The position numbers and the translations under genes are program-made. The notes under the pieces are model-generated. The model was given only the letters and a program-made list of their open reading frames with translations. It made no database searches and was not told where the DNA came from. From the human T2T-CHM13v2.0 reference genome, Homo sapiens: 64,000 nucleotides of DNA. This document shows positions 1 through 64,000 of the stretch, piece after piece. The first letter of the stretch is position 1. Every line of letters begins with the position of its first letter. The DNA is taken from the NCBI RefSeq assembly GCF_009914755.1, contig NC_060930.1; one strand, 5' to 3'.

Positions 1-756
1 ATGACTATTGTATTTTCATTTCTAGCTTTCAAATAACTGTGTTATTTATATTTAGAGGTAAGATTAGTGCTATATTTTGTGAGGGTATGTAGACATTGAC
101 ATCAAAAGACCTAGAGTCTAAGAGAGAATTACTCTGACGCAAGATAACAGTTACAAGCACCCATAAATTGGGAGGACATGAAGAGCTATGGAAGTGCAGA
201 AGAAAAGAGGTTCCTTCCTGCTTCGGAGTAGCAGGATCAGGGAAGAATGCCCAAAGGAAGTGGCTTTTGAACTGGACCTTGAAGGATGAGTAAGAGAACT
301 GGGAGTCAAAGAGGATAATGCTTCACAGTACACTTAATAACTTCTAGTAACATCTTATAAACCAGAGTACTGAGAAATACCATCTTGGGAAATGTCACTG
401 TACAAAACTAGTAGCTGAGGCCACTATAAAGCAAGAAGGGCATTATCTGAACAGTGTTCAGTGAGAGAGAAAAAGATGTGAAGGGGAGGGGAGGAGACTT
501 GCTGCAGAGACAGACTCAGACAGACTTGGTAACTGTCTTATAAACAAGAGCAAGTAGATACAAGTTTCATAAAGCTCAGAGCAGTATTCATGCTCTGCTA
601 TGACTTCCAACAGTCATTGCAAGAAAGAAGGGCATCCACAAGTATAAATAGTATCCCCACTTCCACAACTATTATAATAAAGCACAGTTCCCATCTGTGA
701 AGATAACAGAGGGAACCACAGCTTATTTAATTGTACAATATTAAATACCACCTAAC

Positions 757-1870
757 TGGTTTTCATTTCTCAGTCTTCTTTGCTGGTTTATCCTGTACTC
801 CATCACTTCTTAATGTTGGAGGTCCCACGGTTCAGTCCGTGGTGGGCTGCTTCTTCTCTCTCTATGCTCACTCTTGGGGATCTCTTCCATGCTCAGGGCA
901 TTCAATGCCATCCTTATACAGATGAATCCCAAGTTACTATCCCTAGCCAAGGAATCTCACCTACACTCAGAATTACCTATTTGACACGCCTACTTCAGTG
1001 CTTAGGACACTTCTCAGATTCAGCATATTTTAAACTAGTCTCCTGATTATGCCCCTTCAACATTCCTGACTTACACTGCCGCCAGCTATCTTCCCCTTCC
1101 AGACGTTCATGCAAAAATCTTACAGGCATTCTTGACCCCATTCTTTTTCTCTCACCCTACATCCAATGCATCAACATCCTGTTAGGTCTATCCTTAAAAT
1201 TGAGCCAGAATCTGACCTATATTCATTACATTACTCTTGTGTCTGGCCCAAATTACTTGTCTGGCTCCCATCTCATCTCTCTACTGCCTTACAGTATATT
1301 CTCAAGTAGAGTAGCCAGAGGGATCCTTTTAGAACGTATCTCAAATAATATGACTGCTCTGCTCAAAACCCAATGTGGCTCTCCATTTCCTATAAGGGCC
1401 CATGTCTCCATATGTTCTGACCTCATCTCCTACTACATTTCCTTCTGCGCACTCCACACTAGACACAACAGCCTCCCTGCTCTTTTTCAACTATGTCAGG
1501 TAAATTCCAGCACAAGCTGTTTCCTCTGCCTACAGTGGACTCCCCCAAGATAACTGTAGAGCAGATTCTCACCTTGGTCAAGTCTGCTCAAATGTCACAT
1601 TCTCAACGAGGTCTACTGTCACCACCTTATTTAAAATTATAACCATCTTTCCTAACCCATCTAGTGCTCCCAACCTCCATTATTTTGCTCCTTTTTTTCT
1701 ATTCACTTCCATAAAATTTATCAGCTTTCTATTATACAACATGATTTAATTATTTACTGGATTCTTTTTAATGTGTGTCTTTCTCTTTACTAGTAGATAA
1801 ACTCCATTTGTGCAAGAATCCTTCCTTTATGCACACATGTATTCCAAACACCTACAACATTAGCTGCCAA
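757..1870 (+). mobile_element. L2 LINE fragment (3' ORF2/3'UTR)
   Basis: L2-type motifs, e.g. ctcttccatgctcagggcattcaatgccatcc..gatgaatcccaag, gtctgctcaaatgtcacattctc; boundaries approximate. Confidence 0.75.
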
Positions 1871-2324
1871 CAAAAATGATATTAATATGATGCATTGATT
1901 AATACAGTAATATTTAGCTTTTTGCAATCTAGGGAAAACTATATTTGTCTACAGTATTTTGTGCCATATTTTTCAGTTTGAGTTTCAGGGCTGTGTTTGT
2001 TTTATGAAATAATATGGGAGTATGCCCCACCTACACTGCAGACTATGAAATTTTGGATATGGCATACAAATGATCTATGCAAGAAAAGTTAAAGGGAATT
2101 TACCAATAAGGCATTTCATTCCCAGAGTACTCATCAGAGTTTTATTTTTTATGAATTTCTCAAGTTTTTCTTCTGATATTTTCTACTTTCTGTGGAATAA
2201 AAATTTGGAAATTAAAACATATATACATGTATGCATTTCATAGATACATCAACTCTTAGGAGTATATATGTATGCAGATATTTTCTAAATATTCTAGCAC
2301 TTAACATGAGAGCCTATAAAGTCT

Positions 2325-2530
2325 AACTTGGTGTTAGGAACAGGACTCTAGAGTCAGAGTGCTTATGTTTGAATCCTGGGGTTTGAATTCCAGTTACTAA
2401 ACATGCAAGCTTTGGCAAATTATTTTACATTTTATGATCAGGTTCCCCAACATGAAAAGGCATAAGTAATAGTACGTATCTCTTTGGGTTGGAATGAATG
2501 ATTCAACACATGTAAAGCAAATCTGGAATT
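2325..2530 (+). mobile_element. MIR SINE
   Basis: ggactctagagtcaga..tttgaatcctgg core and aacacatgtaaagca tail. Confidence 0.65.
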
Positions 2531-2959
2531 GAAACAAAGGATTGAGTATTTCAACTTCCTATGGCTAAAATGAAAATAAAAATCACTGGACAAGTGATAG
2601 TACTTTTTATGACTGCCGAGATTCATGTCATTAAAACTTCTAGTTTATGCTTATGCAGCAGGTGCTGTGGAACCCTTGAACTTTTTGATCCTCTCTCTGT
2701 ATGAATTTAATAATCTGTGAACAAACACTTGATAAGGTCCTACATAAGGGGATTCTGTAATTTTTTTTGTGGTGTGAGGAATTCACTGTGGATGTGAATA
2801 ATTTCTCCCACTAATTTATATGTTTAATTGTAAAGTGTTTATGTTGTGTTAAGCATTCTATTTAATAATACGACAGGCACCTCTCAGATCTGCTGCATCC
2901 GTATTTCTTGGAGGACAACAGGACACCTAATTTTTAGTCTCTCTCCCAGGGAAGTTTTG

Positions 2960-3230
2960 TTCAATAACTCTGTACTTTGTGCCACTCGGGTTAGATCTCG
3001 TTTGTATATGTTCTCAGAGCTCTCTGCATTCATTCTGTACCACTTTTTCTTAGCACCAGAATTGCACTTTTGCAGTTATTAGTGTAATTACTAGTTTAAA
3101 GTCACAATACAGGCTCCATGTGGGCATGGATTTTGTCTGTCTTATTTATTTGTTGTATTTCCACTATCAGTTTCAAAGCCTGAGACCTAGTAGTAGACAC
3201 TCACTAAATATTTATTTAATAAATGAGTGA
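2960..3230 (+). mobile_element. L2 3' end
   Basis: cctgagacctagtagtagacactcactaaatatttatttaataaatgagtgaa, typical L2 terminus. Confidence 0.6.
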
Positions 3231-3271
3231 ATAGAGGGTGCTATGCAAAGCATACCAAACAATACAATATA

Positions 3272-3500
3272 GTACTTAAGAGCATCAATTTTAGAGGGAG
3301 AAATTTTTGATTTTGAGTCTTTCTCTGCCATTTTATACAGAAAAACTTCCTCGAGAAAGTTACGTAATGTTTCTGACACTCAGCTTCCTCATATGGAAAA
3401 CAGATTTTAAAAATTTCCTATCATCACAAAATGAGTGTGAAGCAGAATCATGTATCTAAAGAGTTCTGCACATTCACCAGTAGCCAGGATAAAATAAATT
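3272..3500 (+). mobile_element. MIR SINE
   Basis: ctcagcttcctcatatggaaaa MIR core. Confidence 0.5.
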
Positions 3501-4328
3501 GTGGCTATTATTATTAGGTTTATTATCAAACAGGCTATTATTATATCCTTATTCCTAATTGTACCTTTCATTAATATAAAATGACCTTCTTTATCCAACC
3601 TTATTTGGTTTGCATTTAAAATAGCTTTCCCTGAAAAAATTCTAAAATTCCATATCTATTTTATTATACTGATATATTTGCTTAGAATTAAGCCAACTTG
3701 GCTTAATTAATATATTTGTTATGAATTAAGCCAATAATTATTAGATTCTTCAGATGCAGATAGCAGCAGCCTAAAGTACTTAAAGGCAGAAAAGAACTAC
3801 AGGTTGCTCCTCACTACCCAGTAACAGGTTGAATGTTCCAGTGAAGGTAGGGGTTGGTCTCAACCCTGCCACTTCTGACTGGATTGCAGCAAATGGTGCA
3901 AGAATAGTCATATGGTCTGTTCACATGAAGAATGATGAAGTCTCAGGCCCCATCTCTTTAAATACTCTAGGGTACCTTGTAAGAAGATCCATTTGAGACA
4001 GATGTAACAGCTTTCTAGTGGTTGAATCCAGCCAAGTTTTAATCAGAATCAGGCAACGGAATCCTCTGTTTTGTGGTTCATCTCAGGGCTGGAATGAATC
4101 TAGGCCTCTGAATACTACTCCAAAGGGAATGAGCTTCTTGATTGTAAACATTGTTCATGCAAACACACTGGTGCTTGATTAGTACCTCTATCCAATTAAA
4201 AAATTTTAAACATATTAATTTCATCAATGAAAATAATTTATCACATCCTTTATACCAGTTCTAACCAGAGATAAAGAAAGCTGACTTGCTTGTAGCTGCT
4301 GCCTTTAGGGTCTTTAAAGACTAAATGT

Positions 4329-4622
4329 GGCTGGGCACAGTGGCTCATGCCTCTTATCCCAGCATTTTGAAAGGCTAAGGTGGGTGGATCCCTTGAGTCC
4401 GGGATCATGACCAGCTTGGGCAACATGGTGAAATTTTGTCTTTACGAAAATACAAAACTTAGCCAAGCATGGAAGTGTGTCTGTGGTCCCAGCTACTTGA
4501 GACGCAGAGGTAGGAGGATGACTTGAGCCTGGGACGCAGAGGTTGCAGTGAGACGAGCACCACTGCACTCCAGCTTGGGCAACACAGAAAGACTCTGTCT
4601 AACAAAAAAAAAAAAAAAAAAA
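4329..4622 (+). mobile_element. Alu (AluJ-type)
   Basis: Dimeric Alu with poly(A); J-type gaggatgacttgagcctggg; aaagact on both flanks. Confidence 0.95.
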
Positions 4623-4789
4623 GACTTTAAATAAATTCTGATAACTCTGTCTCCCACCACCCCATTTTAACCACTCTGGGAGTTTATATAAATCAAAAAA
4701 TTAACATACACATGGCATTTTCTATGCTGAAATATTTTATGGTAAATTAAAGCCATGTAAAAGTGTTTGCTAGATTATTTTATATTTAA

Positions 4790-4965
4790 CACTTTGCATC
4801 CTGGAGATATTTACTTACTCTCTTTGTGCTTCAGTTTACATCTCTAAAATGGGAATAATAATACTAATTACCTTACATGTTTAGTGTGAGTTTCAAATGA
4901 ATTAATACCTATTAAACACTTAGAACAATGCCTGGCCTATACTGAGGGTTCAGTAAATTTTAGCA
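4790..4965 (+). mobile_element. MIR SINE
   Basis: cttcagtttacatctctaaaatgggaataata..cacttagaacaatgcctggc. Confidence 0.75.
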
Positions 4966-5419
4966 GCAGCTGCTGCTGCTACTACTACTGCTACTACCAT
5001 TTTATAATTACTAATACTTATTGAAAATATTAGCAGATTAATAAAAATTCTCTGGGCTCCAGGTCGTAGTTCTCCTGGATGTTATTTTCTCTGAGTCTCA
5101 GGACTCTGCTCCTTTTTCCTGCATCACTTAATTCTTTTTTAGTTTCTATGTTTATTTTCCCCATTTACCCAGTTATGAATAAAAGAAATCTCCAGGTTGT
5201 GTGCATTATACACAGTTTCTACACAAATCCCTCTTGGACTGATCAGGTAAGTCTCAAGGAAACTAGTGACTTCCTAGGAAATCAAATTTCTTCTCTTAGA
5301 TTGGAAGTAAGAGTGTGGGATAATATACAATAGTATTTGCCTAATTTTCGGTTCCTCAGAAGCAATGAACAAATGCTAACTTCCGTCATAGATGTGAGAC
5401 CAGATTTTAAGCCTCTAGA

Positions 5420-5630
5420 ACAGAAGATCTCAACTCATCGTCCCTAGGTTAGATTTAGATGTCAGAAGTAATTGCTTGTCCTATATGGTGCTTTTTTGTT
5501 GTTGCTGCTGTTGATTGCTTTGTTTTACTTAATTTGAGGCAACATTTAAAAGTTGAGAGATTTTCCATTAAAATCCACATGTCAAGTATCTCTTGGAATA
5601 TCAGAAGATCAGGCAACAAATACTTGGGTA
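5420..5630. mobile_element. MER103-like hAT-Charlie fragment
   Basis: gagagattttccattaaaatccac..tctcttggaatatcagaagatcaggcaaca resembles recalled MER103C. Confidence 0.55.
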
Positions 5631-6800
5631 GAGCCAAGTAGCAGCTGCTTTTCTTCTAGATGGCATGGACGCTTCAATTTACCTCAGTTCTTCTAGCACT
5701 CAGGGACTCTCCACCATAAGGTAAATTGACTCTTGATAATTTTTATGTGTGAGTGTGCTCTTCCATTTCTTTTGTTGCAGATATATTTCTTGTACTCAAC
5801 CAACCTACATCTGTTCCCATGTCCTTACTTAATACTAAAATGAGTAAAATGTCAGGCTTCTATCTATTACCAACCCTTCCACTTATGTTCTGAATCCCAT
5901 TCTATTTTTGCGTACTCAAAGATTTTGCATTTTTCTGCACTATCAGTTTTTTTTCTCTTAACTGACTTTTGCTCATCAGCATGCAAAAATGCAGTAATAT
6001 CTTCTAACTTTGAAATACTCTGTTGTTTTTAACATCCCAAATCAAACTACTATCTCATTTCTCTTTTATAGCAAAATCCCAAATAGTCAATGCACGAATA
6101 GCTCTCCTCCTTCACTTCTTTTCCTTTTTCTAATCATTGCAATCAGGCTCTTATTCCCTCTCCTCTACTGAAACCACTCTTGTCAAACTTACCAGTAATT
6201 TCTATCTTGCTAAATCCTAAAATTAACTCTTTGTGGTTACCTTAACTAGACATTGCAACAGCATTTGACAAGTTCTTCAATCACCCGTGCTTGAAATGCT
6301 TTCTTCTGTTAGTTCCTATGATACTGTATTTTCAAGTTTCTCCTCCTAGCTTATTGATGGACTCTTTTTAGGCTTACTTGAAGGGCTATCCTCACCTTAT
6401 CTGCATCCCACTCCTTAATATCCCATTCATATTTTATGCATGATATCGTACTTGTCACATCTCTTACCATACTCTGACCATACACATGCACTAGGCTTTA
6501 AACATTTCTCCTTGTACTGATTACTCTCAGAATTCTGTACCCTCAAATATTCTGAACTCTGCACTCATATGAACATGCCAATTACATATCACCACTTGAA
6601 TACAAATTGGGCTCTCAAGCATACATATCTGAACCTAAACTCTTGATTTTCTTCTTCAGTCTTGCTTTTACACCAGCTTTCCCCACCTCAGTGAAAAGAA
6701 CTGTAATTCATCCAGTTACTATTTCATGACTCTTCTCCTTTCATCACTCTTGATGTATAGTCTCTCGACAAGTCTACTGACACTTTCTTCAAGATAGTTG

Positions 6801-6921
6801 CATACCAGCATGGCACATGTATACGTATGTAACTAACCTGCACAATGTGCACATGTACCCTAAAACTTAAAGTATAATAATAATAATAATAATAATAAAG
6901 AAAGAGAGAGAGAAAAAAAAA
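6801..6921 (+). mobile_element. Very short young L1 3' end (L1PA2/L1HS-type)
   Basis: accagcatggcacatgtatac..gtaactaacctgcacaatgtgcacatgtaccctaaaacttaaagtataat plus tail; exact 10-bp TSD aagatagttg at 6791-6800 and 6922-6931. Confidence 0.92.
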
Positions 6922-7145
6922 AAGATAGTTGTCTAAATCTGACCACAGCTCACTATGGGCCATCACAAAAACTCTGGTAAAGACCACCATCGTTGTTCAC
7001 TAAGACTACCACAATAATTACCTAACAAGCCTCCCTGTCTTACTCCCAAATTTCTAGTCAGTTCTCTGTCATTGTGATCTTCATAAATGTTAAAACAAGT
7101 CATGTTATGTACTGTGATTAAAATCATCAGATGGTTTCCCATCAC

Positions 7146-7257
7146 TAGGGTGACCAACTTGACTCACTGCGCCTGGCCCTTTCCTAACTTTAACGTGAAA
7201 ACTTCCATGTTCTAGGAACATTATTGGTCCCAAGTAAACTGAGACAGTTAATCACCT
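7146..7257. mobile_element. MER81-like hAT MITE
   Basis: tagggtgaccaac ... agttaatcacct terminal inverted repeats, ~112 bp. Confidence 0.65.
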
Positions 7258-7497
7258 CCTCTGTAACATACATAATAAAATAAAATAAAAATCCTTACTA
7301 TTCACTAGGTCTAAACATGATCTAGGGCCTGCCATTCTCCTGTATGTCATGTCCAATCACTCTTTGCTTTGCTCACTCTATTCTAGCCACATTGGCCTTC
7401 CACAGTTACTCAAACATATTAACCTTGCTTCTGCCTTAAATGTTTACTGAATAATTAAATGAATCTAGTAAAAAGTATTAAAGCAAAAGATAATTAG

Positions 7498-7789
<292 letters not shown>

Positions 7790-8134
7790 TTAGGATGGTG
7801 ACATGTTTAAAACAATAATAAAAATATAAAGTGAAATTAACCAAATTATATCACTACAAAAAATCAAGAAATCACAAAGGAAGACAGAAATAGGAGGAAG
7901 AAAGGATAGAAAGAACTATGAAATAGAAAACAACGAAATAGCCAAAGTAAGTTCTTACTTATCAATAATCACTTTAAATGTAAATGGTTTAAGCTGTCTA
8001 CACAGAAGACATAGGTGGCTAAAGAGATTTTTTAAAAATCAAGATTGAACAATATGCTGCCTACAAAAGCCTAATTTTAGTTTTAACAACACACCTAGGC
8101 TTAAAGTAAAGGGATGGAAAAAGATAGTGCAGAT

Positions 8135-8648
8135 TATGATGGTTAATTTTATGTGTTAACTTGCCTGGGTTAAGGGTTGCACAAAACACAGGAAAAGCTT
8201 TTTTTTTCTGGGTGTATCTGCTAGTGTGTTTTCAGAATAGATTATCATTTGAATCAGTAGACTGAGTAAATAAGAGTTACCCTCACCAATGTGGGCAGGC
8301 CTCATCCAAGCCGTTGAAGGCCCAGATGAAACAAAAGGTAGAGGAAGAGTGAATTTGCTTTCTCTTCTGGAGATGATATGTCCATATTCTCCTCCTTTTG
8401 GACATGAAAACCCCAGATTTCAGGCCTTAAGAGTGCAAGACTAACACTAGGGCTCACCCAATTCCCCCACCCTTATTCTCACACCTTTCACCTTTAACTA
8501 AAAATTATATCATTAGATACCCTGGTTCTCAGACCTTTAGACTGAGAGTAATTATACCACCAGTTTTTCTGGTTCTTCAGCTTGCAGACAACACATTTTA
8601 GGACTTTTTGGTGCTCATAATCACGTGAATCAATTCCCATAATAAGTC

Positions 8649-8697
<49 letters not shown>

Positions 8698-8773
8698 CAT
8701 CTATCTATATCTATATCTAATCTATCTATCTATATATTCTATTAATTATGTTTCTCTGGAGAACTCTAATACA
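8135..8773 (+). mobile_element. MLT2 (ERVL) solo LTR
   Basis: tgatggttaattttatgtg ... tttctctggagaactctaataca; nested in the L1. Confidence 0.85.
8650..8732. repeat. (ATCT)n tetranucleotide microsatellite
   Basis: About 12 uninterrupted ATCT units plus a degenerate tail. Confidence 0.95.
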
Positions 8774-9484
8774 AAAGTGATAACTGAAAGAAAGTGGAGA
8801 TGGCTATACTTATATAGGACAAAATAGACTTTCAGTCAAAATCTTTCATAAGAGACAAAGAAAGACATTATAAATGGTTCAATTCATCAAGAGGATATAA
8901 TAATTGTAAATATATATAGATTCAACATTGGAGCACCTAAATATAGAAAGCAAATATCAACAGAACTGGAGGAAGAAATAGACAGTAACACTGTAATAGT
9001 AGGGGACTTAAATTCCCTCTTTTCAACAATGGATAGATCATCCAGACAGAAAATCAATAAGGAAACAACAGACTTACATAATGCTATAACCAAGTGGACC
9101 TAACAGACATATACAGAACATTCTATCCAACAGCAGCAGAATACACATTCTTCTTGAATGCACATGGAACATTCTCCAGGATAAATCATATATTAGGCCA
9201 CAAAATAAGTCCTAACAATTTAAGAAGTCTGAAATCATATTAAGTTTTTTTTTATGACCACAATCACATGAAACAAGAAATAGGAAGAAAACTGGAAAAC
9301 TTACAAATGTGTGGAAATTACACTCCTGAACAACCAACAGGACAGGTCAAAGAAAAAAGGAAATCAAAAAGTATTTTGAGACAAATGATAATAAAAACAC
9401 AACATACCAAAATTTATGAGATGCAGCAAAATCAGTTCTAAGAGAGATGTTTATAGCAATAAATGCCCATATTAAGAAAATATA

Positions 9485-9808
<324 letters not shown>

Positions 9809-11732
9809 CTAAAAAAAGAAAAACACTAAGCACAAAGTTAGTAGAAAAAATGAAGTAATACAAATTAGAGGACAAATAAATGAAATAGAGAATAGACAAT
9901 TGAAAAAATCAACAAAACTAAGAGTTGGCATCTTAAAAAGATAAACAAAACTGGCAAATCTTTAGCTAGGTTAACCAAAAAAATAAAATAAAATAAGGAA
10001 GACTCAAATAAATAAAACCATAAATGAAAGAGGAGACAATGCAACTGATACCACAGAAATACAAAAGATCATGAGACTACTGTGAACAATTATACACTAA
10101 CAAATTAGATAACCTAGAAGAAATGGATACATTACTAGACAAACACAACCTACCAAGACTGAATTATGAAGAAATAGAAAGTCCAAACAGACCAATAATA
10201 AGTAATGAGATTGAATCAGTAATCAAAAACTCCCCAACAGGGAAAAGTCCAGAGCCAAATGACTTCATGGGTGAATTGTACCAAACTTTTAAAGAATAAC
10301 TAATACCAATGCTTCTCAAAACTCCCAAAAATTGAAAAAGAGTCAACATTTCTAAACTTATTTTACAAAACCAGCATTATCCTCATACTAAAGCCCATAA
10401 GGACACCACAAGAAAAGAAAATGAATACAGATATAAAAACCCTCAATTAAAAAACCTAACAAATTGAATTCATAGCACATTTAAAGTATTCATTTATTAC
10501 AATCAAGTGGAATTTATCCCAGGGATGAAAGGATGGTTCAATAAATGCAAATCAATAAATTTACTATACCACATTAACAGAATAAAAAATAGTTTCTGTT
10601 ATTAATAATAATAATGAAATATTTCAATAGTTGCAGGGAAAGCATTTGACAAAATTCAATATTTATTCATGATTTTTTAAAAAACTCTTAAATTAGATAT
10701 AGAAGAAATCTGCTTCAACATAATAAGGTCCATAGATGACAAACCCACAGTTAACATCATATTCAATGATGAAATGCTGAAAGCCTTCTCTCTAAGATTA
10801 GGAACAGCGTAGTGGTTCCCACCCTTCCCATTAATATTAAATATATTACTGGAAGTTCCAGCCAGAGGGATTAAGCAAGAAAAAGAAATAAAATGTATCC
10901 AAATGGGAAATAAAGATGTAAAACTGTTTATTTGCAAATGATATTACCTTTTATATAAAAAAATCCGAAAGGCTCCACAAAAACCTGTGAGAATTAATAA
11001 GCAAATTTAGTAAAGATGTAGGATACAAAATTAACATACAAAAATCAGTTGTGTTCCTATACACTAACAATGAACTCTCCAAAAAGTAAATTAGAAAAAC
11101 AACCCCATTCACAATAGCATCAGAAATAATAAAATAGTCGGAAATAAATTTAATCAAGGAAGTAAAAGATCTGTATATCCACTCAAAACTATAAGACATT
11201 AATGAAAGAAACTGAGGAAAACACAAGTAAATGAAAACCCATGTTCATGGATTAGAAGTAATATTATTAAGATGTCCACACTACCTAAAGCTATCTATAG
11301 ATTCAGTCTTATCAAAATTTCAAAGACATTTTTCACAGAAATAGAAAAAACAGTCCTAAAATTCATATGGAATCACAAAAGACCTCAAATAGCCAAAGCA
11401 ATCTTGATAAAGAAGAACAAAGCTAGAGCCATCACATTTCCTGATTTCAAATTTTATTACCAAGTTATAGTAATCAAAACAGCATGGTATTGGCATAACA
11501 ACAGACATAGCCCAATGGAACAGAATATAGAGCCCAGAAATAAACAAGGGTGCTAAGAACACATAATAGGGAAATGACAGTTTCTTCAATAAACAGTGTT
11601 GGAAAAACTGAATATTGACATGCAAAAGAATGAAATGGGACCCATATCTTATACTATCCACAAAATTTAACTCAAAATGAATTAAAGACTTAAATCTCAG
11701 ACCTGAAATCATAAAATTCCTAGAAGGAAATA

Positions 11733-11860
11733 CAGATGGTCCATGACTTACCATGATTTTTTAAATTGGTGACGTGTTAAATGCATTTCCAACGTACACT
11801 ATTTTCAACTTATGATGGGTTTATTGGATTATAGTCCCATTGTAAGTCAAGGAGCATCTG
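11733..11860. mobile_element. MER47/Tigger5-type MITE
   Basis: TA-cagatggtccatgacttac ... gtaagtcaaggagcatctg-TA inverted termini with TA TSD. Confidence 0.8.
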
Positions 11861-13466
11861 TATAGGAAAAAAGCTTCTTGACATTGGTCTTGGCAAGGAT
11901 TTTTTTCAATATGACCACAAAAGCACAAACAACAAAAAATAAACAGGTAAAAATAAACAAAACTAACTAAAAGTAAATAAGCAAAAATAAATGAGTGGGA
12001 CTATATAAAAAGATCCAGCACAGAAAAGGTAGCAATCAACAAAAATGAAAGGCAACTAATGGAATGGGAGACAATATTTACAAACCATGTATCTGATAAT
12101 GGGTTAAGATACAAAAATGTATAAGAAAGTTATACAACTTAATAGCAAAAAATAATAATAGCCATATTTTTAAAAATGGACAAAGGATTGGAATAGACTT
12201 TATTTTCAAAGAAGATATATTAATACAACTGGTCAACAGGTATATGAAAATGTTCTCAACAACACTAATTATCAGGGAAATGCAAATCAAAAGCACAATG
12301 ATATATTACCTCATACCTCTTGGAATAGCTATTACAAAAAAGACAAGAAATGTGTTGGCAGGAGTATGGGAACCCTAGTACATTGTTAGAAGGAATGTGA
12401 ACTGGTTTAGCCCTTATGGAAAACAGTATGGTGTTTTCTCAAAAAATCAGATAGAACTACCATATGATCCAGAAATTTCACTTCTGGATACACATCCAAA
12501 GGAAATAAAATCAGTATCTCAAACAGATATCTGCACTCCCAGGTTCATTGCAACATTACTCACAAAAGCCAAGATATGGAATCAACCAAAGTGTCTGCCA
12601 ATGGATTAATAGATTATTTAAATATGGTAAATATACATAATGGACTATTATTTAGCCATAAAAAAGAAAGAAATCCTGCTATTTGAAACAACATCGATGA
12701 ACCTGGAGGACATTGTGCTTAATGAAATAAGTCACCCAAAAAAGACAAATACTTTATAAATCCACATATGTGGTATCTAAACAATTTGAATCCATGGAAG
12801 TGGAATGGTGGTTGCCAAGGTTGGGGGATGGATAGATGTTAATCAAAGTATACAAACTTTCAGTGATAAGATGAATAAGTTCTGAAGGTGTAATGTATAG
12901 TATGCTGACTGTAGTTAAAAATACTCTATTATGGACTTGAAATTTCCTAAGAGAATAGATCTTTAACTGTTTTCACCACACATGAACACACACACAACAC
13001 AAATGGTAATGTGAGGTGTTGGACGTGTTAATTATGTTGATTGTGGTAATCATTTCACAATGTATACATAAATCATCACATTGTATCCCTTAAATATACC
13101 CAAAGTTTATTTGTCAAAAAGGAAAACAATGGGTACATATGACTTTGTGGAAAATGAGAATTATTTCTATTCATTTAATATGGAAACATTTATCTGCTTT
13201 GATAATTTCTATTACCAGTCTTGTCCCAATACTATTTGAGTTTTCGGCTCCTGTTCCAATCTGTGCTAAGAAGCTCAGGCTATGGAGACTTGCTGTATTA
13301 CACAAATTAAATTCAGGAAGATAGGAGGTCTAAGCCGCTTGGCATCCAGTTACTAAGCAGTTATGAAAGCTCTTGATTGGCCAAGAGAATATGAATAGAA
13401 AGGAAACTAGATTTTTTGTTTGTGTCAGGAAATGTTGGTCCCAGTTTTGGCTTTGCCACAGGCTAA

Positions 13467-13934
<468 letters not shown>

Positions 13935-14167
13935 AGCTCTACAATTTTTAAATGATTGAGTCTCCTTTGCTTTTTCCTATGTTCCATGCACATTTGTAAT
14001 TTCCAGATCCAGAAGTGATAAGCACACAATATATGTGAACCTGATCAACTAGGGCTGCTACAAATGAGAGAAAAATAATGCTTGCTATATGTTGCCTCTC
14101 CCACCAAGCCTAGGCAGCGTATTTTGAATGATGTTAAACAGGATTTTTTCACTGAGATGTAGACTGG

Positions 14168-14468
14168 GGCAGCGCGCAGTGGTTCACGCTTGTAATCCCA
14201 GAATTTAGGGAGGCCAAGGCGGGTGGATCACTTGAGGCCAGGAGTTCAAGACCAGCCTGACCAACATGGCGAAACTCCATCTCTACTAAAAATACAAAAA
14301 TTAGCCGGGTGTGATGGTGCATGCCTGTAATCCCAGCTACTCAGGAGGCTGAAGCACATGAATCGCTTAAACCTGGGAGGCGGAGATTGCTGTGAGCTGA
14401 GATCGCACCACTGCACTCCAGCCTGGGCAACAGAGCAAGGCTCTGTCTCAAAAAAGAAAAGAGAGAGA
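14168..14468 (+). mobile_element. AluS (Sz/Sx-like)
   Basis: 14-bp TSD gagatgtagactgg on both sides. Confidence 0.96.
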
Positions 14469-14913
14469 GAGATGTAGACTGGTTCAAATTCTCCATGTCA
14501 TCAACCTTTTAGCACTTCCTTGGGGCTCTGTTCCACTGTCACTGTTGAGCAATTTTTTGGATAGTAGGATAAAGTTTCCTTTGCTCAATTTCCTCCTATT
14601 TCTTTTCATTATTCTCTTTTGGATCAGACAGCATTCTCCTTCCCATCTTGGTGCTTACGATCTTCAAATATTTTGTAGTAATGTGCCCTGCCCTATTAGC
14701 ATTCTAAGCTAATTTCAAACCCTTAGAGCTTCATGGAAATTCTGTTGCTTACATTTTTCCAGAGAGGTAGAATGTAAATCAGGTTATTAATATTTCAAAT
14801 CTAGCTTCATGATACCACATTTAAAGTTCCATTTTTTGTTTTAAATAGAATAAATCCCCTCACATATTCCATTTCTAAATGGCAAAAATGCTAAGAAAAA
14901 AGAAAAGTCATAC

Positions 14914-14957
14914 CTCCTGCTGTGTCATTTCACTGCAGAATGGAAAGGAATTGTCAC
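14914..14957 (-). other. Candidate exon (44 nt)
   Basis: Minus strand gctaactgaacttttcag|GTGAC...GGAG|gtatga. Confidence 0.35.
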
Positions 14958-15290
14958 CTGAAAAGTTCAGTTAGCTGCTCAGAAAATCTAACCCAAATTA
15001 CATTTTTCTTTTTATTTCACATTATGCATATTCTAATTTCACCTTCACTATGAACTGTGCTTATTTTTATGTTCCCTGAAATATAACTTTCCTTGTTATT
15101 TAATTTGAGTACATTCTTCTCTTTTTTCCTAAGTACTTAGCTATTCACTTTCTAAGGTATTTCATTTAGTTGTATTCATTTTATAAACTCTGTCCATTTA
15201 TTTGCATAAGATTCATTTTTTTCTCTCATTCCTGTGAAGGACTAATGATAGCTATCTGTCATCAGCAAATTTTATGAATCTATATCTTAC

Positions 15291-15399
15291 CTGTTTTATT
15301 TTTCAAGGAGATAATAATTCTCGGTATTACTATAGCATCTTTCATTTTATAACTCTCAGTGCTTCAAAAATTATCCAATTGGTATTTATATAGTAGCTA
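15291..15399 (-). other. Candidate exon (109 nt), stops in all frames
   Basis: Minus strand catttactttttccag|TAGC...AACAG|gtaaga. Confidence 0.4.
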
Positions 15400-15557
15400 C
15401 TGGAAAAAGTAAATGGTGGTACACATTTTATAAATATTTAGCTATTGGGATTATAACCAATTCTATCAAGTAATTGAAGGTAAATTACTCTCCTTTCTTG
15501 GAATGGTTAATCTGGTTTCAGCATGGCCCATCCATGACACAGTCATGAGTATCTTAC

Positions 15558-15657
15558 CATTTGGGCTTCTTCTGCTGTATCTGTGTGCCAGGGATCTTCA
15601 AATAGGTATATGTTTCAGTCGGCCCCTTTTCAGGCCAGAGGTGGTTTCTGAGAGTAC
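15558..15657 (-). other. Candidate exon (100 nt)
   Basis: Minus strand tatgttgtatgttccag|GTAC...AATG|gtaaga. Confidence 0.4.
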
Positions 15658-16574
15658 CTGGAACATACAACATAATAAATATTAATTTCCCACCTATTCT
15701 GAGTAGAGACTAAAATGCATACTGTCTCTTAGGACTGATCATTTTTGGTAGAATTGTACAAATCATATGCAACTTAAAAGGTCATGTGATAAGGGTGAAT
15801 TTCTCATGCTGTGCTACTGTATATGATAATGAGTGTTGCTCATTCTGTTCGTGTTCAATCCAGTGGGGGAACAAAAAATGTACACAAATGATTAAAATCC
15901 AGTGGGAGAGTTGGTTCTAAAGGTGTGAGTAGAGTGCAAAGTAAATCACTACAGATAAAATCATAAATTGCACCTTGGAAACTCAAGAATATTTCCAAAA
16001 GAAGCTAAGATTTGAGCATTGAAGTTTGCATTCCAGAGAGAGAGAACAGTATGAGTAAAATCAGTTCTGAACAACCGAAGTATACCATCTGAGTAAAGTC
16101 AAGGATGGTTTATAGCAAGAAAATGAAAGCCTCCTAAGCTAGTGACTATAAGCATTTTAATTATACATATGATTTTGAATCAAAGAAAAATTTAAACATC
16201 TAGAACACACAAAAAAAGTGACAACTGTAGAATTTTCAAAACTTCTGTTATTCATAAGTGAAATTTCCTTCCCCATGTTTCTCTTTTCTATTCCATTGCC
16301 AATTAATTCAGGCTCTCATCATCCTTATTTCAAATACCCAGGTAAATATTCTAGTTAAGTCAGTTTGAGAGAAGTGACTCTCTCCTTAATTTTTTCAGCT
16401 GTTCAAGGCCCAGAAAAATGAGCGGTACTGTTATGTGAAGAGTATTTGAGCGAGAGTAGTTTCTTTGAAAATGGAATGGCTAGGAAATGTATATGTCAGA
16501 CTGACATGTTCCTTAGAAGGATAGTAGCAGATGATGACCATTGAAATTTGTACGTGGATGAAAATATGAAAGAC

Positions 16575-16905
16575 TGTTTTTCCATTAATCGTTGCTGTGT
16601 AACAAGCCACCTCAAACTTAGTGACGTAAAACAACCATTTGTTATGTTCACATCTTCTATGAGTCAGAAATTCAGGTAGGATGCCATAGGAACAGCTTCT
16701 TTCTATTACATTATGTTTGAAGTCTCAGCTGGGAAGACGTGGTGCCTGAGAATAATGCAATGACTAGGGGCTGGAATTATCTGAAGGCTTTTCATTCACG
16801 TGACTTGCAGTTGATGCTGGCTATGGGCTGGGACTTCAGCTAGGTCTGCCAGTCACAATACCTACACATGACCTCTCCATGTGGCTACTTGAGCTTTCTC
16901 ACTTA
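16575..16905 (-). mobile_element. MLT1G/H-like MaLR LTR fragment
   Basis: gttgctgtgtaacaagccacctcaaacttagtgacgtaaaacaacc... Confidence 0.7.
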
Positions 16906-16909
16906 CTAT

Positions 16910-17690
16910 TTTAATAAAAAAAAATATTTAAAGGAAAATGAACATGAGTAAACGTTTATATCATTTAGCATATAGGAAAGAGAAAAGGTTAATATGATAA
17001 TTTTTTTAAGATTCTTAAAAATTAGTGAGAAAGTGATGAACATCAAATAGAAATTAAAGTGCATTAAGAAAACTAAAATTACAAATAGCTAACAAGCACA
17101 TGAAAAAATATTAATTTCCCAATCACATAAAGAAATGCAAGTAAAATTAAAAATAAGATAGCTTTTTTTCACCTTATCAGATTGGCAAAGATGACATTTT
17201 GGAGGATACCTTCAGTTGTCAAGAGTGTGAAGAAAAGGAAATTCAAAGTACTGGTAGTGAGAGAGCGAACTTACATAAATTTTTTGGAGGACAGTCTGGA
17301 AAATGCATAATAATTTAAATTTTGCATATGCTTTATCTATGCTTTATGAGAACATTTTAATTTCTAGGAATTTATCTTCAGGAAATTTTTAAACAGTACA
17401 AAGATGCATATAAAATGTCATTCAAAATAGCATGGTTTATAATTAATAGCAAAAAATTACATATAGTTACATATTAATTATGAATTAGGGCATAGTTTAT
17501 AATTAATAGTAAAAAATTACAAATGACCTATCTTACAAAAAAATAAGAATTGGTTAAATGGAAATGAGAATTGTAATAAATACAGTCATTAAAATAATTA
17601 TGTAATTTAGTTTTATTGACATAATAAGATGTCCAAGATATGATAATAATGGACCAGGGAAAACAAGCATACAAAACATCATGAACTATA
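16910..17690 (+). mobile_element. Old L1ME-type 3' fragment
   Basis: aacaagcacatgaaaaaata..gaaatgcaa..caccttatcagattggcaaag. Confidence 0.65.
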
Positions 17691-17701
17691 TTATTTTTAT
17701 T

Positions 17702-17732
<31 letters not shown>

Positions 17733-18010
17733 TTTGAGACCGGGTCTCACTCTATTGCCGAGGCTGGATTGCAGTGGTGCAATTACAGCTCACAGCAGCC
17801 TCAAGCTATCCTGGGCTCAAGTGATCCTCCCACTTCTGCCTCCTGAGTAGCTGTGACAACAGGGATGTGCCACCATGATCAGCTAATTTTTGTATTTTCT
17901 GTAGAGATGGAGTTTTGCCATGTTGGCCTCAAACTCCCAGGCTTAAGCAATCCACCCTCTCCAGCCTCTCAAAGTGCTGGGATTATAGGCATGAACCACC
18001 ACACCCAATC
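17690..18010 (-). mobile_element. AluJ with (TTTA)n tail
   Basis: Reverse Alu; ctgggctcaagtgatcctcccac J-type diagnostics. Confidence 0.93.
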
Positions 18011-19756
18011 TTAATTTTTGTTAATTTTTTAATAGAAAAAGGTGCCTATGTTTAAATGCATAAAAACTAAAATATCCAGAATAAGAGCTTCAACCAAGAA
18101 ATACATATTTGAGAAAATTTCTACATTTAAGTGTGATAAATAAAGAAAGGCAGACATTTATTCATTTGTTGAATGCTTGCTTGTTGCAGATAATTTTTCT
18201 GGGTGCTAGAAATAGGAAATGAAGAAAGCAGATAGAGCCATGACTTGAAAAGCAGAGTGTGGCTGTGACCACACAGGATCTCCTCTCTAACCCTTCAAAA
18301 ATAATGAATCTTTCCAGAATTTTTTTTTTTTGCTCTTCTCTGAGAATTCAGAAAATTGGCAGGGGAGGAAATGGAGAAGGATTAAGGAATGGTAGATAAG
18401 TTCATTACATATTGAAAACTAGGAACAGAAGATATTGGCTATAGAGCTAATAGTCCCTGGGACTCAAAGGAATTTTTTTTCATGTTTCTGTGAAAAGAGG
18501 CTATGAAAAAAAATAGAGTTTGTGTTGACAGAGGGTGAAAAAGGAAATTTAAAAAGGATTTTAAGAAGGATTGTTGGTGATTTTGTGTGCCTTTTACAAA
18601 GTACACTAGTAAATGAAGTAAAGGATTTGTATTTATTTGAAATTATTTGTTTCTACTGCCTGGTTTATAAGCACTAGAATGGAGGGAGTGCAAAAGAGGA
18701 AATTTCAACCTAGTCAGGAAGCAGATGAAGCCTCACTGAGATTATGGTGTCTAAACTCAGATTTAGAGATAAGTATAGAGAAAAGAGCAGAGATCCCAGA
18801 GAGAAGGAACAGCATTTTAAATACCCAGAGAGAAAGTCTCTAAAGTACCTTAAATCAAATCAAATAAATCTAGTCTGTTGAAAGAAGCTGTGGTTCAGGA
18901 AGTGAACAGGACATTATACATACCTTAGACACATGGATTTTAATACACTGTGTGAATTAGACTTTGGGCCATAAGGCCCAGGCCTGGTAAAGGACTTGGA
19001 ACTGAGCTTTCTGGAAAAGAAAAACTTAGAGCTAGACAAGTATTTTTCCATCTTTGCATAGAGACCAAACAAAGAGATAGTCTGTGTTCATGAACTGGAA
19101 AACTTAATATTGCTAAGATGTCAGTTCTTCCCAATTTGATATATAGATTTAATGCAATCTCAATAAAAATTCCATCAAGCTATTTTGTAAATACTAACAA
19201 ATTGATTCAAAAGTTTATATAGCAAGGCAAAAGACCTAGAAGAGCTAATATAATACTGAAGAAGCACAAAAAAATTGTAGTGTTCACACTTCACTGTCTC
19301 AAGATTTACTAAAATCTATGATGATCAAGATATGGTATTACCTAAAGAATGGACACATAGATCAATGGAACAGAGAGTCCATAAACAGACCCACACAAAT
19401 ATAGTAAATTAATTTTTGACAAAGATAAAAAAGGAACTGAATGGAGAAAGAATAGTATTTTTCAACAAATGGCTGAAACATTTGAACACCCATATGCAAA
19501 ACAATAAATTCAGATGCAAGCCTTATACTTTTTACAAAAATTAACTAAAAACAGATTATAAATGTAAACGTAAAATGCAAACTGGAACACTTCTTGAAGA
19601 AAACAGGAGAAAATCTACATAACCTTTGGTTTAGCGGTAAGTTTTTAATTGGACACTGAAAGCATGATCCATGAAAGGAAAAAATTGATAAATTGGACTT
19701 CACAAAAATGTAAAAATGTTTTTAGCTTAAAAGAACCAAATTGCAGAGTGAAAAGA

Positions 19757-20127
19757 TGTCACAGTCTGTTCAGGCTGCTATAACAAAATACCAGAAACTG
19801 AGTAGCTTATAAACAACACAAATTTATTTCTTACAGTTCTGAAGGCTGGGAAGCCCAAGGTCAAGGTGCCAGCAAATTTGGGTCTGGTGAAGATCTTCCT
19901 CCTCATAGATGGTGACTTCTTGCTATGTCCTCACATGATGGGAAGGGCTAGATAGCTCTCTGCGTTCTCTTATATAACAGCACAAATAGCATTTATGAGG
20001 GCCCTTAAGATCTGTAAGATCTTACAAAGATCATCTCTCAAAGGCCTTGGCTCTTAATACTGTCAGCTTGGGAGTTAGGATCTAAATAAATGAACTCTGA
20101 GGGGATACAAATATCCATACAGAAGCA
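19757..20127 (-). mobile_element. MLT1A/MST-type MaLR LTR
   Basis: ggctgctataacaaaatacc..gcttataaacaac..ggctgggaagcccaaggtcaaggtgccagca. Confidence 0.8.
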
Positions 20128-20518
20128 AAATACAATCCAAGAAATTGGAGAAAATATCTGCAAATCATATATTTGGTAAAGGATATCTAGAATACACAAA
20201 GATTTTCTACAACTCAACAACAAAAAACCAAAAGGATATTTTTAAATAGGTAAAGGATTTGAATAGACATTTCTCCAAAGAAGACATACACAAGACCAAT
20301 TCACCAATAAGTGCATGAAAAGATATTTAACATCAGCAATCATTAGAGAAATGCCAATTGAAGCCACAGTGAGATATAAACACATACCCATTAGGATGGT
20401 TGTTATGAAATAAATTCCCAGAAAATTGGTGAGGATGGAGAGAATCTGGAACCTTTCTGCACAGTTGGCAGAAAAGCAAAATGGTGCCGCCACTATGAAA
20501 AACAGTATGGAAGTTCCT

Positions 20519-20853
20519 GCTGGGTGTGGTGGCTCAGGTCTGTAATCCCAGCACTTTGGGAGGCCAAGGCGGTGGATCACGAGGTCAGGAGTTTGAGTCC
20601 AGCCTGGCCAACATGGTGAAACCTCATCGCTACTAAAAATAAAAAAAAGAAAAATTAGCCAAGCATGGAGGTGCATGCCTATAGTCCCAGCTACTCGGGA
20701 GGCTGAGGCAAGAAATTGCTTGAACCCGGGAGGTGGAGGTTAGAAGTTAGCTGTGCCACTGCACTCCAGCCTGGGCAACGGAGTGAGACTCTGTCTCAAC
20801 AACAACAACAACAACAAAACAAAAACAAAAGAAGAAGAAGAAAAGAAAAAGAA
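20519..20853 (+). mobile_element. AluS (Sg-like) with compound tail
   Basis: 24-bp flanking duplication atgaaaaacagtatggaagttcct. Confidence 0.95.
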
Positions 20854-22257
20854 ATGAAAAACAGTATGGAAGTTCCTCAAAATATTAAAAATAGAACTAA
20901 CATATGATCCAACAGTTCAACCTCTGGGTATGTTCCTAGTGGTATTATTCACAATAACTAAAGAGTGTAAACAACCCAATTGTTTATTGATGGATAAACA
21001 AATTACTGGAAAGAAAAATGGATAAACAAATTATTTTACAAACATGAACAGTCTTATCACACAATCCAGCAATTGCTCTCCTAAGGTACTTACTCAACTG
21101 ATTTTAAAACTATATACACATGGAGACTGTAAAAGCTACAACCTCTGATTTAGAGACAGAAACCTTGCCTGGGCCATGAGTAGAAAGAATAATTCTCAGC
21201 AAAACAGGATCCAAGCCTTTATCTTGCATGAGGGTGCAACCCAACTTCACAATATCCATACGGTTCCGAAGCCTTGAACACGAAGCTAGTATTAAACATA
21301 GTCGCAAACTGGTGACCCAATAGGGTCCTGGTAACATTGAAATTGCAACACAGGGATTTTCAAAATCCAAGGAATGTCCAGGTCTTTGGGGAAAAATCTC
21401 CCACTGGAGACAAGCACAGCAAAAGCCAGAATGAGATACTTCATACTAAGGAAACAGAGATCAAAGAGATTCAAAAGACCTTTTAAAATAAGTAGGTTTA
21501 AAATATTTAGAGAGATCAAGGAAGCAAGAGAATCCATCAAGAGTAAGGATTTTATGAGGGAAAAAAACTCATGTATTTGAAAAAGAACCAAATGGAGATT
21601 CCTGAAATAAAAATAGTCACTGAAATTAAAAAAATAATAATAACAGATAAGTTAAACAACAGGCTACTGAAAGATCAAACGAGATGAGAACAGAAAATTC
21701 TGCATTAATCTAACAAAAGAGATGATGGCCTGAATAGTGCAGTGGCAATGAGAGTAGAAAGAAGTGGAGAAATTTAAGTATTTAGAAAATAGAATCAACA
21801 AATTATTGAAGGAAAATACTTAATCCTCCCCAAAATTCATTCATGACTTAGAAGAGAGGCACTGTGGCTATGGTCTGAGGTGTTGCAGTAGCTTCTTCAC
21901 AATACCTGGCACATGGTGTTGAATGCTGCTGTCATTTCATTTGTTTTGTGTTGTTGTTATCATTAAAGTTGATCAGCAACTGCTGAAAACTAAAGAAGGA
22001 GATGGAGAGTCTCCTAATATATTTAGGGAGCCTAGACCCTATCTTTTGTTGCATCGCATCGTCAAAATATTTCACAGAATGGCTTAGCAGAGAGCTGCTG
22101 TTTCTGCCACATTGCACAAAAATTGACTGAAATATGAAATAAATCAGATAGCTCAGAAAACACACATCATTGTATGCAATAATGCACCAAATGATAAAGG
22201 AAGCAACCCAAATCAGTATTTGGAGAGACAGAATTATTAAATCAATGATGCTGGCAC

Positions 22258-22284
22258 AGCAGCAGCAGCAGCAACAGCAACAAC
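22258..22284. repeat. (CAG)5 CAA CAG CAA CAA triplet repeat
   Basis: Read directly from the sequence. Confidence 0.9.
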
Positions 22285-22774
22285 ATACTATTACCTCACA
22301 ATGCTGAAACAATTAGGTTAGGAAGGCATATGGAAAAAGATTTGTCACAGAATTAGAGAGATGCATCTTTAAAGGTTTCTTTTAAAAAATATGTAAATTT
22401 GTTTTTGTGGACAAATTCTCATGGAATAAATTTTTTTATGAGAATATGCAATGCTCAAAAATGTTCAGTAAAATAAGCACACTCTTACACTGCTGGTGGA
22501 AGGCTAATATGTACAGTTTAAAAACATTATCAGCAAGTTTTAAGCAGCCTAAGAATATTTGTACATTTTAATGTAATAATTCGACCTCTAAGAATGTACT
22601 GTAAGAAAATTGTAGAAATGAAGAAAGCTATGCATTGAAAATGTGGTTTATAAGCGAAAAGATTGGATACAATCTAAACATTTAATCAACAGGTAGTGGT
22701 TGTAATAGATGGTCTGGTTATATTGGACTATTACACAGCCATAGAAATCTACTCATAAGTAATTTTTAATTAGT

Positions 22775-23560
22775 TGTGCACAATTGTTCTCCTTTTGTTC
22801 CCCACCTTCCTGATCCGGTACCTTCCATTCCCTTCTCTGACCTGTTTTCTGGCAAGCTGACTAATGCAGGCTGCATCCTATGGTTTCTCTGCCTTCTGGG
22901 CTTTCAGTTGGCTTTGGCCTATGAGGGTCACTGGCAGGAGATCAAAGGGTACGAACGGGGAGAGATAGTGGATTTTTTTCCTGATCCCTCTCTGCTGTTG
23001 GGCAGCTTCTCCAGCAGAAGCTGTGTCTCTTTAAAGCCACAGTTATGGCCGGGCGCGGTGGCTCACGCCTGTAATCCCAGCATTTTGGGAGGCCGAGGCG
23101 GGCGGATCACGAGGTCAGGAGATCGCGACCATCCTGGCTAACACGGTGAAACCCCGTTTCTACTAAAAAATAGAAAAAAATAGCCGAGCGTGGTGGCAGG
23201 CGCCTGTAGTCCCAGCTACTCGGGAGGCTGAGGCAGGAGCACGGCATAAACCCGGGAGGCGGAGCTTGCAGTGAGCCGAGGTTATGACATTGGGCCACAG
23301 AGCAAGACTCCGTCTCAAAAAAAAAAAAAAAAAAAGCCACAGTTGCCATGAAGCTGCCCTTCCTTAGCCACATCAGTTCCTACTGAGCTTCCAAAAAACA
23401 ATATGTCCTTCTTTTGTCTCTTGGCCCTATAACTTCCTGTGGTTGCTGGCATCGGATGCCCAACAACCCTCATTTGTTCCTGATCTCCAACCACAATTCC
23501 ATGTGGAATCCTTTCACGAAGTCTCTTCATTTAAACTTTCTTAGGGAATTTCATAACCAG
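22775..23560. mobile_element. LTR33-like ERVL LTR (split by AluY)
   Basis: ttcagttggctttggcctatgagggtcactggcaggagatc resembles recalled LTR33. Confidence 0.65.
23047..23335 (+). mobile_element. AluY with small internal deletion
   Basis: CpG-rich; gatcgcgaccatcctggctaacacgg and gcggagcttgcagtg diagnostics; TSD aaagccacagtt. Confidence 0.96.
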
Positions 23561-24038
23561 ACTGAGATGTGTGTGAATTTTTTAGTTTTAAGACTGCATT
23601 GTCTGTATGACCTAGTATCAAAAGATATACAAAATATTGTAGAGAAACAAAGAACATGTAAAGAAAAATTGATTCTGAAAATTATGAATAAGAAAGACAT
23701 ATTCCCTTTATCTATTTCCTACTTTCTAAATATTTTTACAATAAACACGTATTTCTTTATGATAAAGTAGTAACTCTAAAAATTAGGTGAACACATTTTA
23801 TATATATTTCTCATGTTAAAAAGTACATTAAGTTACCTTTTTTATGATTTCCAACTGATTTTCAGTTATTCAGTGTTCTTTTATAGAAACATACCTAGTT
23901 TTTTGTCCACATCAAAATAAACATCTTGCCAGAAATTTTTCTTACCTCTTACTTGCAACCGAGATCTTTCTGTTCTTGAAAGGAGATGATGTGAGACCCA
24001 ATTTTGTTCCTACTTTTTAATAGAAACTTTAGTATCTT

Positions 24039-24385
24039 TGTTTTAAAATTTCAACTTTTATAGATATGGGTTTTTCCAGGTTTGTTACATGGGTATATTG
24101 CACCCAGGTAGTGAGCTTAGTATCCAATAGGTAGTTTTTCAACCCACACCCCTCTAGCAGGTCCCGGTGTCTGTATTTCCCATGTTTATGTCCATGTGTG
24201 CTCAATGTTTAGCTCCCACTTGTAAGTGAGAAAGGCAGTATTTGGTTTTCTGTTCCTGCATTAATTTGCTTAGGATTATGGCCTCTGGCTCCACCTATGT
24301 TGCTGCAAAGGACATGATTTTATTCTTTTTAATGGCTATGTAGTATCCCATGGTGTATATGTACCACATTTTCTTTATGCAATCC
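24039..24385 (-). mobile_element. 5'-truncated L1PA (older primate L1) 3' end
   Basis: Reverse L1 3'UTR; exact 14-bp TSD aactttagtatctt at 24025-24038 and 24386-24399. Confidence 0.9.
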
Positions 24386-24555
24386 AACTTTAGTATCTTG
24401 CCACTAAAAATATTTTCATCAAGCATAATTGGGGCAAACTTTCCTCTACTTTAATTTTCTTTGTGTGTACAGAGCTCAATTAATGTACTTCTGGCATTGA
24501 GAAGATGGCGTGACATTTCTGATTGGAAATGTGAGAAGAACAAAATCTTCCTCAC

Positions 24556-24738
24556 CTTCCTGTTTTCTCTTGATGCCAGCCTCCAACAGAGACCATTAGC
24601 CCTCCTTTGTCTTTTCATGCTACAAGTTGTGCCAGAGTCTGTTGAGAGGATACCTGCCCCATGTCCAGAGTTTTCCATAAATGGATGAAATCTTTCTAAT
24701 TCTGGGATTCTGGTAGCAAGCCCATTCTGCTAATGCAT
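24556..24738 (-). other. Candidate exon (171-183 nt)
   Basis: Strong donor GAAG|gtgagg; weak acceptor (ctttag or tagcag); one frame open after codon 3. Confidence 0.3.
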
Positions 24739-27700
24739 CTAAAGCCACGTTATGCTTCTTCACTTCTGGCAGTGATAAGGATTATATTTTGGCTCATATA
24801 TTTACTCTTTTGTTTTATGGCTCAAATAATTTAACAATAATGTGAGAAAGAGGGATGATATTTGTTGATGGCCTCCTCAGAAACCCTAATAATTCATGAT
24901 TCTTTCACAATCATAGGTACACCTGGATAATTTTTACTCAGTAATAGAGCATTCTTGTTAGTTCAAGTTTTGCTATACATAGCCCTAATTTTCGAGGCCA
25001 GAGGGCATCATACTATTCTTAAATGGCCCATGGTAATTTCTTGGAGAATGCAGCAGGTCAAACAACAAAGAAAGCAGAGTGAAGATCTTTTGGGGCTCTG
25101 GAATGTCTATATATCAGGACCATAAACGCAGTTATTGAGTTATACATAGGACTTCCCTTTCCTCATATCCTTTTAGCTCTAGAATGCCAAAAAATAAAAT
25201 GGGCAAAATAAGTATCGGGGACTTTTATCACTCTCCTTAAAACTTTATTTTTTACATGTCTCAGTGATGCAGCATTACAAATTAGGCAATGAGACCATTC
25301 TAATCTAACAGATATTTCTTCTTAATATTAAGATAGTATATTAGAGGCACTGTTGCATTTCTAGTTTGCTATATCTTAAGTGTTAGCCATTCACATAATT
25401 TTGAAGTCTTTTATTAGTAATTCTATTCATTCCACTTGAATAGATCTTCATTTCATGAATCATTGTGCACTCAACTTTTTCTTAAATAAAATAATTTTAA
25501 TGAAATAATTGTATGTCAGTTTATATTTTATTATCATTAAAGCTATAATTTAATATTATATTCATTGTGTAATCTGTTAATAAAAAATATCATGAAGGTA
25601 AGTAATTCATGTCTTTCAGACTCCATGAAAAATTGATATGTTCTGTTGACAATTTGCCAACAGGAGGTCAATTAGCCTGGGACACCCTTCACACCGTATG
25701 GTGAATCATGATCATTCCACTTGTTTTAGAAAAAAAAATTAATTACAGTACTTACCATGTGTCAAGCACTGCACTCATTACTCTACCATCTTAGAGTATA
25801 AAAGGAAAGATATATGTTAATTGAGTAATCACAGAAATAATTGTTTAATTATAAACTGTGAAAGATATCATAAATAAAAGTATATAATATGTCCAGGGAT
25901 GGCAGGTAAATGTAGGAAACATTGGTCGATAGTATAATGATCCTTTTGCCCCACAGCTAATAAAAATTTTCAGCCTCTAAAATTGACCTCTTGCATGTAA
26001 GTTAAACCACCACATGAACTTACAATATTTATAGACAACTCTTTCTCTAAAATTCATCAAAGGCCAGTAACTTGGAGAAAACTTTTTTTTCAATGTTGCA
26101 TGCATTGTGACCCAAAAATCAGAATACCTGAACTCCATTCCTGAACTTCCCCGAATTCCAACAGGGGACTTAGGCAAGTAAATTGACCTCTACGGGCTTC
26201 CGTGGCTTCGCATGCAAGATGAAGGTGTTGGATCAGGTCACCTCAAAGACTACACTAAGCTAAAGAATCTCTTATTCTATAACCTGAGAGACATAGTCTC
26301 AATTACTATAAAGTAAGCCTATACCTGTAGAGGTTACCTGTCATACAGAATCTACAGGAATATTGGCATTAAATTTTGATGAAGGATCCCTTTAGTCCTT
26401 TACCAAAATAATGTATAACTGTGTAGAACTAATACATGAAATGAAAATAGAATTTGCTTTTGGCTTTGAATATGGCACCTGATTATCCTGAAATGTAGTT
26501 TCCCAAAGGAATATCTGTTCCCTAATGGAAGTTGGTATGGAATATACTAAAAAATTATTAGAAGATAAATTAATCTGTATAAGGCAGTAGGAACCTCAGA
26601 AAGCTTTTCTTTTTGCTCAATATAATGTAAGTCCACCTGCTATACACATTTCCAGAAATGCTCCATTTCTCCCAAACACACAGAGCATTGATAATTACCT
26701 GCTTAATAGTGTCTTTCTTCTCCAGCAGACACAATATCCCATTTACTGCTGTATGATTCCGTTTTTGCTACAGTAACACAAAAAAAAACTTCTAGGAGTC
26801 TTAGAATAACAAATTTATTTCTTGTTAAGATTTTATGTCAACCCAACATTCAGCTGGCTTGACTAATTAAGACGCCAGGCTTCTGGTTGAGTTTAGATAG
26901 TCTCCACATAGTTTTCATTCTGGGACTAAGACTACAGAAACAGTGATTGCATGAGGAATGGTATTTTGGCAAATGGCAATAATGCAAGAAGAAAGAGAAA
27001 CTCATGACACTTCTTAAGCCTCATTTAAGAATAGTCACACTGTCTCATCTTCACACATTTCATTAGTCAAAGAAATCCCATGAACAAGCCCAAAATCAAT
27101 GAGGGTGAAATATATTCTGCCCATTCTGCTGGGGACAGGAATATAAACTGTTGAACAATAATAAAGCCTAGAATAGCTGCCCTTCACACACTATGGTACA
27201 TGATACATAGTGGATGCCTACATTTTTTGGAAGAATTTATAAAATTTGATAACATGTCATTTATTTCCCCAAATAGTCCATGATCTTTTGTCTGTCTTTG
27301 AAATATAAATGTTCTTTTCCCCTCATATGACAATAATAATTGATAATCTTAATTTTTCCCAAATTCAGCATAGATCAGGGAAGAGTTTACCATTGTATCT
27401 CCAGTTCCTAGTTCAATAACTTTCACATAATCAATGTTCAACAAATATTTTTAGATAAATGAATAAATAGTGACTCCATTTAGACAAATATTATCTACTT
27501 TTTTAAACAAATAAAATAAAGCTAAGATTAAGATCTAGTAAGTGATTAATCCTAGGGCACTTTAGCATCACTTTCTATATAAATCTAGTGACTCATTATG
27601 CCCTTTTGTGAACTCTATTTAAAATTTATGGTATGCTGGTTGGAAATAGTTTTCGAAGTTAAATATACCCTACTGAGATTACATGGGCATCATGAAAACA

Positions 27701-27929
27701 GTCTTTTAGGCCTATAAATTTCATCCTCATGCTTTCAGGATATTATCATTATCTTAAAAAGTAATATTTAATCTCTCATGTGGGTATTGTACTTTGATGT
27801 GTTAGTCTTTACTGTTCATTAAAAATACTTTCCATGTACCTATTAGGCTCAAGCTTTTGTTTGGTATACAAAAAAATAAATAAATAAAACAAATAAAAAA
27901 TAAAAACAGTTTCTGTTTTTCAAGTTTTG

Positions 27930-29160
27930 TTATCTGCTTGAGCAGATATGTTATGTTTTGAAATAGCTACAGCAATATCTGATGAGCACCAAATGAGAAA
28001 AACAATACTATTGGAATTCAGAGAAGAGAGATAACTTCCCACAAGTGCAATTAGGAAAATCTCATGGAAGAAGTAGGATTTGAGTGAACCTTAGAAAATG
28101 AGTATGATTTTCATAACTGAATTAGAGAGGGAGGGTATTTCAGGGAGAAAATATAATAAATATAAAAGGTAAAAGCTATAATCAAGCAATATTAAGAAAG
28201 CCAGAGTAAAAGCCACATTAGTCCCCGGCTTACATTCCAAGAGCCCCCGTGGATGGCTGAAAATTTGGATGGTAACAAACTATATATACCATGTTTTTTT
28301 CCTATATCTTCATACCTTTAATAAAGTTCAATTTATATATTCGGCACAGTAAGAGATTAACAACAATAACTAATAATAAAATCGGACAATTATAACAATA
28401 TACTAAAATAAAAGTTGTGGGAACATGGTCTTTCTCTTTCTCAAAATATTTTATTGTACTGTAGATCTTTACAACATCAGCAAATGATATTTTTCCTTTC
28501 CTTATTAAGTCAAGAACTTTTATCTTTTTACTTAAAGGAAGAAGCTGATGGCTTCTCTTTGGCGTATCTGAATTTCCAGCATCACTACTCTTGCACTTTG
28601 GACCCCCTTTTAAGTAAAATAAGAGTTATTTAAATACAAACATAACAACACTGATCTGATAACTGAGACAGCTACTAAGTGACTGATGGGTGGGTAGGGC
28701 ATACAGCATGAATATGTTGGACAAATGTTCATGTTCTAGGCGAGTCAGAGCAGGACAGTGTGAGATTTTATCATGCTACTTAGGATAGCCACAATTTGAA
28801 ACTTCTATGTAATATTTTTAGACAATGCTTGACTGCGGGTAATTGAAACTATGGAAAGAAGAATTGTAGATAAGGAGGGACTACTGTATATGTAGGAAAA
28901 TAACTAGATATGAGGCTTGGTAACTAGATAGAGAACATACTGTGGATGAAGACATAAAATGGTGAACTAAGAAATCTCAGTTTGATGTTGTGAGCATTGT
29001 AGAGTTATTAAAATTTTTTACTAGAGAAGATATCACAGTGAAACTACATTTTTAGGATAATTAATTTGGCAGTAATATAAATAATGGATTTGAGAAGTAT
29101 CATAGACAATTTAGGAGAAATTTCCATTATCAAGTCATGAAATAATTACTTCTAAATAAA
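27930..29160 (-). mobile_element. L2 fragments (split by MER44)
   Basis: catggaagaagtaggatttgagtgaaccttagaa; ttttaggataattaatttggcag. Confidence 0.55.
28216..28886. mobile_element. MER44 (Tigger7-derived) DNA transposon
   Basis: tagtcccc ... gataaggagggactactg-TA termini; gcacagtaagagattaacaacaataac core. Confidence 0.85.
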
Positions 29161-29909
29161 GGTGGATTATTAGAGTGCTGTAAAGGACAACATACTGAGT
29201 ACCAAGTCAAATGTACTGCAATCAAAACAAAGAGCAGCCTGGTCAGGGTTTATTTAGTTCATGGCCCCAGAATTCTGATCAGGGAAGACTGGGACCAGGA
29301 TAATAAAAATACATCAAGTTGGATAAAAGGCTGGAATCTGGAAATGAAAAAAAGATCAAGGTCACTGATTACCACAGATATGGGCATGATTCCCAAAGGC
29401 AAACAAATTCAGGAGACACAGCTTATAGGCAGGATGTGAGTATCATTAGCCAAACTGATAGACTATCAAGATTGCAGATTTTAGAATAGAGAGGCCATAC
29501 ATTCATTTATAACACAGCTAGTGTTGAACAAAATTTATTAAGTGAATATATTGGACCAAATGTTGGCCCTAACCTAAGATAACTTTTCTCATTATGTAGT
29601 AGGAACAATGTAAAGTGGTGCTTGCAGAAGCAATGGAATAGTAATGTTTTCTTATTGTCACACATTTCAGATTGAATACAGACAGTCCATAAATCTGAGC
29701 ACTGGTACTGGAAGCAGGAGGGACAAGGGGATGAGGAGTCACTTCAGGGAGGTGAAACTTAAAAGGTTTGTATTACAACTTAATTCATGAATTTCTATCA
29801 AGTGATAAATAGTTTGCATGTTTTTTGACAGCCAGTCATTTTTTTAATCAAAGAAAGGTTTGGTCCATATTCTAAAGCATATTAAGATTATGCAATTTTG
29901 AGTTTTTTC

Positions 29910-30108
29910 TTTTTTCTTTTTTTTTATTTTGAGACAGAGTCTTGCTTTGTCGCCCAGGCTGGAGAGCAGTGGTGCAATCTCGGCTCACTGCAAACTCCGC
30001 CTCACGGGTTCACGCCATTCCCCGGTGCCTGCCACCACGCCCAGTAATTTTTTGTGTGTGTGTGTGTGTGTTTTTAGTAGAGACAGGGTTTCACCGTGTT
30101 AGCCAGGA
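29910..30108 (-). mobile_element. 5'-truncated AluY with internal deletion
   Basis: ttcacgccattc and caccgtgttagccaggatg; TSD tgagttttttc. Confidence 0.9.
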
Positions 30109-30253
30109 TGAGTTTTTTCATTCTTAATCTAGAAATGTTTTCTGTTGTAAGATCTCTAACATGAAGAACCAAATATACCAATAAGCCTAGAAGACACACA
30201 GAGAAATAAAGAGAAGAGTGGGTTAGAGGAGGGTGTGGGGATGGAGGAAGAAA

Positions 30254-30255
<2 letters not shown>

Positions 30256-30284
<29 letters not shown>
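30256..30284. repeat. (TG)n microsatellite
   Basis: About 14 TG units. Confidence 0.95.
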
Positions 30285-30286
<2 letters not shown>

Positions 30287-31284
30287 GGGGCAGTCTTTTA
30301 TATTAAGTCAAATAAATCATTAACAATACAAATATAAGAGAAGCACAATTTGCAGATATAAAGAAAATGTATATAAGATATATTTCCTCCTCAAAAGGAT
30401 ACTCCCAAAATTATTTTCATCGCTACTGGATTAGGTAGGATATCACCAAATAGAATATTATCAAGTGATAAAAATTCTTTGTAAATTGTTTTCTTCCATG
30501 AGCATGTTGATTTGTTATATGATTCATAACTCTAATATACAGAAGCCTGGCGCCTGTGTCACTGAAGGGAGATTTTACATGCAGCACTGTGCCTTTGTTC
30601 CTTGAAAACTGTCAGCAGATACCGCAGAAAATAATATATGTTCTATTTGCCTTTAGGTACCAGGATACCAAAAATAAGATTCCTTCTTGTGTGTAAACTG
30701 AAATTTCTCTATGTGAGAGATCCAACAGCTTAAGGGTTCAGTGGCAAGAGAAACCGTTGATTATTAATTGATCACAGAACTACCCAAAAAGCAAAATGTA
30801 GCTATGGCAGTAGATTTCAAATATATGAACATCAACAGATACCTAATTCAACTAAAAGCAGGACAGTACATCTGTAATCACCATCAACACATCTCTATCC
30901 CTTTCTGAATTGCAACTCTTACTCGCCTATCCACTCTCAACACCCACCCATTCCCCAAAATAACCTTTTGCTTACGATCATCTCTACTGTTTTTTTCTGT
31001 CAAGTTTTCCACTTTGACCTCGCCTCTCATTTTGTTTTTTCAAATGTGTATAGTGTTCTTGTTAATAATGGACAGAGATATGTTATGCATGTAAAAGGAG
31101 CTTGTGTGTAAGATATTTAGGAAAGGTACAAATTCCAAGACTGAGTTGTTTTCTTGCATCTCCACCTCCATCTTGAAGCCCACTAGCACAGCATATTGCT
31201 CCACAAATAGGAGCCAATGTACTGAGTATGGAATGGTAAATTAAAGGAGAAAAATCTAAAAAGCTCTGACTCTCTGAAACTGCC

Positions 31285-31465
31285 ATCTCCTAAAATAATC
31301 ATGTGAGTCAGAATCTCCTGTGGAACATATTAAAAATATAGATTCCTTGGGATCTACCCCAACAGAGATTCTGATTAAATAGGTCTTGTGTAAAGTCCAG
31401 AAATGTAAATGTTTAACATACTCCCCAGGTGATCCTGATGCATGGTCTGCACACTGCAATCATTA
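31285..31465. mobile_element. MER5-type hAT element
   Basis: cagagattctgatt..tttaacatactccccaggtgatcctgatgca. Confidence 0.7.
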
Positions 31466-31666
31466 TTCCAGAAATTAGAGGAATAAATACTTCTATGTCC
31501 TAATTTGACTAACAACGAGTACTTGATGGCAGGATTGACAGTGATGGAAACTTGGAATAAAGGTCTAGGCAGTCATAAAGCCCAAGAAGAAATCAGGTCA
31601 AAGTTAGACCTCAGCCTTTAGGAATGTGGGTTTCTTAAAAGGTACAAGAAAAAATAGATTTAGATA

Positions 31667-31787
31667 CTGGGCATGGTGGCTCACACCTGCAATCCTAGTT
31701 CTTTGGGAGCCAGAGCTGGGAGGATCACTTGAGGCCAGGAATTCAACACAAGTCTGGGCAACATAGCAAGACCCTGTCTCAAAAAAA
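31667..31787 (+). mobile_element. FLAM / Alu monomer
   Basis: Single left monomer; TSD aatagatttagat. Confidence 0.9.
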
Positions 31788-32350
31788 GAATAGATTTAGA
31801 TTTTAGGAGCTAAAAAAATAAATAAATAAACTTGCATTACTTTTAGGTTCCTGCCAAATACACTGAAATACATTAGGTCCCATTCATTCCATTTCTGATC
31901 CACACCTGCCCACTCTTCCAGCTCTTTCACTATTTTTACCATTTACTACTCTAACAGCTCTTTAAAACCTAGTATATTGATCACTCTTTTCCCCATGTCT
32001 GTAAGACTCTACTAGCTTCACAGTCTTCCCATAGCTGCCTAAGCAGAGTCTTTCATTTCACAAGCCTATTGTCAACACACTCAAGTACCCTTCACTGTTG
32101 TCCACACCATTTGTTTCCCTAAAACCCCTAAACCAAGATGAACCCTACTCTGGTGCCTACTTCTCTGATGTACTGAACACCACTAAACAAAAACCACACA
32201 ATCATACATACTGATGCTCCCACAATACATGATCTTTCCCCTCAACTGGGCTTTTAACCCCATAGCAATTATTTTACATATTTCTGGTCCACTTTGTATC
32301 TTCTTCCTTTCAGTAGCTATCCCAAATCTTTATCAGTTTGGTTGAAGGTC

Positions 32351-32709
32351 TGATATGGTTAGGCTTTGTGTCCCCACCCAAATCTCATATTGAATTATAA
32401 TCCCCATGTGAGGGAGAAACCTGGTGGGAGGTGACTGGATAATGGGGGTGGATTCCCTTATGCTGTTCTCATGATAGTGAGCTAGTTCTCACGAGATTTG
32501 CTGATTTTACATGTGTTTGGCAAGTTCCTCCTTCGCCCACTGTCTCTCTTGCCACCTTGTAAAGAATGTGCCTCCTTCCCCTTCCACCATGTTTATAAGT
32601 TTCCTGAGGCCTCCTCCAGCCATGCAGAACTGTGAGTCAATTAAACCACTTTTCTTTATAAATTACCCAGTCTCAGGTATTTATAGCAGTGTGAAAATGG
32701 ACTAATACA
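32351..32709 (+). mobile_element. THE1D-like MaLR solo LTR
   Basis: tgatatggttaggctttgtgtccccacccaaatctc ... ggactaataca; TSD aggtc/aggcc. Confidence 0.9.
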
Positions 32710-33239
32710 AGGCCCCATTAATTTTCTCAGCACATAAAGTAAAATTCATCACATAGAAGCTACTTTAACTCTCCATCTCCCAACACATAAATGTCCATGT
32801 CTACATCTCTAGTCAAATACCTATACCTATAACCACAGCTGTGTTCATACTTTCCAGTTCCCTCCATCCCAGAAAAAAATAAATGCTTCTCTGCAAAGCT
32901 AATGGATTTATCCCATATTCCCTAAGATTTTCCCATTAATTTTATCTCTTTCATCCTTATCGACCTCTCTTTCTCCATTGTTCTTTCCCCTCAACATCTT
33001 CATGACTGTTCCATATTAAAACAAAAGTCTTCACCAAATTTATATCAGTCCCTAAAATAACCCCTTATTCCCCTTACTATTTGTTGGAAAAACTCACAAA
33101 ATAATAATTTAAGCTCTCTACTTTTCACATCTTCCATTTATTATTTAACCCCCCAAGTTCTGCTTGATTCCTATTCACATTGACCTTGCTAAGAAGCTTA
33201 TCTTTCATTTTGTTGCCTCTTTAATGGAGCTGTGAGCAT

Positions 33240-33430
33240 GACATTTAGAGTCAGACTATTCCCACTAATTGCCAACTGTGTGGCCTATATGAGTCTAGTT
33301 CTCTCCTCATGTAAAAGAAAGATGATAACAATATATATTTCATAAGGTGGTTGTAAGAATTACATGACAAAATGTGTTATAAAGTGCTTTACAACATAGT
33401 GTCTGACAAACAGTAAGGTGATGCAGTAAA
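33240..33430 (+). mobile_element. MIR SINE
   Basis: ttctctcctcatgtaaaa..ggttgtaagaattacatga..aaagtgcttt. Confidence 0.65.
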
Positions 33431-33516
33431 TGGTGGGTAGTATGGTGTTGATTCATGTGTTACACAGTTGTTATTGTTATAATTACTCTTACTATCTTAA
33501 CTATACCTTAACTCAT

Positions 33517-33680
33517 AGTTTCCCAAATGAATGCTTTAATGTGTTTGTTAAAATGAAGATTCTTGGGTCTCATCATAAGTGTAACAAATTATAATCTTTT
33601 GAGTAGATCCTAGTAATATGTATTTGAGAAGTTCCTTGAGTGATTGTTTTGCATACTGAAGTTGGAGATCCATGGACTTA
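33517..33680. mobile_element. MER5A-like element
   Basis: ttgttaaaatgaagattcttgggtctc..gtttggagatccatgga-type terminus. Confidence 0.55.
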
Positions 33681-33764
33681 TCCCCATTTGTTAAGGACCT
33701 TGGAATCAGATGGGCCTGAGATCAAGTTTATAGATAAAGCCTTGAGTAAATTACTTCTTTATTA

Positions 33765-33848
33765 TTAGGCTGGTGCAAAAGTAATTCAGGTTTTGGCCAC
33801 TTTTTTTAAGTAATATGGAAAACCACGATCACATTTCCATCAACCTAA
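33765..33848. mobile_element. MADE1 mariner MITE (inside a MIR)
   Basis: TA-ttaggctggtgcaaaagtaatt ... catcaacctaa-TA. Confidence 0.85.
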
Positions 33849-34880
33849 TAGCTTTAGTTTTCATGTCTACAAGAACAGCTTAGTATCATCAACTATACAG
33901 GGTTATCAAGAAGATAAAATTAGATGGTATTTATAAATAAGTAGTATAATGTATTTTATGTAGGCCGTTCACCAAATATTTACCATACTTCCCATTTTTA
34001 TCTTCAGGCATAAGGTAAAAACAATACTGATGCCCTATAGAAAGCAAATCCTATCACACCAGTTTACCTAACCCTAGGTTGTATCTGTGTAAATCTCCAA
34101 AGATATAGCTTTAGTTGCCTTAGTTACTGAGTAGTCTAGTAAGTATGACAGTAAATTAGAAGTCAACGGACCAGGAAAAAACTATAAACATGACAGTAAC
34201 TTAGAACCAATAGACCAGAAAAAAATTGAATGAAGTTAGCGTGTCAAATGTTATAAAATGTATTTAAGGAGAACATTTTGCCAAGTAGGGTTCACCTAAC
34301 AATGAATGCTGTTCATGCATGCATTGAAAATCTACAGTGTGATCAGCATTATGCTTCCTAATATGGGAAATTCACAGGAAGTTCCAAATGTGACCTCTAC
34401 CCCCAACGACATGATATTTAATTGAGTTATAAAAACAAAAAACACATGAAAATTTAGGATACAAATTTAAACCATGTTTTTATTGAATTAAAATATAATC
34501 AACACCATGTGTAAGATTGTATTATTAGCTAGAAGAGGTTCAGATGAATGCAAAGTTCCTTAAATATCTTAGAAACAGGTTGTCAAGAATGGTGTCTGCA
34601 CAGCTAATATAAGAGGTAACCCAGGGAGGAGGAGGAAAGGAATTACAGAGTGGGTTAATATGGAACTAGCCCCTTTCAAATTTCATTATTAGAATTTCTG
34701 TAGTAAAGCCCTTTTAAATTATCTCCTACTTTTATTGTTTCATTGTTCTAGGGTGTGTGTATGATTAAATTGTATGATTAAGTACTAAACTAAGAACCTA
34801 AATTTGTCTTTCCTATGATGAAAGAGAAAAAGCACTGTGGAAGTCTAGAGGAGTGCTCCATGATGAATTTGGGAGAAGAA

Positions 34881-36042
34881 AATGAAGACAATTGTGTTTG
34901 GGGCAGTCTTCACTGGAAGAAGTGTATAGGTTAGATTTGAAAGGAAGAGACTTTAAAACTAGTTGGCTATTATTACAGTAATAAAGTATGGAATGAGACC
35001 TTAAGTCAGGCTTGGATAGCTGAAACAAAGACAGTATTGCCCTCAAGCAAAGGAAACATCAGCAAAGGAACATGGTTAAGAATGTATATGGCATGTCCAT
35101 GGAATAATGAAAAGCTAGTAGGGCTTCAGTAGCTACCCAAAGTCATGTTAGGCAGAGAGGATGTGGCTGGACCTTGGAGAGACTAAGGAGCCTGGCAAGG
35201 GGTGAAGATTTTGTTCTATTGAAGTAGGATTTTGTTCTATTGAAGTTTTTTTAATGGCCAAGAAACAATGGTTAACAAATAGGATCCTATTAATCATATT
35301 GATTCATTCAATAACTAGTCACTGGCAATTAACATAGTCAAAGAAAAATGCTAGGCATTGTAGGAAATAAAATTGATTAAGACATAGTACACTGCTCTCA
35401 ACACCAGTCAAAAATGAGGGCATAAGATAACAAAAATAATTATAATCACAGTGGAATGTAAATTCTAGAAGGTAAATACATGACAATACTATGAAGGAAG
35501 TAGGTAGCCTATGAATGGTGGTAATTCATGATATTTAGCTGGGACCTTGAAGGATAGGTGTTATGTAGGTAAAGATAAGAAGAGAGGACTTCTGAGAGGA
35601 AAACAGTGCAAGCAAAGACTGTTCACTTCAAAAATATTGAATGCTTACTGTGTGCCAGGTCCTGGACTTTATACTGGGGTATAAAGACTTATCACTGTCT
35701 CTTCCCTTAAGAGCTTAACACAGAAAAGCAGAGTGCGAGTTCTCAGTGATACTTGGATAGTTCCATTCAGCTAGAGCGTGTATATAAGAGGAGGTAATGG
35801 AATGAAGCTGGAAAGACAAATTGAACCAATATTAATGAGAGTCTTAAATGCCAGGACAATATATACTCAGTTCTCCTGGGTATGGAAATAACTGAAGTCT
35901 GTTGTTAACAGTTTTTATCAGAAGGCAATGAAGACAATTGTGTTTGGGGCAGTCTTTGCTGGAAGAAATGTATAGGATAGATTTGAAAGGAAGAGACTTT
36001 TAAACTAGGTGGCTATAATTACAGTAATAAAGTATGGAATGA
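34881..36042 (+). repeat. 116-bp direct repeat pair (34881-34996 and 35927-36042)
   Basis: Ungapped alignment with 7 mismatches in 116. Confidence 0.95.
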
Positions 36043-36069
36043 TAATAGCCTGGGATAGCTGGTGACACC

Positions 36070-36310
36070 AGAGTAATTGTAAAAGCTCATATGTGTCAAG
36101 AATATGTTAATGCTTTAATCATTTGCTAAGGAGTTATGCAAATCATCTTGCTTACTCCTCATAATATCTCTTCAAGAAGGGTGCTGTAATTATACCCCAT
36201 TGACAGAGGAGTAAACTGAGCACAAAGACATTTTAAAAACTTTCCCATGTTTTACAACTAGTAAATGATGAAACTAGATTCAAGCATAGGCAGCCTCCAG
36301 AAACTGCTTT
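36070..36310 (-). mobile_element. MIR SINE
   Basis: ccccattgacagaggagtaaactgagcacaaaga. Confidence 0.75.
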
Positions 36311-37032
36311 TTACCTACTGACTATAGTGTCAAAAACAGCTATAAATTTTGAACTCATATGTCTAAATAAAAAAATAGCTCAATTAACAAATACAAAGAA
36401 GTTTAAACACTTTTTTCACTTAAAAACTTTATCAGCTAAAAAAAATATACCATTCTTTTTCCAAATTTCCCTCACTGAAAGGTTTAGTGGTTTTCAAATT
36501 CAATAATAGAATTTTAACAGCAGAATGTATCTCAGAGAATAACTCAAACCTCACAACTTTACAGAAGAGGGCATTGAGACCAAGACTAAGGGAATGCCCA
36601 AAGTAAAAGAGCTAGCTAGGGGTTGAACTCACATTAAAATCCATACCTCCTGTTTTCTTGTCACTATAGTATAGCACTCTGATTTTATCATATCATATTT
36701 CTATTATGTTTTTCATAGTGAGCATGGAAGATCACAATACTGAGTCACAAAGGGAGAGATTTTTACTTATAAATTACAGAAAGATGTGTGAATGGTTACA
36801 TATTTACTCACTAAAAAATCACAACAGTTAGTATATTAACAATTATGCCCATTATCCATTTTAGCAGTTTTGACACATGAATTCATCTTCCACAGTGGAT
36901 TTTCGGATAATGATGTCAAATTGTTCTGCTTCCATATTATAACAAATCCTTTGTGAGAAGATAGATCTGTGTACTACTTGTTACCTCGCAGTGATGAATC
37001 AGTATCAGCGAGTTTTTTAGAGGGAGGAGAAG

Positions 37033-37051
37033 AGTCCACCAGAGGGTGTCA
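37033..37051 (+). promoter_or_regulatory. CTCF motif
   Basis: AGTCCACCAGAGGGTGTCA, close to the CCACCAGRGGGCGC core, in non-repeat DNA. Confidence 0.55.
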
Positions 37052-37067
37052 TGCATTGTTGTCTTAC

Positions 37068-37150
37068 ATGTACATCTTTCCAGGAGAATTTCAACCTATC
37101 TTCTTTGATCACTACCAGGTGGTTTCCCCTTGCAGCTCCACAGTCCATCA
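37068..37150 (-). other. Candidate exon (83 nt) with an ATG in good Kozak context
   Basis: Minus strand gcttttattaccag|TGATGGAC...TACAT|gtaaga. Confidence 0.3.
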
Positions 37151-38098
37151 CTGGTAATAAAAGCATAACCAGACCAATTTGCTCTCATTTATTTTATGAA
37201 TCATTGCCAGACTCAGAAATAAAGAACAAAAGGAAGTGTATCCTTTTTTGTGTCTTTTGAAATTGAATGAAATATCAATGAAATATCTTCATAACATTAT
37301 GTAAGACAATGTCCTACATTGATGTGGGGCCAAAATAGCTTAAAGAACCTATGGCTTCAAAGCTAATGGAATGTGCCAAGAGGACCACAATATGAAAAGA
37401 ATGAACATACTGAAAGTCTCAGAAAGCAATGGGTTTTCTGTCAGGAACAAGAGAAATCCAAATAATTGGGAATATTTTGTCACTTATTTCCCCGTAATCC
37501 TACCTAGCCACAAGATAAAACAAAAATAAAAAGAATTCAGAAGTAAGAATAAAAATACATCAGCTAGTGAGGTTGGAAAGTGAAGCTTGATTCATTTCGA
37601 ATTCATTGTCCTAATGGATGAGCAAGTGATTGAAAATGAATGCATGAATAGCAGTTAACATCACTGGTAACAGGGAGACAGAGAAAGACAGAAGAAACAT
37701 GGAAGTGGGGTAGAATAAAGAAAATAAGGAAAGCAAATAAAAAAGTTTTTAAAGCGAAAGAAGGGGTAAAGAAAATGAAAGAAATTAAGCTGACAGGAAG
37801 AAACATATGAAATGCAGCTGTGATGCTCATTTGTTCTTCTTTTAAAATGTAAATTACTTCTGATTTTGAAGTCAAGGTCTGGATATTTTCCTGTGGAAAT
37901 ATAGCCATATACCCTCTAAATAGTCTCTCTTCCCCAAAAGAGAGAAAATTGGGAAAGATAACGTAGTTTTACTGTAAGCAATACAAAAAAATAGTTCTAA
38001 AAACCTCAAGGCATTTCAGTGTAAGTTGTCTGCAACAGACAACAGCCTCAAAACCCTCCAAATTTCCTAGCGTGAGACAGGCACCAAGCGGGAGACTT

Positions 38099-38113
38099 GG
38101 TTGCCTGGCAACC
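38099..38113. promoter_or_regulatory. RFX X-box in a CpG-enriched promoter-like patch
   Basis: Perfect palindrome GGTTGCC-T-GGCAACC; 7 CpGs within 38071-38180 against a CpG-poor background. Confidence 0.7.
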
Positions 38114-40127
38114 GCGCTCTTCACAGGCAGCTGGAGTAAAAGGAACCGTCTGGTGCCAAACGGCCTTTCACCTGCTTCGTTAAAGGGAAATCAGAGAGAA
38201 AGAGTTACCTTGCAAAGGCCAAAGCTCCCCATGAGAAACAGAGGCTTGAGAAACCCTCCTCTAGCTTCACTTTGGAAAGGCACTCCAAGCAGGGTGGGAG
38301 GTTTCTAATGCCTCAGGAATTAAGGATGCTTTTTCCTCCCCTCCCCCTGCTCTGGGTGCCACCCTGAAAATAACAGGCTGCAGGCTTGGTATTCTGACGT
38401 TGTATAGAGGGGAAAAGAAATCACTTTAAATCTTTTGCTCCATATTGATAAATTCTGAAGACTAGGGACATTGCTTACATCTCCCCATTATTTTTAAATT
38501 AGGTTTGCTTTCTGATAATACAAGGACTAATAAAGTGTTTTCATGAGGAAAAGAGAATTTGAAAAGGAATGACTATGAAAATAGTCTGTTTTTACATAAG
38601 TACCTGGGGATTGAAGTTATTCTGGAAATTTTACCTGGCTATTTTAGTGGAAATGTAAACAGTACCTAGAAGGGATTTCGTATAAAAAATGGTGAGGGTT
38701 GTCCAAAAGAATTTGTACAGCCCACTCCTAAAATGCAAAGTATTGCAATATACATCTTTGTGTAAATTTTAGCCTTTGCTAGAAAATACACAGTTTTTAA
38801 ATGGATCCTTAATGAGTAATTCCCAATTAGTCTGGCTCTTTCAAGGTCAAACAGTAAAATGTGCATGGAAATTGGGCAGATAGCTGCATAGTAGTCAGAA
38901 ACAAAGCACTGAAGTCAGCATTTACAGTGGCAGATTCCGGTCCTTGCACTGTCACTCAGCACAGCATTAATTTTGAGTTCTAATTTGGGTGACATAGATC
39001 TAACATATTTAGTGTTCTTTTGGAACTTTCCTTCAGATAAGATTCTAAATATAAAACAAAAAATGTGTCATGTTCAAACTTTTCAGGTTATACAAATTAT
39101 ATAAATTTATTTCAGTTTTATTCACTACCAGTAAGTACAATTATTTTTACTCCTTTCTATAGGACTTTGTTGACCTCATTCTTTTATTCTGTTGTATTTT
39201 ACTGAAATATGAATAATGGATATACATATACAAATATACACACACATATTTTATCCATCGCCCTACTCCACCTCCAAAGTTGAAGAGTAAATATGTTTTT
39301 CATTCTCCACATGACTTCTCCAAGGGAGTCTTCTATTATTGTTAGTAACTATACAATTGTCCAGTGTTTCCACAATAAGCTATTATTGAATGGGATTTTT
39401 TGGGAAGTCTTCATTTACAAAATTATACTGGAAGATAATTTATTTTCTTTTACGTTAAAAGCCTGGCACCATAACTCCTTTAGGGAAAAGAAATTTAAGA
39501 TAGAAGGTGAGCCCCTGAGGCTATGGGTTAGCCCACAGGTTCTTAATCTGGTCTACACATTAGAATTACCTAGGGAGCTTTCTGAAAGCACTGATTTCTG
39601 CCCCCCTTCCTCCACCAAGGCTGTGATCTTGATTCCACATCTGGGTCAATTCTGTGTGAAACAGCATCAGTATGTGCACATCAGCTTCTAAGTTAATACT
39701 GGTTGAAAAGTTTTAAAGTTGTCTTATTTTCTGGGAGATGGACTTTAGGAGACTAGCTACAGCGCTGCAGAAAAAATGAGCAGCATTTAATGTTATGTGT
39801 GCCTAGTGGCTTTTCCCAACACCCGTGTCTCTCTCTATTCCTGTGCTCAAGCAGCCTTCCATTCTAATGCTACATCTTAATATTTAATGTGCTAAAAAAG
39901 TTAAAGAAGTGATTAATGTTAATAAAAAATATTCTAAATTATGTGGAAATACAAGTAGTAAAGCAAATGTTAGCTCTTACCGTTAGCCCACAGCCAAGTT
40001 ACGTTTTGGTAACTAGAGGAAGAGGGTAATGTTTTGGCTATATTAGCTATAGTACACACAGAGTTGATTAAAAAAAAACAGAGTCATTTTTGCCTTAAAA
40101 CCATATACATATTTTCTTAATGTGTAG

Positions 40128-40471
<344 letters not shown>

Positions 40472-42114
40472 TAATATTATATCATCCTATGAAAGAAATA
40501 AAATTTTTCTACCTGTAATGTTACTAATGAAAATTGGTAATTTGTATAAAAGGATTTGAATATATCTTTAGTCATATACCACCACATACCATTTGCAATC
40601 ATATGTAAATTTAATCATTCTGTGCCTAAGAATAGAATAAACTCTAGACCATTCTCAGATGTACTCGCCTGGATTACTGCTTCAAGTTGATTAAAAAGTT
40701 GGTGCTATTGCTACCTAGTTAAGAGACTGAGAGATACATTATCTTTTCATTTACTGACAATTCCATTTATTGGCCTCAAACTGTCCCTATGACCTTGTAA
40801 CTGATCTTGTAACTATTAGGGTTACTGTTACAAAGAAGAGAAATCAGGTTCCTGGTTTAAAAGAAAAGAAATCAATTCTGGTTAATTTAAGCAGAAATGA
40901 GTTTTACTATAGGGATGTAGGACTACTCAAAGTTGTTCAGGAAAATTGGAGGTCAGGCTTCCCAAACAGGCAGGAACCAAGCAAAGACAGGCAGAAAAGG
41001 ATCAGAGCCTCAAGTGAGGTTACTTTGCAAGATCAATCTGGTCATAGCAGCCATTAATTCCACTGACCACAGCACTGTAAGACACCACTGCCACTGTGCA
41101 TTACTGCAGAAACCACTAGATGTCATTGCATTCACTGTTGTCCACTACAACCTGGACTAAATTTGAAATTGTCGCTTTAGCTTTATATTCATAACCCAAA
41201 TTAACATCTCTTGCAGAAGCATTCGATCTGCTGAGCCAATATCACCTGCCCATACACCTCGAATGCCATGGCCTGGAGGAAGGAAAGTTCATCCTCTTTT
41301 GGCTTGTATACTAGGAGCTGGGGTTCTGGATTCCAACAAGATTCTAGGAGTGGAGTATTTCTTAAAATACAAAAGGAGTTTGGAAGATTGACAGCCATAA
41401 AAAAGGCATATTTCTACCACTCCCCACCTCTACCTGGCAATACACATGTGAAAAGAGTGATAACTCTATTCATTAGTGGAGTTTGCAGAGGGGGTATACA
41501 TTCTATTGATAATGAATTTGTAGAATCAACTTCAAATATGAACCACACACAAAGTTATCATTAATTAATTTGGAATAATGGACTGAGGGATCAGGTAAAA
41601 TTTCTGTTTTGTCATTTTGATAACTGTGACCAAGACAGGTCATGAAAACATATACTAAGAGCCTTACACATAAGCAATGAATTACAGTTGCCAACATAGT
41701 TTGACTTGATGGGTAAAAGATTTGATGACTACAAATTTGACATTATTTCTAATGAATAGCAACAGATTTACAACATATCAATATTTATGGGATGTAAGTA
41801 AAGCAGGAGTTAGATGGAGTTTTATAATTTCAAATTGTTATACTAGAAAATAAGAATAATTTAAAACCATAAACTTGTTTCCATTTCAGGAATCCCATAA
41901 AAGAGCTAATTAGTAGAGCAAAGAAAATTTAAAAAGTAAGAGGTGAGGACTATAAAATAGAAAGCAAACAATGTGGATAATTTTAAGGGCCCCAAAACTG
42001 GTTTGTAGAAAATATTCATTAATATAATTCATCATATTAACTGAACATAAAATGGGACAAAATCATCTCGTAGATGCAGAAATTATTTTACAAAAGTCAA
42101 CAACCTTCATAATT

Positions 42115-42412
42115 CTTTTTTTTAAGAGACTTTTATTAAGAGGCCTTGCTCCTTTTTCCAGGCTACAGTGTAGTGGCCAATCACAGCTGACTGCATCCTC
42201 AAATTACAGGCTCAAGGGATCCTCATCCTCCTGAGTAGCTAGGGACCAAAGACAGCCACCACCATGCTTGACCAAATTCTTGTTGTTTTCTTTGTAGACA
42301 TAGAGTCTCACTATCTTGTCTAGGCTGGTCTCAAACTTCTGGCCTCAAGCTATCCTTCCACTTTGGTCTCTCAAAGTACTGGGATTATAGGCATGAGCCA
42401 CCATGCCAGGCC
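42115..42412 (-). mobile_element. AluJ (diverged)
   Basis: Reverse Alu; TSD-like ttcataa. Confidence 0.88.
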
Positions 42413-43795
42413 CATTCATAACTTTTAAAAAGTATTCACTAAGTTAGTAATTGATGAGACAAACAAATCATAAAGAAAAATATTTATTAAACATATGAAA
42501 AAGTGCTCAACATCACTAGTTGTTAGGAAAATTCAAGTGAAAACCACAGTGAGCTACCACTACACATTCGCTAAAATGGCTAAAATTAAAAAGACTAGCC
42601 ATACCAAATGTTAGTGAGGATGTAGAGGAATTGGAACTCTAATAATGTTGTGATGGGAATGTTGTGATATAGCCACTATGGAAAACAGTTTGGCAGTTCT
42701 ATATAAAGTTAACACACACTTACCATATTACCCAGCAATTCTACTCCTAGGTATTTACCCAGAGATAAATGAAAATATTTGTTCACACAAAGACTTTTAC
42801 ACAAATGTCCACAGCAGCTTTATGCACAATAGCCTAACATTGGAAACAACCTAATCAACCATCATTAAGACAAGGAATAAATAAACTGACATTTCATACA
42901 ATGGAATACTGCTAAGTCATTAAAAGGCACAAATTACTGATACATGCAACAACATATGAATCTCAAACATACTCATGAAAGAGACAGAGAAAAAAAACAT
43001 GGTGTGTGTGTGTGTGTGTGTGTCACATGATTCCAGTTACATAAAGTTCTTAAATAGGCAAAACAAATGTAAGGTGAAAAAAATCAGAAGAGTAGTTTCC
43101 TTAGGGTTTTGAAGAGTTTTCTTATTTCTAAGAAGGGAAATTAGAAAACTTTCTGGTAAAGGATACATTCTCTAACTTGTTAGGGAAGAGCTACATGGGT
43201 ATGTGCATTTTTCAGATCTCATTGAATTGTATCCTTATGATCTGTACATTTTAACTTATGTGCATTTTATCTCAAAAATAAAACTTTAACAAATATTAAA
43301 TTCTAGTTATTAGGTATGTTTTTGTAGCTTATCAATTCTGAAACTTCCTTTTGTGTGGTCTAGCTTGACAAAATAAACAAATATATTGAAGGTAATTGTA
43401 GTGAGGTTTGTCATTTATAAACACATACATATATATTTTCAAGTCCTATTCACTGACAGGGCATAGAAGCAATGATACACCAGCAGCAATTGCCTGCCTA
43501 CTCCCCAGATCTTGGTCTCTAAAGACTATTTTCCAGTAAAGGGAACCAGAACTCCTAAGATAAAAATAGTCGATACTAATGCTGGGCCAGGGGAAATCCA
43601 AGGTAAACTTGGAAACTCTTCTTGTGACAGAAAGCAAGGAAGTAAGGAATAAGGGGACATTTAAAATAAATATCTGAGTCACCTTAAAAAGACTTCCACT
43701 GGCCAAATCTGGGACAATTCAACCACGCAAATAAATATTGATTGTAATAGATTATTACCTTGTGATATTCACCGGATTATTACCTGATGAGTAAA

Positions 43796-45071
43796 ATTCT
43801 GGATTTTGACCTGGGCAAAGAATTTAAAGCTAAGACCTTAAAAGCAACTGCAATAAAAAAAACATTGACAATTAGGACTTAATTAAAGTAAAGATATCTG
43901 CCCAGCAAAAGAAACTATCAACAGAGTAAACAGATAACCTACAGAATGGTAGAAAATATTTGCACACTATGCCTCTGAGAAAGGACTAATATCCAGAATC
44001 CACAAGAGACTAAAACAAGTCAACAAGAAAAAAGACAACCTCATTAAAAAGTGCACAGAGGACATGAACAGACACTACTCAAAAAATACAAAAAATTAGC
44101 CAGGCATGGTGGCAGGCACCTGTAGTCCCAGCTACTCGGGAGGCTGAGGCAGGAGAATGGCGTGAACCCCGGAGGCGGAGCTTGCTTGCAGTGAGCAGAG
44201 ATCACGCCACCACACTCCAGCCCGGGTAACAGAGCGAGACTCCATCTCAAAAAAAAAAAAAAAAAAAAAAAAAAGAACACATAAATAGGCAAACAGAAAA
44301 AATGCTCAACCTCACTAATCATCAGAGAAATGCAAATTAAAATCACAGTGATGTGCCATTTCACACCAGTCAGAATGACTATTATAAAAAAAAGTCAAAA
44401 ACATAACAGATGCAAATGAGAATGTGGAGAAAAAGGAATGCTCATACACAATTGGTAGAAATGTAAACTAGTTTAGCCTCTACGGAAAGCAGAATGGAGA
44501 TTTCTCAGAGAACTAAAAATAGAACTGCTATTCAAACCCAGCAATCCCACTACTCAGTATCTATCCATGGGAAAGGAAATCCTTCTACCAAAAACACACC
44601 TGAACTAGTATGTCACAACGCTATTTGCAATAACATAGACATGGAATCAACCTAGGTTCCCATCACTAGTGGACTAGATAAAGGAAATGTGGTACATCCA
44701 CACCATGGAATACTATGCAGTCATTAAAAAGAATGAAATGATGTCCTTTGCAGCAACATGGATGCAGCTGGAAGCTGTTATTCTAAGTGAATTAACACAG
44801 AAACAGAAAATCAATTGTCACATGTTTTTACTTATAAATGGTAGCTAAATGATGGGTACAAACGGACATGAAAATGGAAACAATAGACAATGGAGACTCC
44901 AAAATGGGAAAGGAAAGGGTCAAGGGTTGAAAAACTAACTATTGGGTACTATCTTCATTATTTTGGTGATACGTTCAGTAGAAGCCTAAACCCCAGCCTT
45001 ACACAATATATCCATCTAACAAACCAGCACATGTCCCCCCAACAAATCTATTTTTTTTTTTAAAAAAAAAA
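43796..45071 (+). mobile_element. 5'-truncated L1PA16/17-like element
   Basis: ORF2 end and 3'UTR aaaactaactattgggtactat..aacaaaccagcacatgtcccc; A tail. Confidence 0.88.
44081..44274 (+). mobile_element. AluY right arm (5'-truncated)
   Basis: ggagaatggcgtgaaccc..ggcggagcttgc; long poly(A). Confidence 0.92.
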
Positions 45072-46193
45072 GCATACTTACGTTTACCTTTTATTGCTGA
45101 ATTTCTGTTCTTGGCTTCTTAGAGGTTAATAGATTTTTAACAAATGTTCCAGTAACATAATACAGTTTCACTTTGAAAGGTGTTTTTTTCTCAAATGCTT
45201 CCATTGACTGAAAAAAAACAGTTAATGATGAATCTTATAAGAAACAAGCTTACATTTACCTATATCATTGTCTCTCTCTATTGGCCTATTAGTGCCCAAT
45301 GAAGGAAAAAAACATTCTTTAAAAAGAAAAAGAATCCATAACTCTATGTTGACATAAAGAAATAGATGAATATATAAATAAATGGGAGAAGGGGAGTGCA
45401 CTCCTTAAGGTGGAATGCAAATGATAAGAAAAATGAACAAAAAATGATGGAGTTAGAAATCAATGTGTGGATATCACATTTAGTAGATAAAAGTTTAATG
45501 AAGAGGATATTTATGTAGCCTCAAAGTATCTCTCCACAAGTACCTAATAATTAGGAAGGGAAAATAATGGTTCTACCACCATGGAGAAACCTCATGGACA
45601 CCACTTCATTAGTTTTGAGTGATCAAAACTAATAATATTAGTGCAGTCTGAATCATGTGCACTCCAGTATGGGCCACTGAGAAGGATAAAATATCACTTC
45701 AGTGGAATTGCTGACAAAAATCCATAACCTGAAACTAACAATGATGAAACAGCAGATCAATTGAGGGACATTCTATGAAATAACTGATCTATACTCTCAG
45801 AAATTTAAAGCCAAAAGACTAAGTATGACTGAGGATCTGTTCTGAGTTAAAGGATACCAAAGAGACTTGAAAAATAAATGCAATCTATGCTCTTGGTTTT
45901 GATTTTGAATGGGGACAAAACAAGGAAATGTCCTAATTTTGATAATTATACTGTCAATACATAAGATAATTAACAGGTTATTAGGAAACACACAGTAAAT
46001 TATTTAGGAGTAAAAATTCATGATGTCTCCAATTTACTTTCAAATGATTAAGAAAAAATAATTTGCAAGTACATAGAGAAAAAGTGTGAAAAATGTAAAC
46101 AATTGGTGAGTCTGAATATAGGTTACATGGGTATTCCTAGTTCCTTGGGCTATTCTTGAACCTTTTCTGTAACTTTGAAAGTATATCAAAATA

Positions 46194-46678
<485 letters not shown>

Positions 46679-47529
46679 CTAGGAAAAGTCCCGAAGGTAA
46701 TACATGCCTTCATCTCACAGCATGTGATAACCTGGTTCTATCTTGTTTGATTGCAAGAATAAGGGTAGGGAAGCAAGAATAGGACTGATTATTCTTTTGC
46801 CTTAGGGGAAAAATATTTTATTGTTGGTGAAATATCTTGATTCATTTTTTATGAATGATAAAGAAAATTTTTCTAAGGTGGCTGTATATTTGTAAGCCTA
46901 GAGCTATTCTGAAGACTCAAAATGCATGCAACATTTTGAGCACTGTCTTTTATTAAGTGCATGAGGTTTAAGCATTCTGTTTAAGGAGATCAAGATTCTT
47001 TTTGTTTGAGAAGAAAAGGGACTGAGTTTGCTGGGTGTGGGATCCCAGGACACTTGCATCCTTTCCCTCGCCAGGGTATTTTGTCTTCTATTTATATATT
47101 GTGGTTCATAGCCTTTATGTGATGTTACATAATTTTCTTTAGCCACTAATAAATCCTAATTAAAATTCAACCCTTAAAGGCAGTATTTAAAATAAAGTCA
47201 CATTGGGAATGAAATGTATCTTTCAGATATGCTCTCAGTAACTGAAAAAATTGTAACAGTAAATTATCCGTTCTTCTTCAGATTTGTTATACTTGCAAGA
47301 AGTAATACTTTCTGTCATTCACAGGATAGAAAATGTCTAATATATAAACTTATTGTAGCAAGACACATACATTGTCATGCCATTAGCTCAGGCTAGTGCC
47401 TGGTGGGATGAAAGACACTCTCATTCAAAGTCTATTTTTTTATTGTTGATTGAAGATTTTTAAAGCAAAGCAGTTAATTCTCATTACATTAAAAATTTGT
47501 TTTTATTAGACAACTTATAATTATCTTTT

Positions 47530-47640
47530 ATCTCTCTGATCTCAGATTCCCCATTTAAAATGGAAATTGTGAATGTTAAATGAACTAATATGCATAAAGT
47601 CCTTAGCACAGTGTCTGGCACATAAGTGCTCAATAGATGA
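47530..47640 (+). mobile_element. MIR 3' half
   Basis: cttagcacagtgtctggcacataagtgctcaata. Confidence 0.75.
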
Positions 47641-48008
47641 TATTCATAAATATAGATTATTTTATATTATAAATGTTCAAGTTAAAAATACCATATTGAA
47701 CACGTTTATCCACTCAGAGATTAAGAAATAAAATATCTCAGAAAACGAGACAATAGTGCAGCAAAAACATGTTGACAGATACAACTCCAGGCTAGTGGCA
47801 TGCAGAGAAGGATGCTAACAAAAAATGAGCAGGCTTCCACTACCAGCCCCTATAGAACCCTAGCCAAGCCCATGGCTTAGCAGCATTTGATGCACAGAAG
47901 GGCAGAAAACTAGAGAAGAAAACAGGTGTGAGTGTGTATTGGAACGGGGTGAGTAGAGGAAGAAGATGCATGATAGATTGAAATTCAACATCATTGGTAT
48001 ATGAAGCA

Positions 48009-48384
48009 TGATATGGTTTGGCTCACTGTCCCCATCAAAATCTCATCAAATTGTAATTCCTGGTGTTGGAGGAAGGGTCTGGTGGAAGGTGATTGAATCA
48101 TAGGAGCAGACATCTCCCTTGCTGTTCTTGTGATAGAATTCTCATGAGATATGGTTGTTTGAAAGTGTGTAGCACCTCCCCCTTCTCTCTCTCTCTCCTG
48201 CTGGCCATGTGAAGATGTGCTTACTTCCCCTTTGTCCTTCTGGCATGATTGTAAGTTTCCTGAGGGCTCCCCAGAAGCAGAGCCTGTACAGTGCACAGAA
48301 CCATGAGCTGATTAAAGCTCCTTTCTTTATAAATTACCCAACCTCAGGTATGTCTTTACAGAAGTGTGAGAATGGACTAAAACA
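48009..48384 (+). mobile_element. MSTA-like MaLR solo LTR
   Basis: tgatatggtttggctc ... gagaatggactaaaaca; TSD aagca/aggca. Confidence 0.9.
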
Positions 48385-48699
48385 AGGCACACAGTAGAGT
48401 AAGAATGAAGCACACAATTGAAAATGAGAGTAATTATTGAGCTACTCTGCAAAACAGACTGATCCCAATACCTCTACCCCACCCTGCACAAATTACTAAA
48501 AGCCAGTGGTAGAAGACTGTAGAATCTATTTTTTCTGAAAAAATTAAACAATGCCTCCCTATACTGACATTTGGAGCCTGTGTGATCAGCCATTATTCAG
48601 ACCAATTTTACAAGAGTAAGGAGTACTATTTGCAAGTACTGGCAATCACAGAACTTCCAGTCAAAATGTGAGCACTTCAGTGTTAAATGAGAAAGGGAG

Positions 48700-49470
48700 A
48701 AGTCAGTAAGCAAACCAAGAAAATAAATCCAGAGGAAAGATAATGCAGGAAATGCAAGAGCATTTCAAAATTAAAACCAAAATGCAAATGAACACATCAG
48801 GGAGATGGAAGTTTTTGCATCAATAAAAATGGATGATATTTATAAGGAAGAATTCTTAGTAGTTAAAATAACATAGTTGAAACAAAGATCTCTACAGAAG
48901 CTTGGAAGTAAACAAAATGTCAAGAAGATAAAAAATGTGAGATAAAAGCTAAGGACTGAGAGCATAAAACCAAGTGCTCAAATAACTAATTAATCTGAAT
49001 TCTATAAAGAGAATAGAAGGGAAGTCATGGAGATAAAGATATCTTTTAAAAAGAGACTTTTTCAGAACTAGAGTACACATTTCCAAATTGAAAGAACTCA
49101 AAAAGTACCAGCACATTTAATTTTTTAAATATCCAAAACAAAGCATATTGTCATGACATTTCAGAGCACTATGTTAAAGAGACAAACCCAAACAATTAAG
49201 GAAGAAGGAGAGAGGTGTCACATCCAAAGAAGGAAAATCAGAACAATACTGGGCTTTTCATCAACAGCACTGGCTGATTCAGGAGAAAATGATTTTTAAC
49301 CCAGAATTTTCTCATTTACAAATGAGAATGCAATAAAGATACTTTTAGATATGCAAAGAGTCACAAAATTTTTCTCCCTTTCTTAGCTGCTAGGAAGGTG
49401 TACAGAATAGAAAAAACATTCCATACAGGCCTTAGTGCCAGAATCTTGCAAATCAACTGTTTTCTTACAA
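48700..49470 (+). mobile_element. Old L1M ORF1-region fragment
   Basis: gcatattgtcatgacatttcaga..gaaaatgatttttaacccagaatt..aataaagatacttttagatatgcaa. Confidence 0.55.
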
Positions 49471-49630
49471 CTTAAATAATAGGAAGCTGATTTGAGTAAT
49501 AATAAAAGTCCAATCTCCTGCACAGCTAGCCCTGCATGAATTACTCTTTCTCTACTGAAATTCCCCTGTCTTGATAAATAGGCTCTGTCTAGGCAGCGGT
49601 CAAGGTGAACCCACTGGGCAGTTACAGATT

Positions 49631-49648
49631 CGGAGGCTTGTCCAGGAT
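49631..49648 (+). other. tRNA-Pro primer binding site (degenerate)
   Basis: cggaggcttgtccaggat versus TGGGGGCTCGTCCGGGAT: 14/18 match, two differences are CpG decay; lies 4 nt after the LTR CA. Confidence 0.8.
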
Positions 49649-50779
49649 TGCCCTTGTGGCTACCTACCTGTGATGTGGTAGCCTCTCTCTGGTGATGTAT
49701 CCAGAGGCCAGCTCAAGTGGCTGCCTAGTTCTCTTGGACTGGGAGATAATTCTGGTACTCTCTCTACTGGTGGAGCACTGCTGACCCAATGTGGATGGAT
49801 TTAATTGCAATAGAAAAGTATTCCTGGGGAGACATCCCTTAACTGTAGGCCTATCACATTATATCTGTCTGTAGTCCCATTGCAGGGTGTCTGGGTTGGT
49901 GAGCATTCTAGGTGCTATCAATGTCTCCTTTCTTCTCCTGACTTGTTCTGTAGACCCATGGTGGGGTGTCCGTTTGTAGCTCCACCATGGTGTTTCTGTC
50001 TCAGTTTGGCTCCTTTGTTGGGTCCAACTTGGATCTCCCTAAGTAATAGGAAGACTCTTGCTTTGGGAGACTTCTCTTCAATCAGGAAGATTTTAGGGAG
50101 ATTTATTAGATGAACAATAGGAGTATAGTTTGGAAGGGATTCTCTTGGAATTCTTAGTTAGGGATCTTGATTCAGAAGGCCTTCTGTACATCTCATCTTT
50201 GTGTGTGTTTGTATATGCGGGGGGGATGTAAGAAGGAATTGCTGACAAAAGTCCAGCACCCCTAACTCAGAGAACCCTCCTTACTTGTATGGTTACATTC
50301 AGTGAGCCCTGAAGAAAGCTCAACATGCCAAGGAAGTTCTTGGGATGACTATCTGATCTTCGCCTTGGCCAGAGACCATCCATTGTGAATTACTCTTTGG
50401 AGGCCATCCCTACCCACATGGAGTGGATCAAAGACAACAGGGATTAATGGGAGAAAGTCCAAGCTTTGTGAAGTTGAATACTGGGTGCTGAACAAAGTGA
50501 CTAGTGTCTGTTTTGTTATGTGTATTTTGCTTGGATGGAAAATGTTAATTTGGTTCCCCATGCAGCCCTTTGGGCAGCATCTTGCAAAATTAAGAATCTC
50601 TTGCCTATGGTTCCATGAAACAGAAAAGGATAATTTTCTTTTGTAATGTGGCTTGACCCCCATAGCTCTGGCACAGCAAGCAGGGTCATCTGTTCTTCTG
50701 GGAGCTGCAGAGAAAGGGAACCTGGAAATCTGGAATGCCAGCAAAAAGGGTAAGAAATTCTTACCACCCAAGTTTCTGG

Positions 50780-50781
50780 TC

Positions 50782-50843
<62 letters not shown>

Positions 50844-50854
50844 TGTGCGTGTGT
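50780..50854. repeat. Compound (CT)n(GT)n microsatellite
   Basis: Read directly; inside the ERV internal region. Confidence 0.95.
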
Positions 50855-51669
50855 AAATGGTAAATGTCACTGTTCGTCTCCTCCGCAAGGATATGATTAA
50901 TAGAAAACAAAATTTGTGAGACTAGTTTTAGGCTGTAGCAAATCTAGTGCACTTTGTGCTAAAAATTTGTCTTTCTGTAATGGAGAGAGGGTTATCCCAG
51001 GATAGAATGAGGGTTTAGGACCTCTATAAGCCTGCTTTTCAAGCCAGCCCAGCAAACTGGTCAGTTACAAACTTTGCTGCAGGTCCCTGAAACCAATACC
51101 AAATGAAATTTTTCTGTCTTGTTTTGTGTCCTTAAGAGCTTAACCTTGTAACCATGTAGGGATACTATCTCTTGATTTCTCCCATCCAGAGGACAGGAAT
51201 TTTAGGACACATGTCACAATTAACCCTAAAAATTATCTTGAGCACTTAAGAGTCTTTGCAAGCTTGAAATTGGCTGCTCTTCTGGGAATAGCAATAGAAA
51301 CTGCTCAATGCTGTCTAGCTCAGTAGCTAAACAGCTCAGTAGCCTCTGGTTGTTTATGTAACTTTGCCATTTATTGAGTGTTCCCCTCGCCCACCCCCGC
51401 CATTAATAGCTTCTGATTTCCTGTCTTGGGTTTTCCTCCCTCTGAACTACCTTTGGGGATATTCTAATTTTTGTAAAGAAAAAAAAACTGCTTACCATCT
51501 ATTTGAGACAGTTTATGCATCCATCGTTAAGTCATAGCCTTTGTTAAAACCTACTCATTTTGCATGGGAGGTTATCTGTGGTAAAGTTAAAAAGCCAGAA
51601 ATATTGACTCTCTGTCCTAACTAGAGTCTGGTAATAAGAGATTTAAAAGGATTTTTTTTCTAAAAAGCT

Positions 51670-52033
51670 TGTATTAGTTTATTCTCACACTGCTAAAAAG
51701 ATATACCTGATACTGGATAATTTATGGGTTAAAAAAGGTTTAATTGACTCACAGTTCCACATGGCTGGGGAGGCCTCACAATCATGGCAGATGGCAAAAG
51801 AGGAGCAAGGTCACGTCTTACATGGCAGCAGGCAAGAGAGCATGTGTAGGGAACTCTTCTTTTATAAAACCATCAGATCTCATAAGACTTATTCACTATC
51901 ATGAGAACAGCATGGGAAAGACCCACCTCCATGATTCAATTACCTCCCACCACAGCCCTCCCATGACACATGGGAATTATGGGAGCTACAATTCAAGATG
52001 AGATTTGGGTGGGTACATAGCAAAACCATATCA
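51670..52033 (-). mobile_element. THE1 solo LTR nested in the ERV internal region
   Basis: tgtattagt...aaaccatatca; TSD aagct/gaact. Confidence 0.92.
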
Positions 52034-55000
52034 GAACTCTATGGTTAAAATCAGCTTAATTAAAAACAGATATCCAAGCTACATGTATTTAAGAGGGCTT
52101 TATCTTTTTTTATCTTCTTGAATCGTGTTTTCCTGAAAAAAATTTTCTTCTCAGTGGACTGAATTGTTTTTCTCCATTTTGTCATCTTGCCACTCTTGAT
52201 GTAAACATGAGAGAACCTATGATAAATTCTAACAGCTTGGGGACTTCTGGCCAAAAGCAGAGGAGTCTACACAGACCCCATTCTGGGGAAAAACAACAAC
52301 AACTACAAAACCTGTTTTCTTCATGGAACCCCAGGAATTAGAAACAAAAATAGGTCCCTCTCAAAATCTAAGGCTCTGTTCTGTTTTGCACTGCATTATC
52401 TGATTTTTTTTTTTTACTTTGGGGAGTATCAAAAATTACTTTGCATTATGGGAGAGCTTTAGCCTTGGTGTGTAATAGCTAGGTAAAAAAAAACATATAC
52501 TCTAAAAAATGGCTAGTGTCAGTTATAAAGAGATACTTAGATCTTTGCATGCTTGGATCAGAGAAGCATGCTCTTGACCACCTGGAAGATACAGAAACAT
52601 CCCCAAACCCCACTGAGAGATGAGACTCCCATGGGGGATGGGCTGATTACAAAATGGGCTGATTGTCTTTGGGTTGCCTCGCAATTAAATGTATGATAGA
52701 AGCATTGCACTATCTTCTCCCATAGTATTTCCCTTCTTTGGGGGGATCCAGGATTCAGTATAAAATGGCACACTTAATTTTGGGGATCTGTCTTTGCCTT
52801 CCAGGTGTACCTGCTTATTAGGCCCTAGAAACTGCATATATTCCTGGCCCTGCTCCTCCAAGGGCTCCACCCTGAAACTAGTAATCCAATTAAGAAACTG
52901 GCAAATAAAAAATCTTACAAGTGCTGAATCTTCTGTCTGTCTGTCTATGTATTTATATATGTTGTATGTGTGATGTTTATATTTTAAAAGCTCTGATTAA
53001 TTGGCTTAGAAAAATAAACATTTAAATCAAATATTTTGTCTGACTAATAGAAACTTTAATGCCTTTTTTCACATGACTTTAATAATCTTTTGGAAATAAA
53101 GACAGTTTTAAAGATCATTGGTAAAATAAAAATGTCTTCAAAATGTAGACATTCGGTCTAAATTTAAGGTTAGATATCAGATGTTCTAAATGCTTCAAGG
53201 TCATAAATTGCTTCTTTGACTTTTGAAAATTGTTCAATGTATCTACCTTGGAGCATGCATTAGATTATAGATAAGGCCTGGGGACATATGGAGAGCCATG
53301 CCCCCTAGCCATGCTACAAAAAATCAGACACTTCTGTCTGATGTCCTAGGCTCCACACCTAATACATAATTAAAATCACTTACTTATCAGGTTTTTCATC
53401 AAAAATAAAGGATGCTAAGAGTAAACATTCTAACATGTAATTGAGACTACTGGAGAAACCATTTTATGTATAAGGTTGCAAGGTACAGAAGGAAAGCAGA
53501 ATGTAATCTTGGTGGGAGATTATAAGAAGGTATGGGAATATGGTTTTTGTTAAAGATAATGTAATTTTGTCTAGTTCAGAGAGTTTTTATAGATTCTCTT
53601 AACCTAAAAGAATAATGGGACAAAACTGAAGGTTGAAGCAAGTTGAAAAGGATTTGTAACGGGTTGATCTTGTAAAAAAAAAAAAAGTTCTGTGGGTATA
53701 AACAACTTGGCTAAGATTTGAAGGATATTATTTAGCTTTTCTCCATTTGTTAAAACATTAAAATCATGCTGATGTGGGGCCAGAATCTGGGCCCGTGTGT
53801 CTGGATCCATCAATTTTCTAAGGAACAGGGTTTGTTTCTGCTGTTTAATGGAAAATTGTAAAGGATTCTAAAGAGTTTATGAAAATCTTATATTATGGTC
53901 AAACTAAAACTGGATATATTTATAAAATTTTATTAAAAACTAGCATTATTACTAAAGATGCACTATTGCAAACATGGAATTTGGTTTTTCCTTTTGAAAA
54001 AGATTTTTATGTAACATTGAAAGACAATGAAATATTTTTGTTTGCCTTTTAAGTAAGCTACAAAAAATGGGAAAAGGAGAGAGAGAAGAGACAGATTCAG
54101 TTGGCCTCATACTATTGTCATCAGGTCTTGTTGTTTGGAAAGTTAAGTCCTCTATCAGAGTAAAGGTTTTTCTTTTTAAAAAATTTTTGGGTTATCATTT
54201 TGGCCAAATGAATGACTTATGGTGACCTGAGATTCTATTTTGTAATATCCAGTGTCTTAAACTTTTGCTATTTGACAAACTTTCCAAAATCAAATTATAA
54301 ATTATGTCTATTTCTAAGCTAATCTGTTCAATATTAGGTCCTCTAAAGTCCAAAAATGACATTTGGCTTATTTGGTACAGAAATCATACAGGAAGCATTG
54401 CCAAATATGAAAGGTGTTTGGCTTTCTTTAGACTATATTTGTGTAAATGTATTATTGGTATATGTTCCAAAATTATGTGAAACTCCTATAATTCTGATAT
54501 GATTTAGTATATGTTATCAGCAATCATTATAATTGTTATGCTAAATTATTGTGTGCCACAGAAGTAACAAATTTTCTTATTGTGTCTTTAACTGTGGCTG
54601 CCCTAAGGCTTTTTGTCATTCATAGGCAATTGTTTTATTGTGACCCTCTTCAAATGGTGGTCTTATAATCAGCTATTAAACTTTTACAGGTGTTTTTGAA
54701 TGGAAGTTTCTGATAACTTTGGAGATTATGACATTAGAATAAAGGAAAAAAACTTACAGGACTCCTATGAAGAGCTGAAATGTTCATGAATATCAAGCAG
54801 AACAGGATTTAGCTGAATGGACTGAACTAATAGAAAACTGAAGTAATATTTTTTGAATATTTTGCTTAAAACATTGCTGATCCTTTTTGTTTTCCAGAGT
54901 CAAGAAAACTTTTCTTTTGAGCTATTTACAACTTTTAACAATTGAGTAAAATATACGTCTGTGAACAAAATTTGGAGCATATTTGTTTCTCTACCTGATT

Positions 55001-55270
55001 TCTCCAGAACTTGGAAACTATTTACACTGCACTTGATGGATCAGCTGCCACCATCTAGATTGATAAACTGGCTCATCTGATATTGTGGTCACCCACCCAG
55101 GAACTGACTCAGTGCCAGAGGAGAGCTTCCACTTCCTATGATTTCATCTCCAGCCCAACCAGTCAGCACTCTTGATTCACTGGTATTCCCTCATCCACCA
55201 AATTATCTTTAAAAACTCTGATCCCCAACTGCCTAGGAAGACTCATTTGAGTAATAACAAAACTCTGGTC

Positions 55271-55294
55271 ACACACACACGCACACACACACAC

Positions 55295-55330
<36 letters not shown>
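55271..55330. repeat. (CA)n(AAT)n compound microsatellite
   Basis: About 12 CA and 12 AAT units. Confidence 0.95.
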
Positions 55331-55331
<1 letters not shown>

Positions 55332-56750
55332 GCTCATCTATGATAGTAAAAAAGAAAAATAATCTATCTTTCAGTGACGGATAAAGACAGTTTTAAGCCT
55401 GTTAAAATTACAAGGTCATCAAAGTAGAAAATAAAAAGTGATAGAGTTGTATTGAAAAGAATAGAAAAGAAGGGTGGTATGAGATAAATTTTTATCCATT
55501 AGGAAAATTTTATAGATATGTTTGAGATTGATATTCAAAAATAATTTTAAAACATATCTTCATATACCTATAATAAACATGTCTATATATGTTTGTAATA
55601 GTAAACATATCTTCATATGCCTACAATTAGGGTTTGGATCTATAATGACATGAAGAAATTGTCTGTTCCTGTTCCCTACCTTCCCATAGGAGAGAAGAAT
55701 CTCTCTTCAAAGAGCAGATCAAGAGAGATGCTTTAAAACCACAGCAAGTTTTCAGAGGATGTCCATTTTAGCGCCAAAATTTAAATACGGGGAGGACGCT
55801 ATGGTGCCAAAGGCCCCAGAAAGGTGCACTTGAAGTGGGACACTTGGAACCCCAACTGTCAATGCTGGTGAGTCAGCCTCTGAAAGAGCAGGATTCAATT
55901 AACCTATTGACTGTAGAGATATGTGAGCAAAGCAGAACTAGAATAAATATTGAGAAAATGCTAAAACTTAGAGCATACGGCACTAAGTATGGTTCAGCTC
56001 CACCCGATGGGTAGGTAGGTCCAGCAGGGTATCAACAGGGATATCTTGGTCATTTCCTCCTCTTCAGGTGGCACAGAAAACTAGCTGGGAGAAAGAATAA
56101 CAGACTCTAATCCTGATTATAGGTGTCATTTCCACCAACACTCTAACCAAATGTGTTTTGGAAAATCTGAGAGGCACAAGAAGTGGGGTGTGCTGAGAGC
56201 CTACCAGTCAGATGTAGCTTCTTATTCAGTGGACTGAAGCACAAACTGCTAAAGCAAGCCTTCCTGGCTAAACTCAAATTCAGAAGACCTAAGGGGAATT
56301 TTTATATCTGAGATCTAAGGTTATCACTCACTATATTCCTGAAACAGTTCTCTCAAAGTCCCCGATGGAATTGTGAGAATTATCTGGACCCCAAGTTGGA
56401 TGAGAACTGCAGAAAGCTCTTTGCTATTATTAGTCAAGCCATAGATGTCTAGAAACACATGCTTTTTTTTCTGAGTGACATACTCTGCAAACACCAAGCT
56501 TGGTGAGTGAGAGGCATCTCAGCAGGCACAGCTGTAGTGATTTCAGATAGCACATTGCAGTGTACTTTCTTCAGATTATATTACACATACAGACACAGAC
56601 ACATGCAATTCACATCATTCTGTAACATCTGCATGAATCAGAGGAAAAAGGCAATGCTATAATTGAATATGAAATATAAAACAATAGGACATAGATACAG
56701 GGTGCACAATTTGTGATTCACAAGTCTGAGTTCTATTTGTCCTGCAACAA

Positions 56751-57149
56751 TGTGTTAGGCCATTCTTGCATTGTTATAAAGAGATATATGAGACTGGGTA
56801 TTTTATAATAAAAAGGGTTTAATTGGCTCATGGTTTTGCAGGCTGTAGAAGCATGAGCCAATTAAACCTTTTTTCTGGCATCTGCTTCTGGGGAGGCCTC
56901 AAGGAGCTTTCATTCATTGCGGAAGGTGATGCGGGAGGAGGCACATCAAATGGTGAAAACAAGAGCAAGAGAGTGTTGGGGGCAGAGGAAGTGCCATACA
57001 CTTTTAAACAACCAGATTTCACAATAACTCACTCACTATTGCAAAGACAGCACCAAACCATGAGAGATTCACCCCCATGACCCTAACACCTCCCACCAGG
57101 CCCCACCCAATGTGAAATTTGGGTAAGGACAAATATCCTAACTATATCA
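56751..57149 (-). mobile_element. MSTA/MSTA1-like solo LTR
   Basis: tgtgttaggccattcttgcattg ... aactatatca; TSD aacaa/aacag. Confidence 0.88.
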
Positions 57150-57660
57150 AACAGTATAAATATTGCAAGTTTCGTAACCAAAGATCTTATCAAGAGAGCT
57201 ACCAGGAGTATAATGGATTATACTCCTTTAAATGTGATTCCTCTGGACTGTGGTCACCAGTGAGGAGGAGCAGGGAATCTTGCAGTATGTTGCACTCTGC
57301 TAGCAAGGCCCTACTCTGGTTGTGCTGTGGTACAACCCTTTTGCCCTAATTTTAAACGGTGTCCATGTTGTCCTTGTCCTGACCTTTGAGTGAGATTAGT
57401 CTCTATGCTCCCCTTAGAGCATAGAAAATACTTTTCCCCATAGAAAAGTCTTAAACACTGACCTTTGAGTGAGATTGGTCTCTATGCTCCCCTCTCTCCC
57501 TCTTTCTCTTCTTCACTCTCTTTCCCTTCTTCCCTCCCTGATCTGTGTCTTTGGTTATTGATCTCTAACTGTATGCTGATATGAGCGTTCCCTTTCACCC
57601 TCCAACCCTGTTCCCGCTTTCCCTCCTCATCGTGGGGGTTTATAGATGTTTCAATCTTTC

Positions 57661-58198
57661 TGTATTATTTATCATTGCTGTGTAAAAATTATCCCAAACT
57701 TGGCGGCTTAAAACAACAATATCAATTATCTCAACGTTTCTGTGGGTCACGAGTCTAGGCATGGCTTAGCTCCCAGGCTCAGCTGGGAAGGGTCCTTTTT
57801 GATGCTCATCGTGTGATTGCTGGCAGGATTCATTTCTTTGTAGCTGCTGGACTCAAAGCTCAGTTCCTCATGAGCTGTTGGCCGAGGTCTGCCTCAGTTT
57901 TTAATATGTGGACCCCTCTAAAAAGCATTTTGGAACAGAACATGGCAGCTTGCTTCAGGAAAGTGAGCAAGCTATAAAGAAAAAGAGTGCCAGCAAGTGA
58001 GAGCGTGCTAGCAAGATGGAATCACTGGCTTTTGTAATCACATCACAGAAATTATATCCAATTAATTTTAGTGTATTATATTCACCAGACACAAGGCATT
58101 AAATCCAGTTAACACTTAAGAAGAGGGGATTACACAAGGGTTTGAATACCAAGCAGTGGAGCCCACTGGGCGCCATTTCAGAGCTGTCACCCTAGCAT
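57661..58198 (-). mobile_element. MLT1F-like MaLR LTR
   Basis: attgctgtgtaaaaattatcccaaacttggcggcttaaaacaaca ... gaggggattacacaagggtttgaatacca. Confidence 0.8.
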
Positions 58199-60713
58199 GC
58201 TTAGGGTGACGGAGAGGAAGAGCATTTGTAGAAGCTGGAGGAAAGCAGAAATTTGGAGCCACATCAGAAGCTGCCTACCACCCTGTCTCTACGGTTTGCC
58301 CGTTCCAGATCCACAACTATCCTTTTCTGTCTCTGATCCAACATCCTACAGTCTTATGTTGTCTTTATCACAAAGTTCTATACTTACTACACTCTTGGTT
58401 TTAACCATTTGCCTGATTACCTAATTTTCTGTCCTGCCCAATAGCACTAACTAACATTTATATACTGGTGTATGTACAGATTAAAAAGCATTTTTCTTTA
58501 AAGAACTGAGTTTCAGGAAGGGACATGACCAAAAGACAGAAAACTGGTCATCAGAAAAGTGGAAACTTTGAGACAGTGCAATGTGCAGTTTTAAGCATTC
58601 AATGGTCAACCATTAAGAGCTTTATGTTTTCCACTTAAAACTACATTCACTAAATCAGTCACTGTAGACCTAGGGTATTATTTGCAAACTGGAGCATATT
58701 ATCATTTGGTTCTTTTAGTAAGTTTAGTAAATTTAATGTAGCTGATGCCTGATTACTGTAATACACACAGAATTTTGAGAGTTGCATATTTTAAATAGAA
58801 AACATATCACATTAATTTTGAATATGACCATAGAAACTAAGTTAATATTAGGACTTTTGGCTTATCAAGCACAGATTCTGAAAGTGGTTTTCATGGTTGT
58901 GTTTGATGGCTTTCATTGACTGCATAACAATTAGGAACATTTTCCTGAAAACTGATTTTTCTAGTAACCAGAGACTGAAGTGAATTCAGGTCCAGCCATC
59001 TTCTGTACTTTGATCTGGCATTTCTTCCACAGACACAGTTACAGCAACATACAAAATCAATTGGCAGAGAATGCTTATTTATGTCAAATATGGATTTTCC
59101 AAGAAATAGTTTATGAAAATACCTTTCATGTGGATAATGACTAGAGGTAAAAAGTGGACAGTCCGATTCCCAGTAATTACAGCCTGGTGTTGCTTTATTC
59201 ACACGTAATCTATTGCTAGGAAACCTAACATGCCTAAAGCAGGTCAGGATACAAATGGTGTCTCGAAAAGGGAGCAAAATGGGAAAAAAGAAGAGACAGT
59301 TATTTTATTCTATCTTGTGTCTTCTCCTCACTATCACACCAACTGTATTGCACTTGGATATCTTTTCACTTAAATAAAGGTATTAAAGTGACAGCTGATG
59401 AACAGTGAGTTTGTATTCCAGGATCACTCTTATAGGTTTAAATTACATACAGATGAAAAATAGCCCATATGGCTTTTGAACAAAAAGAACGGCTGCAAGC
59501 CCTAAAAAATTCTAGTGGAAAAGTTGGCATGCTAAAAGGTTAATTAAAATTCGACTCTGTGAGATGGATACTTTTATTTATAGAACCTTTGGCTGATTTT
59601 CAGCAGCCATGTTTTTTTCTAATTAAAATAATATGAGCAGCTAATAGCAATCAGCTTAAAGAACTGAATATTTTAGAGAAAGAGATGATTCATAGGTTTT
59701 TTAATAATCATTTTACAGTAGGTGTCTCCACTAAAGAGCACAAAAAACATTTGTATTCAGCCATTGTCTAGTTCAAATGTCAGGAAATATTAAGCTGGAA
59801 AAAATGAGGAGCAAATTATTTAAACCTGTCTAAAATAAGTCATTGATATTATCATGTAAATTCGATATTTCCCTAAAGGTTCTGGAATCATTCTTTGACA
59901 TGACAACTCATAAACTCTGAGAAACTGGACCATTAGAAGCATTATTTTAAAAATGAGAATTTTTTTATATTTCATGAACGTAACATACACAAATAACGAC
60001 ACTTAAGAGAAACAAAAGTTTGCATGAAAACATTATGTACACATTCATAGAGAGAGACAGATGGAGATGGAGACATAGGCAACAAGAATTATCATTATAT
60101 CTTCTGTAGGATTAAGCATCCTTTTCCTCCCCTAAATCACTAAGAATAACTAAAGAACAAGATTAACATCTGTAAAGGAGAATCAGAAAGCATGAATAAA
60201 GAGTTATATTAAACAGAAGGAAGGAAGGAGGAGGAAAAAGAGGAGGAAGAGCAGGAGAAAGAAAAATGTGTCAGAAATATACACTTCCCAGATGAGTGTA
60301 TACTCCCACTTTGCAAGAAACAACCAATACACTCCTCATGCCCCAGATTTTTTTTTCCTATTATTTTTCAATAATAAAACTCTTGAATTTTAACCGGGCA
60401 TATCACATCTCAGAATCAATACAACCTTCTATGAAGCTAAAAATGTGCAATAGCTTGCTTCTGGACAATGGAATTAAAGTGGAGGTGTTGTGTGCATCTA
60501 GAAAGTGTCTATCCCCTTCTCTTTCTCCTTCTCTGCTGACAGGAATGTAGACATATGTGCTCCAGCCAGAGCTGCCTTTCGAGATCATGGGTGATTTTGA
60601 GAAAACAGTGTTTGTAAAACTGAGCACTAAAATGAAAAGAGCCTGTGTCTCTAACATTGTGGAGAGTCAAACCAGTCCTGTATTGCTTTTCCTAGACTTA
60701 TATGGTCAGAAAG

Positions 60714-63075
60714 ACATCTAGGAAGTCCTAGCCAGAGCAATCAGGCAAGAGAAATAAATAAAAGGTGTCAAAATAGGAAAAGAAGAAGTGAAATTATCTC
60801 TCTTCACTGACAGTGTGATTCTATAGCCAGAAAATCCTAAAGTCCAGCCAAAAGGCTCCTAGATCTGATAAATGACTTTGGAAAAATCTCAGGATACAAG
60901 ATCAATGTACAAAAATCAGTAGCATTTCTATACACTAATAACATTCAAGCTGAGAGTCAAATTGAAAATGCAATCCCATTCACAATAGCCACAGAAAAAA
61001 ATAAAATACCCAAGAATACATCTAACCAAGGAGGCGAAAGATCTCTACAAGGAGAACTACAAAACACTACTGAAAGAAGTCAGAGGTGACACAAACAAAT
61101 GGAAAAAAATGCCATGCTCATGAATTGGAAGAATTAATATCATTAAAATGGCCATACTGCCCAAAGCAATCTACAAATTCAGTGTTATTCCTATCAAACT
61201 ACCAAGGGCATTTTTCACAGAATTAGAAAAAAACCTATTCTAAAGTTCACATGGAACCAAAAGAAAGAGCCTGAATAGCCAAAGTCATCCTAAACAAAAA
61301 GAAAAAACCATGAGGCATCATATTACCTAACTTCAAACTGGACTATAAGGCTACAATAACAAAAACAGCATGTCTCTGGTACAGAAACAGACACATAGAC
61401 CAATGGAAAAGATTAGAGAATCCAGAAATAAAGTTGCCCACTTACAGCCATCTGATCTTCAAGAAAGTTGACAAAAATAAGCAGTGGGAAAAGGACTCCC
61501 TATGTAACAAATGGTGCTGGAATAGCTGGCTAGCCGTATGCAGAAGAATGAAACTGGACCCCTACCTTTTACCATATACAAAAATTAACTCAAGATGGAC
61601 TAAAGATTTAAATGCAAACCCCAACCTATAAAAATCCTAGAAGAAAACCAAGGAAATACCATTCTGGACATTGGCCTTGGCAAAGAATTTATGACCAAGT
61701 CCTCAAAAGCAATTGCAACAAAAACAAAAAATGACAAGTGGGACCTAATTAAACTAAAGAGCTTTTGCACAACAAAAGAAACTATCAACAGAGTAAACAG
61801 ACAACCTACAACCCATAGAATGGGAGAAAATATTCGCCAACTATGCATCTGACAAATGTTTAATGTCTACAATCTGTAAGAAAATTAAACTAATCAACAA
61901 GAAAAAACAAATGAACACTTTTCAAAAGAAGACATACAAGCAGCGAACAAACATGAAAAAACGCTCAACATCTATAATATAAAAGAAATGCAAATCAAAG
62001 CTACAATGAGTCCCATAATCCCAGCACTTTTTGAGGCCGAGTCAGGTGTTTCACCTGAGGTCAGGAGTTCAAGACCAGCCTGGCCAACATGGTGAAACCC
62101 CACCTCTACTAAAAATACAAAAAAAAAATAGCCGGGCATCTTGACACACACCTGTAATCCAGGCTACTCAGGAGGCTGAGGCAGGAGAATGGCTTGAACC
62201 TGGGAGGCTTAAGGCAGAGGTGGAGGTGAAGGTTACAGTGAGCCGAGATAGTGCCATTGCATCCAGCCTGGGCAACAAGAGCAAAACTCCATCTCAAAAA
62301 ACAAACAAACAAAAACACACAAAGAGATATCATTTCATACCAGTCAGAAAATATTTTACATAGTAAATATTTTACATAATAAAATATTATTTTATTATGT
62401 AAAAAATAATAATAATAATAACAAATGCTGGTGAGGCTGTAGAGAAACGGGAGTATTTATACACTGTAGGAATGTAAATACTTCACCCACTGTGGAAAGA
62501 AGTATGAAGATTTCTCAACGTGCCTAAAATGGAGCTACTATTCAACCCAGCAATGCCATTATTGGGTATATACTCAAAGGAAAATAAATCTCCCCCAAAA
62601 GACACATGAACTTGTATATTTATCCCATTATTTGCAATAGGAATCGACCTAGGTGCCCATCAATGGTGGTTTGGACAAAGAAAATGTGGTACATATACAA
62701 CATAGAATACTACACAGCCATAAAAAGAGTGACATGATGTCTTTTGCAGCATCATGGCATGCAGCTGGAGGCCATTATCCTAAGCAAATCAATGCAGGAG
62801 CAGAAAACCAAATACCATATGTTCTCACTCATAAGTGGGAGCTAAACATTGACTACACATGAATATAAAGATGGAAGCAATGGACAGTGCATACTACTAA
62901 AGGGGAGAGAAAGGGAGGGAGGAATGAGTTAAAAACTACCGTTTGGATACTACACTCATTACCTGGGTGACGGGATCATTTGTATCCCAAACTTTAGCAT
63001 CATGCAATATATCCATGTAAGAAACCTGCACGTGTAACATCTGAATTTAAAATAAAAGTTGAAAGTATTTTTTAA
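60714..63075 (+). mobile_element. 5'-truncated L1PA16-like element
   Basis: ggaagtcctagccagagcaatcaggc; ORF2-like peptide at 61434-61631; 3'UTR ending aaaataaaagttgaaa. Confidence 0.92.
62015..62320 (+). mobile_element. AluSx-type, slightly 5'-truncated, with an internal gagg-rich expansion
   Basis: cacctgaggtcaggagttc; gaggcttaaggcagaggtggaggtgaaggtt. Confidence 0.92.
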
Positions 63076-63284
63076 AGCAATAAATCTTTCTCTCCCTTTT
63101 AAATCCATGGTTATTTTGTTTTGTGGTCACTTCAGGCTGAGCCAAATCCCAATTAATACATGCTTTAGCATGTGAATTTACACTACAGAAACAAGTGATG
63201 CAACATCTCCACAGTTAAAAGATACATTTCTAGACTTTAGAAGCTCAAATATATCATTTCCATGTGGAGACATAACTGCACTAG

Positions 63285-63430
63285 ACCACTTTCATGAGCG
63301 TCAGAATCACCTGGAGGGCTAGTTAAAACACAGATTGCTGGACTGCACCCACAAATATCTAATTCAGTAGTTCAGGTGGAGCTAAGAATCTGCATTTCTA
63401 ACAGCTTCTCAGGTGATGCTGATACTTCCT
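63285..63430. mobile_element. MER5A
   Basis: tcagaatcacctggagggctagttaaaacacagattgctgg..gaatctgcatttctaaca. Confidence 0.85.
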
Positions 63431-63734
63431 GACCATAGAATGCGCACAGTGTCTCACAGCAACATACAACTGCTCCTTACCCTATAATCAGGATATTCTA
63501 ATTTCTAAATGCCATGAAAGGTCGTTTTCAACATCCTCAAATACCTTACCATTCATCTAAGAAGCTCCATACTGTCATTATTTTAAACTGATTACAGCTT
63601 ATAAAAATAGTAAAAGGAATATACTATAATAATGGCAATTTATTTATTGTTTACTGCAAAAGATTTCGCTCAAGTTCTATTTGAGAAATCAGATAAACAA
63701 TAAACAATCAAATTTAGAAAAATTACTACGTAGC

Positions 63735-63905
63735 ATTTTAGTGGGTGATTCATTTCAGAATTACCTAGAGCACTTTTAAAAATGAAGATTCTAGGCCCTA
63801 CCCCACACCTACCAAATCAGAGTATCTGAAGGTGGGGCTTAGGAATCTTTTATCGATCCAGCTCCTCAGAGGATTCTTAAAAACCCAAATGTTTGCTAAT
63901 CACTG
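63735..63905. mobile_element. MER5A/B-like element
   Basis: cagaattacctagagcac..ccccacacctaccaaatcagagtatctg. Confidence 0.7.
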
Positions 63906-64000
63906 ACCTTGTTGTTGAAGTGTCATCAGAGACACTGGCTCAGACTCAAGGATATTTTCTAGCATGAGTGAGCATAAAACTAATATCCAGAAAGCCTTAC

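What the first reader, a model, noticed from the sequence alone, without database searches (positions are those of the whole stretch)
49474..55332. ERV that is not a provirus: L1-retroposed processed RNA of an LTR8/HUERS-P1-type element
Seen: (1) The element begins abruptly at gaagctgatttgagtaataataaaag (49483) with no U3, then runs through U5 to CA and a tRNA-Pro PBS. (2) The same ~35-nt segment recurs at the far end (ggaagactcatttgagtaataacaaaac, 55236-55270), ~25 nt after a TATA-like tttaaaaa, and there is no U5 after it. (3) An A-rich tail follows. (4) aataatag flanks both ends (49475-49482 and 55325-55332), and the left copy follows an L1-endonuclease-like tt|aaat. This R-U5...U3-R-tail layout is the structure established for HERV-W processed pseudogenes. 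Inference: L1 machinery mobilised a non-coding MER4-group ERV RNA, and this copy is a fossil map of the LTR8 TSS and poly(A) site.
Basis: partly seen in the sequence, partly recalled or inferred. Interest (0 to 1): 0.8.

Follow-up and report, generated by a model that had tools for sequence, protein, structure and literature searches.

The report
LINE-1-copied RNA of LTR8/HUERS-P1 retrovirus
This 5.85-kb stretch is a fossil DNA copy of the RNA of an old endogenous retrovirus (LTR8/HUERS-P1) that was pasted in by LINE-1, and about a third of sampled relatives look the same, although reviews name only HERV-W for this.

Summary
Against full LTRs elsewhere in the genome, the element (49483-55332) begins at the start of R, with no U3. 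It ends at the end of R, with no U5. A (CA)13(AAT)12 tail follows, and AATAATAG flanks both ends after TT|A.

The family label is supported. A locus that a paper annotates as LTR8/HUERS-P1 aligns at 79-85% with the window's R-U5-leader and its U3-R.

The copy is not unique. Of 37 other leader-bearing copies sampled, 14 start at the same base of R, 21 have U3 and 2 are otherwise truncated. Five R-start siblings were traced to their 3' ends. All stop 15-20 nt after AATAAA, carry A-rich tails and have 13-17-nt target-site duplications.

An L1-endonuclease-like site lies 9-19 nt upstream in 12 of 15 R-start copies.

Reviews read here call HERV-W the sole L1-mobilised HERV group. No empty site could be checked.

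The parts
49472..49482 (+). L1-endonuclease-like target TT|AAATAATAG; 5' copy of the target-site duplication (AATAATAG, 49475-49482)
   Evidence: Read directly. The same 8-mer lies at 55325-55332. The motif class is found in 12 of 15 R-start copies.
49483..49522 (+). 5' R (~40 nt), starting at the inferred transcription start; AATAAA at 49501-49506
   Evidence: In full LTRs the position equivalent to 49487 lies ~215 nt into the stretch matched by 55024-55270. Fourteen other copies start at this base.
49523..49626 (+). U5, ending in TTACA
   Evidence: Aligns at 78-88% to the 3' part of full LTRs in 24 of 29 loci and to the THOLE LTR8.
49631..49648 (+). Degenerate primer-binding site of the tRNA-Pro type
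   Evidence: Matches 13 of 18 positions of the PBS of the THOLE HUERS-P1 copy, L082 (counted by eye). PMC10602909 passages list HUERS-P1-int among ERVs with PBS-Pro.
49649..51668 (+). HUERS-P1 leader and internal region, 5' part, collinear with relatives; contains a (TC)n(TG)n run at 50780-50854
   Evidence: Collinear with 24-29 of 29 loci to ~51280; coverage then falls only as the held loci end. TRF result.
51669..52032 (-). Nested solo LTR of THE1/MaLR type (name recalled, not tested), inserted after or into the source
   Evidence: In L043 the positions equivalent to 51644 and 52033 are 19 nt apart, so that copy is empty at this site. Sequence read.
52033..55022 (+). Rest of the internal region. 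Only 54560-55023 was checked against relatives, and it ends at a deletion junction
   Evidence: 54560-55023 matches the corresponding place in siblings L032, L047, L039 and L051. No Pfam retroviral domain in the frames tested.
55017..55022 (+). Junction of a ~1.34-kb deletion with TATTT microhomology; PPT and first ~340 nt of U3 missing
   Evidence: Window compared with the sibling internal sequence (L087) and the sibling U3 (L081). LTR extent.
55023..55236 (+). Last ~215 nt of U3, with TATA-like TTTAAAAA at 55208-55215
   Evidence: 82-85% identity to 29 LTR copies. Corresponds to LTR positions ~341-563 of a ~700-nt slice.
55237..55270 (+). 3' R, with AATAAC at 55253-55258; stops about 6 nt short of the usual cleavage point
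   Evidence: Siblings end at ...TCTCC(N)GC or a few bases later.
55270..55331 (+). Tail: (CA)13 then (AAT)12, taken to be a decayed poly(A) tail
   Evidence: TRF. Sibling L038 has an AAAT-type tail; others have A7, A8, A-rich ~35 nt and AAATTAAAAAAAA.
55325..55332 (+). 3' copy of the target-site duplication AATAATAG
   Evidence: It overlaps the end of the AAT array.

Best explanation
The stretch is a processed pseudogene of an LTR8/HUERS-P1 endogenous retrovirus.

Inferred sequence of events:
1. A source provirus was transcribed from its 5' LTR, starting about 29 nt downstream of the TTAAAAA box.
2. The RNA was cleaved and polyadenylated in the 3' LTR, about 15-20 nt after AATAAA.
3. LINE-1 ORF2 protein nicked the target at TT|AAATAATAG, primed on the poly(A) tail and copied the whole RNA.

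The result has R-U5-PBS-internal-U3-R-tail flanked by an 8-9-nt duplication, and no promoter at its 5' end.

Later events:
- The tail decayed into (CA)n and (AAT)n.
- A THE1-like LTR was inserted.
- About 1.34 kb was lost at a TATTT microhomology. This could also have happened during reverse transcription.

Shown: the architecture against full LTRs, the family assignment, and the same end points with tails, TSDs and target motifs in sibling copies.

Inferred: that L1 was the enzyme, that the tail was once poly(A), and the order of the later events.
For: LTR structure. In 24 of 29 other LTR loci the stretch matching 55024-55265/79 is directly followed, with a 25-38-nt overlap, by the stretch matching 49487-49626. 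The two window pieces are therefore the two halves of one LTR that share only R. The full LTR is ~675-700 nt, against 691 bp for LTR8 in PMC6862598.

No remnants. There is no other LTR8 piece in the window.

Family. The THOLE LTR8/HUERS-P1 locus aligns at 80% over 409 nt to 49487-49893, and at 79-82% to the window's U3-R.

5' census. Of 37 other leader-bearing copies, 14 start at the same base with unrelated upstream DNA, 21 have U3, and 2 are otherwise truncated.

Both ends of five siblings:
- L032: A7 tail, ~16-nt TSD.
- L038: AAAT-type tail, 13-nt TSD.
- L047: A8 tail, ~16-nt TSD.
- L057: long A-rich tail, ~17-nt TSD.
- L060: 14-15-nt TSD after TT|AAAAA.

Independent sample of 3' ends. Of 29 LTR hits, 4 end in R plus an A-rich tail. 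L005 and L015 share flanks and count as one event; the others are L008 and L024. One more (L013) ends near R without a tail. L008 is 5'-truncated inside U3 and has a ~12-nt TSD.

Target motif. An EN-like motif lies 9-19 nt upstream in 12 of 15 R-start copies, against 8.3% background in the window (binomial 4e-11). Strict TTAAAA occurs in 7 of 15.
Against: - The window copy's own tail is not poly(A).
- Its TSD is only 8 nt and coincides with the repeat unit of the adjacent AAT array.
- The 3' R stops ~6 nt before the usual cleavage point, under the CA run.
- U3 is not intact: a break at 55017-55022 separates the body from the U3-R piece, so a two-event origin is not formally excluded.
- The 5' flank is single-copy in this genome and no other primate genome was available, so target contiguity (the empty site) is untested.
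- The EN motif pattern was written after seeing the flanks, so its P value is optimistic.
- The 3' ends of 4 R-start siblings (L034, L036, L042, L052) were not found at the expected distance, and that of L051 is interrupted by an Alu.
Confidence: 0.86

Rival explanations
1. An ordinary integrase-made provirus lost the U3 of its 5' LTR and the U5 of its 3' LTR through unrelated deletions. The AATAATAG match is chance next to a microsatellite.
For: This copy has clearly suffered rearrangement: a ~1.34-kb deletion and a nested LTR. The TSD overlaps the AAT array.
Against: Both truncation points fall on the R boundaries. The same 5' point is used by 14 other copies, and the same 3' region by at least 8. 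No 4-6-nt integrase-type duplication or LTR remnant is seen beyond the ends.
Confidence: 0.06
2. Two separate events produced the stretch. A copy with R-U5 and internal sequence lies next to an independent, heavily 5'-truncated U3-R-tail retrocopy (like L008 or L005) that landed beside it.
For: The break at 55017-55022 separates the two pieces. Short U3-R-poly(A) retrocopies of this family exist.
Against: The matching 8-mers sit at the outer ends of the whole 5.85 kb. The junction shows TATTT microhomology between sequences that lie 1.34 kb apart in siblings, which is typical of a deletion. Both pieces are in the same orientation and order. Both R copies begin GAAG, where most relatives have GAGA.
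Confidence: 0.04
3. The RNA was copied and inserted by a route other than L1. Examples are capture of an ERV cDNA at a double-strand break, or copying by another reverse transcriptase.
For: No enzyme can be read from the sequence, and the window copy's tail and TSD are weak.
Against: TT|AAAA-type sites, 13-17-nt TSDs and A-rich tails in siblings are the L1 signature described for HERV-W pseudogenes (PMC5537654 passages).
Confidence: 0.04

Closest known systems
HERV-W (LTR17/HERV17) processed pseudogenes made by LINE-1. Pavlicek 2002 and Costas 2002 were seen only as cited; Grandi 2016 (PMC5016936) and Grandi & Tramontano 2017 (PMC5537654) were read as passages.
   Same: A 5' LTR reduced to R-U5, a 3' LTR reduced to U3-R, an A-rich tail, a TT/AAAA target and a TSD of 5-15+ nt. 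Many copies per family, mixed with true proviruses.
   Different: - A different supergroup (HUERSP, LTR8) with a PBS of the Pro type.
- Older copies: terminal branches have a median of 0.11 changes per site.
- R is ~40 nt, against 71 nt (positions 256-326) in LTR17.
- No retroviral protein domain was detected in the frames tested.
- The share of the processed type was 14 of 37 at the 5' end, against 135 of 213 reported for HERV-W.
Cellular processed pseudogenes, and L1-mobilised non-autonomous elements (Alu, SVA) and 'retro-DNAs' (PMC11195612 passages)
   Same: Trans-mobilisation of a polyadenylated RNA by L1, with TSDs, A-rich tails, occasional 5' truncation (L008, L005) and loss of the upstream promoter.
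   Different: The template is a full-length retroviral genomic RNA. It carries its own promoter in the 3' U3, so each copy delivers a downstream-facing LTR promoter fragment.
Canonical LTR8/HUERS-P1 proviruses, such as the THOLE locus (PMC6862598)
   Same: The same LTR, PBS and leader sequence at 79-85% identity.
   Different: The window copy lacks 5' U3 and 3' U5, has L1-type flanks, and has lost the PPT and the first ~340 nt of U3.

Membership tests
L1-made processed pseudogene of an ERV (criteria as listed for HERV-W in PMC5537654) | 5' LTR is R-U5 only | tested here: met
   Full LTRs match the window's 5' end only from 49487 onward; no U3 anywhere upstream.
L1-made processed pseudogene of an ERV (criteria as listed for HERV-W in PMC5537654) | 3' LTR is U3-R only | tested here: met
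   The match ends at 55265-55279, with no U5 downstream. U3 is also 5'-truncated by a separate deletion.
L1-made processed pseudogene of an ERV (criteria as listed for HERV-W in PMC5537654) | Poly(A) tail after R | tested here: inconclusive
   The window has (CA)13(AAT)12, not poly(A). Five siblings and three further 3' ends have A-rich tails.
L1-made processed pseudogene of an ERV (criteria as listed for HERV-W in PMC5537654) | TT/AAAA-type insertion motif and a TSD of 5-15 nt | tested here: met
   TT|AAATAATAG, with an exact 8-nt duplicate that overlaps the AAT array. The motif is found in 12 of 15 R-start copies.
L1-made processed pseudogene of an ERV (criteria as listed for HERV-W in PMC5537654) | Empty, contiguous target site in an outgroup genome | not testable with these tools
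   No other primate genome is held, and the 5' flank is single-copy. By my own reading of the printed flanks, those of siblings L032 and L057 each look like two adjacent parts of one older repeat. The repeat names are recalled, not tested.
LTR8/HUERS-P1 | LTR homologous to a RepeatMasker-annotated LTR8 | tested here: met
   The THOLE-locus LTR8 (L082) aligns at 79-85% to the window's U3-R and R-U5, and at 80-84% to a full LTR of the same set, L010. LTR length ~675-700 nt against 691 bp.
LTR8/HUERS-P1 | PBS of the tRNA-Pro type, followed by the HUERS-P1 leader | tested here: met
   80% identity over 409 nt, including the PBS and leader. The PBS matches 13 of 18 positions of the THOLE copy.
LTR8/HUERS-P1 | Assignment by Dfam/RepeatMasker, including subfamily (LTR8, 8A, 8B) | not testable with these tools
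HERV-W (LTR17/HERV17) | LTR17 and HERV17 sequence similarity | not tested
   No HERV-W sequence was fetched. The assignment to LTR8 makes membership unlikely.

The most novel reading that the evidence does not exclude
LTR8/HUERS-P1 is a second, older human ERV group that LINE-1 amplified systematically. Roughly a third of its copies that keep the leader are retroposed genomic RNAs, made from several sources over the same period as true integrations. If so, L1 mobilisation of retroviral RNA is not a peculiarity of HERV-W. The shared end points would also give base-level transcription start and poly(A) sites of an extinct promoter.
Probability: 0.45. Interest if true: 0.65.

Novelty: new member of a known kind. 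Interest (0 to 1): 0.6.

Why it matters
Passages read here state that HERV-W is the sole HERV group mobilised by L1 and ask what limits the process to it (PMC5537654). Two further papers name only HERV-W (PMC6995185; PMC11195612).

A second group with the same signature, older and unrelated, would have several consequences:
- The search for a special feature of HERV-W RNA would lose much of its basis.
- Copy counts and LTR-divergence dating for HUERS-P1 would change, because processed copies have no paired LTRs.
- Many LTR8 annotations would be marked as promoterless at their 5' end.
- The TSS and poly(A) site of LTR8 would be known without expression data.

For this locus itself nothing functional follows. 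It lies in an intron of UFL1-AS1 on the opposite strand.

Tried and rejected
First reading of the LTR start. I first took the LTR to start at 55024, because all 39 other hits began between query positions 75 and 81, most at 75. That was wrong. It is the window's deletion junction. The true LTR starts ~340 nt further upstream in relatives.

5' truncation bias. The candidate counts were leader 105, internal 54560-55023 1637 and a U3 piece 1516. I considered reading these as an L1-type 5' truncation bias and dropped the idea. Of 14 relatives of the internal segment probed 1.35-1.85 kb downstream, only 4 had LTR8 there. The segment is therefore shared with another abundant repeat. First-look counts are also not copy numbers.

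Empty-site proxy. This failed because the 5' flank 49230-49482 is single-copy.

Sibling 3' ends. None was found at the expected distance for L034, L036, L042 and L052. That of L051 is broken by an Alu.

One source lineage or several. A tree of 29 R-U5-leader sequences was made from the window and 28 of the 29 loci; L045, truncated in the leader, was left out. It is star-like. The processed label needs 9 changes against 8.9 in shuffles, so there is no clustering.

Coding capacity. Pfam on 15 of 48 open frames of at least 45 aa gave only three chance-level hits, with E values of 0.014-0.035 and scores below the cut-offs.

Other closed routes. Pavlicek 2002 is not held.


Full report
**What is in the window**

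The sequence at 49472-49530 reads TT, AAATAATAG, then GAAGCTGATTTGAGTAATAATAAAAG.... AATAAA lies at 49501-49506. U5 ends in TTACA at 49622-49626, and a degenerate PBS lies at 49631-49648.

At the far end, TTTAAAAA lies at 55208-55215. It is followed 29 nt later by GAAGACTCATTTGAGTAATAACAAAACTCTGGTC at 55237-55270. After that come (CA)13 at 55270-55295 and (AAT)12.3 at 55295-55331. The array ends in AATAATAG at 55325-55332.

The repeat finder reports the R match as family D14: 49487-49510 against 55242-55265, 88% identical. The one qualification is that the tail is two microsatellites, not poly(A).

**Test against full LTRs**

The human genome is held as G000. The 3' piece 54950-55270 found 40 scored matches out of 3105 first-look candidates.

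In 24 of the 29 loci cut out, the stretch matching 55024-55265/79 runs straight on, with a 25-38-nt overlap, into the stretch matching 49487-49626. The two ends of the window element are therefore the two halves of one LTR, and they share only R.

I first misread 55024 as the LTR start. Comparison with the 3' part of a sibling (L081) showed that LTRs in 5', 3' and solo positions all begin ~340 nt further upstream. This gives a U3 of ~560 nt, an R of ~40 nt and a U5 of ~100 nt.

Three full LTRs and an annotated LTR8 hit the whole 64-kb window only at those two places. There is thus no U3 before the element and no U5 after it.

**Family**

PMC6862598 (abstract and passages) describes a RepeatMasker-annotated LTR8 of 691 bp with HUERS-P1-int at the THOLE locus, and prints primers. 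One primer has a single exact site in G000.

The 1.25 kb fetched there (L082) gave these alignments:

| L082 against | Identity |
|---|---|
| Window 49487-49893 (409 nt) | 80% |
| Window U3-R | 79-82% |
| Full LTR L010 | 80-84% |

PMC10602909 (passages) lists HUERS-P1-int among ERVs with PBS-Pro. The LTR8/HUERS-P1 label is therefore supported. The subfamily could not be set without Dfam.

- *Deletion.* The window junction reads ...GGAAACTATTT|ACACTGCACTTGATGG. A sibling's internal region continues differently after ...AACTATTT, and a sibling's U3 reads ...CCTTATTT before ACACTTGATGG. This is a deletion of ~1.34 kb (sibling distance 1,631 nt minus a 290-nt Alu). It removes the end of the internal region, the PPT and the first ~340 nt of U3. 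None of the other 39 hits crosses this junction, so the deletion looks private to this copy.
- *Nested LTR.* Positions 51669-52032 hold a nested LTR on the minus strand. I recall it as THE1-like. In L043 the two flanking positions are 19 nt apart.
- *Collinearity.* The body from 49487 to ~51660 is collinear with 24-29 of 29 relatives.

**The same structure recurs in the family**

The leader 49627-50100 found 105 candidates, of which 40 were scored. I examined the 5' side of 37 copies other than the window: 29 loci, and 8 small fetches. Two further scored hits lacked the 5' part of the query and were not fetched.

| 5' state | Copies (of 37) |
|---|---|
| Start at the base equivalent to 49483, with unrelated DNA upstream | 14 |
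| U3 present upstream | 21 |
| Starts inside R (L046) | 1 |
| Truncated in the leader (L045) | 1 |

Five R-start copies were followed to their 3' ends:

| Sibling | 3' end and tail | TSD / target site |
|---|---|---|
| L032 | ...TCTCCCGC + A7 | ~16 nt |
| L038 | ...CCTGCA + AAAT-type tail | AAAATCATTTATG, after TTTT\| |
| L047 | A8 | ~16 nt, after TT\|AAAAAC |
| L057 | ~35-nt A-rich tail | ~17 nt |
| L060 | AAATTAAAAAAAA | AAAAATCTAAACAG, after TT\| |

By my own reading of the printed flanks, those of L032 and L057 each look like adjacent parts of one older repeat. That would stand in for an empty site. The repeat names are recalled, not tested.

The LTR sample is independent. In it, 4 of 29 copies end in R plus an A-rich tail. 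L005 and L015 share flanks and count as one event; the others are L008 and L024. One more copy (L013) ends near R without a tail. L008 is cut off inside U3 and has a ~12-nt TSD, which looks like L1-type 5' truncation.

An EN-like motif lies 9-19 nt upstream of the start in 12 of 15 R-start copies, the window included. The background in the window is 8.3%, giving a binomial probability of 4e-11. The pattern was written after seeing the data. Strict TTAAAA occurs in 7 of 15.

**Results against, or left open**

- The 3' ends of L034, L036, L042 and L052 were not found where expected, and that of L051 is broken by an Alu.
- The window's own TSD is short and overlaps the AAT array.
- Its 5' flank is single-copy, and no outgroup genome is held, so the empty site is untested.

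**Mechanism**

The shared 5' end lies 29 nt after the first T of TTAAAAA. The shared 3' ends scatter over ~6 nt, about 15-20 nt after AATAAA. These are the distances expected for a Pol II start site and a cleavage site, which is established general knowledge.

The most likely history is:
1. The source provirus was transcribed.
2. The RNA was polyadenylated.
3. LINE-1 carried out target-primed reverse transcription at TT|AAAT.
4. The copy then decayed.

**Age and sources**

A tree of 29 R-U5-leader sequences is star-like. Processed and proviral copies are intermixed: 9 label changes against a shuffled mean of 8.9. Terminal branches have a median of 0.11, and the window's is 0.18.

PMC6995185 quotes 0.45% per million years for pairwise divergence. 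On that rate these branches are of the order of 50 My, and more for the window copy. This is crude. The upper figure sits badly with the statement, cited in PMC6862598, that the family is confined to higher primates.

**Literature**

Seven searches found no report of L1-made copies of HUERS-P1/LTR8 or of any HERV group other than W. Of the 16 papers that mention HUERS-P1, 15 were listed. I read passages of three of them and only titles and abstract starts of the rest. None of what I saw addresses this.

- PMC6995185 discusses L1-made copies only for ERV-W.
- PMC11195612 names only HERV-W.
[quoted passage not shown] It lists only 1 canonical and 3 non-canonical HUERSP1 chains.

Pavlicek 2002 and Costas 2002 were not readable here, and neither was any Repbase or Dfam note. 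Supplements were not opened. Prior mention there cannot be excluded.

**Verdict**

The element is a new member of a known kind. The family-wide extent is the interesting part.

Noticed in passing
window 54560-55023: This internal segment has 1637 first-look relatives in the genome, against 105 for the leader. All 20 top relatives sampled were fetched 170-450 nt beyond the segment, and 17 of them continue collinearly there. Of 14 probed 1.35-1.85 kb downstream, only 4 have LTR8 there. The segment seems shared with another, more abundant repeat family that I could not name.
   Followed up: partly
window 51669-52032 (minus strand); also 56809-56901: A nested solo LTR lies inside the element. I recall it as THE1/MaLR-like. 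Relative L043 is empty at this site. A fragment of a similar repeat lies 1.5 kb downstream of the element (repeat finder families D9 and D10).
   Followed up: partly
L005 (G000:C10:50779586-50782829) and L015 (G000:C10:46841531-46844774): Two chr10 loci carry the same U3-R-poly(A) LTR8 retrocopy with near-identical flanks on both sides. They appear to be one retroposition later copied by a segmental duplication.
   Followed up: no
L072 (G000:C2:33662977-33663257): The HUERS-P1 copy behind L039 has an LTR8 in inverted orientation inserted in its 3' internal region.
   Followed up: no
L104 (G000:C6:122818549-122819049): One relative of the internal segment carries an inverted copy of window 54898-55000 about 1.4 kb downstream. 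This could be a head-to-head pair or an inverted repeat of the unnamed family.
   Followed up: no
window 50780-50854: A (TC)23 run abuts (TG)14 inside the internal region of the element (TRF).
   Followed up: no
window 49483-49489 and 55237-55243: Both R copies of the window element begin GAAG, where most relatives have GAGA. This small shared variant fits one source RNA. L058 shows the same variant.
   Followed up: no
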